Shown in pieces: positions 1 through 64,000 of a stretch of 64,000 nt of DNA. Both the position numbers and the translations under genes were made by a program. The notes beneath the pieces are model-generated. The model had not been told where the DNA came from, did no database searches, and saw only the letters and a program-made list of their open reading frames with translations. The stretch is from Patescibacteria group bacterium (lineage in GTDB: Bacteria; Patescibacteriota; Patescibacteriia; UBA1558; GWA2-36-10), in assembly GCA_041662585.1 (NCBI GenBank), contig JBAZSG010000002.1:13588-77587 (forward strand). Direction: 5' to 3'. How positions within the stretch are numbered: position 1 is the first letter of the stretch; every line of letters starts with the position of its first letter.

Positions 1-2
1 CT

Positions 3-1493
3 CGTCAGGCCGAACGAGAATTGAGTATTCCGGCACAGGTCAAGGCGTGTCAAAAATATGGAATGGATCACAATTGGACTCTTGCACCGGATGGCATCTA
101 CGAAGAAAAGGGCGAATCGGCAAGAACCACCGATCGTCCACAGCTTCAAAAAATGCTTCACAGGTCAAAATCCGACACAAAAATTGATGTTATTTTGATG
201 CACAAGCTTGATCGTATGTGTCGCAATGTCGCCGATTATGCGGCGATCAAAATGATGCTTAAAAAACATGATGTTAGGTTGATCTCAGTGGTTGAGCAAT
301 TCGACGAGTCCTTCTCTGGAGAGCTAGTCGAAAACATTATGTCGTCAATTGCTCAATGGACATCTCAAAACATCAGCTGGGAGGTCAGGAAGGGTCTTAA
401 AGAGGCCGTAGAGCGTGGTCGGTTCCCGGGATACGCACCAATTGGGTATACGAACGATAAAAAAACCAAGTCTCTCATTATCGATAACATTCGGGCCCCT
501 TATATAAAACTGGCTTTTGAACTATATGCCACCGGCAAGTATTCGTATGATTCTCTGTCTGCCGATCTTAATAAGCGAGGTCTAAAAAGCAAATCAGGCA
601 AACATGTTAATCGCAAATCAATTGAGCATTTTCTCTGTAATCCAATTTACTATGGTCTTATAAAAACTCGATCGGCCACCTGTCAGGCAAACTTTCCACC
701 CTTAATCTCTAAAAAGCTTTTTGATGATGTTCAGGAGGTAGTCCAACAGCACAATCATTATGCTGATCGTACTCGCAAGCACTCATATCCTATGGCAGGG
801 TTCATGAGATGTGCTGTGTGTGGGTCTACACTTTGCGGACAGATGCAAAAGGGTCATCTTTACTATTCTTGTACTCACTGGCAAGACAAAAACTGCACAG
901 AACGCAAATATATGCGATGGGAGGTTGTTGAGGAACAGGTCGCTAACCAGTTATCACGGGTTCATCTACCTGATAAGTTTAAGAAGGTACTTGATTCTTA
1001 CTTTCAATATTTTGCCAAAGAAAGGCTCGAACAAGAAGACAAAGAACGCAAGAGTCTCAAGCGTGAGCTTATAAGAGTTCAACAACAGATTCGCAACATT
1101 GTCGTGGATCGTTCTAAGCGTATCATTGACGCAGATGTCTTTATAAAGATTCAGGATGAGCTTTTAAAGGAGAAGGAAATGTATCAGGATCGCTTGGGGG
1201 TACTTGAGGGCAAGTCTGACAAATTCGTGCAGAAATTTAATGAGTTGCTGGACTTCACGGATCATGCCGACAAGGTGTTCAACACCAGCTCAATGCATCA
1301 AAAACGCACACTGATGAAGCTTTGTTTTGAGGGATTCACTGTCAGTAATCAAAAACTGACGCCGATATGGACGCCAGTCTTTGATGTTCTTATGGATTTG
1401 CAAGTTTCCAAACTCGAACCACCGAAACCGTCAAAGGACTTAAAAACCCTTGCAGTTTCTAAAGTTCAAAGTTGGAAATCTGGCGGAGAGTAA
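3..1493 (+). CDS. Large serine recombinase (resolvase/invertase N-terminal domain plus recombinase and zinc-ribbon region), 5'-partial at the window edge
   Basis: The reading frame is open from nt 3. The sequence SIPAQ...DRPQLQKMLH...IDVILMHKLDRMCRN matches the serine-recombinase catalytic domain (S..Q core and DR.P.L motif), and about 350 aa of recombinase/Cys-rich region follow (CAVCG...YYSC). The stop codon overlaps the 3' end of the minus-strand tRNA-Ser. Confidence 0.8.
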   Translation, partial: RQAERELSIPAQVKACQKYGMDHNWTLAPDGIYEEKGESARTTDRPQLQKMLHRSKSDTKIDVILMHKLDRMCRNVADYAAIKMMLKKHDVRLISVVEQFDESFSGELVENIMSSIAQWTSQNISWEVRKGLKEAVERGRFPGYAPIGYTNDKKTKSLIIDNIRAPYIKLAFELYATGKYSYDSLSADLNKRGLKSKSGKHVNRKSIEHFLCNPIYYGLIKTRSATCQANFPPLISKKLFDDVQEVVQQHNHYADRTRKHSYPMAGFMRCAVCGSTLCGQMQKGHLYYSCTHWQDKNCTERKYMRWEVVEEQVANQLSRVHLPDKFKKVLDSYFQYFAKERLEQEDKERKSLKRELIRVQQQIRNIVVDRSKRIIDADVFIKIQDELLKEKEMYQDRLGVLEGKSDKFVQKFNELLDFTDHADKVFNTSSMHQKRTLMKLCFEGFTVSNQKLTPIWTPVFDVLMDLQVSKLEPPKPSKDLKTLAVSKVQSWKSGGE

Positions 1494-1570
1494 GGGATTC
1501 GAACCCTTGAAAGCTTTTACACTTTACCCGCTTTCCAAGCGAGCGCACTCGACCACTATGCGAACTCTCC
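1481..1570 (-). tRNA. tRNA-Ser (anticodon GGA), long variable arm, encoded CCA
   Basis: The reverse complement reads GGAGAGTTCGCATAGTGGTCGAGTGCGCTCGCTTGGAAAGCGGG...AAGGGTTCGAATCCCTTACTCTCCGCCA. It has a 7-bp acceptor stem, a T-loop GGTTCGAATCC, an anticodon loop TTGGAAA (GGA) and a long variable arm; length is 90 nt. Confidence 0.85.
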
Positions 1571-1626
1571 ATGATTTAACTAATTTTCTAAATATTTCTC
1601 CTCATTTATAATATTCCCCTTATCTG

Positions 1627-1682
1627 TTTCTTAGCCACCCCCACGTAGCGGGGTCCCGCTTCGCGGGATATGCGAACTCTCC
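1627..1682. repeat. 56-bp direct repeat, copy 1: tttcttagccaccccc(a/g)cgtagcggggtcccgcttcgcgggatatgcgaactctcc
   Basis: Near-identical copy at 1941-1996 with 1 mismatch. It contains the hairpin TCCCGC-TTC-GCGGGA. The last 14 nt (tatgcgaactctcc) equal the 5' end of tRNA-Ser (GGAGAGTTCGCATA on the minus strand). Confidence 0.8.
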
Positions 1683-1931
1683 TTATTTAAATTCTCCAAT
1701 GAGCTTCTTAAATTTTATTCCTCCCTTATAAGACTTAATTTCTAACTCTCTTCTATATGCTTCTGATTTAGTATTATAAATCTCCGTGTAAATTAATTTC
1801 CATGGAGCAAACTTTTTAGAATAAACAGATCTTCCAGTATTATGCCTTAAAATTCTATCATTTAAATCCTTTGTATGCCCTGTATAATACTTACCAAACT
1901 TTAAACTTTTCAAAATATAAACTTTATACAT
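1683..1931 (-). CDS. Small GIY-YIG nuclease-domain protein (82 aa)
   Basis: MYKVYILKSLKFGKYYTGHTKDLNDRILRHN...YRRELEIK has the GIY-YIG signature (Y.Y...G..Y.G.T......R...H). The start is trimmed to the internal Met, because the longer ORF reads through repeat copy 2. Confidence 0.65.
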   Translation of the reverse strand: MYKVYILKSLKFGKYYTGHTKDLNDRILRHNTGRSVYSKKFAPWKLIYTEIYNTKSEAYRRELEIKSYKGGIKFKKLIGEFK

Positions 1932-1940
1932 ACCATCGCT

Positions 1941-1996
1941 TTTCTTAGCCACCCCCGCGTAGCGGGGTCCCGCTTCGCGGGATATGCGAACTCTCC
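1941..1996. repeat. 56-bp direct repeat, copy 2
   Basis: Matches 1627-1682 with one mismatch. It lies immediately upstream of the GIY-YIG start codon on the minus strand. Confidence 0.8.
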
Positions 1997-2089
1997 AAAA
2001 CACGGTTTCTAGTATAAATTTTATTGCCCATTTAGTCAATACAGCCTATCTATGATAAAATAAATACTAATAGATTAACTATATCACTT

Positions 2090-3043
2090 ATGTTAGAAAT
2101 ATTTATAGTAATAATACCTCTATTTTTAATAATCTTTGGCTCAGCTATTATTGCTCGTATCAAAAAGCTAGATGAAAATTGGGAAAAAGTGCTCAATTCT
2201 TTTGCTTTGAATGTCGGGCTACCAGCTTTGATATTTTCATCTTTAGCCAAAGTATCATTTAAGGGTCAAGTTGATATTATCATTGCCAATTCTTTGTTTT
2301 TATTGCTAAGCTTTGCTTTGATCTATATCTTAAGTAAAAATTTTAAGATAAGCCGTAAAACTATAAAAACTTTATTTATCTGTTTTGCTTTTGGTAATAT
2401 TGCTTATCTTGGCATTCCGGTGTTGACTCAAATATATGGTGCCAAAATATTACCTAATGCTAGCCTGATTGTTGGTGTACATTTATTTTGGTTGTTTACC
2501 ATTGGTCTAGGCTTTTTGGATTATGATTTGACTAGTCGTCAGAGCTGGATTGGTAAATTGTTTCACAAAAAAAATAAACAAGCTATTATCAAACACATTG
2601 GTTTTAATTTACTAAAAAATCCTCTATTAATTTCTATTTTTCTAGGCTTATTAGTCGCTATAGCTGATATTCGTCTACCAAGGCTCATAGCTACAACCAT
2701 AGATATGCTCGCTGCGTCAGTCAGCCCTGTAGTGCTGGTAGTTATAGGTTTATTTATTGGCAACTCTCAAATCGGCAAACTCAAAGAATGGATTCCAATT
2801 TTTATTTTTAGTATTATAACTTTATTGGTATTACCGGGAGCATTTTATTTGGGACTAAAAATATTTGCGACTGACTTGTCCAAATATATTCCCTCAATGA
2901 TTGAAATTGCTATGCCTCTAGCCATTACTCCTTTTGCCTTGGCTGATAAATTTGATTTAGATAAAAAATTTATTGCTCGGGCTATAGTACTGAGCACAAT
3001 ATTATCTATTATTACTATCCCTATTTGGGCTAGTATATTATAA
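2090..3043 (+). CDS. Auxin-efflux-carrier (AEC) family transporter / permease
   Basis: 317 aa with about 10 predicted transmembrane helices. The N-terminal pattern LNSFALNVGLPALIFSSL and C-terminal half are typical of AEC/malate-permease-like proteins. Confidence 0.55.
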   Translation: MLEIFIVIIPLFLIIFGSAIIARIKKLDENWEKVLNSFALNVGLPALIFSSLAKVSFKGQVDIIIANSLFLLLSFALIYILSKNFKISRKTIKTLFICFAFGNIAYLGIPVLTQIYGAKILPNASLIVGVHLFWLFTIGLGFLDYDLTSRQSWIGKLFHKKNKQAIIKHIGFNLLKNPLLISIFLGLLVAIADIRLPRLIATTIDMLAASVSPVVLVVIGLFIGNSQIGKLKEWIPIFIFSIITLLVLPGAFYLGLKIFATDLSKYIPSMIEIAMPLAITPFALADKFDLDKKFIARAIVLSTILSIITIPIWASIL

Positions 3044-3052
3044 AGACAAACT

Positions 3053-3095
3053 AAAACAACCTGCGAGGTTGACCCAAGCTCGCAGGTTGTTTTTT
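3053..3095. terminator. Bidirectional rho-independent terminator between convergent AEC gene and ppsA
   Basis: aaaa-aacctgcgag-(11-nt loop)-ctcgcaggtt-gtttttt: a 10-bp perfect stem flanked by an A-run and a T-run. Confidence 0.8.
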
Positions 3096-3099
3096 AAAT

Positions 3100-5505
<2,406 letters not shown>

Positions 5506-5556
5506 ATTTTCTTTATTTACCAGCGCCTTTGGCGTGGTCCCGCTTGGCGGGATAAA

Positions 5557-5865
5557 TTAAAATTTTAGTTTCTTGGCATATCTACCCAAAAATGGCATTT
5601 CCCAAAAACTACCATTAAGAGCATTGATTACTCCTAGTATTGCCAGTAGCATTACCAAAAGAGCCAAAGCCCAGCCAATAATTGGCACAGGAAAAAACCA
5701 ACCAAACAATAGCTCTACAGCAAACAAGAGCAAGCCTTGCTTGGCGTGGAATTGAGCTAATTTGGATTTTCTTTTAAATAGCAATGGTATTAGACATAGT
5801 GCCCAAACATAAGACAAGGCAGCCATGGTACCATTTGCTTCTAAATCTTTTTTATCTACTTCCAT
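5557..5865 (-). CDS. DUF4870-family small membrane protein
   Basis: 102 aa. ALSYVWALCLIPLLFKR...FHAKQGLLLF matches the DUF4870 pattern, with 2-3 transmembrane helices. Confidence 0.55.
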   Translation of the reverse strand: MEVDKKDLEANGTMAALSYVWALCLIPLLFKRKSKLAQFHAKQGLLLFAVELLFGWFFPVPIIGWALALLVMLLAILGVINALNGSFWEMPFLGRYAKKLKF

Positions 5866-5883
5866 ATATTATATTTTTATTAT

Positions 5884-6420
5884 TTATTTTAATTGTTTGG
5901 TATTTTTGGTTGCTTTGATAAACAAAATTCCTAAAAAAACAATAAGTAAAACTACCCAAATAGGCTCCACCAAAAAACTAAGCCAAGCCCAAACAGATTT
6001 TACATAAATGATTTTTATAATACCCAGTATTATTACTGCTGAAACAAAAGATACAATAGTAGTAATAAACATTTTGTCAGTAGCTAGTAGCCATTTGAGA
6101 CGAGCCAAAGCCAACCAAACTACTATAATTATAAATCGCCAAATCCAAGTAGCCCAAAATATAAACTGCTCTGACCAATATAGCTTGATTCCAATCTGTC
6201 TAAGAAATAGCTCGGTCAGCACAATAAAAACCAACAAAACAATAGATACTAGTGTCCAAGAAAAGCTTGGTTGGGCTTTTGGTTTTAGCTTTTGTACTTC
6301 TTTGACCAGCTCTTCTTCTATGTCATGAGAACCAAAATCAGCTACCCAAATCTCTGTTGATTCTTCAAACTCCAGACCACTATTTTGATCAATTGTATGT
6401 TTAGATTTTTTAAAAATCAT
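5884..6420 (-). CDS. Hypothetical membrane protein (soluble acidic N-terminus plus 4 transmembrane helices)
   Basis: ORF with hydrophobic helices. No recognisable motif. Confidence 0.4.
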   Translation of the reverse strand: MIFKKSKHTIDQNSGLEFEESTEIWVADFGSHDIEEELVKEVQKLKPKAQPSFSWTLVSIVLLVFIVLTELFLRQIGIKLYWSEQFIFWATWIWRFIIIVVWLALARLKWLLATDKMFITTIVSFVSAVIILGIIKIIYVKSVWAWLSFLVEPIWVVLLIVFLGILFIKATKNTKQLK

Positions 6421-6465
6421 AGACTTTTATTAATAACTATATTATACCAAAAAATAGCTCAAAAT

Positions 6466-6492
6466 AAAAACCCTAGCTTAAACTAGGGTTTT
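6466..6492. terminator. Rho-independent terminator (bidirectional)
   Basis: aaaaa-ccctag-cttaaa-ctaggg-tttt. Confidence 0.7.
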
Positions 6493-6510
6493 GATAAATA
6501 TACAATATCT

Positions 6511-8127
6511 TTAAATCACTTCGGCCAAAACAGTAACATTTTCTATACGAGTATTGTTGGTTTCGTTTGATTCAATGAGCTGATTAGATGCATCAGCTGT
6601 CATACTTAGTTCTTTGGTACTAGTAGCTGTAAAATAGCCGGTCCACATAAAAGAAAGTAGCTCATTGGGATCAAATGGCTCGGCGACTGACACAATAGGA
6701 GGTGTTGTGGTTGCAGTAGTTGTAAAATCTTCAAAAGAAGCTAAACCATTTAAAATCCCCGCGGTATTTGTCAGTGCCAGTGTCCCACTATTTTTAATAT
6801 ATACTGTAATGGTAGTTGTAGCATTTACAGTAGGACTAGCCAGATTTAGTACAATATCGCTTACTGTAATATCTGGTAATACTACTTCTTCGGCTATCAC
6901 TGTAAAATTTTCTGTGCGAGTATTATTTGTTTCGTTTGATTCAGCTAGAGTATTGACATAATCAGTGGTCACTGACAAAGCCTTGGTACTAGTAGCTGTA
7001 AAGTAACCTGTCCATACTATAGAAGCACTTTCGTTGGCTACTAAAGGATCAGTAGCAGAAACAGTAGAAGTGCTTACTGATGTGATATTAAAATCTTCTA
7101 AGGATTTTGAAACATCAAAAATTGGCTGATAATTTGTCAGTGAAGTGTTGCCAGAATTTTTGATATAAGCAGTAATAGTCGTTGTAGCATTGACGGTTGG
7201 AGTATTGGTGCCCAAAGCAATATCTGACAACATAATATCTATAGTGCTAGTAGTTGTATCATCATCGTCATCCTCGTCTTCGTCCTCATCATCATCACTA
7301 TCATCACCAGAACACCTGCCTCTGACATCACCATGTGCCAAATGAGCCTCTAAGGCACTGCGAGAAACCTTGATGGTTCTATTGGCCAATTCTGGTTTAT
7401 GACAAACAACTACTTTGTCATGACCTCTACCTATTTCAAAATCTTCCATATCATCATCTGATTCTACTAGTTCTCCGTTATCATATAAACTAGATAATCT
7501 GTGAAGTTTGATAATATTTTTTCTAATTAAATTTTGCAATCTTAAAACTTCAGCCACTATTTTTCTTCTTTGACCATTTTCTATCAAGAAATATTGTCCT
7601 GTCTCTTCCTCTTCCACTACACTTCCTTCTGGTAAATTGTCTGCTGACAATATACCATTTTTTATTTTGTAACTAACGGCAAATAAACCTGGATCAATAT
7701 CTAAAACAAGTTTGTGCCAAGTATCTCCATAAAAATTACGAGCTGTAGCTTCATCTGGTATGTAGGTCAATTCACCATCTTCGCCCACAGCGTAAACCTT
7801 GACTGTGTTACGATGAGTAATTAACCTTGTTCCAGCTTGGAAGGTCACTGTACCACCATCAGCAATATTATCTAAATCGCTCAAATCAACTTCTGCTACT
7901 TTTGAAAAATCATCATACCAAGTATTAAAAGTCTTTTGATCTGGGTAAATATATTTTTTACCGTCAACACCAATTTGATAGACAGCTGCTCCCTTTACTC
8001 CTTTTATCTTGAGTAAATCGCCAGCTTTATAGTTTGAACTGGCCTTTACACTAGAAGGTGTAAAAACCATACTCAAAGCAAAGATACTTAAAAAAAGTAT
8101 TTTGGTTATATTTTTTCTAATTTGCAT
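6511..8127 (-). CDS. Secreted protein with signal peptide, poly-Asp/Glu linker and two CARDB-like repeat domains
   Basis: The N-terminal signal peptide reads MQIRKNITKILFLSIFALSMVFTPSSVKA. A DDSDDDEDEDEDDDDD tract is present. There are two tandem repeats of about 110 aa carrying the SNETNNTR motif typical of CARDB domains, and the tandem repeat is also visible at nucleotide level (about 6540-6900 versus 6900-7260). Confidence 0.6.
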   Translation of the reverse strand: MQIRKNITKILFLSIFALSMVFTPSSVKASSNYKAGDLLKIKGVKGAAVYQIGVDGKKYIYPDQKTFNTWYDDFSKVAEVDLSDLDNIADGGTVTFQAGTRLITHRNTVKVYAVGEDGELTYIPDEATARNFYGDTWHKLVLDIDPGLFAVSYKIKNGILSADNLPEGSVVEEEETGQYFLIENGQRRKIVAEVLRLQNLIRKNIIKLHRLSSLYDNGELVESDDDMEDFEIGRGHDKVVVCHKPELANRTIKVSRSALEAHLAHGDVRGRCSGDDSDDDEDEDEDDDDDTTTSTIDIMLSDIALGTNTPTVNATTTITAYIKNSGNTSLTNYQPIFDVSKSLEDFNITSVSTSTVSATDPLVANESASIVWTGYFTATSTKALSVTTDYVNTLAESNETNNTRTENFTVIAEEVVLPDITVSDIVLNLASPTVNATTTITVYIKNSGTLALTNTAGILNGLASFEDFTTTATTTPPIVSVAEPFDPNELLSFMWTGYFTATSTKELSMTADASNQLIESNETNNTRIENVTVLAEVI

Positions 8128-8277
8128 AGTATTTTTGTTAATTATTTTAATTATTATATATATAATATAGCTTATTATTATTAAAAAGTTACAAAATATA
8201 ATTTATTACATATATTATAGTAACATTTTTAAGACAAAACAAAAACCCCGAGCAAGTCGGAGTTTTTAAATTTTATA

Positions 8278-10219
<1,942 letters not shown>

Positions 10220-10239
10220 ATCTTTGTATAGTTAATAAT

Positions 10240-10266
10240 TAGCACTCATTACTTATGAGTGCTAAT
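10240..10266 (-). promoter_or_regulatory. CIRCE operator (HrcA-binding inverted repeat) upstream of groES-groEL
   Basis: TTAGCACTCA-ttacttA-TGAGTGCTAA matches the CIRCE consensus TTAGCACTC-N9-GAGTGCTAA, 21 bp upstream of the groES start. A TTGACA -35 box (complement of 10291-10296) lies just upstream on the minus strand. Confidence 0.85.
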
Positions 10267-10295
10267 AGCTTACAAAATTTTAATTGTATTGTCAA

Positions 10296-11615
10296 CTACT
10301 CTTGATGATGTTTATACATATTTACTAGCCCCAAAGACATGAGTATCCACCCTGTCCAAGAAGTCCAAAGATAATGATCAAAGAAACCAATAATTATTAA
10401 GCCCATTATCAAACTAGTAGACATAATATCTATTTTATTAGCCGATTTTATAATACGCCTTACTGTATAAACTATAAAAAAAGCTCCAATAAGCCCTAGC
10501 TCAGCAAACATAAGTATAAATATGTCATGGATTGGTTGGACATTGTACACTTCTTGATGAGGATATTTTTCTAAAGTAGCCAAAGTATTCATCCCCAAGC
10601 CTTGCCCAAAAAATACATTTTTATAATTGTCCCAACCCAGTTGAGCAAAAGTATCTACTCTTTCAATGACTGATTTTTGTTCTAATCGTCCATTCATCTC
10701 AATGCGAGTAGACCAAGCTCCTGGAAACCAAGTATTAAAAGACCAAAAAACCAGAAAAAATATAAATAAATATTTAACTATAATATTTACACTAAGCCAG
10801 TTTCTTTTAAAAACATTTATCACGGTCAAAGAAAATAAACTAAGCAACAATGCCAATATAGCACTACGAGAAAAACTAGCTAATATGCCATAAGTACTAA
10901 TCACTAAGGCTATAATGATAAAAATTAAATTCCAAAAATTTATTTTCTTAAAAAATTTATTCCAAAAATTTGACTCATTATTTTTATAAGCTTCTATCCA
11001 AAGATAAATACCAAAAAATATTACTACAAACAAAAATCCGCCCAAGACATTGGGATGTGGCAGGGATCCATAGGCTCTCAGTATCCTATTGTCAGCAAAC
11101 TCTACTACCGAAGTACCAAGCGTAGATGGTAAGTGCTCTGATATACCTAGCCATTTACTAGCTACTACTTTTTGAGTAAATAATTGATAAATAGCCAAAA
11201 TACCTTGAAGGGTACCTGAAAATAAAAAAGCACGATAAACAAATATTTTTGGTATAAATCTTACTAAATAAGCAAAAATAACTGCACTATAGATCAAAAA
11301 TAAATAATAAAAAGATACCAGTGGTGCTGGTGAACGAAAACTAATAACTACCGAATAAATAAATAAAATATAAAAAAAATTGGAGTGTGAAAAATGAAGT
11401 TCTTTTTTCTTATATAAGGCAAAAAATATAGTAGCCAAAAGTAAAACAATAACACTAGCATAAAGACTAAGCCTACCATATTCCCACAGCTCTATGCCTA
11501 GTGGCCAATCATAAAAAAGCCATCTGGTTTGCCACGGAATAAGTAAAACGAACAAACTCAAGAAAAAATGAAATAAGTTTTGATAATTTAGCTTAAATTT
11601 ATTTTTTTTAAACAT
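10296..11615 (-). CDS. O-antigen ligase / Wzy-like polytopic membrane protein
   Basis: 439 aa with more than 10 transmembrane helices and a central periplasmic loop containing the SRSA motif common in O-antigen ligase-like proteins. Confidence 0.45.
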   Translation of the reverse strand: MFKKNKFKLNYQNLFHFFLSLFVLLIPWQTRWLFYDWPLGIELWEYGRLSLYASVIVLLLATIFFALYKKKELHFSHSNFFYILFIYSVVISFRSPAPLVSFYYLFLIYSAVIFAYLVRFIPKIFVYRAFLFSGTLQGILAIYQLFTQKVVASKWLGISEHLPSTLGTSVVEFADNRILRAYGSLPHPNVLGGFLFVVIFFGIYLWIEAYKNNESNFWNKFFKKINFWNLIFIIIALVISTYGILASFSRSAILALLLSLFSLTVINVFKRNWLSVNIIVKYLFIFFLVFWSFNTWFPGAWSTRIEMNGRLEQKSVIERVDTFAQLGWDNYKNVFFGQGLGMNTLATLEKYPHQEVYNVQPIHDIFILMFAELGLIGAFFIVYTVRRIIKSANKIDIMSTSLIMGLIIIGFFDHYLWTSWTGWILMSLGLVNMYKHHQE

Positions 11616-11638
11616 AAATATTAATTAATTCTATAGGT

Positions 11639-12583
11639 CTAATTTTTATTTATTAATACATGTACTCTTTCTCGCCACTGCTTAGCAAATAACTCACGAT
11701 TATCATTGGAATAAAATTTGAGCATTTGCTCATTGACAATGACCCGAGTATCAATATTTATCAAAGTCTTAAGATTTTTATCAATAATTTTTATTTGAAT
11801 CATACGATAAAAATTATAAACAAAACGCCTAATAAATGGCGGATTAAAAATAAACGCGATAATAATATTGGAAATTTTTGATAAAAGACTACTATACACT
11901 TCTTTGGCAAATTGATTTGGATAAGCGTTGGGCAAATAATTTTTATACCAATGATTTTCTTCTAAAAATTTTTCATACAAACCATCCGGATTATAAACTG
12001 GTATAAGATTGGTGAGCCAATAAGGATAATAAATATCATCTTTATTCATTTGGCTACTTTCAATATTTAAATATTTTTCATCTACAAAAAAACTAAGACA
12101 AAATGTATCTTTCTTACTATCCTCTCTAGGTCGCATATGCAAAAATTTTACAATCAAAATAGTAAAAAATCTAGCGAGCCAAATAGTACCACGACGAGAA
12201 ATAATAAATAAATCTATATCACTTTTTTCTCCAGCATTACTATAACCCAAGGAGTTACAGACAGCTACCATTCTTACAAAGGGAATAAAACGATACACTT
12301 TGGCCAAATATATAACTTTACGAAATTTTCTTTCAGCCAGATTGTTGCGTTGCTTACGCTTTAGGTATATAGAATCCCTACCTTTTATATGATAAAAACC
12401 TTCTTTGCTATCAAGTTTATCTTTCAAAATCTGGCTAGTAGCCAAAGTTTCTCTAAGGTCAGCTAAACTGTATTTTTGTTGTGGTTTATAAAGCCACTTC
12501 CACAGCTCACTAGCTGTCAGTGGGTAAGAAAAAACATCAAAAAAAGCAATAGTTTTAAGAATGGCTTTTTCTAAATCATTCAT
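11639..12583 (-). CDS. Hypothetical protein with minimal nucleotidyltransferase-like motif
   Basis: NSLGYSNAGEKSDIDLFIISR resembles the G[SG]...SDID signature of the polymerase-beta nucleotidyltransferase fold. The rest is unassigned. Confidence 0.3.
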   Translation of the reverse strand: MNDLEKAILKTIAFFDVFSYPLTASELWKWLYKPQQKYSLADLRETLATSQILKDKLDSKEGFYHIKGRDSIYLKRKQRNNLAERKFRKVIYLAKVYRFIPFVRMVAVCNSLGYSNAGEKSDIDLFIISRRGTIWLARFFTILIVKFLHMRPREDSKKDTFCLSFFVDEKYLNIESSQMNKDDIYYPYWLTNLIPVYNPDGLYEKFLEENHWYKNYLPNAYPNQFAKEVYSSLLSKISNIIIAFIFNPPFIRRFVYNFYRMIQIKIIDKNLKTLINIDTRVIVNEQMLKFYSNDNRELFAKQWRERVHVLINKN

Positions 12584-12621
12584 GCCTATATAATACTCAA
12601 AAATGACATTTATTACAAGAA

Positions 12622-12653
12622 ATAAAAATCCCCTGTTAAGGGGGATTTTATTT
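12622..12653 (-). terminator. Rho-independent terminator downstream of uvrA (hairpin family CCCCCTGTTAAGGGGG)
   Basis: aaaaatcccc-tgttaag-ggggatttta: a GC stem followed by a U-run on the minus strand. Confidence 0.7.
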
Positions 12654-15500
12654 ATTTTTATTAATCATTTTGGCTAAATAATTGCCCGTATGAGATTCTT
12701 TGACTTTAGCTACTTCAATAGGGGTGCCTTTGGCGACTATTTGTCCACCTTTGTCTCCTCCTTCTGGACCAAGATCTATTACCCAATCAGAGGATTTTAT
12801 AACATCTAAATTATGTTCAATTACTAACACTGTATTACCTTTGTCTACCAAACGATGTAAAACTTCCAAGAGTCTTTTCACATCATCAAAATGAAGTCCT
12901 GTAGTAGGCTCATCCAAAATATATAAAGTCCTGCCGGAAGAACGACGAGAAAGCTCGGTAGCCAGTTTGATACGCTGAGCTTCTCCACCAGATAAGGTAG
13001 TGGCTGGTTGCCCCAGTTTTATATAGCCCAGTCCTACATCAACTAGAGTTTTCAATTTATTATAAATATTTGGTACATCATCAAAAAAATCCATAGCCTC
13101 TTCAGCTGTCATAGACAAAATTTCTGAAATATCTTTACTCTTATAATGAATCTCCAAGGCTTCTTCATTATATCTTTTGCCATGACACTCTTTACACTCT
13201 ACATATACATTTGGCAAAAAATTCATTTCTATTTTTATAGAACCATCACCCTGACAATTTTCACAACGTCCACCTTTGACATTAAAAGAAAATCTACCAG
13301 CTTTGTATCCTCTGATTTGAGCCTCAGCCAATTCGGCAAACAAATCTCTAATATAAGTAAAGGCTCCCGTATAAGTAGCTGGGTTTGATCTTGGTGTACG
13401 GCCAATTGGAGACTGATCAATATCAATTACTTTATCAATATTTTCCAAACCTTTTATTTCTCGATGTTCGCCCGGATTGTCTTTTGATCTATAAAAATGT
13501 TTGGTCAAGGCTTTGGCCAAAATTTCAGTCATTAGAGTTGATTTGCCAGATCCAGAAACACCAGTAATTGATATAAATTTACCCAAAGGAAATTCTACAT
13601 CTATATCTTTCAAATTAAATGCTTTGGCTCCCAAAATAGACAAAGTTTTGCCATTGCCTTTTCTGTATTTTTTGGGCATTGGAATAAATTTTTTACCAGC
13701 CAAATACTGCCCCGTAAGAGATTTGGCGTTCTTCTTAACAGCCTCTGGAGTACCAGCTGCTACCACCTCACCACCATGTTTGCCAGCTCCCGGACCAATA
13801 TCTATCAAATAATCAGCTTCTAGCATTGTTTCTTCATCGTGCTCAACTACTATTACTGAATTACCCAAATCTCTTAACTCTTTGAGAGTTTTGATGAGTT
13901 TGGCATTGTCTATCTGATGAAGACCAATAGATGGCTCGTCCAAAATATACAAAACACCAGTAAGTGAAGAGCCAATCTGAGTAGCCAAGCGAATACGCTG
14001 AGCTTCTCCGCCTGACAAAGTAGAAGCTGTTCTATCCAAAGTAAGATAATTTAAGCCTACATTTTCCAAAAATACCAAACGATCTCTAATGGCCTTTATA
14101 ATTTGTTTGGCAATAATATTTTCATTTTCCGACAATTGTTTTGATAAGCCTTTAAATTCTTTTTGCAAATCATCAATGTTTTGAGCCACAATATCGGCAA
14201 TACTTTTTCCAGCTATCTTTATATTTAGTACCTCTGCTTTCAATCTTTTGCCCTGACAGTCTTTGCAAATTTCTATTCTCATATATCTCTCAATTTCACT
14301 CCGGATATATTCTGAATCTGTTTCTTTGTATCTTCTTTCTAGATTGGCTACGACTCCTTCAAAGGTATTATTGTTGTTATTAGAAAATTTTGAATTATCA
14401 ATGTCTAGTTTATAAATTTCATCTCCCGTACCATTAAAAATAATATCTAGTTGTTTGCTAGTTAGTTTATCTATTGGCACTCTGGTAGAAAATTTGTATT
14501 TTTGAGCCACTGCTTCAATGATAGCCGTATACCAATTTTGATTGGCCGCTGTCCTAGACCAAGGACGAATAGCTCCTTCAGCTAAAGATAATTTTTTGTT
14601 AGGAATTACCAAGTCTTGATCAACTGTCAATTTGGTACCTAGTCCTGTACAAGCAGGACAAGCTCCATGAGGGCTATTGAAAGAAAAGTTTCTAGCCTCA
14701 ATAGATGAAAAAACCACTTCGGGATGTTCTAAACAAGTAAAATGTTCGCTAAAAATATTATCTTCTTTTTCTCTGGATAAATAAGCTGTCAAAAATCCAT
14801 TGCCCATATCTAGGGCAATATCTACCACCTGAGTAAGTCTTTCTTTGGTTTTTTTGGTACCATCACATCTAAGATGATCAATAGCTACTTCTATACTGTG
14901 TCTTTTGTGTTTGTCTAGGTCTAGTTCTAAAGCTTCTTTTATATTATAAAATTCTCCATCAATTCTTAATTTTTTATAACCAGAAACCTTAAATCTTTCA
15001 ATAACCTGACGATGCTCGCCTTTTTTGTTTTTTATAATCGGAGCCAAAATTATAAATTCAGATTCTTTTGGTAATTGCCAAATTTTATTTACAATTTCTT
15101 TTTGAGTCAATTGAATCAAAACTTTGGAACATTTATGACAATGCGGTGTACCAGCTTTGGCAAATAAAAGCCTAAGATAATCATATATTTCAGTCACTGT
15201 GCCAACAGTAGAGCGAGGATTTCTAGAAGAAGATCTTTGATCAATAGATATAGCTGGAGAAAGCCCATCAATTTGCTCAACATCTGGTTTGTCCATCAAA
15301 TCCAAAAACTGTCTGGCATATGAAGAAAGTGATTCTACATAACGACGTTGCCCTTCGGCATAAATGGTATCAAACGCTAAAGAAGACTTTCCTGATCCAG
15401 AAAGTCCCGTAATTACCACAAATTTATTGCGTGGAATTTTTACATCTATATTTTTGAGATTGTGCACTTTGGCACCCTTGATGGTAATAAATTGAGGCAT
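12648..15500 (-). CDS. uvrA: Excinuclease ABC subunit A
   Basis: [66 protein letters not shown]. Two ABC ATPase modules, zinc-finger Cys clusters, and LSGGEAQR signature motifs present twice. Confidence 0.95.
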
Positions 15501-15608
15501 AAAATTATAAAATTTTAAAACAATAATCCTGACCATGGTAACATGGATTTATTACTAAGTCAATGACTAAAGAGTTTACAGCAAAATAAAAAGAACTTTA
15601 TAGCATGG

Positions 15609-15637
15609 TTGACAAAAAGACCTTTATTTGCTAGTAT
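15609..15637 (+). promoter_or_regulatory. Sigma70-like promoter for secG
   Basis: TTGACA - 17 nt - TAGTAT, 30 nt upstream of the secG ATG. Confidence 0.45.
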
Positions 15638-15667
15638 AAAGTAGTTATTTATTACTTCTTACAACCG

Positions 15668-15886
15668 ATGAAAAACTTAATCTATATTATCCAAATTGTG
15701 GTTTCCATTCTTTTGATGATCACTATTTTGCTACAACAAAAAGGATCTGGGCTAGGTGCTGGTTTTGGTGGCGAAAGTACTGTTTATCGTACCAAAAGAG
15801 GTGCAGAAAAATTTATTTTCAAACTTACAATTATTTTAGCTGTCTTATTTTTGGCCACCTCTTTGGCTAATATATTTATAGATTAG
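15668..15886 (+). CDS. secG: Preprotein translocase subunit SecG
   Basis: 72 aa. LLQQKGSGLGAGFGG is the SecG signature, flanked by two transmembrane helices. Confidence 0.75.
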   Translation: MKNLIYIIQIVVSILLMITILLQQKGSGLGAGFGGESTVYRTKRGAEKFIFKLTIILAVLFLATSLANIFID

Positions 15887-15943
15887 CTAATAGTTAATAA
15901 TTAAAATAAAAATATACTAGGCTTCTCCAAAATTAAAAGTTTT

Positions 15944-17788
15944 TTGATTTTTGTAAAAAATAAAAGTCAAAGTATCTTTGATAGTTTTTTTTCTTTATTA
16001 AAAAAAGGTAAAGACAAAATAGCCCCGGCTGAAAATGAAGATATCAATCAACAACTCATAATCCAACTCAACAAAAAAAAGATTCCTAGCCCCAGTCAAT
16101 TAAAGCACCTACCAAAATTCCTTAACAAACGAGAAAAACTCCAATTGTTACTAGCTCTGGCTATACTCATAGTATCCAGCGTTGGTATTACTTGGCGTTT
16201 CTATATAAAAAATTCAATCCCTGCTCCAAAATACGGTGGTGTTTACTCCGAAGGAATGATAGGCGTCCCTAGTTTGGTAAATCCAATACTAGCTACTTCT
16301 GATGTAGATAGAGATTTGACCAAGTTGATATTTTCTGGCCTGATGAAACAAGATGAAAATAATCAACTGATTCCTGATCTCGCTGGTGGCTATACTATAG
16401 ACGCAGAGCAGACTACCTATACTTTTGAATTGCGCGATGATATTCGTTGGCATGATGATACTCCAATCACAGCCAATGATGTAATATTTACTATAAACAA
16501 CATCAAAAATCCCGAGTATAAAAGTCCTTTTAAAAATAGTTTTAACGGTGTAACTGTCCAAGCTATAAATGACAAAACCATTCAGTTCAAATTGGAAAAA
16601 CCATTTACTCCTTTCTTATCAATTTTGACTCTTGGTATTATACCCGAACACCTTTGGTATTCTATCCCCGCCTTTGGAGCCAATCTAGCTGATTTAAATA
16701 TTAGACCAATAGGTAGTGGTCCTTATAAATTTAAATCATTGACCAGAGAAAGTAGTGGTAATATAAAATCCTATGTCTTAGAAGCTTATGAAGACTACTA
16801 TTTAGATAAAGCCTACATAAAAGAACTAAACTTCAAGTTTTATCCTGATTTTTCAACAGCTGTCACAGCCCTACAAAATAAAAATGTAGATGGACTCATA
16901 TATTTACCAAAAGAATATAAAGAGGTATTAAAAAATACAAATATTATTTTACATAATTTGCAATTTCCTCAATACACTGCTATTTTCTTTAATCCTAGCA
17001 AAAACGATCTATTGAATAACAACAGTTTTCGTGAAGCCTTGGCACTTTCAGTAGACAAAGAAAGAATATTAAATGAAGTATTGTATGGTGATGGACAAAT
17101 AATCAGCACTCCTATATTACCAGGACTTTTGGGTTATGATAGTACTATAAAAGCCCCCGAGTACAATCCAGAAAAATCCAAAGAAATCTTGGATAATCTA
17201 AAATTTACCATACCTGAAGACGGAAAATTTCGTACGCAAAGCAAAGATGACGAAAGTATAGAAATAAGTATAAAGCTTACCACTATAGATCAAACTGAAA
17301 ATGTAAAAATCGCGTCTATTATTCAAGAAAACTGGCAAAACATTGGTATCAAAACTGAGCTAAATATTATAGCTAAAGATAAAATAAAAAAAGATATTAT
17401 TGAAACCAGAGATTATGAAGCCCTAATTTTTGGTCAAGTCATAAATACCAATTCTGGGCCTTATCCTTTCTGGCACTCTAGTCAAAACAAAAACCCTGGC
17501 TTAAATCTCAGTGTCCTGGCCAACAAAGATATTGATGATTATCTAGATATAATACGTAGTGCAAAAAATGAAGAAAGTGAAATAGAACCATTGAAAAAAT
17601 TTCAAACCAAGCTATTGGAATTAAACTTTGCTATATTTTTATATAATCCTACTTATACTTACCCTACGGCTGACAAATTAAAAGGTATGGAAAACCTAAA
17701 ATTTATAAATTTGCCAGCTGATAGATTTAACAATATTACGTCTTGGTATATAAAAACCAAACGTATATTTTCTAGTGATAAAGATTAA
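15944..17788 (+). CDS. ABC transporter substrate-binding protein, family 5 (peptide/nickel type), membrane-anchored
   Basis: N-terminal transmembrane anchor, then YGGVYSEGMIGVPSLVNPILA...DDIRWHDDTPITANDV, typical of the SBP_bac_5 N-terminal region. Confidence 0.6.
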   Translation: MIFVKNKSQSIFDSFFSLLKKGKDKIAPAENEDINQQLIIQLNKKKIPSPSQLKHLPKFLNKREKLQLLLALAILIVSSVGITWRFYIKNSIPAPKYGGVYSEGMIGVPSLVNPILATSDVDRDLTKLIFSGLMKQDENNQLIPDLAGGYTIDAEQTTYTFELRDDIRWHDDTPITANDVIFTINNIKNPEYKSPFKNSFNGVTVQAINDKTIQFKLEKPFTPFLSILTLGIIPEHLWYSIPAFGANLADLNIRPIGSGPYKFKSLTRESSGNIKSYVLEAYEDYYLDKAYIKELNFKFYPDFSTAVTALQNKNVDGLIYLPKEYKEVLKNTNIILHNLQFPQYTAIFFNPSKNDLLNNNSFREALALSVDKERILNEVLYGDGQIISTPILPGLLGYDSTIKAPEYNPEKSKEILDNLKFTIPEDGKFRTQSKDDESIEISIKLTTIDQTENVKIASIIQENWQNIGIKTELNIIAKDKIKKDIIETRDYEALIFGQVINTNSGPYPFWHSSQNKNPGLNLSVLANKDIDDYLDIIRSAKNEESEIEPLKKFQTKLLELNFAIFLYNPTYTYPTADKLKGMENLKFINLPADRFNNITSWYIKTKRIFSSDKD

Positions 17789-17828
17789 ATTATTACTAAC
17801 TAACAATTAAACATAAAAAACAACCGCT

Positions 17829-19811
17829 ATGAATGCAATGAAAGATTCAACCGATAATTTATTATCCGGTACTAATAGTACTAACCAACGTAAAGCAAAC
17901 ACTCCTCCACAAGGGAAAAAAACATATCCTCCAAAAAGAGGTGGTGTTAATAATGCTAATATTAAACAGACTACTAGACCTCAAAAAACAAAAAAAAGAT
18001 GGGGCAAAAAAACAACTATAAACCCTATTCAAAATGAGACAAAACAAACAACCAACACTCTCCATAAAAAACAAAATCAAAAACTTCATAAATATAGCAA
18101 AAGACCAGACACTGCAAAAACCAAAACTACTACTCGCCCACTAGCCGCCAACAAATTAAGAGTTATCCCTATTGGTGGTTGTGAAGAAGTTGGTCGTAAT
18201 ATGACTGTCTTTGAATATGGCAACGATATCATAATTGTTGACATGGGCTTACAATGGCCAGAAGAAGACATGCCAGGCATTGATTATATTATTCCGAATA
18301 TTGAATATCTGAAAGGTAAAGAAAAAAATATCCGTGGTGTAATCATCACCCATGGTCACTATGACCATATTGGAGCCATACCTCATCTAATACCAAAGCT
18401 TGGCCACCCTGATATTTATGGTACTCCTTTGACTCTAGGTATTATAGCCAAACGCCAAGAAGACTTTAGAGGAGAAAAATCTTTAAATCTAAAATCTATT
18501 ACCCCTAGTACCAAACTAGCTCTAGGAAAATTTAGACTTAGTTTTTTTGGTGTTAGTCACAATATCCCAGGATCTGTAGGTGTGATAATTGATACTCCGA
18601 TTGGAAAAATAGTGCACACTGGTGACTTTAAACTAGACATCAAAGCTTCAGGGGATGCTCCAACTGAAATAGCCAAAATAAAAGCTCTAGGAAATCAAAA
18701 TGTCGTAGCTCTGATGGCTGACTCTACCAATGCTCCTCAAACTGGACATCAATTGACTGAAGGCGATATCCAAACCAATATAGATGATATATTGACACAG
18801 GCCACTGGTAGAACAATAGTTGGTACCTTTGCTTCCCTTTTGGGTAGAATCCAGCAAATCATTTGGGCAGCTGAAAAAATAAATAAAAAAGTAGTTATTG
18901 AAGGATTTTCAATGAAAAGAAATGTTGAATTGGCCCAACAACTTGGCTATATGAAAGTCAAAAAAGGGACTATTATACAACTCAAAGACATGAAAAGCTA
19001 CCCTGATAATAAGATTATTATCATGTGTACTGGCGCTCAAGGTGAAGACAATGCTGTACTTATGCGTATCGCGACCAATGAACATCGAGTGCTCAAAGTA
19101 GAACGCGGTGACACAATAGTCTTTTCTTCTTCCGTGATTCCTGGTAATGAAAGATCTGTGCAAAGATTAAAAGATTATCTCTATAGAAAAGGTGCTGAAG
19201 TAATCAACTATCAAATGATGGATGTCCATGCTGGTGGTCATGCTAAACAAGAAGATTTATTTGATATGATCCAAATGGTCAAACCAAAATATCATATCCC
19301 AGTCTATGGAAATCACTCTTTCTTAAAAATGCATGGCAAAGTAGCTCAGAGAGCTGGCATACCAGAAAATAGAATTTTTATACCAGACAATGGACAATTT
19401 ATAGAATTTGGACCAAATGGTGTGGGCTTACTCACCAATGATAAAACCAACTCTGAATATGTATTTGTGGATGGTTTGGGAGTAGGTGATGTATCTCATG
19501 TCGTGTTACGCGATCGTAAAATGATGGCCGAAGATGGTATGATAGTAGTCATCACTACTATTGGTAAAAATGGTAAATTGATTCATTCTCCAGATATAAT
19601 CTCACGTGGATTTATATATATGAGAGAAAACAAAGAAATTGTAGAAACCATCAGAACCAAAATAAAAAATATTGTAAATGAACACAATAAAACAAGTGGT
19701 AAAATAAATGATACTTACATAAAAGAAGCTATCAGAAACGATCTAGGACAATTTATATTCCAAAAAACCAAAAGAAGACCAATGGTCTTACCAGTGGTTA
19801 TCGAAGTTTAA
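17829..19811 (+). CDS. rnj: Ribonuclease J (metallo-beta-lactamase/beta-CASP) with a basic low-complexity N-terminal extension of about 105 aa
   Basis: IPIGGCEEVGRNMTVFEYGNDIIIVDMG and HGHYDHIGAIP (the metallo-beta-lactamase HxHxDH motif), followed by beta-CASP and C-terminal domains. No alternative ATG lies between the annotated start and the catalytic core. Confidence 0.85.
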   Translation: MNAMKDSTDNLLSGTNSTNQRKANTPPQGKKTYPPKRGGVNNANIKQTTRPQKTKKRWGKKTTINPIQNETKQTTNTLHKKQNQKLHKYSKRPDTAKTKTTTRPLAANKLRVIPIGGCEEVGRNMTVFEYGNDIIIVDMGLQWPEEDMPGIDYIIPNIEYLKGKEKNIRGVIITHGHYDHIGAIPHLIPKLGHPDIYGTPLTLGIIAKRQEDFRGEKSLNLKSITPSTKLALGKFRLSFFGVSHNIPGSVGVIIDTPIGKIVHTGDFKLDIKASGDAPTEIAKIKALGNQNVVALMADSTNAPQTGHQLTEGDIQTNIDDILTQATGRTIVGTFASLLGRIQQIIWAAEKINKKVVIEGFSMKRNVELAQQLGYMKVKKGTIIQLKDMKSYPDNKIIIMCTGAQGEDNAVLMRIATNEHRVLKVERGDTIVFSSSVIPGNERSVQRLKDYLYRKGAEVINYQMMDVHAGGHAKQEDLFDMIQMVKPKYHIPVYGNHSFLKMHGKVAQRAGIPENRIFIPDNGQFIEFGPNGVGLLTNDKTNSEYVFVDGLGVGDVSHVVLRDRKMMAEDGMIVVITTIGKNGKLIHSPDIISRGFIYMRENKEIVETIRTKIKNIVNEHNKTSGKINDTYIKEAIRNDLGQFIFQKTKRRPMVLPVVIEV

Positions 19812-19843
19812 CCCTTGCCTGTATTTATCCCCTAACACCCTAA

Positions 19844-19869
19844 ATCCCCCTTAACAGGGGGATTTTTTC
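19844..19869 (+). terminator. Rho-independent terminator after rnj
   Basis: atccccc-ttaaca-gggggat-ttttt. Confidence 0.8.
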
Positions 19870-19996
19870 ATTATCTATTATTTATCTCCTCCCCTGTTAA
19901 GGGGAGGTCGGGAGGGGTTAAGACGGAGGGGTGTTTTTATTTGACCCAAAGCGTTTATTTAGATAAAATATGATTATAGATTATTATAAAAAATAA

Positions 19997-20950
19997 ATGA
20001 AAAAATTATTTTCCGGTATCAAGCCAACAGGCAAAATTCATCTAGGCAACTATCTAGGAGCTTTAAAAAATTGGATAGATTTACAAGATAAATATACCTG
20101 CCTTTACTCTGTTGTAGATATGCACGCTTTGACTATAAACATTGGCCCTGATGAACTACGTGCCAATAGTATGCAAGTCGCTATAGACCTTTTGGCCTTG
20201 GGCATTGATCCCAAAAAATCTATCTTTTTCCGTCAATCTGATGTCATTGGACATACTGAACTAGCTTGGATATTTAATTGTCTTACCCCTATTTCTGAGC
20301 TAGAAAGAATGACTCAGTTTAAAGATGAATCAAAAAGTCACTCTGACAATGTCAATGCTGGTCTACTTACTTATCCTACTCTGATGGCGGCTGATATTTT
20401 ACTCTATCAAGCTGAAAATGTACCAGTGGGAGAAGACCAATTACAACATTTGGAACTAGCACGTATTATTGCTAGAAAATTTAACAATCGTTATCAAAGA
20501 TACTTTCCTGAAACCAAAGCCATCATATCTCCAGCTAGACGAGTAATGTCTCTCAAATATCCTAATAAAAAAATGAGCAAATCTCATGGTGAGGCAAGTT
20601 ACATTGCTATCCGAGATGATGAAGGCACTGTAAATAAAAAAATAAAAAAAGCAGTCACTGACAATCAAGGTATTTTAAATTTACTAGAGCTATATTCATA
20701 TTTTGGTGATCAAGATAAATATGAAAAAATGATGACCTTACACAAAACTAATAAACTAATGAGTCTACAACTAAAAGAAGAGTTGACCAAAGTTATATTA
20801 GAATTTCTAAGGCCTGTTCAGGAAAAAATAGCCTATTATGAAAATAATAAATCTAAAGTAGAGCTTATACTCCATGAAGGTGCCAAAAAAGCTCAAAGAA
20901 TAGCTGATCAAACCATGACTCAAGTCAAACAACTAATTGGTTTAAAATAG
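19997..20950 (+). CDS. trpS: Tryptophan--tRNA ligase
   Basis: MKKLFSGIKPTGKIHLGNYLGAL is the class I HIGH-type motif. KMSKS is present. 317 aa, typical TrpS length. Confidence 0.85.
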   Translation: MKKLFSGIKPTGKIHLGNYLGALKNWIDLQDKYTCLYSVVDMHALTINIGPDELRANSMQVAIDLLALGIDPKKSIFFRQSDVIGHTELAWIFNCLTPISELERMTQFKDESKSHSDNVNAGLLTYPTLMAADILLYQAENVPVGEDQLQHLELARIIARKFNNRYQRYFPETKAIISPARRVMSLKYPNKKMSKSHGEASYIAIRDDEGTVNKKIKKAVTDNQGILNLLELYSYFGDQDKYEKMMTLHKTNKLMSLQLKEELTKVILEFLRPVQEKIAYYENNKSKVELILHEGAKKAQRIADQTMTQVKQLIGLK

Positions 20951-20960
20951 TTAAATAAAA

Positions 20961-20986
20961 ATCCAGCCCCTCGCGAGGGGCTGGAT
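20961..20986 (-). terminator. GC hairpin terminator (U-tail on minus strand) for the dehydrogenase gene; also closes trpS
   Basis: atccagcccctcg-cgaggggctggat, with the T-run on the minus strand. Confidence 0.7.
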
Positions 20987-20995
20987 AAAAAAATA

Positions 20996-22048
20996 TTATT
21001 TTGTCTTGACCTCGTTGATTATTGTTTTTTTCTGACAACAAGCCATTACATTTTCTATCGTCGTATCCAAAATTCTCTCTAGCGCTTCTTGACTATTAAA
21101 AGCATTGTGCGGAGTGACAATCACTTTATCAGAAATAAGCAGCATATGACCCTCAACAATGGTTTGTAAATAATTATTAATATTTTCTTTGCTCTTGCTA
21201 GCAAAATGGGGTGATAAAAGCTCAGCTTCTTCTTTTAAAATATATTTTTCCTCTTCCAAAACATCCAGACCAATGCCAGCCAATTTACCACTACGCAAGC
21301 CATCTACTAAGGCTGTAGTATCTATCAAGCCACCTCTAGCTGTATTGATAATCATAGCTTCTGACTTGATGAGTTTGATATTTTTTCTATTTATCAAATG
21401 GTGAGTCGCTTTATTATATGGCGCATGCAAAGATATAATATCAGATTTTTTTAACAAAACATCTAAAGTAGCATATTTAAAACCCAATCTCTTGGCTAGC
21501 TTGGCGTCTCTTTTTACATCATAGGCCAAAACATGCATACCAAACCCTTTAGCAATGCGGATAACATGCTGACCAATATGACCAGTACCCACGATACCAA
21601 TCGTCTTATCACGAAGATCAAAACCACGCAGACCATCTAAAGAAAAATTACCCCTAGATGTCCGCTCGTATGATTGATGAATTTTACGAGACAAAGATAA
21701 TATCAAGGCAAAGGTATGTTCAGCAACTGTGTTGGCGCCATAGCTAGGTACATTGGCTACTTTGACACCAGCTTGTTTGGCCGCTTTGAGATCAATATGA
21801 TCAAAACCTGTAGATCTGGTACTAATCAATTTTAAGTTTGGTAATTCCTCCATCACGGCCTTGCTTACTTTGGAATATATAAAAGGAGATAGCACATCAA
21901 CATCTTCAATATACTTCAAGTTTTTTTTATCAATTACATTATCAAAAAAATAAAGCTTAAAACCTTTTAAAGCTTTTTGTAAATATTCTTTCTCCCACTG
22001 CTCTACTTCAAAAAAGGCGACTTTTGTTTTTTGCTTTATTTTTGTCAT
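20996..22048 (-). CDS. D-isomer-specific 2-hydroxyacid dehydrogenase family (D-lactate/phosphoglycerate dehydrogenase-like)
   Basis: GIVGTGHIGQHVIRIAKGFGMHVLAYD is the NAD-binding Rossmann motif. Catalytic R/E/H region: NTARGGLID...TPHNA. Confidence 0.8.
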   Translation of the reverse strand: MTKIKQKTKVAFFEVEQWEKEYLQKALKGFKLYFFDNVIDKKNLKYIEDVDVLSPFIYSKVSKAVMEELPNLKLISTRSTGFDHIDLKAAKQAGVKVANVPSYGANTVAEHTFALILSLSRKIHQSYERTSRGNFSLDGLRGFDLRDKTIGIVGTGHIGQHVIRIAKGFGMHVLAYDVKRDAKLAKRLGFKYATLDVLLKKSDIISLHAPYNKATHHLINRKNIKLIKSEAMIINTARGGLIDTTALVDGLRSGKLAGIGLDVLEEEKYILKEEAELLSPHFASKSKENINNYLQTIVEGHMLLISDKVIVTPHNAFNSQEALERILDTTIENVMACCQKKTIINEVKTK

Positions 22049-22060
22049 ATATATTATATA

Positions 22061-22864
22061 TTATTTTAATTTAATATTTTGTGATTTAATTTTTTTACCC
22101 AAAAATTTTTGAGCAGCTTTATCAAATTTTGCGCTATTACCAGTTGTTAAAAATAGCTTACTTGGTTTTTTGGATGGCTGATTATATTCTGGATGCCTAC
22201 TTATATAATCTACCAATTTATCAGCTATAATCTGTCCACTGGTTAATACTACCACTTCTTTACCAAAACTTTTGGCTATCATTTCTTGAAGCCAACCATA
22301 GTGAGTACAACCCAAAACCACTGCATCCAAATTGGCTCTCTTAAGTGTTTTGATATACTCTGTCAAAATTATTTGAGTCTCTGGCATATTTTCACGCGAC
22401 TCTTCAATCAAAGGAACAAGTAGTGGGCAAGCCTGTTGAATAACGTGAATATTTCTATTTATACTTGAAAACTCATTGATATAAGCCTGAGAATCAACGG
22501 TGCTAGTTGTAGCCATTACTCCTATTTTGGCATTTTTATCCAAGTCTGCATAGGCTTCTACCAAAGGTCTGATGACTCCCAAAACATTTCTACCTGGATA
22601 TTTATTTGGCAAATATTCTTGTTGCAATTTTCGAAGAGCCATAGCCGAGGCCGTATTACAGGCAAATATTATCAATTTACAATTTCGGGAAAACAAATAA
22701 TCCACTGCTTCCTGACTATATTTGTATATCAATTTTTGGCTCTTGTCTCCATAGGGAGATCTGGCATTGTCTCCTAAATAAATATAATCGTATTGCGGTA
22801 ATGTTTTCTCAATATCCTTAAAAATACTAAGTCCTCCATAACCAGAATCAAATATTCCAATCAT
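22061..22864 (-). CDS. murI: Glutamate racemase
   Basis: MIGIFDSGYGGLSI...IFACNTASA...VLGCTHY. Confidence 0.85.
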   Translation of the reverse strand: MIGIFDSGYGGLSIFKDIEKTLPQYDYIYLGDNARSPYGDKSQKLIYKYSQEAVDYLFSRNCKLIIFACNTASAMALRKLQQEYLPNKYPGRNVLGVIRPLVEAYADLDKNAKIGVMATTSTVDSQAYINEFSSINRNIHVIQQACPLLVPLIEESRENMPETQIILTEYIKTLKRANLDAVVLGCTHYGWLQEMIAKSFGKEVVVLTSGQIIADKLVDYISRHPEYNQPSKKPSKLFLTTGNSAKFDKAAQKFLGKKIKSQNIKLK

Positions 22865-24267
22865 TATTGTTTTCTTTCTTTGAAATCTATTAAACTTTCT
22901 AATTCTTTTATTTTATCATCTAAAGTTTTTTTGGACTTGGCTTCAACTGTCAGTCTAAGTAATGGTTCGGTACCAGATGGACGAACATTAAACCACCAAT
23001 CTGAAAATTCTACAGTAATACCATCTATCTCATCTAAAATATTTTCCCCGTATTCATTTCTAAATTTTGCCATTTCCAAATCTCTGTCTTCTACTACAAA
23101 ATTTAATTCCTCACTCTTGTGATAAAGAGTATATTCTTTAATAATTTCTGAAACTGGACGACCATCTTGAGAAATAGCCTCTAGACTCAAAACCATAGCA
23201 ATAAAAGCACTGTCAGCATAGTAATTGTCTTTGAAAGCAAAATGAGCTGAAACTTCACCACTCATGATACCACCTTCTTCTCTCATATGACGAGCCAAAT
23301 TCATATAGCCAACTTCACTGCGTATAGCTTTGCCTCCCCATTTGTTTATAAGATCTTTTACTGAATGACTAGCAATCAAATTGTAGACAATGCCAGCGCC
23401 GGGATTTTTATCAAGTATAGCTTTGACCATTGGCAACATGGTCATATCTCCTTTGTAAAAAGTCCCTTGCTCATCTAGCAAATTTATCCTGTCGCCATCT
23501 ACATCACAAATAAAGCCCAAATCAGCACCTAGTTCTTTTATTTTGATAGCTAGTTTATCTGATGCTCCTTTGGTCAAAGGATTTGGAGGTCGATTTGGAA
23601 AATTGCCATCTGGATCAGTAAATATAAAAGTGGCCTGACAAGAAAGTTTGTTTAAAATTTCCTTCATCATTTTACCATTCATACCATTGCCAATATCAAT
23701 GACCACTTTGAGTGGTTTTACTTTTTTTGTATCTACAAAACTCAACACATGTGCTACATGATCTTCTATAATATCTTTTTTGATTATTTTGCCGTCTGTC
23801 TGCTCATCACTAATAGGAAAATCCAAATCTTTCATATATTGCAAAAGCTCCTTGCCTGACACAAAATCAATACTGTCAGCATATTGCAAGTTGCTATAAG
23901 CTAGCTTGCAACCACCATATTCTGGTGGATTGTGAGAAGCAGTAGCCATAAAACCACCATTATACTTGTACTTACCAACCGCAAAATAATAATCGTTTAT
24001 TGATAGCAAGCCTAGATCATAAATAGTAACTCCATATCTTAAAAAAATTTTAATTGCCTCATCAAGCAATGGTTTAGAAGAAATTCTTGCATCACTACAA
24101 ATCGCGATGCTCAATTCTTTGATGGGCTTGCCAATTTTCTCAGATAAAAATTTGAGATAAGCTTGGGCTATCAAATTCATAGCTTGCTCATTGATCTGAG
24201 TAGGGTAAATACCCCTAAAATCATAGGACTTAAAAATACTAAGATCCAAATCTTTAGAATATTCCAT
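22864..24267 (-). CDS. Phosphoglucomutase/phosphomannomutase family (alpha-D-phosphohexomutase)
   Basis: ATASHNPPEYGG (active-site Ser loop), DVDGDR metal-binding loop, 467 aa. Confidence 0.8.
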   Translation of the reverse strand: MEYSKDLDLSIFKSYDFRGIYPTQINEQAMNLIAQAYLKFLSEKIGKPIKELSIAICSDARISSKPLLDEAIKIFLRYGVTIYDLGLLSINDYYFAVGKYKYNGGFMATASHNPPEYGGCKLAYSNLQYADSIDFVSGKELLQYMKDLDFPISDEQTDGKIIKKDIIEDHVAHVLSFVDTKKVKPLKVVIDIGNGMNGKMMKEILNKLSCQATFIFTDPDGNFPNRPPNPLTKGASDKLAIKIKELGADLGFICDVDGDRINLLDEQGTFYKGDMTMLPMVKAILDKNPGAGIVYNLIASHSVKDLINKWGGKAIRSEVGYMNLARHMREEGGIMSGEVSAHFAFKDNYYADSAFIAMVLSLEAISQDGRPVSEIIKEYTLYHKSEELNFVVEDRDLEMAKFRNEYGENILDEIDGITVEFSDWWFNVRPSGTEPLLRLTVEAKSKKTLDDKIKELESLIDFKERKQ

Positions 24268-25400
24268 TATTTTATTTCTTTACTGTTTTTAAATAAACTA
24301 TAAATACTACCCCAAGCCATCAAATATAAAATAGCTATGACCAAAGGTCCCAAATAAGGCAACTTGGCTATCAAAATATAAAGTAAAATACCAAAAGCCA
24401 AAACAAATAAATTGGACCATTTGTATTTAGCCAAAAATTTATGCTTGACAAAGCTACCCAAAATCCAAGCTGCAAAAATACAAGCAAAATACATAGCTAG
24501 TCCCCACAAAACCATGAGTACGATAGCTATTGGTATACCAATAAAAGTAATGGCCAATAAAATACAAAATATAGGTGTAAGTAGTAAAAGTCCAAAACCT
24601 TGAAAAAAACTAGCTAGTGGTTTTTTATAAACCCTCTGATAAGCCGTGGCAAAAACACTAGGCCACATATATAAAATCACCATACCTAATGTCAACATAC
24701 CAAAAAACTTTATCAGCAATCCAAATGCCCGAGCACTACTTTTATCTTCTTTGGTTTTTTTAATTATTTCATTAAAAGAAACATTGCCAATAGCCGCCTT
24801 AGAATTTATTTCTACTTTTTTGAGCGCCTGATAATACAAAGTACCATTGATGACAGCATCATCTGAAATATTGATAGCGTCTTTTACTGGCTGGGTTAAA
24901 TAAATATCAGCATCGTTGTTTACTGTGCCACTAAGTCGCAAACTAGAAAAGGCTCCTTCCAAACTACCTACTTGACCAGCGACATTTAAAGCTTGCCCCC
25001 AAAAAGTTAAGTGTCCAGCCAATTTGGAATCAGCATCTACCCTAAAATTTTGACCAGCCACCATAGCATTTTTAGTGACTTCTCCTATAAAATCAATGTT
25101 TGTACCAGCTAGTCGCAAAGAACCATTTATTTTGCCCTTGATAGTAATATTGCTACCAGCGGCAAAAATGTCTCCATTGATATTTTCTGAATCAATTACT
25201 ATGGTATTGCCAGCCACAAAAACATCACCATTGACTGTACCATTTATTTCGACTGTATTACCAGCCGCATAATAATTACGATTTATTACTTGGTCTTTTT
25301 CCAAAACAACAAAATTATCATTGTGAGCTGTAAGAGCCAAAGCAGAGCTTGGTAAAACTACAAAAATAGCCAATAAAACCCATTTAAATTTTTTGAACAT
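24267..25400 (-). CDS. Exported beta-helical (bactofilin/DUF583-like repeat) protein anchored by C-terminal transmembrane helices
   Basis: Signal peptide, then repeated ..G.V.I.G.VNGDVFVAGNTIVID.. units, followed by 4 C-terminal transmembrane helices. Confidence 0.4.
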   Translation of the reverse strand: MFKKFKWVLLAIFVVLPSSALALTAHNDNFVVLEKDQVINRNYYAAGNTVEINGTVNGDVFVAGNTIVIDSENINGDIFAAGSNITIKGKINGSLRLAGTNIDFIGEVTKNAMVAGQNFRVDADSKLAGHLTFWGQALNVAGQVGSLEGAFSSLRLSGTVNNDADIYLTQPVKDAINISDDAVINGTLYYQALKKVEINSKAAIGNVSFNEIIKKTKEDKSSARAFGLLIKFFGMLTLGMVILYMWPSVFATAYQRVYKKPLASFFQGFGLLLLTPIFCILLAITFIGIPIAIVLMVLWGLAMYFACIFAAWILGSFVKHKFLAKYKWSNLFVLAFGILLYILIAKLPYLGPLVIAILYLMAWGSIYSLFKNSKEIK

Positions 25401-25477
25401 AAACTTAAACTTAATAATTATGTGTACATTTTAACATAATAATTAGTAAAAATACAATAATTTGTTATAATATAAGC

Positions 25478-26089
25478 ATGAAGAAATTACTACAAATAAT
25501 CAGCTATTATCTAATACCTTTGGTATTACTATTACTTACTTTTGGCATCCCTAGTAGATCTTTATTTGGGCTATTTGGTAATACAGCTCTATATCTCCTA
25601 ATTTTTACTTTGTTCTTAAAACCCATTGCCAAAATATCAGATATCAAGTTTTTGAAACATCTATTGATATATAGAAGACAATTTGGGATTGCTAGTTTTT
25701 GGTTTTTTGCTTTTCATGCGATAGGCATGTGGCAAATATATCAACTAATCAATATAGAGTTTTATCTAGACCCAAAAACAAATTTATTCTATGGAGCTCT
25801 AGCAGCGATTTGTATGATTGTTTTGGGGATGACTTCCAATACATTGGCTGTCAAAAAACTGAAAAAAAATTGGAAACGTATTCAATATATTGCTTACCCA
25901 ACTTTATTTTTGGCTCTTTATCATAGAGCATTGTTTGAGGGTGACACTACTAATTTTTATATCCTATCTGGACTTTTTATATTACTAAAAATACTAGAAT
26001 GGAATAAAATAAATATTAATGCTTTTAAAAAAAATAAAATGCCAGATTTAAACGAAGAAGAAAAAAGAGTAATTATAGATAAAAAATAA
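25478..26089 (+). CDS. Ferric-reductase-like transmembrane heme-b protein (MsrQ/YedZ-like)
   Basis: RRQFGIASFWFFAFHAIGMW...YIAYPTLFLALYHRAL: conserved His pairs in transmembrane helices, as in the YedZ/MsrQ family. Confidence 0.5.
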   Translation: MKKLLQIISYYLIPLVLLLLTFGIPSRSLFGLFGNTALYLLIFTLFLKPIAKISDIKFLKHLLIYRRQFGIASFWFFAFHAIGMWQIYQLINIEFYLDPKTNLFYGALAAICMIVLGMTSNTLAVKKLKKNWKRIQYIAYPTLFLALYHRALFEGDTTNFYILSGLFILLKILEWNKININAFKKNKMPDLNEEEKRVIIDKK

Positions 26090-26091
26090 AC

Positions 26092-26766
26092 TTATTTTGA
26101 TTTTCTGACAAAAGCATTGATGTTCCACTCTGTGTGATATACTCCCTCTGGTTCTAAATCAAAATGAGTTTTTTTAAGTAGCGCTACTAGCTCTCCCGTA
26201 CTAAAACTATGATAATATCTCCAAACTGTATGTCCATTGTCAGTTGTCCAAGGAATAAAAAAATCATTCCAAGATTTCTTTGACCAAAATTTTTCTATAG
26301 CATAACGCCAGTATTTTTTTTGCCACAAATTCCAATTGGTCATAAAAAGCAGACCACCTGGCTTGAGCCAACGATTGGCCTTAAACAGTAAATCCAATCT
26401 TTCTTCTTTACTTGGTAAATGATGAAATGAAGCAACCATAAATATCATATCAAAAGTATTGGCTGCAAAAGATAAATCAGACATATCAGCTACTACAAAT
26501 TTTGACCGAGGATGATCTTGTCTAGCTTGAGCTATGAGCTTTTCAGAAAAATCTACTCCCAAATAATTGAGCTTTTTGTCAGCTTGTTCTAAAGATTTAA
26601 GAAGTCTACCATTGCCACAACCAAGGTCCAGTATCTTGAAATTATCCTTTATGTGTGGTATAAAGACTTGTAACTCTTTCCAAGGATAAGCGCGCGTTGC
26701 TGAAAACTCAAGCGCTATATCATTGTAGAGTAAACGTAAATCATTTTTTATTTTTTCACCTTTCAT
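26092..26766 (-). CDS. Trm9-like class I SAM-dependent methyltransferase (tRNA cm5U34 carboxyl methyltransferase-like)
   Basis: YNDIALEFSATRAYPWKELQVFI resembles the Trm9 N-terminal motif (Y.EIA.HFS.TR..PW). Motif I is ILDLGCGNGRLL; FMVASFHHLPSKEERL resembles Trm9 VVHHWSTRERR; GGLLFMTNWNLWQ resembles Trm9 GGQALIYCWALEQ. Confidence 0.65.
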   Translation of the reverse strand: MKGEKIKNDLRLLYNDIALEFSATRAYPWKELQVFIPHIKDNFKILDLGCGNGRLLKSLEQADKKLNYLGVDFSEKLIAQARQDHPRSKFVVADMSDLSFAANTFDMIFMVASFHHLPSKEERLDLLFKANRWLKPGGLLFMTNWNLWQKKYWRYAIEKFWSKKSWNDFFIPWTTDNGHTVWRYYHSFSTGELVALLKKTHFDLEPEGVYHTEWNINAFVRKSK

Positions 26767-28378
26767 GAATACAAAAGAAACTAATATTTTAGATAAAATT
26801 GTACTAGAATTATATACCTATAAAAATTCTAGCGAACTTGAATTTGTCAAAGCTCTACGTCAAGTATTTTCTCGTCATAAGATGACTCCCTCTAGTAAAG
26901 CTAAACTTATTGTAGCATATAAAAATTTGATTAAAAAGGGTAAATTAAAGAAAGATCAAAACTTTGAAAAACTACTGGTCAAAAGAGCAGTACGTACTAT
27001 GAGTGGTGTATCAGTGATTACTGTGCTGTCCAAACCCTTTGTTTGTCCAGGAAAATGTGTCTATTGTCCTACTGAGCCAGATATGCCAAAAAGCTACTTG
27101 TCCAATGAGCCAGCTGCAGCTCGTGCCAAAATGAATCTTTTTGATCCAATACGACAAGTCAATATGCGTATCAAAGCTCTAGAAAACAATGGTCACCAAG
27201 TAGATAAACTGGAGCTACTTATACTAGGTGGAACTTGGTCCGTTTATCCTGAAAAATATCAGAGAGATTTTGTTCGTGATCTTTTTTATGCGGCCAATGT
27301 ATTTGGCAAAAGAGGTCGAAAAAGAAAACCTCTATCTCTGGCCGAAGAGCAACTTATAAATGAAGCTACAAAATATAAGATAATTGGTCTGACTCCTGAA
27401 ACTAGACCTGACTATATAAACGAGCATGAAATAAAAAGAATGAGAGAGCTGGGTGCTACTCGTGTCCAAATTGGCGTACAGCATACAGACAATAAAATAT
27501 TAGATTTGATAGTCCGGGGGCATAGTATTGAACAATCTATCAAAGCTACCAAAATGCTAAAAGAAGTGGGTCTTAAAGTAGATCATCACTATATGCCTGA
27601 TTTACCAGGCTCAACACCTAAAAAAGACTTAGAAATGATGAAATATGTCTATAGCTCTCCTGACTTGCAACCAGATCAAATAAAAATCTATCCTTGTATC
27701 GTCAATGAATATGCCGAATTAAACAAATGGTATCAAGAGGGTAAGTACAAACCCTATTCAGCCAAACAATTATTGAATCTATTATTAAAAATAAAGGCCC
27801 TTACTCCTCCTTGGATTAGAATAAATAGATTGATAAGAGACATACCAGAAGAAAGTATTATTGCTGGAAATAGTATTACCAACTTGCGTCAATATTTACA
27901 AAGTGAATTAAAAAAACAAGGCAAGTCCTGTCAGTGCCTACGCTGTCGTGAAGTCCGAGATGATAATATAGAAGGAGAAGAAGTGATATTAGTAAAAAGA
28001 GAATACCGTGCTTCTGATGGTGATGAAATATTTATTTCTTTTGAAGCAAAAGATAATTCTAAACTTTATGCTTTTTTAAGATTGCGTTTCAATGATAACC
28101 CAACAACCAATATATTTGCTGAGCTCAAAAAGGCATCATTGGTCAGAGAATTGCATGTCTATGGTAAAATGATTCCTACTTATAGTGAAGAGCAAGATGA
28201 TGAAATATCCCAAACCCAACATATGGGTTTTGGAAAAAAATTAATGGCTGAAGCAGAAAAAATCACTCAAGAGCGAGGTCTCAATAAAATAGCTGTTATC
28301 TCTGGTATTGGCGTTAGAAACTACTATAAAAAACTTGGCTATAAACTAGAAGGTACATATATGACCAAAAAGTTATAA
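26765..28378 (+). CDS. elp3: Elongator protein 3 homolog (radical-SAM plus GNAT), tRNA wobble U34 carboxymethylation
   Basis: SGVSVITVLSKPFVCPGKCVYCPTEPDMPKSYLSNEPAAARAKMNLFDPIRQV...LILGGTWS...ETRPDY align closely with eukaryotic/archaeal Elp3 (radical-SAM CX4CX2C cluster). A C-terminal GNAT domain is present. Confidence 0.85.
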   Translation: MNTKETNILDKIVLELYTYKNSSELEFVKALRQVFSRHKMTPSSKAKLIVAYKNLIKKGKLKKDQNFEKLLVKRAVRTMSGVSVITVLSKPFVCPGKCVYCPTEPDMPKSYLSNEPAAARAKMNLFDPIRQVNMRIKALENNGHQVDKLELLILGGTWSVYPEKYQRDFVRDLFYAANVFGKRGRKRKPLSLAEEQLINEATKYKIIGLTPETRPDYINEHEIKRMRELGATRVQIGVQHTDNKILDLIVRGHSIEQSIKATKMLKEVGLKVDHHYMPDLPGSTPKKDLEMMKYVYSSPDLQPDQIKIYPCIVNEYAELNKWYQEGKYKPYSAKQLLNLLLKIKALTPPWIRINRLIRDIPEESIIAGNSITNLRQYLQSELKKQGKSCQCLRCREVRDDNIEGEEVILVKREYRASDGDEIFISFEAKDNSKLYAFLRLRFNDNPTTNIFAELKKASLVRELHVYGKMIPTYSEEQDDEISQTQHMGFGKKLMAEAEKITQERGLNKIAVISGIGVRNYYKKLGYKLEGTYMTKKL

Positions 28379-28462
28379 ACTTTGACAAAAACTATAAAAT
28401 ATAATTAAATAGCCTAGCTATATAAGTACAATACAATAATTTAAAACTCATGGAGGAGAATT

Positions 28463-28900
28463 TTGCTAATATTTTATCGCTGGTCTCAACTGAGCTTTGA
28501 TCACAAACAGGACTTTCTCAACTACCTGAGAATCCTGTGTGAGCGAAAGCTCATAGCTGGAAAAAGAATAAGGCTTTTTGAAGCCATCTGTATTCCAGCC
28601 TTGGCCAATGCTGATGGCGAAATCAGCGACACCATGGACACCTACAACCAGGTAGCTCAATACGGCGTTCGGCTGTACCAGCTAAACGACCTACTGGCCA
28701 TGTACTATCAAGAACTCCACTGGCCGGTCAGCGTCAAAAAGGCTGCCCAGTACTTGGGCCTCTCGGACAGATATGTCCGAGAACTGGCCAAACGAGGCAT
28801 CCCCCATTTGGATGCCACTCTCAAAAAAGGTCGCTGGTGCATCAACCTGGTTTCAGCCAGTGATTGGCTGATTCGCCACCATAAGGTGCATATAGCCTAA
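28463..28900 (+). CDS. Helix-turn-helix (excisionase/AlpA-like) DNA-binding protein, encoded in a GC-rich islet
   Basis: The C-terminal VSVKKAAQYLGLSDRYVRELAKRGIPHL...GRWCI is an excisionase-family HTH. Local GC is about 45-55% against about 33% in flanking DNA. Confidence 0.55.
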   Translation: MLIFYRWSQLSFDHKQDFLNYLRILCERKLIAGKRIRLFEAICIPALANADGEISDTMDTYNQVAQYGVRLYQLNDLLAMYYQELHWPVSVKKAAQYLGLSDRYVRELAKRGIPHLDATLKKGRWCINLVSASDWLIRHHKVHIA

Positions 28901-28920
28901 ATTAAATGGCTACCCAACCA

Positions 28921-28957
28921 AAAACCCGTCCCGAGCATAGTCGAGGGACGGGTTTTA
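28921..28957 (+). terminator. Rho-independent terminator after the HTH gene
   Basis: cccgtccc-gagcatagtcga-gggacggg-tttt. Confidence 0.8.
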
Positions 28958-29018
28958 TATTAATTTGTAAAAAAAATACAGTATGCTAAACTAATAGCAT
29001 TATTAATGCCTTAAAAAA

Positions 29019-30281
29019 ATGTCTAAATTAAATAATCAAGACCCTCAAATTTATAAAATATTGACTCAAGAATTAGAACGCCAAAGACAAGGCGCTGAAA
29101 TGATAGCTTCAGAAAATTTTGTATCTTTGGCAGTACTAGAAGCAACTGGGTCAGTCTTGACCAATAAATACGCCGAAGGCTACCCAGCTAAAAGATATTA
29201 TGGTGGCAATGAATTTATTGACCAGTCTGAACAACTAGCTATAGATCGTGCCAAAAAACTTTTTAAAGCAGAGCATGTCAATGTCCAACCTCATGCTGGT
29301 TCTCAGGCCAATATGGAAGCCTATTTTGCCTTGGCCAATTTGGGTGATACTATATTGGGATTTTCTCTGGCTCATGGTGGTCACCTGACACATGGTCATC
29401 CGGTCAATTTTTCTGGCAAATTTTATAACTTTGTTAGCTATGGTGTTGATAAAAAAACTGAGCGTATAGATATGGACGAAGTACGAGCACAAGCTATCAA
29501 GCACAAGCCAAAAATAATCTTAGCTGGAGCTTCTGCCTATTCAAGAAAAATAGATTTCAAAGCTTTCCGAGCTATAGCCGATGAAATTAATGCTTATTTT
29601 ATGGTGGACATGGCCCATATTGCAGGACTGGTAGCTGTTGGACTTCACCCTGATCCAATACCCTATGCTGATGTAGTGACTACTACTACTCACAAAACAC
29701 TGCGTGGTCCTCGTGGTGCAATGATTCTTTCTAAAATTAAAGACCGATTAGATCCTGCTGGCAAAAAAAATCTAGCGCAAAAAATAGACAGCGCTATTTT
29801 TCCTGGTATGCAAGGTGGCCCACTAGAACACATCATAGCTGCTAAAGCGGTCGCTTTTGGAGAAGCCTTAAAACCAGAATTTAAAAACTATCAACAACAA
29901 GTTATAGCTAATTGCAAAACTCTAGAAAATAAATTTAGAGCAGCTGGCATACGTATGATTTCAGATGGTACAGACAATCATTTACTCATGATCGATGTAA
30001 CTACGCTGGGTTTGTCGGGTAAAGAGGCTGAAAATTTACTAGATAATGTACATATTTTTACCAATAAAAATATGATTCCCTATGACCAGCGTTCTCCTAT
30101 GGATCCATCTGGTATCAGACTAGGGACTGCTGCTCTCACTACTAGAGGATTAAAAGAAGAAGCTATTAATACTGTAGCTGATATATTGATTGACACTTTA
30201 AAAACTAAAAAAGCAACCGATAAAAATAAACAGCAGATAGTAAATTTAATGAAACAATTTAAACTATACCCTGAACTATAA
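29019..30281 (+). CDS. glyA: Serine hydroxymethyltransferase
   Basis: IASENFVS...[15 protein letters not shown]...[13 protein letters not shown]: PLP-lysine region. Confidence 0.95.
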
Positions 30282-31114
30282 TGGACAAAATATTAGACGG
30301 TAAGGCTCTGGCTCTACAAATACAACAAAAAATTAAAGAAGAAATTGCCAAAAAACATATTAAACCAAGCTTGGCTATTATTTTGGTAGGCGAAGATCCA
30401 GCTAGCCAGCTTTATGTATCAAAAAAGAAAATAGCTTGCCAAGAAGTGGGTATTGATTTTCATGAATATTTTATGTCTGCTGATACAACCGAAAAAACTC
30501 TTTTAGAAACTATAGACTTTTTAAATAAAGACCAAGATACTGATGCCATACTTGTCCAGCTTCCCTTACCAAAAAAATTTGATACTAATAAAATAATAAA
30601 AGCTATTGATCCAAAAAAAGATGTAGATGGTTTTCATCCACAAAATATCCAATATTTTTTAAAAAACAAAGCTTATATTACACCGGGATTGCCTTTGGGA
30701 ATACTAAAACTACTAGAAGAAAGCCAAGAAGACTTGGCCAATAAATATGCTGTCATAGTATCTCGCTCAAAAGTCTTTTCCCAACCAATGATAAAAATAC
30801 TAGAGGATAGAAAAATGAAAGTATCTTTGATAAACCCTCAAGCTGACAATCTAAAAGAAGCCACTTTAAAAGCTGATGTTTTGATAGTGTCTTGTGGTCA
30901 ACCATTTTTAATAAAAGAAGACATGATAAAAGCTGATTCCATCATCATAGATGTTGGTACAAATAAAATAGACAACAATTATGTTGTCGGCGATGTTGAT
31001 TATTCAACTGTTTTTCCTAAGGTTAAATTCATCACGCCTGTGCCAGGCGGAGTAGGACCCATGACCGTAGCGATGTTGCTTTATAACACCGTTAAACTAG
31101 CTAAGCTAAAATAA
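30281..31114 (+). CDS. folD: Bifunctional methylenetetrahydrofolate dehydrogenase/cyclohydrolase
   Basis: ILDGKALA...PSLAIILVGEDPASQLYV.KK...VQLPLP...DVDGFHP...PVPGGVGPMTVAML. Confidence 0.9.
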   Translation: MDKILDGKALALQIQQKIKEEIAKKHIKPSLAIILVGEDPASQLYVSKKKIACQEVGIDFHEYFMSADTTEKTLLETIDFLNKDQDTDAILVQLPLPKKFDTNKIIKAIDPKKDVDGFHPQNIQYFLKNKAYITPGLPLGILKLLEESQEDLANKYAVIVSRSKVFSQPMIKILEDRKMKVSLINPQADNLKEATLKADVLIVSCGQPFLIKEDMIKADSIIIDVGTNKIDNNYVVGDVDYSTVFPKVKFITPVPGGVGPMTVAMLLYNTVKLAKLK

Positions 31115-31168
31115 TAATAATTTTAAAAGCCGGTCATCACTGATGTGACGACCGGCCTCTTTGTCGCA

Positions 31169-31513
31169 TTAGAGAGAAGACGCGACGAATTTTTCGAAAG
31201 CTTCACAGCGTTCAGGATGACTTTTGTCATATATCCTTATCACCCTCTCGGAGAGTGCTTCGTGGCTCACTCTACTACGATTCGTCCCCATATATTCCAG
31301 CATCAGCCCAGTATTAATGTTGTCAGACACCAGAGCGATACTGCCGTCCGACATTTCCAAGAGATCACCTCGTTCTGCCTGACGCAATTCCTTACACATC
31401 TGAGCAATTCTCTCTTTTTCTACTTTTGTCCGACCACTGCCGCAGCCAGACAAAATTACCAATACCAAGCAGCAAAATAATGCCGCAACTGTAAAAACGA
31501 CTAGCTTCTTCAA
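31169..31513 (-). CDS. Small lipoprotein (114 aa), encoded in a second GC-rich islet
   Basis: MKKLVVFTVAALFCCLVLVILSGCGS: signal peptide plus lipobox L-S-G-C. GC is about 47%. The plus-strand overlapping ORF 31145-31480 has no signal or motif and is probably spurious. Confidence 0.5.
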   Translation of the reverse strand: MKKLVVFTVAALFCCLVLVILSGCGSGRTKVEKERIAQMCKELRQAERGDLLEMSDGSIALVSDNINTGLMLEYMGTNRSRVSHEALSERVIRIYDKSHPERCEAFEKFVASSL

Positions 31514-31641
31514 AGTCCTCCACTAGAGCCTCTGGGCTCTCTGTTAAATTGTGTAATTGTACTAAGTTATAATCAATTATTATACAATAAATAAGCTTTT
31601 TGTCAATCCTATCCCCAACTTTCAACAATAAAGCAATCAAT

Positions 31642-31668
31642 AAAAAAACATCCCGTTCAAGACGGGAT
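31642..31668 (-). terminator. Rho-independent terminator of the exonuclease gene (hairpin family ATCCCG..CGGGAT)
   Basis: The minus strand reads atcccgt-cttga-acgggat-gttttttt. Confidence 0.8.
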
Positions 31669-31679
31669 ATTGATTATTT

Positions 31680-32474
31680 TTATAACAAAGTATTTTGCCA
31701 AGAATTCATCTTGCCCACTACTCGCATAGCTTTGATCCTGTCCAAATCAAACATTCGTAAAGCATCTCGCAAATGACAAAAGGCTTTAATCTTTTGACCA
31801 TTTATATTTTGAATATCAATCTTCCTGGTGGTTACTTCACCTTTTTCATCAATATAGTCTATCTCTATTTGATCACCATTTTTTAAAGCATTTTTTATTT
31901 TTTCTTCAATGGTAATATTGCCATTTTGTCTGCCCCAACGAGCTACAATATTTTCTTTGCGTCCAGCATTGTGATACCAAATATTTCCATGAACCAAACC
32001 ATAGTCATAAACCTCTTTGGTAACTTTGACATCATCTAAACAATATTTGATAAGGCTATCCCAATTATTACTTCTATAATAAGCAATAGCATCTAGTCCT
32101 GAGCCAGACTTTCCATAGCCCAGTGTAGACTGAGCTACACTTTCCAATTTTAATCGATGACCCAAAGCATGAACTACTTCTTCTAAAATATCTAAATGGG
32201 GTATAGAAAATAAATCAAAATCTTTGTAGTAAGGTTGAAGTACTGTGAGGTCAAAACTTTTACTATTGAAACCAATGAGTAATTTAGTGTTTTTTAAGAG
32301 CTCTAGCAGCTCGCCAAATTCCTCTTCTCTAAAGCCACGATATTTATCTTTGTTGTATGAATATACTCCAACCAAAGACACTCCCAATTTATGTAAATTG
32401 TGATGTCCACCCACCTCATCAAAGGTTTTTTTGGTTTCTAAATCCAAAACTATTATGTCTTTTTCTTCTTCCAT
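31680..32474 (-). CDS. DEDD-type 3'-5' exonuclease domain protein with C-terminal WYL-like extension
   Basis: IVLDLETKKTF...LIGFNSKSFDLTVLQ (exo motifs I/II), then HALGHRLKLES...YDYGL. The C-terminal 90 aa are unassigned. Confidence 0.5.
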   Translation of the reverse strand: MEEEKDIIVLDLETKKTFDEVGGHHNLHKLGVSLVGVYSYNKDKYRGFREEEFGELLELLKNTKLLIGFNSKSFDLTVLQPYYKDFDLFSIPHLDILEEVVHALGHRLKLESVAQSTLGYGKSGSGLDAIAYYRSNNWDSLIKYCLDDVKVTKEVYDYGLVHGNIWYHNAGRKENIVARWGRQNGNITIEEKIKNALKNGDQIEIDYIDEKGEVTTRKIDIQNINGQKIKAFCHLRDALRMFDLDRIKAMRVVGKMNSWQNTLL

Positions 32475-32530
32475 TTATATTATTATATCAAAACTTATTT
32501 ATGCTTACCAATCACTTTGTAAATAGTCAT

Positions 32531-32553
32531 TACTCATATTTTGTCCCACGGCT
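32531..32553. repeat. 23-bp sequence gctccgttgctgcgcaaagtcgc, left copy of an inverted-repeat pair
   Basis: An exact reverse-complement copy lies at 35828-35850. This copy sits between the exonuclease gene start and the helicase gene end. Confidence 0.75.
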
Positions 32554-32613
32554 CCGTTGCTGCGCAAAGTCGCCGCTGTTACAAAATATTCGTAATTATA
32601 TAATTTTAAAATA

Positions 32614-34611
32614 TTACCAATCACTTACATCGGGTAAAAATCCATCCGGATCAGCCACATATTCTAAACCATCTTCTTGACTATAGCTAGCACTACGCGC
32701 CATATTATTGTGATTGAATAAATTACTATCAATATCAGCCAAAAATGGAGAAGGCTTGAGTGAGTGGAAACCATCATATCTAACCATAGACATTGGATAA
32801 GTCAAATATAGATAACGCGCTGCACGAGTGGCCGCTACATAAAACAAACGTCTTTCTTCTTCTCTTTCTTCCTCTTTAACACATAGCGGATGAGGAAAAG
32901 ATTGATCAGTCATATTTATAACAAAAACAGCTTCCCACTCTAGGCCTTTGGCTTGATGAACAGTAGATAGTATTATATTATCTTGTTTTTTGTCTGACTC
33001 TCTGCCAGAAAAACTTTCTTGTAAGCTTATTTCCGATAAAAATAAATCCAGAGAGTCGTAGCCAGTCGCAAAGATAGCTAGCTGCTCAAGATCATCTTGA
33101 CGCTGACGATAATCTGTAAATTTTTCTTTAAGATATGAATGATAAAATTCAATAATTATATTTATAAGTTTGCTAACATTGGCAGTTTTGTTTTTGAGTA
33201 AATCATCTATAACCATCAGTATCTGAGACCAAGATTCTCCTGCTTTATCAGTCATGTTGAATCCAGATTCTCTGAGCTTGGACAAATCGCTTGTCTCTAC
33301 TATCTGCTGATATATTCTAAAAGCAGTCACTGGACCAATGCCTTCTTCCATTTGCAATATTCTACGCCAAGCTACTTCATCTCTATAATTACCCAATACT
33401 TTTATATAAGCTAATACATCTTTAATATGAGCTCTTTCAAAAAATCTCAGTCCCCCACGCATTTCATAATTGATGCCTCGACGATTGAGCTCCATTTCCA
33501 AGTTTTGACTATATGAGGCTGCTCGAAAAAGTATAGCAATTTGATCTGCTCTAAGCCCTTTGTCAAAATATTGTTCTATCCTATCAACTATAAAAGTCGC
33601 TTCCTGAGTGGGAGTCATGAGAGCTGCCAGCTCTGGCCTGACATGAGATTCTCTGACTGCTTTTAAATTTTTGGGAAATTGATGAATATTGGCGGCGATG
33701 ATTTGATTGGCTACATCTAGTATCTCTGGAGTAGAGCGATAATTTGTTTCCAGCTTATGAACTTTTGTTTTCTTAAACTTATCTGGAAATTCCAAAATAT
33801 TTCGTATATCAGCTGCCCTGAAAGAATAAATACTTTGTGCATCATCGCCAACAGCTAAAATATTGTTGTGCAATTTGCAAATATTAAAAATAATCTCCGC
33901 TTGAATATTATTGGTATCTTGATATTCATCAACCAAAACATATTCCCATTTGTTTTGTAATATTTTTCCGGCCTCGGGATGCTCACTAAGAACTTTCCAA
34001 AAAACCAATAAGTCATCAAAATCCAAAACATTTGATTCTTTTTTTCGTCTTTTATATTCACTAGCTATTTTCTCAATATTTTCTAGCAAGATTATCCATT
34101 CGGGAAATTTTGTTTCCAAACTACTTGCAATGTTAATACCAGAATTGGTAGCAAAACTAATAGTCTCTCTAATAATTGCTGGCGAAGGACGATGTTTGGC
34201 TGGTAAAGAAGATAAATAATCTTTGGAAATCAATTTTAGTAAATTGTCACTATCATCACTATCAATAATAGTAAAGTCAGATTTGATATCAATGTACTTG
34301 CCATAAAATCTAAGCAATCTATTGGCCAGAGAATGAAAAGTTCCTCCCCATAGTGGCAACTTGGCTTCCAATTTAAAACCCAATAAAGATTTTACTCGCC
34401 CCAACATCTCGCTAGCTGCTTTGTTGGTAAAAGTTAAGAGCAGTATCTTCTCTGGTTTTACTCCTTGATTTAAGAGCCATGCAGCCCGATAAACCAAAGT
34501 GCGAGTTTTGCCACTGCCAGCTCCAGCCAAAACCAAATGAGGTCCTTTACCAGCGGTTACGACCTCATATTGCTCCTGATTTAGTTCATTTTTAAAATCA
34601 ATACTCTTCAT
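32614..34611 (-). CDS. UvrD/PcrA/Rep-family ATP-dependent DNA helicase
   Basis: Walker A in VLAGAGSGKTRTLVYR. VDEYQDTN motif. Helicase motifs IV-VI: TNYRS...LSTVHQAKGLEW. Confidence 0.85.
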   Translation of the reverse strand: MKSIDFKNELNQEQYEVVTAGKGPHLVLAGAGSGKTRTLVYRAAWLLNQGVKPEKILLLTFTNKAASEMLGRVKSLLGFKLEAKLPLWGGTFHSLANRLLRFYGKYIDIKSDFTIIDSDDSDNLLKLISKDYLSSLPAKHRPSPAIIRETISFATNSGINIASSLETKFPEWIILLENIEKIASEYKRRKKESNVLDFDDLLVFWKVLSEHPEAGKILQNKWEYVLVDEYQDTNNIQAEIIFNICKLHNNILAVGDDAQSIYSFRAADIRNILEFPDKFKKTKVHKLETNYRSTPEILDVANQIIAANIHQFPKNLKAVRESHVRPELAALMTPTQEATFIVDRIEQYFDKGLRADQIAILFRAASYSQNLEMELNRRGINYEMRGGLRFFERAHIKDVLAYIKVLGNYRDEVAWRRILQMEEGIGPVTAFRIYQQIVETSDLSKLRESGFNMTDKAGESWSQILMVIDDLLKNKTANVSKLINIIIEFYHSYLKEKFTDYRQRQDDLEQLAIFATGYDSLDLFLSEISLQESFSGRESDKKQDNIILSTVHQAKGLEWEAVFVINMTDQSFPHPLCVKEEEREEERRLFYVAATRAARYLYLTYPMSMVRYDGFHSLKPSPFLADIDSNLFNHNNMARSASYSQEDGLEYVADPDGFLPDVSDW

Positions 34612-34728
34612 AAGTAAAAGTATTATAGCCCAAATAAAAAAATAAATCCAATGCTAAAATATTGCCTTTTTATTGGCTTTATGATTTAATTTGTCTTGTA
34701 TTTATCAATTTAAAAAGCTAAAAAATTT

Positions 34729-35790
34729 ATGTCATTTTCTCTGGGAATTGTCGGTCTACCAAATGTTGGTAAATCAACTCTATTTCAAGCATTAACCAAA
34801 AATAAGGTAGAAGCATCCAACTACCCTTTTTGTACTATTTCCCCAAATGTTGGTGTAGTAGCCGTACCAGATAATAGACTAGACCAGCTGGCTCTGATAT
34901 CAAAATCTGCCAAAATAATTCCCACTACTATAGAATTTGTAGATATTGCCGGACTGGTCAAAGGTGCTTCAGAAGGAGAAGGTTTGGGTAACAAATTTTT
35001 ATCAAACATCAGAGAAGTAGATGCTATAGTCCAAGTCATTAGAAAATTTACTGACAAAAATGTCACGCATGTTCATGGTAATATTGATCCTGAATATGAT
35101 AAAGAGATTATAAATCTAGAACTCATCATGGCAGACCTTGATGTGGTCTCCAAATATTTGACCAAAATAATTTCTAAAATGAAAGGTCCTTATGATAAAA
35201 TTTTGGACCAAGAAAAAGCTATAATGACTAAAGCCAAAGCCCAGCTAGAAGAAAATAAACTGCTCAATACTTTGGAATTAAATGAAGAAGAAGCAAAATT
35301 AATAAAACAACTCAATTTACTGAGCATCAAGCCAATAATATATTTATACAATATTGATGAGGCTGATCTTGGAAAAAATTTGTCTTTACCAGAGGGTTCC
35401 ATTGCTATTTGTGCCAAGACCGAGTCTGAATTAGCTGAATTGTCTGAAGCTGAAGCCAAAGAATATATGCAAGAGCTGGGTATTTCTGTTAGTGGCTTAG
35501 ATAATTTAATTACTACTAGTTACAAATTATTAAAACTAATTACTTTTATTACTACTGGCCCAGAAGAAACTAAGGCTTGGACTGTAACAGAAGGTACCAA
35601 AGCTCCTCAGGCTGCCGGAGTTATTCATACTGACTTTGAGCAAGGTTTTATTCGAGCTGAAGTTATAAATTGGCAACAACTTTTAGATGATGGCGGTTGG
35701 AATGCTGGAAAAGAAGCTGGTCATATGCGCATGGAGGGCAAAGAATACACTATGCAAGACGGTGATACAGTGCACTTTCATTTTAATTAA
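34729..35790 (+). CDS. ychF: Ribosome-binding ATPase YchF (Obg-family GTPase)
   Basis: [23 protein letters not shown]...[11 protein letters not shown]-terminal TGS domain ([11 protein letters not shown]...). Confidence 0.9.
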
Positions 35791-35827
35791 AGCATTTTTT
35801 AATTTCAGATTATTGTGAATGTTTTAT

Positions 35828-35850
35828 GCTAGATGCGACTTTGCGCAGCA
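35828..35850. repeat. Right copy (reverse complement) of the 23-bp inverted repeat
   Basis: gcgactttgcgcagcaacggagc. It is embedded in a local hairpin: atgttttatgc...gcataaaacat. Confidence 0.75.
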
Positions 35851-36175
35851 ACGGAGCAGTCTGCATAAAACATAAACAAAAAAATATCTTTAAAAAACTA
35901 ATTATATAAATTTGCTCTTAGTCTAAGCTATCGTTAACGGCCTTCGCCTAATCACTCTTAGCTTAGACTATTCGCAAAAAATATACTTTTTGTAATAAAA
36001 ATATGCTATAATATACTTATCGTAGTTCTTTGTTATAAATTCTTTGTAACAAATACTAACACAAGTAAAACGTGCTCAATGAAAAAGCACCTAAAAATAA
36101 ATATAAAATACTTGGCTAATATTTAAAACAAAGATAACAATTAATACAATTGAATATGGACATGGAAGTCTTCTA

Positions 36176-36214
36176 GAATTCCACCTACATTGGGGCAGGT
36201 GGAATTCTTTTTTT
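36176..36214 (+). terminator. Strong rho-independent terminator (11-bp stem plus T7) inside a long intergenic region
   Basis: gaattccacct-acattggggc-aggtggaattc-ttttttt. No annotated plus-strand ORF precedes it for about 380 bp after ychF. Confidence 0.85.
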
Positions 36215-36215
36215 A

Positions 36216-36244
36216 TTGACAAAAATACTTCTTATGAAATAATA
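36216..36244 (+). promoter_or_regulatory. Candidate sigma70 promoter for the 36259-38798 operon
   Basis: TTGACA (36216-36221) - 17 nt - ATAATA. Confidence 0.4.
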
Positions 36245-36258
36245 TACATATATAATAT

Positions 36259-37719
36259 ATGAACAAAGAAGAAGTTAGAAAACAACGAGATCATATAATT
36301 TCTCAACTTAAACAATATTCTCCACTGTTTAAGCCTTTTTTTGAAATGGATAAAAGTTTGGAAGAATACTCAAAAAATATCTATGATTTTGATAGAAATT
36401 ATAGATATATAGAAAGGCAGAAACAAATCAAAAAACTAATTGAGAATAAATTTAAAAAATTATTTCCTAAAGAATATGATAGCTTAAACATAGATTATAA
36501 TGATCAGTGGGCTTGTAATATAGTAGACCATCACCAAATTCTAAACAATCCTCTTATAATATCTAGCAATATTATAACTAGCATTGATAAATTTCTAAAA
36601 GATGAAAAACAAAAAGCAATAATAACCATATCTAGTGGTGATGTACCACCTAATAATTACTTTAGTCGTAACGGTTTTGAAGTAGCTGGTAAAAGAGTGC
36701 CTATATTTACTAATAAAGAAAAAGAATACAATTCTAATCTACTACCTAAGCGTGATTTTGATTTCCTAAAAAATCTGAAACTAGCTAAACGCCTAAATGA
36801 ATTTAACAAAGAAGAATTAAAATTCTTAGAAGAAGAAGTGAAGTGGATCCAAGGCCTAGACTATTCTGGTTGTGATAACTACAACGATCAAATATCAGTA
36901 CTTGTAAAAAATCAATGGCCAAGAATGTACGAAGAGAAAATAAGATCTACTTTACCTGATTTACTATACATAACCCAAGAAAATATAACTACCCTATCAC
37001 TTCTAGAAATATTAGATCAAGATAATCTAGTAACTTATACCTTATTTAACAAAGCTTTCAGAGAAAAAGTTATTAAAACATTTAGAGGTATTGTCGTTAC
37101 TTGGGATGAAAGCTTACCTAAAGGGACACACTTCTTCTGGAGGAAACATCCAGATGGCTTTAAATCTTTAAGGCTTTATTTAGAAGGTGATAAATTAGTA
37201 CCAGAAGATAGTCGTTACAAGAATTTAACCTTTACACTAGATCAAAAAACTGTAAGGGAACTCTTGGAAAAAGGAGAAATATACCCAAGTCTATTTACAA
37301 TATTTATGGTAGTTAATTTCTATTATGGTATCAAACCTTTAGTTGGACAAGGATCACTTACTTATTTAAATTTAATAAGACAAAAATGGCTCAACGTCTT
37401 AGAAGAGTCTGATTACGCTAGTGAATTAGATAATATAAAATCATATAAGATAGATAAACTAATAACTGGTATTATAATATTTTTTGAAAAGCATAACAGT
37501 GGTGTAAAAACACTCTGGGCTTATGATATTATAAAACAAGGTGGGATAAAAGAAGAATACCTAAAAAAATTATTTGATATGCCTTTTAAAAATTTGCTAA
37601 CAACAGCTGTAGTTGGTATCTATGATTATATTGGCCCTAAATACGTACCAGAGAAAGAAAGAATTATACCTACTGTTACATCGGATGAATTAGCTAATTT
37701 AATATTTAACTGGTTATGA
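36259..37719 (+). CDS. Hypothetical protein (486 aa), first gene of a two-gene module
   Basis: Long ORF, K/N/I-rich, with no recognisable catalytic motif. Its stop overlaps the next start (ATGA). Confidence 0.5.
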   Translation: MNKEEVRKQRDHIISQLKQYSPLFKPFFEMDKSLEEYSKNIYDFDRNYRYIERQKQIKKLIENKFKKLFPKEYDSLNIDYNDQWACNIVDHHQILNNPLIISSNIITSIDKFLKDEKQKAIITISSGDVPPNNYFSRNGFEVAGKRVPIFTNKEKEYNSNLLPKRDFDFLKNLKLAKRLNEFNKEELKFLEEEVKWIQGLDYSGCDNYNDQISVLVKNQWPRMYEEKIRSTLPDLLYITQENITTLSLLEILDQDNLVTYTLFNKAFREKVIKTFRGIVVTWDESLPKGTHFFWRKHPDGFKSLRLYLEGDKLVPEDSRYKNLTFTLDQKTVRELLEKGEIYPSLFTIFMVVNFYYGIKPLVGQGSLTYLNLIRQKWLNVLEESDYASELDNIKSYKIDKLITGIIIFFEKHNSGVKTLWAYDIIKQGGIKEEYLKKLFDMPFKNLLTTAVVGIYDYIGPKYVPEKERIIPTVTSDELANLIFNWL

Positions 37720-38798
37720 TAAATAAAATAAAAAAAATAACTTGGCTAGCTGTTTTTTCCAGAGCAGGCTTTCCTTATTTTATAGTAGACTTAGCTATCA
37801 ATGCTTACGTTTTAGATATGAAAAAACGTCTATCTTGGGGATATAGAGACCAATTAATGCTTATACGAAAAAATTTAATTACTTCCTACTATTCTAAAAG
37901 AGATGAGGATAGTTTTAAAGAGTGGTTAAAGAAACAGAATGAAAAAAAGCTAGAAAAAATAAATAATATAATCTTAAAACAATTAAAAGAATCTAAAAAT
38001 TATATTGCTAAGACCAATAAATTATTAAAAAATGAGAATAGTTTAATAACATCTTTAGATTATATATACAAAGCCTACTATAATCTTTATGCAATCTATC
38101 GTTTCCCTACTATCTTAGATACAAATAATAAAAATCTAGTATCAAATGAACTAATAAAAAAATTTGCTTCTACTAAAGATAAGTGTGGATTCTTTTTTGG
38201 AGAAAGTGATTCTAGTACCCTAAAAGAATTTAATAAGCTAGCTTCAAAAAAACTAAAATTAGCCTCCTACTCTGCTTTGGATATGAGCTATAAAGAATTA
38301 CGTGAATCTTTATTAAAAAACAAAGTAAGCGTTTCCAAAAAAATATTAGAGCAGAGACTAAATAAATTTATTTTTGCTGTTAGCGATAAAAAAAGTAAGG
38401 TATATTACGGTAAACAGGTAGATAGTTTAATTAAAACTTTAGAGAAGCAAGACAATATTAAAAGTACTTCCTTAAAAGGTCAAATAGCCTACCCAGGAAA
38501 AATAAAAGCTAAGGTATTAATTGCTAAATCAGTAGATGATTTAAAAAATTATAAATTTAAAACAAAAATAATCTTAGTAGCTCCTATGACTACTACTTAT
38601 TTTATACCTTATATAAAAAATGTATCTGCTATTATAACCGATGAAGGGGGAATTACTTGTCATGCTGCTATACTAGCCAGAGAATTTAAAAAACCATGCC
38701 TAATAGGTACAAGATATGCTACTAAAATATTTAAAAACGGCGATCTGGTAGAAGTAGATACCGACAAAGGAATAGTAAAAATATTAGAAAAATTATAA
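37716..38798 (+). CDS. Hypothetical protein with C-terminal PEP-utilizing-enzyme mobile (phosphohistidine swivel) domain
   Basis: The C-terminal ILVAPMTTTYFIPYIKNVSAIITDEGGITCHAAILAREFKKPCLIGT...GDLVEVDTDKGIV parallels ppsA [22 protein letters not shown]. The N-terminal 270 aa are unassigned. Confidence 0.6.
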   Translation: MINKIKKITWLAVFSRAGFPYFIVDLAINAYVLDMKKRLSWGYRDQLMLIRKNLITSYYSKRDEDSFKEWLKKQNEKKLEKINNIILKQLKESKNYIAKTNKLLKNENSLITSLDYIYKAYYNLYAIYRFPTILDTNNKNLVSNELIKKFASTKDKCGFFFGESDSSTLKEFNKLASKKLKLASYSALDMSYKELRESLLKNKVSVSKKILEQRLNKFIFAVSDKKSKVYYGKQVDSLIKTLEKQDNIKSTSLKGQIAYPGKIKAKVLIAKSVDDLKNYKFKTKIILVAPMTTTYFIPYIKNVSAIITDEGGITCHAAILAREFKKPCLIGTRYATKIFKNGDLVEVDTDKGIVKILEKL

Positions 38799-38828
38799 TC
38801 TATCTTTGCGCCACATATTAATGTAACG

Positions 38829-38898
38829 CATCCCGCCTTTGGCGGGATCAAGAATTCGTAACTACTTAGACTTCGTCTTCGTAGACGAATTCTTGATA
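38829..38898. terminator. Two adjacent hairpins between convergent genes (atcccgcc-ttt-ggcgggat; tcaagaattcgt-N25-acgaattcttga)
   Basis: 8-bp and 12-bp perfect stems. Convergent 3' ends of the module and queA. Confidence 0.6.
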
Positions 38899-39914
38899 AA
38901 CATGGCGTCACCAAAAGAAAAAAATCTATATTTTAACTTGATAGCTTTTTTATAAGCCTTTAAAATAAATTCTCTGCCAGCCAGAGCTGAGACCATAAAG
39001 AGCAGGGAGCTTTTTGGTAAGTGAAAATTGGTAATCAAATCATCGACAAACTTGTATTTATAACCTGGATAAATATAAATATCCACCCATTTAGAACCTG
39101 CCTTTAATTTACCAGATTTATCACTAAAAGCTTCTAGTGTTCTAGCACTGGTAGTGCCAATTGCTATTATATTTTTACCCTGCTTTTTTAGTTTATTTAA
39201 ATTATTAGCCGTACGCTTACTGATACTAGCCCACTCATGATGAATCTGATGTTTTGAAATGTCTTCTACTTCTACTGGCGCAAAAGTGCCCAGTCCAACA
39301 TGAAGTGTCACTTTAAATACTTTGATTTTTTTCTTTGCTAATTTATCTAAAATAGTTTTTGTAAAATGAAGGCCGGCTGTTGGCGCCGCTGCAGATCCAG
39401 ATGACTTGGCATAAACTGTTTGGTAATCTTTCTTAATACTTTTACTATCTTTAGTTTTAATATATGGAGGCAGTGGCGTATGACCAATGGCTTCTATAAT
39501 ATTTTCTAATTTCTTATTAGCTAAATTAAATTTTATTTGCTTGATTTTACCATCTATATTATCAATTATTTTGGCCTCTAATTTTTTACCAAAATATATT
39601 GTATCGCCTATTTTAATATTTCTTCCTCCGATCATAGCCAAGTAATATCCTCTGGCTTGCTGCTCAATTAATAATAGCTCTACTTTGCCTCCAGTTTTTT
39701 TGTGTCCATAGAGCCTAGCTGGAAAAACTTTGCTTTCATTGACTACCAAAACATCATTGGCCGTAAGATAGTCTGGTAAATCATAAAAATGTTTATGAGT
39801 TATTTTTTGTTTACTGCTATCCAATAGCAAAAGCCGCGAATGGTCTCGCGGTTTTATTTGCTTTTGAGCTATCAGCTCATGAGGTAAATGATAATCAAAA
39901 AGATTAATTTTCAT
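38862..39914 (-). CDS. queA: S-adenosylmethionine:tRNA ribosyltransferase-isomerase
   Basis: MKINLFDYHLPHELIAQKQIKPRDHSRLLLLD... Confidence 0.85.
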   Translation of the reverse strand: MKINLFDYHLPHELIAQKQIKPRDHSRLLLLDSSKQKITHKHFYDLPDYLTANDVLVVNESKVFPARLYGHKKTGGKVELLLIEQQARGYYLAMIGGRNIKIGDTIYFGKKLEAKIIDNIDGKIKQIKFNLANKKLENIIEAIGHTPLPPYIKTKDSKSIKKDYQTVYAKSSGSAAAPTAGLHFTKTILDKLAKKKIKVFKVTLHVGLGTFAPVEVEDISKHQIHHEWASISKRTANNLNKLKKQGKNIIAIGTTSARTLEAFSDKSGKLKAGSKWVDIYIYPGYKYKFVDDLITNFHLPKSSLLFMVSALAGREFILKAYKKAIKLKYRFFSFGDAMFIKNSSTKTKSK

Positions 39915-40473
39915 GTTGTCTAATTTTTTTTCTATCGCTAGCTATTTTAGAATAAATACAACCACAATAATCTTGTCTATAAAACCCTTCATCTTTGCTC
40001 ATCTGAGCCGCTATCTTAAAACCATCATTTTTCTTCCAATCAGCTTCTAAAAATTTGCTATCGTGCAATCTAGCTAGCTTGTTGGCTACCATATTAATTT
40101 GACTAGCATCTTTGTGTGGAGATATACTCATGACAGTTGTCCAAAAGTCATAACCTTCTGCTTTGGCCTTTTTAGCTGTTTCGTTTAAACGAATATCAAA
40201 ACAGACTTCACACCTCTTGCCTTTTTCTAGTTCATTTTCTAGACCTCGGGTTTTGTCTATCCAATTGACACTATCATATTCGCCTTCCATAAAATCAACA
40301 CCAATTTTTTTAGCATAAGCCTTCATTTCATCACGACGCTTTATATATTCAAGACGAGGATGAATATTTGGATCATAAAAAAATATACTTAGCTCATAAT
40401 CTTTGGCTAATTTTCTCAATACATATATTGAGCAAGGTGCACAACATGAATGTAAAAGTAATCTAGGTTGCAT
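39904..40473 (-). CDS. queH: Epoxyqueuosine reductase QueH (DUF208)
   Basis: LLLHSCCAPCS signature and downstream Cys residues. 189 aa. Confidence 0.8.
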   Translation of the reverse strand: MQPRLLLHSCCAPCSIYVLRKLAKDYELSIFFYDPNIHPRLEYIKRRDEMKAYAKKIGVDFMEGEYDSVNWIDKTRGLENELEKGKRCEVCFDIRLNETAKKAKAEGYDFWTTVMSISPHKDASQINMVANKLARLHDSKFLEADWKKNDGFKIAAQMSKDEGFYRQDYCGCIYSKIASDRKKIRQHEN

Positions 40474-40476
40474 AGA

Positions 40477-41496
40477 TTAAAATAATTTATTTTTATTATT
40501 TTTATTTTCTATGCCTAAGTATTCATAAGTTTTATCCGTGGCAATCCTGCCAGAAGAGGTGCGAGAAAGCAAGCCTAGTTGCATAAGGTAGGGTTCAAAT
40601 ATCTCTTCAATAGTACCAGCTTCTTCTTGGACAGATGCGGCCATAGTACTAAGACCTACTGGACCACCACCAAAATTGGCTATCAAAACAGTCAAAAGTT
40701 TTCTATCAAGATCATCTAGCCCATATTTATCAATAGCCATCATATCCAGAGCCAGTTTCGTCAAATCATAAGAAATATTGCCATCGCCTTTAACCTGAGA
40801 ATAATCTCTAACCCTCTTTAGTATACGATTGGCAATACGCGGAGTAGCTCGACTTCGACTAGCTATTTCAAGAGTCGCTTGATCATCAATCTTGATAGCC
40901 AGTATCGCTGCTGCTCGTTTTACAATTTGAGCTAGCTCTTCGTTATTATAAAAATTCAATCTAAAAGTAACACCAAATCTATCTCGAAGTGGAGAGGATA
41001 TAAGATTGTACCTGGTAGTAGCTCCAATCAAAGTAAATTTTGGCAAATCCAAACGGAGTATTTGAGCTGATGGTCCTTTGCCAAGTATTATATCCAAGGC
41101 AAAATCTTCCATAGCTGGATACAGTATCTCTTCTATAGTTTTATTGAGTCTATGGATTTCATCAATAAACAAAATGTCTCCGTCTTGCAAATTGGTAATA
41201 ATAGCCGCCAAATCTCCAGCTTTGGAAATAGCTGGACCAGAAGTGACTTTTACTCCCACGCCCATTTCTTTGGCTATGATATGAGCCAAAGTGGTTTTGC
41301 CCAAACCCGGTGGACCATAAAGTAGTGTATGGTCAATTGGCTCTTGTCTACTTTTGGCAGCTTGTATCACAATATTCAGATTGGCCTTTACTTGTTCTTG
41401 ACCTACATAGTCTTCTAATTTTTGTGGACGCAAAGTAAGATCCCAAGTGCGATCTGTATTTTGCTCTTTGGCTGAAGTCAGTCTATCACTATCCAT
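40477..41496 (-). CDS. ruvB: Holliday junction branch-migration ATPase RuvB
   Basis: [16 protein letters not shown]...[22 protein letters not shown]...DEIHRL. The start is placed at the internal Met to avoid overlap with gyrA; the exact start is uncertain. Confidence 0.85.
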
Positions 41497-41521
41497 ATTG
41501 TTTATATGTAATCCCCAAAAT

Positions 41522-44014
41522 TTATACAAGGGTCACTGAAGAGACCTTGTCACCACTATCTCTAAATTTCATAAGTCGTACTCCTTGAGTAGCTCGACCC
41601 AAAACATTTACGGACTTTATCGGCATCCTAATGACCTGCCCTTTTTTGGAGATAATAATCATGTCTTCTTCTTCAGCTTTCCCAGATACTATATTGGCTG
41701 AAGCAATATTACCAGTTTTTTCAGTAACCTGAGCAGTCTTAATACCACTACCACCTCTACCTTGTACTTTATAAGATGCTACAGCTGTTCGCTTACCAAA
41801 ACCATTGGCCATCACCACCATAAGTTGCTCATCAGAAGATGCTTGGCCATCTAGGATCAAATCCACACCCACTATGACATCATCTTTCTTGAGACGGATA
41901 GCTCTGACTCCAGAAGCACCACGGCCCATGGCTCTGACTGTTTTTTCTTTAAAGCGGATAGCCTGTCCTTTGGCTGTGACCAAAATAATATCATCTTTAC
42001 CAGAAGATGTTCTGACCCAATTGAGTACATCATTTCCTTTGAGCTTCATCGCTATCAGACCACTGCGACGTACATGGAAAAATTGAGATACTTCTACTCT
42101 CTTGATTACTCCATATTTGGTCAACATAACCAAATACTTGAATACTTTAAAATCTTCACTCTGAATAATAGAAGATATCTGTTCTTCTGGAGAAAGTTGT
42201 AAAAAGTTTACAATATTTTGTCCTTTGGCCGTACGAGATTGTTGAGGAACCTCATGAGCCTTGAGCTGAAATACTCTGCCTTTGGTGGTAAAAAACATCA
42301 GGTCAGCATGAGTACTGGTAGACATAAATATTTGTACTTCATCTTGCTCTTTGGTAGTGAGTCCCATCACTCCTTTGCCTCCTCTACCTTGACTACGGAA
42401 ATTTTCTGGAGAAAGTCGCTTGATATAGCCATCATGAGTCATAGTGATGACAGTGGCCTCATTGGGAATAAGATCTTTGGTTTCCATTTTACCAATAGCA
42501 GATTTGACTACCTTGGTTTTTCTTTCGTCGTTAAATTTATCTTTCAATTCTTTGAGCTCGTCTTTGATTATCTTGAGTACTTTTGTTTTACTATTTAAAA
42601 TAGCTTCCAATTCTTTGATCAACTTCAATTTTTCTTTGAGCTCATCTTCTAGTTTCATTCTCTCCAAATTGGCCAAAGATTGTAATTTCATTTCTAAAAT
42701 AGCTACAGCTTGTCTTTCACTGAGCCTAAACTTTTTCATCAAATTTATTTTGGCTACATCTTTATCTTTAGAGGCGCGAATTGTTTTGATGACCGCATCA
42801 ATTTTATCAAGGGCTTTTTTCAAACCCTCCAAAATATGAGCTCTGTCCTTGGCTTTGTCCAAATCAAATTGAGTACGACGAGTTACTACTACCTGACGGT
42901 GCTTGATATATTCTTCCAAAATACCTTGCAAATTAAGAACTCGTGGCTGAATACCATCCACTAGAGCTAGCATATTAACATGAAATTTCTCTTGCAGCTG
43001 AGTATGCTTGTAAATATTGTTTAAAACCTTATTTGGGTAAGAATCTTTTTTGAGCTCAATAACTACTCTGACACCATCTTTATCTGATTCATCGCGAAGA
43101 TCTTTGATGCCTTCTAGTTTTTTATCTTTTACTAGCTGGGCAATCTTTTCTAGCATATTGGCTTTATTGACTTGAAAAGGCACAGAAGAAATAATGATTT
43201 GATACTGTCCAGATTTTTGTTCTACAATCTCAGCTTCACCACGCATCACTATACCACCACGACCAGTGGCATAGGCAGCTCTGATATCCTCAGTATTATA
43301 AATCACGCCACCAGTTGGAAAATCTGGACCTTTGACTATATTCATCAAATCTTCAAAACTAGCTTTTGGATTTTCAATAAGTAATGTAATAGCATCTACC
43401 AATTCTCCTAAATTATGTGGTGGAATATTGGTAGCCATACCAACAGCAATGCCAGTGGTTCCATTTAAAAGTAAATTTGGCAATTTGGCTGGCAAGACTC
43501 TTGGCTCTTTGTGTGAACCATCGTAGTTTGGTATAAAATCAACTGTATTTTTTTCTATATCAAACATCAATTCTTCGGCTATGGCTCTGAGTTTGGCTTC
43601 GGTATAACGCATAGCAGCCGCACCATCACCGTCCATAGAACCAAAGTTTCCTTGTCCGTTTATCAACTGATAACGCATAGAAAAATCTTGAGCCATCCTG
43701 ACCATAGAATCATAAACAGCACTATCACCATGTGGATGATATTTACCCAGCACTTCACCAACTACTGTAGCTGATTTTCTAAATTTGGCACTATGTCTTA
43801 GACCAATGCTCCACATAGCATAAAGTATCCTACGATGGACTGGTTTTAGACCATCTCTCACATCAGGAAGAGCACGAGAAACAATAACACTCATAGCATA
43901 ATCAATGTATGAGTTTTCCATTTCTTCAACAATAGATAGTGGCTCTACTGTACCTCTATTATCGATCAAAATGTCTTGATTTGATTTCTTTTCTTTGTCT
44001 TTCTTGGTTGGCAT
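41522..44014 (-). CDS. gyrA: DNA gyrase subunit A
   Basis: [29 protein letters not shown]..., active-site Tyr region, C-terminal beta-pinwheel repeats. Confidence 0.95.
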
Positions 44015-44039
44015 ATTATTTAACTTTGTCTAATATATA

Positions 44040-44636
44040 TTAATCAATACAAACTATTTGATTTACAAAACCATCTTCAACGATAGCCAAGCAACCATAG
44101 GCAAAAATATTTTCTGAACAAGTACCATTCATGGCAATGGCTTGGCCATTTAAAATAATCTGCTCCGAAGCCTCAGCTAAATCAGCTGTGCAATATCCTT
44201 GGCACTCGTTGCTATTTTTACATTCTAGACCAGCGTCAGTAGTAGCTAACAAACATTGTAAATTTTCTGTATTCCATTGACCCAGCTGAGATTCACAGTC
44301 TATTTGCGTGCTCGGAGATTTTATATTAGTATTTTCTTTTTCTTCTAAATACTTTTTGGCCTCTTCAACTAGCTGAGCTTGTTTGGCTTGTTTAGCTACT
44401 TCTTCGCCAATATTTTTAAAAACTTCTTGTTGTTCGCTTACTGATTCTTTTATTTCAGCAAAAGCATCCATTGAATCACCTGTTTCGTTTTTTAATTGAG
44501 TTAAAAAAATATCGTTGGTTTTTACCTTAGCAAAAGGCTCACTAGCTACCCATTGCCAAATTATCACACCGGCAAACAAAGTAACTAGTATGACCAAAAT
44601 CAAATTTTTTGTCCCCCCTGATTCAAATATAATCAT
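44040..44636 (-). CDS. Hypothetical membrane-anchored secreted protein with Cys-rich C-terminal domain
   Basis: N-terminal transmembrane helix. C-terminal 8-Cys region: QIDCESQ...QCLL...ECKNSNECQGYCT...GTCSE...GCL...VCID. Confidence 0.4.
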   Translation of the reverse strand: MIIFESGGTKNLILVILVTLFAGVIIWQWVASEPFAKVKTNDIFLTQLKNETGDSMDAFAEIKESVSEQQEVFKNIGEEVAKQAKQAQLVEEAKKYLEEKENTNIKSPSTQIDCESQLGQWNTENLQCLLATTDAGLECKNSNECQGYCTADLAEASEQIILNGQAIAMNGTCSENIFAYGCLAIVEDGFVNQIVCID

Positions 44637-45238
44637 TTTTGTAATTTAAGAACAATCAACTTAATATCTTCTTGAGGAAGATCTTTTTTCTTTATTTTAT
44701 ATTTATCTTCTTCTTCAGCCTTCACACCAAATTCTTTTACAAAAACGTCTATATTATCTACTTTGAGCTTACCGGAACCAGGATTATAACAACTTGGTAT
44801 CACTATGCGTGGTTCTACTTGCTGAATAATTTTGGAGGCCTCTTTGGCAGTAGTTAAGTCTCCACCACCAACTGGCAAAATCAAAATATCGGCACCCTCT
44901 ATCAATTCTAAATCTCCATTGGATAAATCTTCATGAGCAAACTCTCCCAAAAAAGCAATTTTGATGCCTTCAAAAACAACAAAATAAATAATATTTCCTT
45001 TGACTTCTCGCCCATAAACAAAAACATCCGATATCTCATACTCACCTGCTGAATCAACTACAAATGCTTCTTTATTAAATTTGGCTTGATCTATCTGACT
45101 AGGGTCAGAAAACAAAATAATATCGGCGCTTGTTTTGGGAAATTTTGTTACCTTATCTAATCCATAAGGATTAACTATTAGTGAATGTGTGTTGTTTTTT
45201 AATTTAAAATAATTAAATCCATGCCATGAAATTATCAT
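44633..45238 (-). CDS. Metal-dependent hydrolase, beta-lactamase fold (UPF0173-like)
   Basis: MIISWHGFNYFKLKNNTHSLIVNP...ADIILFSDP...ILILPVGGG pattern of UPF0173 MBL-fold proteins. Confidence 0.55.
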   Translation of the reverse strand: MIISWHGFNYFKLKNNTHSLIVNPYGLDKVTKFPKTSADIILFSDPSQIDQAKFNKEAFVVDSAGEYEISDVFVYGREVKGNIIYFVVFEGIKIAFLGEFAHEDLSNGDLELIEGADILILPVGGGDLTTAKEASKIIQQVEPRIVIPSCYNPGSGKLKVDNIDVFVKEFGVKAEEEDKYKIKKKDLPQEDIKLIVLKLQK

Positions 45239-45493
45239 ATTTTTGAAGTATTTTTATATCTTTTAATACTAAGAATTTTAACATAAACAAGGTCAAAAGT
45301 AAAGATAAAAATAAGCTATTTTAGACCATTTTTTATGGCTTTTAAGACAAGAAATACTAGTAAGTATAAGGGCTTGATTTTTTTTATCATTTATGGTAAT
45401 GTAAGGCAGCTTATAAATAATAAACATCTCCAAATTCGACAAGTTTGGAGGCTCGGTCCCAAGATGGGAAAGGGATAATTCATAATAATTAAT

Positions 45494-46726
45494 ATGTCAG
45501 AAGAAAAAACAACCACTCCGCATCCAATGGACCTGCTACTTCAAGATGAAAAAGCAGTGATAGTTCCAAAAGAAGGAGACTTGGTCACTGGTACAATTAT
45601 CAGTCTCTCTAAAAATGAAATTTATCTAGACATTGATGGTATCACTACAGGTATTATCCTAGGTAGAGAAATCTATGATGAATCAGATGAAACATCAGCT
45701 TTAAAAATAGGCGATAAAGCAACAGCTACTGTAGTCGGCCTAGACAATGAAAATGGCTATATGGAGCTATCATTACGTGAGGCTGGCCATAAAAAAGCTT
45801 GGGACACTCTAGAAGAGCTCTATCGAGAGGGCACTATTGTTGATTCCAAAGTCATTGATGCCAACAAAGGAGGTCTGATGATAAAAATTGGTAATGTCGT
45901 AGGCTTTTTACCAGTATCTCAACTAACCATTGAACATTATCCTCGTATTGAAGGTGGTGATAAAAGTAAAATCCTTACTCACTTAAAAAGTTTTGTAAAT
46001 CAAGCTTTGAAAACCAAAGTCATTGATATAAACGAAAAAGAAGAAAAACTTATTGTTTCTGAAAAAGCTGCTTGGAATGATAAACAGAAAAAAGTTATTT
46101 CAAAATTCAATGTTGGTGATAAAGTAGAAGGTAAAGTTACTGGTGTGGTAGATTTTGGTGCTTTTGTAGAGTTTGGTGATGGACTAGAAGGTCTAGTACA
46201 TATTTCCGAATTGGCTTGGCAAAGAATTGACAATCCAAGAGATGTCATCAAAGTCGGTGACCATGTAAAAGCAGAAATTATCGACATTGAAAATACCAAA
46301 ATTTCTCTTTCTATCAAAAAACTACAAAAAGATCCTTGGGTTGAGGTAGCTGCCAAATATCAAATCGGCCAAAAAGTAAAAGGCAAAGTTCTCAAAGTAA
46401 ATCCATTTGGTGCTTTTGTAGAATTGGATACTGATATTCATGGTCTAGTGCATATTTCTGAACTTAGTAGCAAAAAAGTTGCTAATCCAGAAGATCTAGT
46501 AACTGTGGGCAAAGAATACGAATTTACAATTTTAACTATCGAGCCAAAGCATCATCGTCTAGGCCTTTCTCTAAAAGGAATAGATACAAAGAAAGATGCT
46601 AAAAACAAAGAAGAAAAACAAGACGAAAAGAAAGATAAAGCCGAAAAATCAAGCAAAGAAAAAGTAGTCAAAGAAAAAAAGAAAGAAGAGAAAACAGAAG
46701 AAAAGAAAGATAAAGAAACAAAATAA
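45494..46726 (+). CDS. rpsA: 30S ribosomal protein S1 (four S1 domains plus K/E-rich tail)
   Basis: Repeated S1 motifs (GDLVTGTIISL.., GDKVEGKVTGVVDFGAFVEF.., GQKVKGKVLKVNPFGAFVEL..). Confidence 0.75.
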   Translation: MSEEKTTTPHPMDLLLQDEKAVIVPKEGDLVTGTIISLSKNEIYLDIDGITTGIILGREIYDESDETSALKIGDKATATVVGLDNENGYMELSLREAGHKKAWDTLEELYREGTIVDSKVIDANKGGLMIKIGNVVGFLPVSQLTIEHYPRIEGGDKSKILTHLKSFVNQALKTKVIDINEKEEKLIVSEKAAWNDKQKKVISKFNVGDKVEGKVTGVVDFGAFVEFGDGLEGLVHISELAWQRIDNPRDVIKVGDHVKAEIIDIENTKISLSIKKLQKDPWVEVAAKYQIGQKVKGKVLKVNPFGAFVELDTDIHGLVHISELSSKKVANPEDLVTVGKEYEFTILTIEPKHHRLGLSLKGIDTKKDAKNKEEKQDEKKDKAEKSSKEKVVKEKKKEEKTEEKKDKETK

Positions 46727-46826
46727 ATTTAGAAATTTTGCCCCGTTAGAAATATCCCCTAATATTTGATATACTAAAGTATCAAGACTAGGCCTCTAAC
46801 GGGGTTAAAATAATAAAGAAAATTAT

Positions 46827-48629
46827 ATGAAAAATATTGCCAAAAATTTCCTGATATTTTTTCTGATATTTGCAGCTATTATGACTGTTTTCAGTCTGTT
46901 TGATAATAGCAATAAAAATATTGAAGAAATATCCATAGCTAAATTGGTTCAAGAAATCAATAATGAAGAAGTAAAAAGCATTACTGTCAAAGGTAATGAT
47001 CTTGATATAATACTAAAAGACGAAAGTGAACAGTCTAGTAAAAAAGAAGTCACTGAATCTCTTAGTGAGGTCCTCAAAAACTACGATGTCTCTACTGAAA
47101 AAATAGCTAGTGTAGATATCAATATTGGTGATGAAACTAGCTCGAGTTTTTTACTTACTATCTTGCCATTTATTATTCCGGCTCTATTTATTATCGGACT
47201 TATTTGGTTTATGATGCGCCAAGTCCAAGGTGTCAACTCCAAAGCTATGACCTTTGGTCAGTCTGGAGCCAAAATTGCTGATCAAAAACAAAAAGTCACC
47301 TTCAAAGATGTGGCTGGTGCCAAAGAAGCCAAAGAAGATTTGGTAGAGATAGTAGACTTTCTAAAATACCCACAAAAATATGTATCTATGGGAGCCAAGA
47401 TTCCCAAAGGAGTACTACTGCTCGGCTCTCCTGGCACTGGTAAGACACTTTTAGCTAGAGCTACCTCTGGTGAAGCCAAGGTACCATTTTTTCATATATC
47501 AGGATCTGAATTTGTAGAAATGTTTGTCGGTGTCGGCGCTAGTCGCGTCCGAGATTTGTTTAAAAAAGCCAAAAAAGCTGCACCTTGTATTATCTTTATT
47601 GATGAAATAGATGCTGTTGGTCGCCAACGTGGTGCAGGACTAGGAGGATCTCATGACGAAAGAGAACAAACTCTAAACCAAATCTTGGTAGAAATGGATG
47701 GTTTTGACAATCAAACCAATATTATCATCCTAGCCGCCACCAATAGACCAGATGTCTTGGATCCTGCACTGCTTCGACCAGGACGTTTTGATAGACAAGT
47801 AGTCATAGACTTGCCAGATATAAAAGATCGCGAAGCGATACTCAAAATTCATGCCAACAAAAAACCACTAGAAAAAGAAGTAGATCTAAAACTAGTAGCT
47901 CAACGTACACCAGGCTTTTCTGGAGCTGACTTGGCCAATCTATTAAATGAAGCAGCTATAGTAGCTGCCAGAGCCAACAAAAAAACTATTAGTAGTCAAA
48001 CTGTACTTGATTCTATAGAAAGAGTCTTGCTAGGACGAGAGCGCAAAAGTCATATCTTGTCTGAAAAAGAAAAGAAAATCACCGCTTATCATGAAGCCGG
48101 ACACGCCTTGATAGCCCACATATTACCAAATGCTGATCCAGTGCACAAAGTGTCCATCATCTCTCGTGGACGAGCTGCAGGCTACACTATCAATCTACCA
48201 ACTGAAGACAAAAAAATGCAAAGCTATTCTGATTTTATAGATTCTATGGCTGTGCTACTTGGTGGTTTTGCTGCTGAAAAAATATTTTTTGGTGAAGTGA
48301 CTACTGGTGCTTCCAATGATTTACAAAGAGCTACGGCTACAGCTAGAAAAATAGTAACTCAATTTGGTATGGACGAAAAACTAGGACCTCGTACTTTTGG
48401 TCAAAAAGATGAGATGATTTTCCTAGGCAAAGAAATACACGAGCGTCGTGACTATAGTGAAAAAACTGCTCAGACTATTGATGAAGAAATATCAAATTAT
48501 ATACATGCCGCTTTGGCTACGGCTACTAAAACCATCAATGATAATAAAGCCAAGATGGAAAAAATAGTAGCGGTATTGGTAGAAAGAGAAACTATAGAAA
48601 AAGAAGAATTTGATAAATTATTGGCTTAA
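46827..48629 (+). CDS. ftsH: ATP-dependent zinc metalloprotease FtsH
   Basis: [18 protein letters not shown] (Walker A), [18 protein letters not shown] zinc site. N-terminal transmembrane helices. Confidence 0.95.
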
Positions 48630-48642
48630 AAATCTTTTAAAA

Positions 48643-48668
48643 ATCTCCCTTATCGGGAGGTTTTTTTA
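48643..48668 (+). terminator. Rho-independent terminator after ftsH
   Basis: tctccc-ttatc-gggagg-ttttttt. Confidence 0.7.
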
Positions 48669-48810
48669 TTTATTTACATATTGACTGACTTAAGCTAAAC
48701 TTTCAATAAGTGCGTAAGCATACTGTTATCCGCAATTTTACTCAGTTTTCATTTTTTCTTTTACTAAATGGTAGGTGGGAAAAATAATTTACTAATTAAT
48801 CAAAAAAATT

Positions 48811-49521
48811 ATGTCCATCGAAAAACCAAATTTTAATAAACCAGAATCTCCAGACGCAAAAAATGAATCTGAAGAAAAATATGAAAATGGCAACATTACA
48901 TTTTTTGCAGAGGGCGCTAAAAATAATGGTCAAATTGAAATAGCTAAAAATATTACCGAAACCATCGCACCATATATGGACAACAAAGTTCATGTTCAAT
49001 ACAAAAAAATAAAAGCAGAAAATCCTGGTTTTAATTCTAGATTAAATCCAAAATTTCGAGATGAAAATTATCACGATTCAATTACAATCAATTCTGATTA
49101 TCAATATCAAGATGAATTACCATTTATTTTAGCACACGAGCTGGGCCATTCCTTTGAAGAAAAATTAGAGCAAATTGTAAAAAATGATGAGGTAGAAACA
49201 CTACCAGTCGGAATGGACGATGAGTATGCAGATTTTTATGCTGATTTGATTGCGGTTTATATTCTTAGACCGGAATTATTAAAAAAACTTGAAGACATTC
49301 CAGCTGGTCAAAACACTTTATTGGCTATTCAAAAAATGTTTAGTGGCAATGATTTTACTGAATTAAGAACAAAATTAAATTTATTGCCCCACCCAAAGAC
49401 CACTATAGAGCCAGATAGCGAAGAAGAAATGGAAAGAAAAGCAAGACTTGATAAACTTTTTGAAAGGGTTTTTGACAAAATCAATGAGTATATTAATCAA
49501 AAATATACACGCGAAAATTAG
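48811..49521 (+). CDS. ImmA/IrrE-like HExxH metallopeptidase-domain protein
   Basis: LPFILAHELGHSFEE is followed about 35 aa later by DDEYADFYADLIAVYILRP, the E..A(N/D).FA..LL.P pattern characteristic of the COG2856 ImmA/IrrE family. Confidence 0.45.
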   Translation: MSIEKPNFNKPESPDAKNESEEKYENGNITFFAEGAKNNGQIEIAKNITETIAPYMDNKVHVQYKKIKAENPGFNSRLNPKFRDENYHDSITINSDYQYQDELPFILAHELGHSFEEKLEQIVKNDEVETLPVGMDDEYADFYADLIAVYILRPELLKKLEDIPAGQNTLLAIQKMFSGNDFTELRTKLNLLPHPKTTIEPDSEEEMERKARLDKLFERVFDKINEYINQKYTREN

Positions 49522-49595
49522 TTGGACCTATTCCTTTTCTTTCTTAATATTTAATAGCAACTATTTTATAAACTTTAATTACTAAGTTTACTACT

Positions 49596-50129
49596 ATGCA
49601 TAAAACAAAAAGATTCATTGTTTGGACAATTATTTTGACTCTTGCGCTAGCTGTTCTATTAGCAACACCCTTTACCAGCGAAGTGCAATGGAATGAAACT
49701 ATTGCTTACATAGTCATATTACTGGCAGTTGGTGGAGCTTATGAATTGTGGCAATGGTTAAAAACTCGTGACAAAATATATCATATCGCTTTTGGCCTTG
49801 GATTTATGGGAATATTACTCCTCGGCTGGATCAGTGGAGCCATTGGTATTATTGGCAGTGAAAACAACTCTGTAAACTTGCTGTATTGGCTAGTGCCATC
49901 TGTCGGACTTATCGGCTCTATACTTTCTCGCTTTAAACCACGTGGTATGGACCTTACGTTGTTTGCAATGGCTATTGTTCAATTTTTGGTTCCAGTAGTT
50001 GCATTGATTGTATCGCCAGAAGTCAGCTGGGGCAACGCCGGAGTTATTGGTGTGTTTGTTGTCAACTTCATTTTCGCAGCAATATTTACTGTATCGGCAT
50101 TACTGTTTCGCCATGCAAACACCAACTAA
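49596..50129 (+). CDS. Hypothetical membrane protein (4-5 transmembrane helices)
   Basis: ORF with hydrophobic helices only. Confidence 0.4.
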   Translation: MHKTKRFIVWTIILTLALAVLLATPFTSEVQWNETIAYIVILLAVGGAYELWQWLKTRDKIYHIAFGLGFMGILLLGWISGAIGIIGSENNSVNLLYWLVPSVGLIGSILSRFKPRGMDLTLFAMAIVQFLVPVVALIVSPEVSWGNAGVIGVFVVNFIFAAIFTVSALLFRHANTN

Positions 50130-50169
50130 AATAACAAAAATACGCTAAATTATATAAAAAAATAATTTT

Positions 50170-50637
50170 ATGAACTACAAACACACTCAAATTGGATATC
50201 TGATGATAATTATTACCTTGGCTATGCTGATATTTTTTGCTTGGCTTTATGCTACTAGTGCCGCTGAGCCTGAGTCAGTCGACTCTGGTACAAACTTGGC
50301 CGTTACTAGCGTTATGATATTAATTCTGTGTATTCTTGTTTCTTTTTGTTCACTAAAAGTAACTATTGATGAAAAATATTTGTATATCAAATTTGGCTAT
50401 GGTATTTATAAAAAAAAGTTTTTGCTCAGTGACATACTATCTACCAAAAACGTAAAAAATCATTGGTATTATGGCTGGGGTATACGGTTGTGGTTTTGGC
50501 CCAAGATGTGGATTTATAATATTTCTGGTTTTGACGCGATTGAAATTCAGATGAAGAACGGTAAAATCTACCGAATCGGAACAGATGAGCCAGAAAAGCT
50601 TGAAACTGCAATCAAAAAGAAAAAGAGCAGTTTATAG
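50170..50637 (+). CDS. Bacterial PH-domain (bPH_2/YdbS-like) membrane protein
   Basis: Two N-terminal transmembrane helices followed by a domain of about 90 aa: LKVTIDEKYLYIKFGYGIYKKKFLLSDI...IEIQMKNGKIYRIGTDEPEKL. The 3' end (KKKKSSL*) runs into repeat R1. Confidence 0.45.
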   Translation: MNYKHTQIGYLMIIITLAMLIFFAWLYATSAAEPESVDSGTNLAVTSVMILILCILVSFCSLKVTIDEKYLYIKFGYGIYKKKFLLSDILSTKNVKNHWYYGWGIRLWFWPKMWIYNISGFDAIEIQMKNGKIYRIGTDEPEKLETAIKKKKSSL

Positions 50638-50729
50638 ACATGCTCTTAGGGTCTGGGTTGCGTTTCAACGCAGGAACAATGACACCAACATTGGGATGGC
50701 AATCAATATGAACATAACTGTGTAAGACA
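50614..50729. repeat. Boundary repeat R1, copy 1 (terminator plus 3' coding end of the minus-strand membrane gene)
   Basis: About 90% identical to 52273-52388 (aaaaagaaaaagagcagtttatagacRtgctcttagggtctgggttgcgt.t.a.cgcaggaacaatgacaccaa...aacataactgtgtaagaca). Confidence 0.8.
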
Positions 50730-51243
50730 GGCGTAGGAGATTTTTATTAACCTCCCTCAAAATAATTCCGTAGCCAGTTTCCTTGTTGATGCCAAGTTCA
50801 TCATCAATACCAAGAAATAAACAAACGAAAAAAATGCCAAAGACAAAGACAACGACTACAGGGACATCCATGTGGCTAACAATAATGAAATATATGAAGG
50901 AAAAAACCATGACACTGTAAAAGGCAGCGGCAAAGGCAGATAAAAAACCAGAAGTAACCTCTTCTACCAGGCGATTCTTCAAAGCCAACCGACACATCTT
51001 CAAAGCCAAGAAAAAACAGCAAGGATACAGAGCTAAAAACGCTATCGCTACAGTAATGGCAATGGCATCATCCCAATTATCTGTCAAAGACAGGGCGATA
51101 AAATACACTGATAGCGTGACCACCGTGGCAATCAGTTGCCACTTCCCCAGTTTATCCCACCACAGAGGCAATTGGGGTCTAGCTGTTTTCTCCCACCACA
51201 AGAATAATGGGGACAATTGAAACGTCATCGTCAACCTCCTCAC
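50665..51243 (-). CDS. Polytopic membrane protein, paralog A1 (192 aa) with Trp-rich N-terminus
   Basis: MRRLTMTFQLSPLFLWWEKTARPQLPLWW... The N-terminal 60 aa and C-terminal 20 aa are near-identical to 52324-52854; the middle differs. A strong RBS (GGAGG) is present. Confidence 0.6.
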   Translation of the reverse strand: MRRLTMTFQLSPLFLWWEKTARPQLPLWWDKLGKWQLIATVVTLSVYFIALSLTDNWDDAIAITVAIAFLALYPCCFFLALKMCRLALKNRLVEEVTSGFLSAFAAAFYSVMVFSFIYFIIVSHMDVPVVVVFVFGIFFVCLFLGIDDELGINKETGYGIILREVNKNLLRLSYTVMFILIAIPMLVSLFLR

Positions 51244-51313
51244 ACAATATAATTAAAGTACAATTAATTTAATAAAACATATTAACACGCTGCTACACTA
51301 CTGTCAATATAAT
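51048..51313. repeat. Boundary repeat R2, copy 1 (5' coding end of the membrane gene plus promoter/5'UTR)
   Basis: Near-identical to about 52659-52920. The minus strand carries TTGACA (51307-51302) - 17 nt - TAATAT (51284-51279) and RBS GGAGG. Confidence 0.8.
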
Positions 51314-51353
51314 ACCTATAAAAAAACATTACCCCTAGTACTAATAATAAATT

Positions 51354-51905
51354 ATGAATAACGAAAATAATTTTTCTCAAAATATTGAACAGCCAGAACA
51401 ATGGCCCAAAAAAATTTCTGTCCAGTTTGATCAAAACCATTTTGACGGCCAAGAAATTGATAAAAAAGCCGTAGATTATCAAAAAGACTCTGGAAACAGC
51501 TGGTTACCAGGATCACTAAATAACTGGTGGAAAAAAATTTGTTTAGAGAACGAGCCAGAAGTTTCTGCTGAAGAACTAGGAGAAATTATTTATTATTTGA
51601 TAGAAGTAGCCAGAAATGCTATAGAAAAAGTCGGCAGTGGTGAAATCGAGGTTATTTTTGATAAAAATAAAATTACCTTTGTGGTAACTGATCAAGGAGT
51701 GGGATTTGAAAATCCACTCCAACAAATCAAACCCAAACACGGCTTATATGAAGTGCGTGGTTATGCTGATGAGTTTACAATTGAAACCAATGGAAAAAAA
51801 TACACCAAAATACCCAATAGCTTAAATCTTGATCAATCGGAAGAAACCGATGTCATACAAGGTTCTCGTATAACTTTTACAAAAAATTATGATGAGAAAA
51901 AATAG
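51354..51905 (+). CDS. GHKL/HATPase_c-like ATP-binding protein (RsbW/SpoIIAB-type serine-kinase-like)
   Basis: EIIYYLIEVARNAIEKVGSGEIEVIF...ITFVVTDQGVGF: N-box and G1-box-like pattern of the histidine-kinase-like ATPase fold. 183 aa. Confidence 0.45.
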   Translation: MNNENNFSQNIEQPEQWPKKISVQFDQNHFDGQEIDKKAVDYQKDSGNSWLPGSLNNWWKKICLENEPEVSAEELGEIIYYLIEVARNAIEKVGSGEIEVIFDKNKITFVVTDQGVGFENPLQQIKPKHGLYEVRGYADEFTIETNGKKYTKIPNSLNLDQSEETDVIQGSRITFTKNYDEKK

Positions 51906-51925
51906 CTAAATATTATTTTATCATT

Positions 51926-52210
51926 ATGAAACATCAAAATATAGTCCGTATTGCTATCATTGTAGGGTTGATTTTACTCGTACCTCTGATAGCTATGCAA
52001 TTTACAGAAGAAGTAAACTGGAGTTTAACAGACTTTGTTGTTATGGGTGCACTCCTATTTGGTACTGGTCTTGGCATTAACTTTGCCTTAAACAAACTTT
52101 CCAATCCAGAATATCGAGTTATCGTTGTTACTATTATCGTGCTAATTTTTTTGTTGATTTGGGTGGAACTGGCAGTTGGAATATTTAATACACCATTTGC
52201 CGGAAGCTAA
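51926..52210 (+). CDS. Small membrane protein (94 aa, 3 transmembrane helices)
   Basis: ORF with hydrophobic helices. It is followed by repeat R3. Confidence 0.4.
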   Translation: MKHQNIVRIAIIVGLILLVPLIAMQFTEEVNWSLTDFVVMGALLFGTGLGINFALNKLSNPEYRVIVVTIIVLIFLLIWVELAVGIFNTPFAGS

Positions 52211-52211
52211 T

Positions 52212-52250
52212 ATAATTAAATAAATTTTTTAATTTAAAATATAAACACCG
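52212..52250. repeat. Boundary repeat R3, copy 1 (taaataaattttttaatttaaaatataaacacc)
   Basis: About 90% identical to 53863-53900, in each case immediately after the last plus-strand gene of a unit. Confidence 0.7.
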
Positions 52251-52272
52251 TAGGCGATATTCCATTTTAGAT

Positions 52273-52388
52273 AAAAAGAAAAAGAGCAGTTTATAGACGT
52301 GCTCTTAGGGTCTGGGTTGCGTCTCAGCGCAGGAACAATGACACCAATATTGGTATTGAGATTGACATGAACATAACTGTGTAAGACA
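52273..52388. repeat. Boundary repeat R1, copy 2
   Basis: See R1 copy 1. It retains about 25 nt matching the 3' end of the 50170-50637 gene, although that gene is absent from this unit. Confidence 0.8.
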
Positions 52389-52854
52389 ATCTCAGAAGGT
52401 TTCTATCAATCTCACTCGCAATCATTCCATAGCTAGTGGCGTCTCCGCTAAGACCCGTAAAAATGCCCTCGCTGTAAATAACCACAATAAGAAAAATGGA
52501 TAGAATGACCAAAATGACATCAATACCTTTATAAATGGCTCGCCCAATATACAAAACAATCGCGACATTGCAAAAGACAACAAAAAAGACAGAGAAAGAA
52601 CTCAAAACATTGCCCCTCCAGAAGGCAAAACAAATATCCATAGAAAAACCCACTATCGCTGCCGTAATGCCAATGGCATACCACCAATTGTCTGTCAAAG
52701 ACAGACTTATAAAAAATCCGAGTAGCGTGACCACTATGGCAATCAGTTGCCACTTACCCAACTTAGCCCACCACAGAGGCAATTGAGGCCTAGCTGTTTT
52801 CTCCCACCACAAGAATAATGGGGACAATTGAAATGTCATCGTCAACCTCCTCAT
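52324..52854 (-). CDS. Polytopic membrane protein, paralog A2 (176 aa)
   Basis: Same N-terminus (MRRLTMTFQLSPLFLWWEKTARPQLPLWWAKLGKWQLIA) and C-terminus (NLLRLSYTVMF...VSLFLR) as A1, with a divergent core. Confidence 0.6.
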   Translation of the reverse strand: MRRLTMTFQLSPLFLWWEKTARPQLPLWWAKLGKWQLIAIVVTLLGFFISLSLTDNWWYAIGITAAIVGFSMDICFAFWRGNVLSSFSVFFVVFCNVAIVLYIGRAIYKGIDVILVILSIFLIVVIYSEGIFTGLSGDATSYGMIASEIDRNLLRLSYTVMFMSISIPILVSLFLR

Positions 52855-52920
52855 ACAATATAATTAAAGTACTATTAATTTAATAAAACATATTAACACG
52901 CTGCTACACTACTGTCAATG
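52659..52920. repeat. Boundary repeat R2, copy 2 (includes minus-strand promoter TTGACA-17-TAATAT at 52918-52890)
   Basis: See R2 copy 1. Confidence 0.8.
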
Positions 52921-52942
52921 AGACACAAACTTAAACACCTTT

Positions 52943-53506
52943 ATGAAACAATTGTTTATAATGCTAATCGGTTTTTCTAGATCAGGTAAAACTACTTTAG
53001 CTAAAAAAATAATAGAAAATATAAAAGATTTGGTATTAATAGATTCTGACTCTATTCATTTGTTTTTAAATAATACTTATCCTTTATTTCAAGATAATGA
53101 TACTATAGAAGGCCAGTCTTACGAAATTAGACAAAAAACTACCAAAGCAATACAAGAGGCTTTGATTTCTACTCTACTTAAAGATGGACACTCTATTTTA
53201 CTAGATGCAAACAATGGTAAAAAAGAAGTGCGAGAAACAATATTAAAAACTGTTAAAAATATTAATCCCGAAATACAAACTATTTTACTAAGACATAAAA
53301 TTGATGAAAAAATATTATATAAAAATATTAAAAAAGCTGACCAAATAAAAGGTGGCTATACTTGGAAAGATTTATATGAAAAAATACAAAAACCCAACTT
53401 TGATGAAGCAACTAAAGATGAAACCAATTACCTTTTGATTCATACAAATAATACTGCCGATATAATTAACGAAATAAAAAATATAAGTACAAAGCATCGC
53501 GTATAA
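52943..53506 (+). CDS. Small P-loop NTPase/kinase (AAA_33 / zeta-toxin-like fold)
   Basis: MLIGFSRSGKTTLAKKII (Walker A), LIDSDSIH, LLDANN. 187 aa. It occupies the position held by the HATPase gene in the preceding unit. Confidence 0.5.
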   Translation: MKQLFIMLIGFSRSGKTTLAKKIIENIKDLVLIDSDSIHLFLNNTYPLFQDNDTIEGQSYEIRQKTTKAIQEALISTLLKDGHSILLDANNGKKEVRETILKTVKNINPEIQTILLRHKIDEKILYKNIKKADQIKGGYTWKDLYEKIQKPNFDEATKDETNYLLIHTNNTADIINEIKNISTKHRV

Positions 53507-53532
53507 GTAAAAATAACCTAATTCTAAAACCA

Positions 53533-53835
53533 ATGAAAAAAAATATTTTTTTAACAACCATTATAATTTTTATAGCCGTGCTATGTGTATATTATTTTTG
53601 GTTTATGCAAAAAAACGAACTAGTGACAAAAGAAGGCATCCTGCTGGGCTCTAAAGGAAACACATTAATAGTCGATGATGTTTTTGTAGAAATTAGCAAT
53701 GAAGATTATAAACAATATCTAAACAAGAGGGTTAAGGTTGAAGGTTATTTGTCTGAACCAAAACCCTGTCCACCCAATTTACAATGTCAAATATCTCCAA
53801 TTATGACTGTCAAATCAATTGAAATAATTGAATAG
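53533..53835 (+). CDS. Small exported/membrane-anchored protein (100 aa)
   Basis: N-terminal transmembrane helix or signal anchor, then a soluble domain with 3 Cys. Confidence 0.4.
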   Translation: MKKNIFLTTIIIFIAVLCVYYFWFMQKNELVTKEGILLGSKGNTLIVDDVFVEISNEDYKQYLNKRVKVEGYLSEPKPCPPNLQCQISPIMTVKSIEIIE

Positions 53836-53862
53836 CCTATGGAAGATAACAAAAAAATCTAT

Positions 53863-53900
53863 ATAACTAAATAAATTTTTTAATTTAAATTATAAAAACC
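53863..53900. repeat. Boundary repeat R3, copy 2
   Basis: See R3 copy 1. Confidence 0.7.
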
Positions 53901-53930
53901 ACCCCTCGACTTACACTCAGGGTGGTTTTT
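53895..53930. terminator. Bidirectional rho-independent terminator
   Basis: aaaaaccaccc-tcgacttacactc-agggtggtttttt. Confidence 0.8.
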
Positions 53931-53949
53931 TAAAAACTTTCTTTGCTGT

Positions 53950-54267
53950 CTATACAAATCGACTAGCAAAAAATATAGCTGTAGCCAGACCGATAAACCA
54001 AAGCAGTGCCGACGCTACTGATTGGCCAAATTTTTTGCGCCGACTAGACACTTCGCTTCTACCAAGAACTCTTTTGTTCTTTGAGGCAAAACTAGTGCCT
54101 TCACCACTGTTTAGTGTGAATATATGAAGTGGTGGTTTTTTGAGTCTTTCTTGTTGGCCATTATACTTTAATGGTCTTTTGGTTTTTATGGCTACCAACA
54201 CAAACAAAGCCAAAAGGCCAAAAATAATGGCTATAGCTTGAAAGTCCATACCTGCAAAAAACTTCAT
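53950..54267 (-). CDS. Small 2-transmembrane-helix membrane protein (105 aa)
   Basis: ORF with two hydrophobic helices and a basic central loop. About 330 bp of unusually GC-rich noncoding DNA lies upstream. Confidence 0.4.
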   Translation of the reverse strand: MKFFAGMDFQAIAIIFGLLALFVLVAIKTKRPLKYNGQQERLKKPPLHIFTLNSGEGTSFASKNKRVLGRSEVSSRRKKFGQSVASALLWFIGLATAIFFASRFV

Positions 54268-54606
54268 AAACGTTCCTTTCTTTTTTGCTGGTTAGTGGTA
54301 TGAAAAAGAACTTAAGTTACAAAAAAATACCTCTCCAGGCATTTTTGTAAATCAAGCTCATAATATGAGTTTTATCTACACAACGCCGGTTACGCTACTA
54401 GCTCCAAACTGTCCAAGCGTCCAAATACAGACAGTCCTTCATCGCCTCATTGAATGATATTTAATGTAATCAATAATAACTTAACATAAATATTTTATTT
54501 TGTAAATATTATAAATTTAATGCCCAAAACCAATACTTTTGTTTTTTTATTCATTTTGTTGTATAATATACTTATCTAAAAAATAAAAATCAATTAAAAT
54601 AAAATT

Positions 54607-55566
54607 ATGTTTTATAGAAAAGTTTATCCTAAAGCTTGGCAATTGGTCAAAAAAAATCCAGCTATTTGGTTTTTTGGACTATTTGCATCACTTCTAGGAT
54701 TTTATGAAATAAAAATCCTATTCAATTTCTCCGATAAATTTCCAGATTTTATCTCGGCCAACATTATATCTTGGATAGATATATTCGTGGCTTTTTCAAC
54801 TATTAATTTTGGTTGGAGCAATCTACCAGATGTTTTGGCTCTGTTTGGATTATTTATTCTATTTTCTGCTCTTACTATTTTGACTGTTTCTTCACAAGCC
54901 GCTCTGACTCGTGCTGCTTATTTCAAAGATAAAAAAACTATCAATGAATCATTGGGTCTACAACTAAACAAAGGTATTGATAAATTCTGGCCTGTATTTG
55001 GTCTAAATATTATCAATTCATTAATTGGCTATTTCTTTGTTACTTTGGTGCTAGTACCAATAATATATTTTCTGTCCAGTACTAGTGATTGGCCAATTTA
55101 TATAATATTGGGCTTGTTTACTTTTTTTGTACTTATGCCTTTGGTGGTGGTTATTTCTTTTGTTACTAGATATGGCATAGCTTATATAGTTATAAAAAAT
55201 CAAAAATTTACCGAAGCTTTTGTCAATTCTTGGCTATTATTCAAATTAAATTGGATAATCACCATAGAAAACGCTGTTACTTTGTTGGCCATGACTTTTA
55301 TAGCTTTGGTGCTTATGGTTAGCTCTATGATCTTCATATTTGTACCCTTTATTATTATTGCCAAAATTATACCAGTATTAAGTTTTATGTTTATGCTTAT
55401 TGGCTTCTTCTTAATAGCTGTAATATTAATATTTGGCACATCTATATATGCTTCTTTCTACAATGTAGTTTGGGGCACTGTTTTCTTGGAATTGATAGCT
55501 CCGGGCAAAAGTCATAGCAAGATACACCGAATAGTTCATAAACATTTACCAGGTCTTCTCAAATAA
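54607..55566 (+). CDS. Hypothetical polytopic membrane protein (319 aa)
   Basis: Seven or more transmembrane helices. No motif assigned. Confidence 0.45.
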   Translation: MFYRKVYPKAWQLVKKNPAIWFFGLFASLLGFYEIKILFNFSDKFPDFISANIISWIDIFVAFSTINFGWSNLPDVLALFGLFILFSALTILTVSSQAALTRAAYFKDKKTINESLGLQLNKGIDKFWPVFGLNIINSLIGYFFVTLVLVPIIYFLSSTSDWPIYIILGLFTFFVLMPLVVVISFVTRYGIAYIVIKNQKFTEAFVNSWLLFKLNWIITIENAVTLLAMTFIALVLMVSSMIFIFVPFIIIAKIIPVLSFMFMLIGFFLIAVILIFGTSIYASFYNVVWGTVFLELIAPGKSHSKIHRIVHKHLPGLLK

Positions 55567-55700
55567 AAATTAATTTATTCCAAAAAACCATTCTATTTAG
55601 AATGGTTTTTTATTTATACTATAAAATTGACTTAAAGAGTATCAATAAAGTATAATTATCATAGTTATTAATCCACTATAAGTGGAATAAATAAAAAAAT

Positions 55701-57416
55701 ATGGTTGATATATCAAAGGACAGTAAAAGTCAAAAATTGACTGATAAGTTATCTGAAATTGAACTAAAAGAAAAAGAACAACGTGTACAGGCCCAAGCTG
55801 ATGCTCTTGGTATTTCTTATATCAATTTGAAAAAATTTCCAATTTCTCAAGAAGCTCTAAAAATTATTGATGCTGAACAAGCTGAAGCTTTACAAACTAT
55901 TTGTTTTTTATATACTGGTGAAGAAATGCGCTTTGCATCTCTCAATCCCAATAACCCTCAAGTAGTCAACTTGGCCAAAGAGCTAGCTGAAAAATACCAT
56001 GCTAGCACCAAAACCTATCTTGTTTCGGAAGAGAGCTTTGATACTGCTTTTGCGATCTATAAAAAAATACCTCAAATTATTACCGTAGAAGGTGTGTCTA
56101 TTTCTATTGAAGATATAAATAAATTTGATAAAAAACTTACTACTTTCAATGATCTCAATAAGCTTATTCAAGAAACTGAGCTTACAGAAACTTTGAATAT
56201 AGTCATAGCTGCTGGACTCAAATTTGCTGCTTCCGATATTCATATTGAAACTGAAGAAAGTATAGTAAAAATACGCCTACGAGTCGATGGAATATTACAT
56301 GAAGTAGCTACTCTCAAAAAAGACACTTGGCCAAAAATCAGCTCTCGCATAAAACTATTGTCTGGATTAAAATTAAATATTGGCAACAAACCACAAGATG
56401 GTCGATTTACTATCCATCTTAATAAAGAAACAGTTGACGTCAGGGTTTCTTCTATCCCCTCTGTCTATGGCGAAAGTATTGTCATGAGACTTTTGGTAGC
56501 TTCAGCAGTGGGACTAGAATTTGAACATCTAGGTTTTAAGGGAAAGTCTTTTAATGTATTGGCTGAGGAAATGAAAAAACCAAATGGCATGATTATCACC
56601 ACTGGTCCAACTGGTTCTGGTAAAACTACTACTCTCTATGCCATATTAAACAAGCTCAATAATGCTGACACAAAAATCATTACCCTAGAAGACCCTATAG
56701 AATATAAACTACCTGGTATAGTGCAGAGCCAAGTAGATAATACTGATTCTATAGAGCAAGAAGATGTACAAACTGGAGAAATAAAAAGAAAAGCCACCTA
56801 TACCTTTGCTAGGGGTTTACGGGCTATACTACGCCAAGATCCAGACATAGTAATGGTTGGTGAAATTCGTGACCTAGAAACAGCTGAAACTGCTATAAAC
56901 GCTGCTTTGACTGGTCATTTGATGCTATCTACTATCCATACCAACTCCGCTGCTGGTACAATCCCTAGACTTTTATCTATGGGTGTACAGCCTTTTTTAT
57001 TGGCTCCAGCTCTCAATGCTGTGATTGGACAAAGACTGGCTAGAAAATTGTGCTCCCATTGTAAAATTGAAGACACTCAAGTCGACAATGCTACTATGAC
57101 TATCATTTTAAATGCCTTAAATGAAATAAGCCCCCAATCTGGCTTTAAACCAGACTTGAATAATTTAAAATTTTATACAGCTAAAGGTTGTGATAAGTGC
57201 CAAGGTATAGGTTATAAGGGAAGAGTCGGTATTTATGAAGTCATGACCATGAGTCCGGAAATAGAAAAAGTAATACTATCAGGCCAAGCCTCTGAATATG
57301 AGTTGGAAAAAATAGCTGTAGCTGATGGTATGATGACTATGTTTCAAGATGGACTTATCAAAGCTCTAGAGGGTATCACTTCTGTAGCTGAAATATTTGA
57401 TAGAGTAAAAGATTAA
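55701..57416 (+). CDS. pilB: Type IV pilus / type II secretion assembly ATPase (GspE/PilB family)
   Basis: N-terminal GSPII_E_N-like domain, Walker A ITTGPTGSGKTTTLYA, Asp box, His box, tetra-Cys motif CSHC...CDKC. Confidence 0.85.
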   Translation: MVDISKDSKSQKLTDKLSEIELKEKEQRVQAQADALGISYINLKKFPISQEALKIIDAEQAEALQTICFLYTGEEMRFASLNPNNPQVVNLAKELAEKYHASTKTYLVSEESFDTAFAIYKKIPQIITVEGVSISIEDINKFDKKLTTFNDLNKLIQETELTETLNIVIAAGLKFAASDIHIETEESIVKIRLRVDGILHEVATLKKDTWPKISSRIKLLSGLKLNIGNKPQDGRFTIHLNKETVDVRVSSIPSVYGESIVMRLLVASAVGLEFEHLGFKGKSFNVLAEEMKKPNGMIITTGPTGSGKTTTLYAILNKLNNADTKIITLEDPIEYKLPGIVQSQVDNTDSIEQEDVQTGEIKRKATYTFARGLRAILRQDPDIVMVGEIRDLETAETAINAALTGHLMLSTIHTNSAAGTIPRLLSMGVQPFLLAPALNAVIGQRLARKLCSHCKIEDTQVDNATMTIILNALNEISPQSGFKPDLNNLKFYTAKGCDKCQGIGYKGRVGIYEVMTMSPEIEKVILSGQASEYELEKIAVADGMMTMFQDGLIKALEGITSVAEIFDRVKD

Positions 57417-57456
57417 AATAACTAAAAACAACTCTTTTAAAGAGTTGTTTTTAGTT

Positions 57457-59994
57457 TTACTGCAATTTATCTTTGGCTTCTTGTAAACGTTTTTTAGTAT
57501 CGGCTATTACTTTGGCCGGCGCATTGTCTACAAATTTTTTATTAGCCAATTTAATTTCTGTATTTTTTATATATTGTTCCAAATCAGATCTTTCTTTAAT
57601 GGATAGTTTTTTACTAAGATTGATATATACCTGGCTACTGTTTATAGCAATCATCTCTGTGTCCAGCTTTTTATCTACCAAATTTACTCTAGCCATTTTG
57701 GCTGCCAAAAGCAAATGATCTTTAGTCAAAATTTTACTGAGTATATAACAATCTGGAAATTCACTAGGTGAAATTTTGTTGCTGGCTTTTAAATTTCTTA
57801 AACTAACTACCAGTTCTTTTAACTCCGAAAAATCAATTATAGTTTTTTCAGCAAATTTATTTGCTTTTGGCCATTTGGATACCATGAGCAAATGGTCACT
57901 TTTGAATTGTTGCCAAATAACTTCGCTAATATAAGGCGTAAAAGGATGGGTCAAAATCAACAGTCTTTCTAAAATGTAAAGTAATATTTGATCCTTATCT
58001 TTTTCTATTTTGGCAATTTCCAAATACCAATCAGCCAATTTAGCCCAAGCAAATTCATAAATTTTTTCACCAGCTGATGAAAATTTATATTCATCCAAAT
58101 CTTTGGAGACTTGTACTATCAACTGATTAAATTCTGCCAAAATCCAACGATCAGCCAATGTCTTGGCTTTTGGTTCTTTGTCTATGCTTTTTATTTCACT
58201 GACAGTATTAAATATAAAACGAGAAATGTTCCAAAGCTTGTTTACAAAATTTCTATAACCAGCAATTTTTTCTTCATAGAGTCGCAAATCTGCCCCTGGA
58301 GCTGAACCAATGATAAGCGACAAGCGCAGAGCATCAGTACCAAACTTATCTATCATTTCTAGTGGATCAATACCATTGCCCAAAGATTTAGATAGTTTTC
58401 TGCCCTCTTTATCTCTAACCATGCCGTGTAAATAAACCGTTTCAAACGGTTTTTCTCCTAGTATATATTCGGTCATCAGTATCATCCGAGCTACCCAAAA
58501 AAATAAAATATCATAACCAGTCTCTAAAACAGAAGTAGGATGAAATGTTTTTAGATCTTTGGTTTTGGCTGGCCAGCCCAAAGTGGAAAAAGTCCACAAA
58601 GATGAAGAAAACCACGTGTCCAAAGTATCTTCGTCCTGCTTTATCTTTTTACCTCTAGCTTTATTTTTAGCTTCAGCTTCATCATGAGCTACTATAATCT
58701 CATCGTCAGTAGTATACCAAACTGGGATTTGATGCCCCCACCAAATTTGTCTTGAGATACACCAATCATGGAGATTGTTCATCCAGTGATAATAAATTTT
58801 ATTAAATTTATCAGGCAATATTTTAATTTCTCCACTTTTAACAGCTCTGACTGCCAATTCTTTAAGACTTTTTCCTCTGCCTGGAATTTTTTTATCTACA
58901 GCCACAAACCATTGTTCGGAAGTCAAAGGCTCAATTGGGGTACCACAGCGATAACAAACTGATAAATTATGTACATAATCATTGTCAATACTGTCTATCA
59001 ACCCTTTTTCTTTTAAAATTTCCACAACTTTTTGACGAGCATCTTTAACTGACATACCAACTAATTTACCAGCTGCTTTAGTTAATCGTCCATCTTTATC
59101 AATAATTGGTTCTACTTTTAAATTATATTTCTGAGCTAATTCAAAATCTGTAAAACTATGAGCTGGCGTAATAGTCATGGCACCACTACCCATTTCCATA
59201 TCAGCCACTTCGTCAGCAATGACTCTAGCCTTAATTTTCCCATCAATCCATTCAAGCTCAAATTCCTTACCAATAATATCCTTATAACGTTTATCTTTAG
59301 GATGGACAATAATCACTTTATCGGAAAATTTTGTTTCTGGCCGAGCTGTGCCAATGGTCACTGGACCATATTTAAAATAATAAAAAGGTGTTTTTTTCTC
59401 TACATACTCTACTTCGTCATCTGCTAATGTAGAGCCACAGCGTGTACACCAATTAACAATTCTATTACCACGATAAATCAAACCATCATTATACATTCTG
59501 ACAAAAGCAGTGCTGACTGCCTTTGACAATCCTTCATCAAGCGTATATCTTTCTCTAGACCAATCACAACTAGCTCCCATTTTCTTAGTTTGATTGCGTA
59601 TAGTGTCTTGCGAATTGGCTACATATTTTTTTACTCTAGCCAAAAATTTGGCTCTGCCCAACTTTTCTCTACTACTGCCTTCTTCGGCCAAAATCTTTTC
59701 TACTTTGGTTTGAGTAGCAATGGCAGCATGATCTGTACCAGGCAACCAAAGAGTCTTTTCGCCTTTGAGTCTATGATATCTGATCATCAAATCCTCATAA
59801 GATAAATAGGAAGCATGACCAAGATGTAAAATACCAGTAGCATTTGGCGGTGGCATAGAAATAGTAAAAGCCTTTCCTTTGACATCCAGATTGTCTGGAT
59901 TAAAAAATCCAGACTCTTCCCAAGCCTTATAGATATTATTTTCATATTTACTAGGCTCATAAGCCTTGGCCATTTCTTCTATTTTCTTGGACAT
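57457..59994 (-). CDS. valS: Valine--tRNA ligase
   Basis: MPPPNATGILHLGHA (ValS-type PPPN.TG.LH.GHA), KLSKSLGN, C-terminal coiled coil. 845 aa. Confidence 0.85.
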   Translation of the reverse strand: MSKKIEEMAKAYEPSKYENNIYKAWEESGFFNPDNLDVKGKAFTISMPPPNATGILHLGHASYLSYEDLMIRYHRLKGEKTLWLPGTDHAAIATQTKVEKILAEEGSSREKLGRAKFLARVKKYVANSQDTIRNQTKKMGASCDWSRERYTLDEGLSKAVSTAFVRMYNDGLIYRGNRIVNWCTRCGSTLADDEVEYVEKKTPFYYFKYGPVTIGTARPETKFSDKVIIVHPKDKRYKDIIGKEFELEWIDGKIKARVIADEVADMEMGSGAMTITPAHSFTDFELAQKYNLKVEPIIDKDGRLTKAAGKLVGMSVKDARQKVVEILKEKGLIDSIDNDYVHNLSVCYRCGTPIEPLTSEQWFVAVDKKIPGRGKSLKELAVRAVKSGEIKILPDKFNKIYYHWMNNLHDWCISRQIWWGHQIPVWYTTDDEIIVAHDEAEAKNKARGKKIKQDEDTLDTWFSSSLWTFSTLGWPAKTKDLKTFHPTSVLETGYDILFFWVARMILMTEYILGEKPFETVYLHGMVRDKEGRKLSKSLGNGIDPLEMIDKFGTDALRLSLIIGSAPGADLRLYEEKIAGYRNFVNKLWNISRFIFNTVSEIKSIDKEPKAKTLADRWILAEFNQLIVQVSKDLDEYKFSSAGEKIYEFAWAKLADWYLEIAKIEKDKDQILLYILERLLILTHPFTPYISEVIWQQFKSDHLLMVSKWPKANKFAEKTIIDFSELKELVVSLRNLKASNKISPSEFPDCYILSKILTKDHLLLAAKMARVNLVDKKLDTEMIAINSSQVYINLSKKLSIKERSDLEQYIKNTEIKLANKKFVDNAPAKVIADTKKRLQEAKDKLQ

Positions 59995-60020
59995 ATTTCA
60001 ATTACCTTCAATATTTATAA

Positions 60021-60443
60021 TTAATTTATTGTTATTTTTCGTTTATTATCTTTTAATAATTCTATATTTATCTTGATAGCTCTATCTGGCAAACTTCTCA
60101 ATTTATCAGCCCATTCTATGGCTACTATTATATTATCATGAATTAGATAATCCTCTAAACCAATTTCCAACAAATCTTCCCGTCTGTATAAACGATAACA
60201 ATCAACATGCACAAATTTATTTATTTTTGCTTTTTTCAAATCATAGACTTTCATTAATACAAAAGTCGGACTAGTAATATTTTCCTTAATCCCCAAAGCC
60301 TTGGCTAGAGCTTGGACAAAAACTGTTTTGCCAGCTCCTAGATTTCCACTCAGAGCCAAAAGCTCACCACCTTTTAGATTTTTGGCTAATTTGGTGGCTA
60401 TAGCTTCTGTTTCTCTTTGATTATTAACTAAATATTCTGGCAT
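60021..60443 (-). CDS. tsaE: tRNA threonylcarbamoyladenosine biosynthesis protein TsaE
   Basis: LALSGNLGAGKTVFVQALAKALGI...TSPTFVLMKVY. Confidence 0.8.
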   Translation of the reverse strand: MPEYLVNNQRETEAIATKLAKNLKGGELLALSGNLGAGKTVFVQALAKALGIKENITSPTFVLMKVYDLKKAKINKFVHVDCYRLYRREDLLEIGLEDYLIHDNIIVAIEWADKLRSLPDRAIKINIELLKDNKRKITIN

Positions 60444-60450
60444 TATTTAA

Positions 60451-61503
60451 TTATATTTTATTTTTGCTTAATTGCCAATTAGAACGAGGTTGTAAATCAA
60501 ATACTTTATCACCTTTTAAAATATCTCCTGTTTTGCTAAATATATTATAATAAGCAGCTGTAGCTATCATAGCTGCATTATCTCCAGTATATTTTAAGTC
60601 TGGATAGAAAAAAGGTAGCTTAATTTTTTTACTTTCTTTAATTAAAGCTTTTTTTAATTCTGTATTAGCTGCTACCCCTCCGGCAATCATAATAGATTTT
60701 ACATTATGTTCTCTAGCCGCTTTAATAGTCTTTTTAAGTAAGACTTCTATCACGGCGTTCTGAAATGAAGCGCATAGATCATTGATATCTTGCTTGGTGA
60801 TATTTTTCTTTTTTTCTAGTGTATAGAGGACTGCGGTCTTCAGCCCTGAAAAAGAAAAATTATAATTTTGTTTATCAATCATTGGACGAGGAAAATCATA
60901 AGCTTGTTTGTCACCTTGCTCGGCTAGACGACTGACAATTGGCCCACCTGGATATCCCAATCCAAGTAACTTGGCTACTTTATCATAGGCCTCTCCCACA
61001 GCATCGTCTAAGGTTTGCCCAATTAATTTATATTGTCCATAACCTTTCATTAATACTAGCTCCGTATGACCACCAGATACTACCAGCACCAAAGCTGGTA
61101 AATATTTTTTAGTATTTTTTGCTAATTTGCTATTGGACAGCCAATTAGAATAAATATGTCCTTCTATATGATTTACTGCGACCAAAGGTAAATTGTTGGT
61201 AAAGGCTAAAGTTTTGGCTGTAGCCATACCCAATATCAGAGAAGTGATGAGCCCTGGTCCACTAGTCACAGCTATATAATCCATATTTTTTAGTTTATTT
61301 TTGCCTAAAACATTATCCACAAGTGGAATAATGGTTTCGACGTGCTTGCGAGCTGCTAGCTCTGGTACTACCCCGCCATATTTTTTATGAATATCAATCT
61401 GAGAATATACTAGGTTTTTCTGCAATTTTAAAGAATGTCCACTGGCTTCTAAAATAGCAATGGCTGTCTCGTCACATGATGATTCTATGGCTAGTATTTT
61501 CAT
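60451..61503 (-). CDS. tsaD: tRNA N6-adenosine threonylcarbamoyltransferase TsaD (Kae1/YgjD)
   Basis: MKILAIESSCDETAIAIL...NHIEGHI...SGGHTEL. Confidence 0.9.
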   Translation of the reverse strand: MKILAIESSCDETAIAILEASGHSLKLQKNLVYSQIDIHKKYGGVVPELAARKHVETIIPLVDNVLGKNKLKNMDYIAVTSGPGLITSLILGMATAKTLAFTNNLPLVAVNHIEGHIYSNWLSNSKLAKNTKKYLPALVLVVSGGHTELVLMKGYGQYKLIGQTLDDAVGEAYDKVAKLLGLGYPGGPIVSRLAEQGDKQAYDFPRPMIDKQNYNFSFSGLKTAVLYTLEKKKNITKQDINDLCASFQNAVIEVLLKKTIKAAREHNVKSIMIAGGVAANTELKKALIKESKKIKLPFFYPDLKYTGDNAAMIATAAYYNIFSKTGDILKGDKVFDLQPRSNWQLSKNKI

Positions 61504-61611
61504 ATCTTATATTATAACAGATTTGCTCATTTTATGGTTATAAAGCATTATTGTCAAACAGCTTAATTATATTAACTAGTTTTTTATTTGTTTTTATAGT
61601 AAGCTCAAAGT

Positions 61612-62253
61612 ATGTCCAGACAAAAATTAAAAAAATTTGCTGAGCTTGATAAATTTGCTAATGTCGCTCAATTTAATCGGCCTGATATAAAAAATAAACT
61701 AAATGATTTTTTACTTGGAAAGCACCAAATTATTTTGGAATTGGGCTGTGGCAGAGGTGAATATTCATTGGCTTTGGCCAAAAAAGAAAAAACAGCAAAA
61801 ATTGTCAGCATAGATATTCAAGGCGAAAGACTGTGGGCCGGAGCTAGACAAGCTCAAATAGAAAAACTAGACAATATATTATTTCTAAGAATTCAAATTG
61901 AAGATTTGCTAGAATACTTCTTCCCAAAATCTATTACTGAAATTTGGATTACTTTTCCTGATCCATATCCACGCGACAAACAAATAAAAAAAAGACTTAC
62001 CTCGCCTAGATTTTTAGATGTTTATAAAAAGATATTAATAAACAATGCTGTCCTTCATCTTAAAACCGATGACTTGAATTTGTTTGATTATTCTATAGAA
62101 AGCATAATAAATCATAAAGGCAAAATAATAAAAAAAATAAAAAATATATATAAAGCTAAAAATATTCCCAAAATACTAAAAATTAAAACCGAGTTTGAAA
62201 AAAAACATTTAAAAGCTGGAAAAACTATTAACTACCTAAAATTTAGTCTGTAA
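61612..62253 (+). CDS. trmB: tRNA (guanine-N7)-methyltransferase
   Basis: ILELGCGRGEYSLALAKKEKTAKIVSIDIQGERL...ITFPDPYP. Confidence 0.8.
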   Translation: MSRQKLKKFAELDKFANVAQFNRPDIKNKLNDFLLGKHQIILELGCGRGEYSLALAKKEKTAKIVSIDIQGERLWAGARQAQIEKLDNILFLRIQIEDLLEYFFPKSITEIWITFPDPYPRDKQIKKRLTSPRFLDVYKKILINNAVLHLKTDDLNLFDYSIESIINHKGKIIKKIKNIYKAKNIPKILKIKTEFEKKHLKAGKTINYLKFSL

Positions 62254-62263
62254 TACCAATATA

Positions 62264-62292
62264 TTGACATTTTGTATAAAATATAGTATAAT
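62264..62292 (+). promoter_or_regulatory. Consensus sigma70 promoter (TTGACA-17-TATAAT) for the 62324 gene
   Basis: Exact -35 and -10 hexamers with a 17-nt spacer, about 30 nt before the ATG. Confidence 0.6.
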
Positions 62293-62323
62293 ACTATATT
62301 AAGTTAATATATAAGCTTAATTT

Positions 62324-63742
62324 ATGAAAAATTGGCTAAAAACAATACTAATTACCATTTTATTATTAAATTCATTTGCTTATGGATTTGAGGCCTCTGC
62401 CCAAATCTCTATTTATAATATCCAAATAGAAAATATTAAAGATTCTAATGCCATTTTAAAATGGCGTACCAATGAAGATGTTAAGAGTGAAATTCGCTAT
62501 GGCTTGGATGCTAAAAATCTAGATACAAAATGGTCAAATAATGTATATAAAAAAAGCCATGAAGCAAGTCTTTATGGTTTAGAAGAGGATAAGGATTATT
62601 TTTATCAAATAACTCTATATTCTAGAAGTGGGGAAAAATTAGAACTGTATCCCCGATCTTTTTCAACGGATAATATGGAAGACACTAGAGCTCCTAATTT
62701 TATAGATACTAAAGTTGTCCAAACAGTGGGTAATACTGTTGCTATTGCTTGGGAAGCAAACGAAAAAGTATATTCTGAAATTCAGTATTATAAAGAAGGT
62801 TACGGTGATAATAGAAGTACCAAAAAAGTCAGTGGCTACAAAACTTATAATCAGTATTTTATATATGATCTAAGTCCAAATTCTCAATACTATATAAAAA
62901 TAACCATAAGAGATAAAGCTGGAAATAAAAAAAGTGATACTGTCAGTGTAAATACTGCTAATAAATTTGATAAAAATATTGCACTTGAACTAAGAAATAT
63001 AGAGCCATTGGCTTTTAATACTAGTCTTGTCTCTAATAATCAAGCCATTATTAAATTTCAATCCAACCTAGCAGCTAAAGCTTATATAAAATATGGTCTA
63101 GCTCCCAATAAATTAAATAAAAAAATTTATATCAATGATCAAAAATTAAGTACCAATTATCAAGTGACGATTGATGGTCTAGAAGCAAATACTATTTATT
63201 ATTATAATATTTATGTAGATGGCGCTGTCTATAATAAAAAAACCAGTGTCGAAGGATTGAGTTTTGTGACCAAAGCCTCTGTCTTGGGTGTCAAAGAATC
63301 AGCCGAAAACTTGGATAGTGATTATGATCAACTTAGCAATGCTTTGGAAATGACCTTGGGTACAAATCCATATAATGCTGACAGTGACAACGATGGTTAC
63401 CGTGATGGTATTGAGGTGATGAATGGTTATAATCCACTAGGTTTTGGTAAGTGGTATAAGAAAATAGATTTTTTCTATGGCAAACCTCGTCTAGATTTAG
63501 AATACGAACAAAACAAAGCCACTGAATTGAAAAAAGCTATTAGCAAAAAATTGCCTTATGTTTATATAAACGCCAATACTTGGAACATGCTAGTAAACGC
63601 CTATGTTTATGGCAATTACCCCATAGATGCTATTATAATGTATGTCAAATTAGATGGAAAAACAGTACATCCTGACATAGCTTGGAATACTTGGAAAGAT
63701 AATCCTGATTATACAAAATATGCCAAATATATAAAAAATTAA
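62324..63742 (+). CDS. Secreted protein with fibronectin-III-like repeats and a thrombospondin-type-3/dockerin-like Ca-binding motif
   Basis: Signal peptide. Three repeats of about 100 aa each (..W.T.E...S.I.YG....L...), then DSDYDQ...NADSDNDGYRDGIEV. Confidence 0.5.
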   Translation: MKNWLKTILITILLLNSFAYGFEASAQISIYNIQIENIKDSNAILKWRTNEDVKSEIRYGLDAKNLDTKWSNNVYKKSHEASLYGLEEDKDYFYQITLYSRSGEKLELYPRSFSTDNMEDTRAPNFIDTKVVQTVGNTVAIAWEANEKVYSEIQYYKEGYGDNRSTKKVSGYKTYNQYFIYDLSPNSQYYIKITIRDKAGNKKSDTVSVNTANKFDKNIALELRNIEPLAFNTSLVSNNQAIIKFQSNLAAKAYIKYGLAPNKLNKKIYINDQKLSTNYQVTIDGLEANTIYYYNIYVDGAVYNKKTSVEGLSFVTKASVLGVKESAENLDSDYDQLSNALEMTLGTNPYNADSDNDGYRDGIEVMNGYNPLGFGKWYKKIDFFYGKPRLDLEYEQNKATELKKAISKKLPYVYINANTWNMLVNAYVYGNYPIDAIIMYVKLDGKTVHPDIAWNTWKDNPDYTKYAKYIKN

Positions 63743-63775
63743 AAACACCCTGAGCGAAGTCGAAGGGTGTTTTTT
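63741..63775. terminator. Bidirectional rho-independent terminator
   Basis: aaaa-acaccc-tgagcgaagtcgaa-gggtgt-ttttt. The stem and loop are similar to the terminator at 53895. Confidence 0.8.
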
Positions 63776-63777
63776 GG

Positions 63778-64000
63778 TTTAGACAAAAGTAAGCCATTCA
63801 TATTTAAATAAAAGCAAAAGCCCTATAATAAACATCAAAATTCCACCAACCAGAGAAGAATAACGACTATATTTTGTACCAAAACCAGTCAATTGTAGAG
63901 TAATCATAGCTGTAAAAAACACCAATAAATCATCCAACATAAAAAAGAAAATATATAATAAAATATAACTATAATATTGCCAAGTGTTTAAATCATTTAA
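63778..64000 (-). CDS. 3' end of a minus-strand membrane-protein gene (partial; continues beyond the window)
   Basis: The minus-strand frame is open to the window edge and ends in the hydrophobic sequence ...MLDDLLVFFTAMITLQLTGFGTKYSRYSSLVGGILMFIIGLLLLFKYEWLTFV*. Confidence 0.3.

Follow-up and report, generated by a model that had tools for sequence, protein, structure and literature searches.

Gene duplicates in which the ends are constrained and the middle is free to vary are a familiar finding, and the same is true of paralogs whose ends stay alike. The opa genes of Neisseria and the vlp genes of Mycoplasma form families of complete loci that all have a conserved promoter and 5' region of their own and a conserved framework around variable segments. 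In these families surface-exposed loops or repeats vary, and phase variation is mediated by simple-sequence repeats. The bab loci of Helicobacter pylori are also complete, and intragenomic recombination between their conserved ends is possible (PMC4552749). The two genes described here, A and B, resemble BabA/BabB/BabC in that both are complete paralogous loci with near-identical 5' and 3' ends and a divergent middle. However, the Bab proteins are large outer-membrane adhesins with an exposed binding domain as the variable middle, whereas A and B encode inner-membrane helix bundles of 171-187 aa with a variable part predicted to be embedded in the membrane. Furthermore, conversion between bab genes is documented by chimeras, while A and B have diverged at synonymous sites of their conserved coding ends, and the identity of A and B, unlike that of the bab genes, runs through promoter and terminator. 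In contrast to opa and vlp there are only two copies, which have neither simple-sequence repeats nor an exposed domain. As a phenomenon, the pattern of A and B is ordinary.

Both genes lie on the minus strand of a 64 kb stretch of DNA from an uncultivated Patescibacteria genome, called the window in the following. Paralog A (50665..51228, NCBI WCS88_02140) encodes 187 aa plus stop and paralog B (52324..52839, NCBI WCS88_02155) 171 aa plus stop; both products are predicted membrane proteins with five transmembrane helices (TM). The open reading frames 50665-51243 and 52324-52854 of the original prediction are present on this strand, but their starts had to be corrected to 51228 and 52839. As the GGAGG ribosome binding site sits within the MRRLT prefix quoted there, the real start is the ATG 6 nt downstream. 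The proteins therefore begin with MTFQL and have the lengths annotated by NCBI. Exact look-ups of both proteins yielded either no entry or solely this genome at 100% identity, and its recorded assemblies do not differ from each other; a word-indexed protein search with one sequence as query returned the A and B genes alone, and a scan of metagenome contigs for close relatives with the N-terminal peptides gave no match.

Comparison of the two loci revealed a 5' repeat block of 300 nt with 86% identity (51009-51308 and 52620-52919) and a 3' repeat block of 165 nt with 84% identity (50614-50778 and 52273-52437). The common unit extends past the coding sequence on both sides, starting precisely with the initial T of the -35 hexamer and ending with the last T of the intrinsic terminator. 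Its outer edges are sharp: within 15 nt, an identity of 93-100% gives way to about 45%. At the protein level the termini are nearly identical, as had been predicted: residues 1-52 share 88% and the last 28 residues 75% identity. Within the repeats two blocks stand out. The near-identical 5' block (A 51156..51307, B 52767-52918, minus strand) spans -79 to +73 and contains 5 differences in 153 nt; the near-identical 3' block (A 50614..50688, B 52273-52347, minus strand) comprises the final 7 codons together with stop-codon hairpin and terminator and contains 3 differences in 75 nt. On the 5' side, 3.3% of the positions differ between -79 and +73 and 26% beyond; on the 3' side the rate drops from 29% to 4% over the last 75 nt. 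A change-point test located the 5' step at alignment column 186 (LLR 17.7), a value reached in 0 of 1000 permutations. The suggested test for recombination breakpoints at the nucleotide level thus found step-like inner edges, but no single clean breakpoint. Such steps would be expected if the whole unit had been duplicated recently and the interior of one copy had then been replaced from a divergent allele of another strain or species, with the conserved ends as anchors. We consider this segmental recombination unlikely for reasons that are given below.

The divergent core comprises residues 63-150 in A (50779..51042, minus strand), which run from the end of TM2 through a cytoplasmic loop to TM3 and TM4, and residues 63-134 in B (52438..52653, minus strand). 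The cores (72-88 aa) are hydrophobic and unalignable, in agreement with the original description. Their similarity does not exceed that of composition-matched shuffles (z 1.2-1.5 for the protein, z 1.5 for the DNA), and BLASTP gave no match. This lack of significant similarity at both levels is compatible with a replaced interior; the divergence also fits neutral decay at d of at least 0.8-1.0. In the transition zone (codons 53-75) dN/dS is about 1.8, a value based on few sites. In the topology predicted from hydropathy and charge, the variable core corresponds to TM2-TM4 and their short loops, and the two conserved modules are on the cytoplasmic side. This arrangement argues against the proposal that the core is a receptor-like or phage-exposed surface. 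AlphaFold2, run with an alignment of eight sequences, yielded a low-confidence model of five helices (pLDDT 61, pTM 0.34).

To what extent the ends themselves have diverged is evident from their synonymous sites. In the conserved coding ends 16 of the 59 codons for identical residues differ between A and B (27%); dS is 0.45 with a dN/dS of 0.07 at the N-terminal end and 0.78 with a dN/dS of 0.18 at the C-terminal end. This substantial synonymous divergence together with the low dN/dS values indicates that the coding ends are old and maintained by purifying selection on the protein, and the same codon differences and dS values do not support a recent shared ancestry of these ends. The non-coding flanks contain only 4 differences in 130 nt (about 3%) and are roughly ten times better conserved than the neighboring synonymous sites (Fisher p = 2.8e-6). 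Near-identical flanks next to coding sequence with a dS of 0.45-0.78 would fit segmental recombination, but the steps fall where the amino-acid differences start, and the coding-only contrast of synonymous sites at the 5' step is not significant (1/13 versus 7/26 codons, p = 0.23). The flanks also bear on concerted evolution as in babA/babB of Helicobacter, in which ancient paralogs would have been kept alike at their ends mainly by repeated intragenomic gene conversion, with a core too divergent to pair. Direct repeats of 153 and 75 nt with 96-97% identity at a distance of only 1.6 kb speak for this process, the non-coding flanks are far more similar than the synonymous sites, and synonymous differences increase from the outer edges inward, from 1/13 to 7/26 codons at the 5' end and from 1/7 to 7/13 codons at the 3' end. 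On the other hand, identity peaks at the outer edges of homology, where conversion tracts should be rarest, and the synonymous sites of the conserved coding ends have not been homogenized. In addition, the 3' flank is kept even in distant species with a single copy, in which conversion cannot act. Concerted evolution as the main cause is therefore improbable in our judgment.

The shared flanks carry expression signals. A and B (51279..51307 and 52890..52918, minus strand) have identical promoter-like sites composed of TTGACA, a 17 nt spacer and TAATAT. This site and the GGAGG ribosome binding site had been correctly recognized before; we add that the -10 hexamer is TG-extended. The pattern TTGACA-N14-TGnTAnnnT occurs three times in the 64 kb, compared with 0.07 expected occurrences, and two of the three matches are the sites of A and B. 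Such signals suggest that both genes are strongly expressed. The 5'UTRs (A 51229..51278 with GGAGG at 51235-51239, B 52840..52889 with GGAGG at 52846-52850, minus strand) belong to a stretch of 79 nt from the -35 hexamer to the ATG (51229-51307 in A) in which only 2 positions differ between the paralogs. The 5'UTR and early coding region of A and B show no unusual fold stability (z -0.2). TTGACA with a 17 nt spacing was found again in most homologous loci, but the 5'UTR sequence of A and B is not common to the loci of other species; it differs from those of L001, L002, L004 and L005 and lacks their GGCCAATTTCAGGCCATTGG motif. With an ordinary fold and a 5'UTR restricted in this way, selection may not extend to each base of the UTR, and gene conversion may be needed to account for its identity.

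At the 3' end, the hairpin TGCGT-TGAA-ACGCA (A 50659..50672, B 52318-52331, minus strand) carries the stop codon in its loop. Hairpins over the stop codon are present in 8 of 9 family members, with differing sequences, and the summed stem length at 8 independent loci is 46, compared with 30.5 +/- 3.4 in shuffled sequences, none of which reached 46 (0/2000). The intrinsic terminator of A (50614..50647, minus strand) is formed by a 7-bp stem (AAGAGCA/TGCTCTT), an 11-nt loop and a T-run, and overlaps the stop region of the plus-strand open reading frame 50170-50637; that of B is located at 52273..52306 on the minus strand. This architecture of 7-bp stem and 11-nt loop recurs across the family, with three compensatory pairs, and the terminator of A and B is still recognizable in the distant L011. 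A search of Rfam with the flanks of A and B and the UTRs of the homologues gave no match. The stop-codon hairpin and the terminator are better conserved across species than synonymous sites, which points to an undescribed regulatory or stability element at the 3' end.

An exhaustive HMMER search with follow-up searches identified about 20 relatives, none of which is annotated; all relatives with a name belong to the Patescibacteria, and so far the family has been found almost only there. All relatives are single copy, and A and B are the sole duplicated members seen; family scans detected single-copy loci only, four in genome contigs and three in metagenome contigs, and a scan of viral contigs found no family member. 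Throughout the family the motif [WYF]WxKLGKWQ, TM1 and a conserved last TM surround an unalignable middle, with total lengths of 97 to 187 aa. The N-terminal motif, more generally [WYF]WxK[LM]G[KR]WQ, directly precedes TM1 and is matched by A and B; W24, K26, G28, W30 and Q31 are invariant in the alignment of eight sequences. The C-terminal module consists of the last TM and the basic loop before it, with the pattern W/R-L/F-S-x-x-A/V-E-F-x-x-I-x-x-P, in which S, F and I are invariant. A and B fit this pattern as well, with the conserved Glu replaced by Met (AEF to VMF), and they possess a lineage-specific N-terminal extension of 13 residues that repeats the WW motif (LFLWWEK / LPLWWDK). Like their relatives, A and B are organized as stand-alone units: each has a TTGACA-17 promoter, its stop codon lies in a hairpin, and the terminator is built from a 7-bp stem and an 11-nt loop. 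The gene neighborhoods of the family members differ at every locus.

These comparisons bear on the origin of the pattern. The alignment of homologues recommended in the original prediction showed that the ends are conserved and that the core stays unalignable across the family. The single-copy orthologues L001 and L002 match in two regions only, from -180 to +60 (71%) and across the final 100 nt together with 130 nt of downstream sequence (81.5%); between their cores no similarity was detectable. An unalignable middle of variable length between conserved ends is thus a trait of the whole family, and since single-copy orthologues in other genomes show it too, segment swapping, which had been proposed as its cause, is not supported. 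An immunity protein, also proposed, receives no support either: neither a bacteriocin nor a defense context was found, and Pfam, NCBIfam, PHROGs and PADLOC contain no significant family for A, B or their homologues. For the same reason, and because no conserved linkage to a toxin, lysis or defense gene exists, we rejected a bacteriocin immunity protein, a holin and a defense component as candidates.

In L004 the order S1, FtsH, family gene is syntenic with the locus studied here, and FtsH is 83% identical; this synteny indicates that the ancestral single copy occupied this position. Between the repeated blocks of A and B lie plus-strand genes without homology to each other. An AT-rich element of 40 nt (52210..52249, plus strand) is repeated at 53861-53900 with 93% identity, for which 0 matches are expected by chance, and its spacing of 1651 nt matches the distances of 1611 and 1659 nt between the blocks of the paralogs. 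A tandem duplication of a 1.65-kb three-gene unit, suggested by three blocks at equal spacing, was rejected, as the plus-strand gene pairs are not homologous. The third equally spaced block (D11) and the non-homologous plus-strand genes could instead be viewed as mosaic-like anchors and inserts of segmental recombination, but the window contains no donor copy, integrase or reverse transcriptase. An integron cassette does not fit, as there is no tyrosine recombinase in the window, both genes have their own promoters, and genes on the opposite strand lie between them.

Two observations in relatives could suggest that the core is diversified in a programmed way, be it through a diversity-generating retroelement (DGR), a segment that is invertible or of the shufflon type, silent donor cassettes or a simple-sequence slippage switch. 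L010 and L011 are separated by a single SNP over about 620 nt, yet 27 nt of the codon-repeat core contain about 10 changes and a 3-nt indel; this local change between near-identical strains might result from misassembly of low-complexity sequence. In L004 a complete DGR is located 1.3-3 kb from the family gene. It has its own TR/VR pair (3243-3360 / 2833-2950), in which 21 of 22 mismatches are at template adenines, but this pair is situated upstream of the reverse transcriptase and outside the family gene. The DGR in L004 thus targets a different gene, and the window contains no reverse transcriptase motif, no further copy of a core and no inverted repeats flanking the cores, so that A and B can be dismissed as DGR targets. 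In the two genes TRF detected no more than a hexamer trace of 19 nt (CAAAGA x 3.2), and a simple-sequence contingency locus was rejected. Silent-cassette antigenic variation of the pilE/pilS or msp2 type is likewise rejected: A and B are both complete genes with their own promoters and share identical promoter, ribosome binding site, start, stop and terminator, and no further copies exist in the window. Programmed diversification is thus very improbable.

Taken together, A and B are probably old duplicates in which the pattern results mainly from uneven constraint and a fast-evolving core, and not from cassette swapping. One monocistronic unit for a small inner-membrane protein would have been duplicated after the split from the syntenic L004, with a synonymous divergence of about 0.5-0.8 since then. 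Selection would act on three targets: the cytoplasmic Trp/Lys-rich N-terminal helix with the motif [WYF]WxKLGKWQ followed by TM1; the last TM helix with the basic loop that precedes it; and the regulatory flanks with a strong sigma-70-type promoter, SD sequence, stop-codon hairpin and terminator. For the one or three central TM helices hydrophobicity may be the sole demand, and substitutions, indels and small internal duplications or slippage could have turned the core over until it was no longer alignable. In line with this, the core changes rapidly in relatives, as in the pair L010/L011, if that difference is real, and in L004, where it contains an internal duplication. As an N-terminal dS of 0.45 would leave a neutral core alignable, the core may have a history of its own or a rate of evolution above the neutral one. 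The near-perfect identity of the non-coding flanks appears to reflect regulatory constraint, short gene-conversion tracts or both; purifying selection on the cis-regulatory signals would be the basis, to which conversion tracts may add. Our best guess for the function is an abundant membrane protein with three or five passes, with the first and last helices as the working part.

The genes belong to a small unannotated family of unusual anatomy, with a conserved Trp/Lys N-terminal helix and a conserved last helix around a hypervariable TM core, always in a stand-alone unit with a near-consensus promoter. Interpreted as old duplicates, A and B illustrate that identical ends with an unrelated middle can arise without cassette exchange. 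A more far-reaching reading, which we regard as distinctly unlikely, is that the family represents a gene with a constant frame and a hypervariable membrane core. In this strongly expressed unit promoter, stop-codon hairpin and terminator would stay fixed, local rearrangements mediated by repeats or recombination would actively diversify the core under host or phage selection on episymbionts, and A and B would be alternative core alleles that persist next to each other and exchange their ends by gene conversion. Should active diversification of the core prove true, the family would become a candidate determinant of host or phage interaction in organisms that are so far genetically intractable.

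DNA alignment revealed that the sequence shared by the two paralogous genes, here called copy A and copy B, corresponds to exactly one transcription unit, extending from the first base of the TTGACA -35 hexamer to the last T of an intrinsic terminator. Beyond these two end points, about 15 nt suffice for the identity to fall to background level. The original observation of two proteins with common termini and a divergent middle was confirmed; both ORFs are on the minus strand, correspond to the NCBI records WCS88_02140 and WCS88_02155 and are located in an AT-rich window, which its genes (FtsH, S1 and a PilB-type ATPase) and the database entries assign to a Patescibacteria MAG. In an independent ENA assembly 20.5 kb of the same region was 100% identical. 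The proposed N-terminal prefix MRRLT had to be discarded, because it contains the GGAGG which had itself been assigned as ribosome binding site. The true starts are therefore the ATG codons at 51228 and 52839, resulting in proteins of 187 (copy A, 50665-51228, minus strand) and 171 amino acids (copy B, 52324-52839, minus strand) in agreement with the NCBI records.

The promoter-like site of both copies consists of TTGACA, a 17-nt spacing and a TG-extended TAATAT. The pattern TTGACA-N14-TGnTAnnnT is rare, with three matches in the window compared with 0.07 expected, and two of the three are located at copies A and B. The terminator is composed of a 7-bp stem, an 11-nt loop and a T-run. At copy A this sequence (50614-50640 on the plus strand) overlaps the last codons and the stop of a convergent plus-strand ORF (50170-50637, ending with KKKKSSL), so that this terminator may work bidirectionally. 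Its duplicate beside copy B (52273-52299, plus strand) lies at a site where no plus-strand ORF ends.

The proteins show 88% identity over residues 1-52 and 75% over the last 28. For the core, which spans residues 63-150 of copy A and 63-134 of copy B, the protein comparison showed no excess over shuffled sequences (z = 1.2 global, 1.5 local), BLASTP gave no match and the DNA similarity remained at shuffle level (z = 1.5); the middle parts are thus statistically unrelated, as had been claimed. The inner boundaries are step-like and do not form a single clean junction: on the 5' side five differences in the outer 153 nt are followed by 39 in the next 149, and on the 3' side 28 differences in 97 nt are followed by three in the last 75. 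Within the conserved coding ends 16 of 59 codons for the same residue differ (saturation about 60%), and the Nei-Gojobori method yielded dS values of 0.45 (codons 1-52) and 0.78 (C-terminal 28 codons), with dN/dS values of 0.07 and 0.18, respectively. These ends are not recently shared between the two copies, and the values indicate that the protein ends of both genes have long been under purifying selection. Simulations demonstrated that similarity in the core is lost only when substitutions at all positions reach about 0.8-1.0 per site or more. The observed core divergence fits neutral decay at the C-terminal dS and lies above the prediction from the N-terminal dS. In the non-coding flanks, by contrast, only 4 of 130 positions are different, a much lower proportion than at synonymous positions (Fisher p = 2.8e-6). 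The two copies probably arose by an old duplication within a Patescibacteria membrane-protein family that lacks annotation, in which the ends and flanks are constrained and the transmembrane core decays rapidly. A true replacement of the core and a dominant role of concerted evolution are, in our estimate, each unlikely.

Curated family libraries contained no match to either paralog. When 1.84 billion representatives were searched exhaustively by HMMER with a two-sequence profile, six weak but clearly related proteins emerged, and iterated searches and contig scans extended the family to about 20 members with a length of 97 to 187 amino acids. Every taxonomically named member belongs to the Patescibacteria, and the contig scan revealed no member on viral contigs. 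All members possess a first module with [WYF]WxKLGKWQ, followed by TM1 and T-G-D/N, and a second module with a basic loop (e.g. KKYGIRKR), followed by the last TM with S..(A)EF..I..P. The middle between the modules is hydrophobic, often rich in Ala, Val and Phe, and unalignable between any two distant members. Since this is also the case in genomes with a single copy, conserved ends with a variable middle are typical of the whole family. The orthologues at the homologue loci L001 and L002 repeat this pattern in DNA: BLASTN aligned only positions -180 to +60 (71%) and the last 100 nt together with 130 nt downstream (81.5%), with no alignment in the core or the wider flanks. Two near-identical contigs from different assemblies, L010 and L011, show one SNP in about 620 nt, whereas a 27-nt part of the GCC/GTC/TTC codon-repeat stretch in the core carries about 10 substitutions and one indel of 3 nt (L010 565-593, L011 396-421; alignment columns 396-424). 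This difference could reflect local hypervariability or an artefact of assembly. In view of it and of an internal duplication inside the core of the family gene at locus L004, the core appears to turn over by local rearrangement in addition to substitution.

Throughout the family the gene is a stand-alone unit, preceded by TTGACA with a 17-nt spacing and a GGAGG-type Shine-Dalgarno sequence. At eight of nine family loci the stop codon is located in a hairpin loop, with differing sequences (50659-50672 in copy A and 52318-52331 in copy B, minus strand; also in L001, L002, L003, L004, L005 and L012). The stem length summed over eight independent loci was 46, compared with 30.5 +/- 3.4 after shuffling of the 3' side, and none of 2000 shuffles reached this value. 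A terminator follows conservedly 15-25 nt after this hairpin, and the two may form an undescribed 3'-end element. The terminator retains its architecture of a 7-bp stem and an 11-nt loop, three base pairs showing compensatory changes between the window and L001 types, and the window sequence including the loop is recognisable in the distant L011. Upstream of the family gene, four species share the 5'UTR motif AGGCCAATTTCAGGCCATTGGT (approximately L001 9950-9975, L002 1035-1060, L004 5925-5950 and L005 5945-5970), for which only a weak hairpin is predicted and neither covariation nor an Rfam match was found; copies A and B do not contain it. Rfam holds no family for the stop hairpin, the terminator or the 5'UTR elements. 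The conservation of these elements indicates that the non-coding parts of the unit are generally constrained, and selection could therefore credibly account for the 97% identity of the window flanks, at least on the 3' side. At the window 5'UTR, which has no counterpart across species and no unusual fold, short gene-conversion tracts between direct repeats are a real alternative.

Locus L004 is syntenic with the window, having gyrase A, S1 and FtsH (83% identical) in common, and its single family gene is oriented convergently to FtsH. At this position the window contains copies A and B, each followed by a pair of plus-strand genes; three extra plus-strand genes precede copy A, and a small gene under riboswitch control closes the series. 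A lineage-specific N-terminal extension of 13 residues, which repeats the WW motif, and a new 5'UTR are common to both window copies and place the duplication after the split from L004. In both paralogs the Trp motif is duplicated internally at residues 8-26 (PLFLWWEKTARPQ / LPLWWDKLGKWQ; 51156-51228 and 52767-52839, minus strand). Other family members do not have this internal duplication, and the gene duplication is thus dated after that extension. A third conserved block, 40 nt long and AT-rich, is repeated at 52210-52249 and 53861-53900 (plus strand, 93% identity; chance expectation 0), each time directly after a plus-strand two-gene block. Its spacing of 1651 nt matches the 1611 and 1659 nt of the paralog blocks, yet the plus-strand genes between the blocks are unrelated (a weak HATPase-like protein versus an AAA_33 kinase, and a pair of dissimilar small proteins). 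Among the remaining observations, this regular spacing hints most strongly at mosaic recombination in the region.

The small gene is a 105-aa membrane-protein ORF (53950-54267, minus strand) downstream of a c-di-GMP-II riboswitch (54375-54458, minus strand; Rfam RF01786, 68.4 bits with a gathering score of 53.5, E = 3e-13). Elsewhere in this AT-rich genome, a GC-rich 56-nt direct repeat (1627-1682 and 1941-1996, plus strand, 98% identity) adjoins a tRNA gene (1484-1570, minus strand). L004 contains two copies (1-66 and 1294-1359) of a short GC-rich element that includes a 12-bp inverted repeat (GATAAGTGGAAA...TTTCCACTTATC); the element is also present in L001 (7375-7489, 86% identity), a different Patescibacteria genome.

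Neither a reverse transcriptase nor an integrase is encoded in the window. Neither core has a further or silent copy there or is flanked by inverted repeats, and no simple-sequence repeats act on copies A and B. Beside the family gene of L004 we identified a complete diversity-generating retroelement (2833-4726). Its reverse transcriptase (RVT_1) is encoded at 3737-4726 and its bAvd-like protein at 3394-3831 on the minus strand; the template repeat (3243-3360) and the variable repeat (2833-2950) differ at 22 positions, 21 of which are template adenines. A tyrosine recombinase is encoded at 4963-5862. As diversifier of the family gene the retroelement was rejected, since it targets another gene.

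On the basis of hydropathy and charge distribution five TM helices were predicted, a number also seen in an AlphaFold model of low confidence (pLDDT 61). The N-terminal Trp/Lys segment and the loop preceding the last helix are both positively charged, which argues for a cytoplasmic location of both. The variable core would then comprise TM2-TM4 in the window proteins and a single TM in the shortest homologues, with only very short loops predicted outside the membrane. The original interpretation is only partly supported: the statistically unrelated middle stands, and a receptor-like or phage-exposed diversified surface does not agree with a core predicted to be membrane-embedded. The closest described analogue is the Helicobacter bab family, in which near-identical N- and C-termini enclose a divergent middle and gene conversion occurs (PMC4552749). 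Unlike in bab, the variable part of copies A and B is predicted to lie within the membrane, and gene conversion between them is only putative. The protein is predicted to be an abundant inner-membrane protein with three or five passes, in which the cytoplasmic Trp/Lys helix together with the first and the last helix would constitute the putative functional unit.
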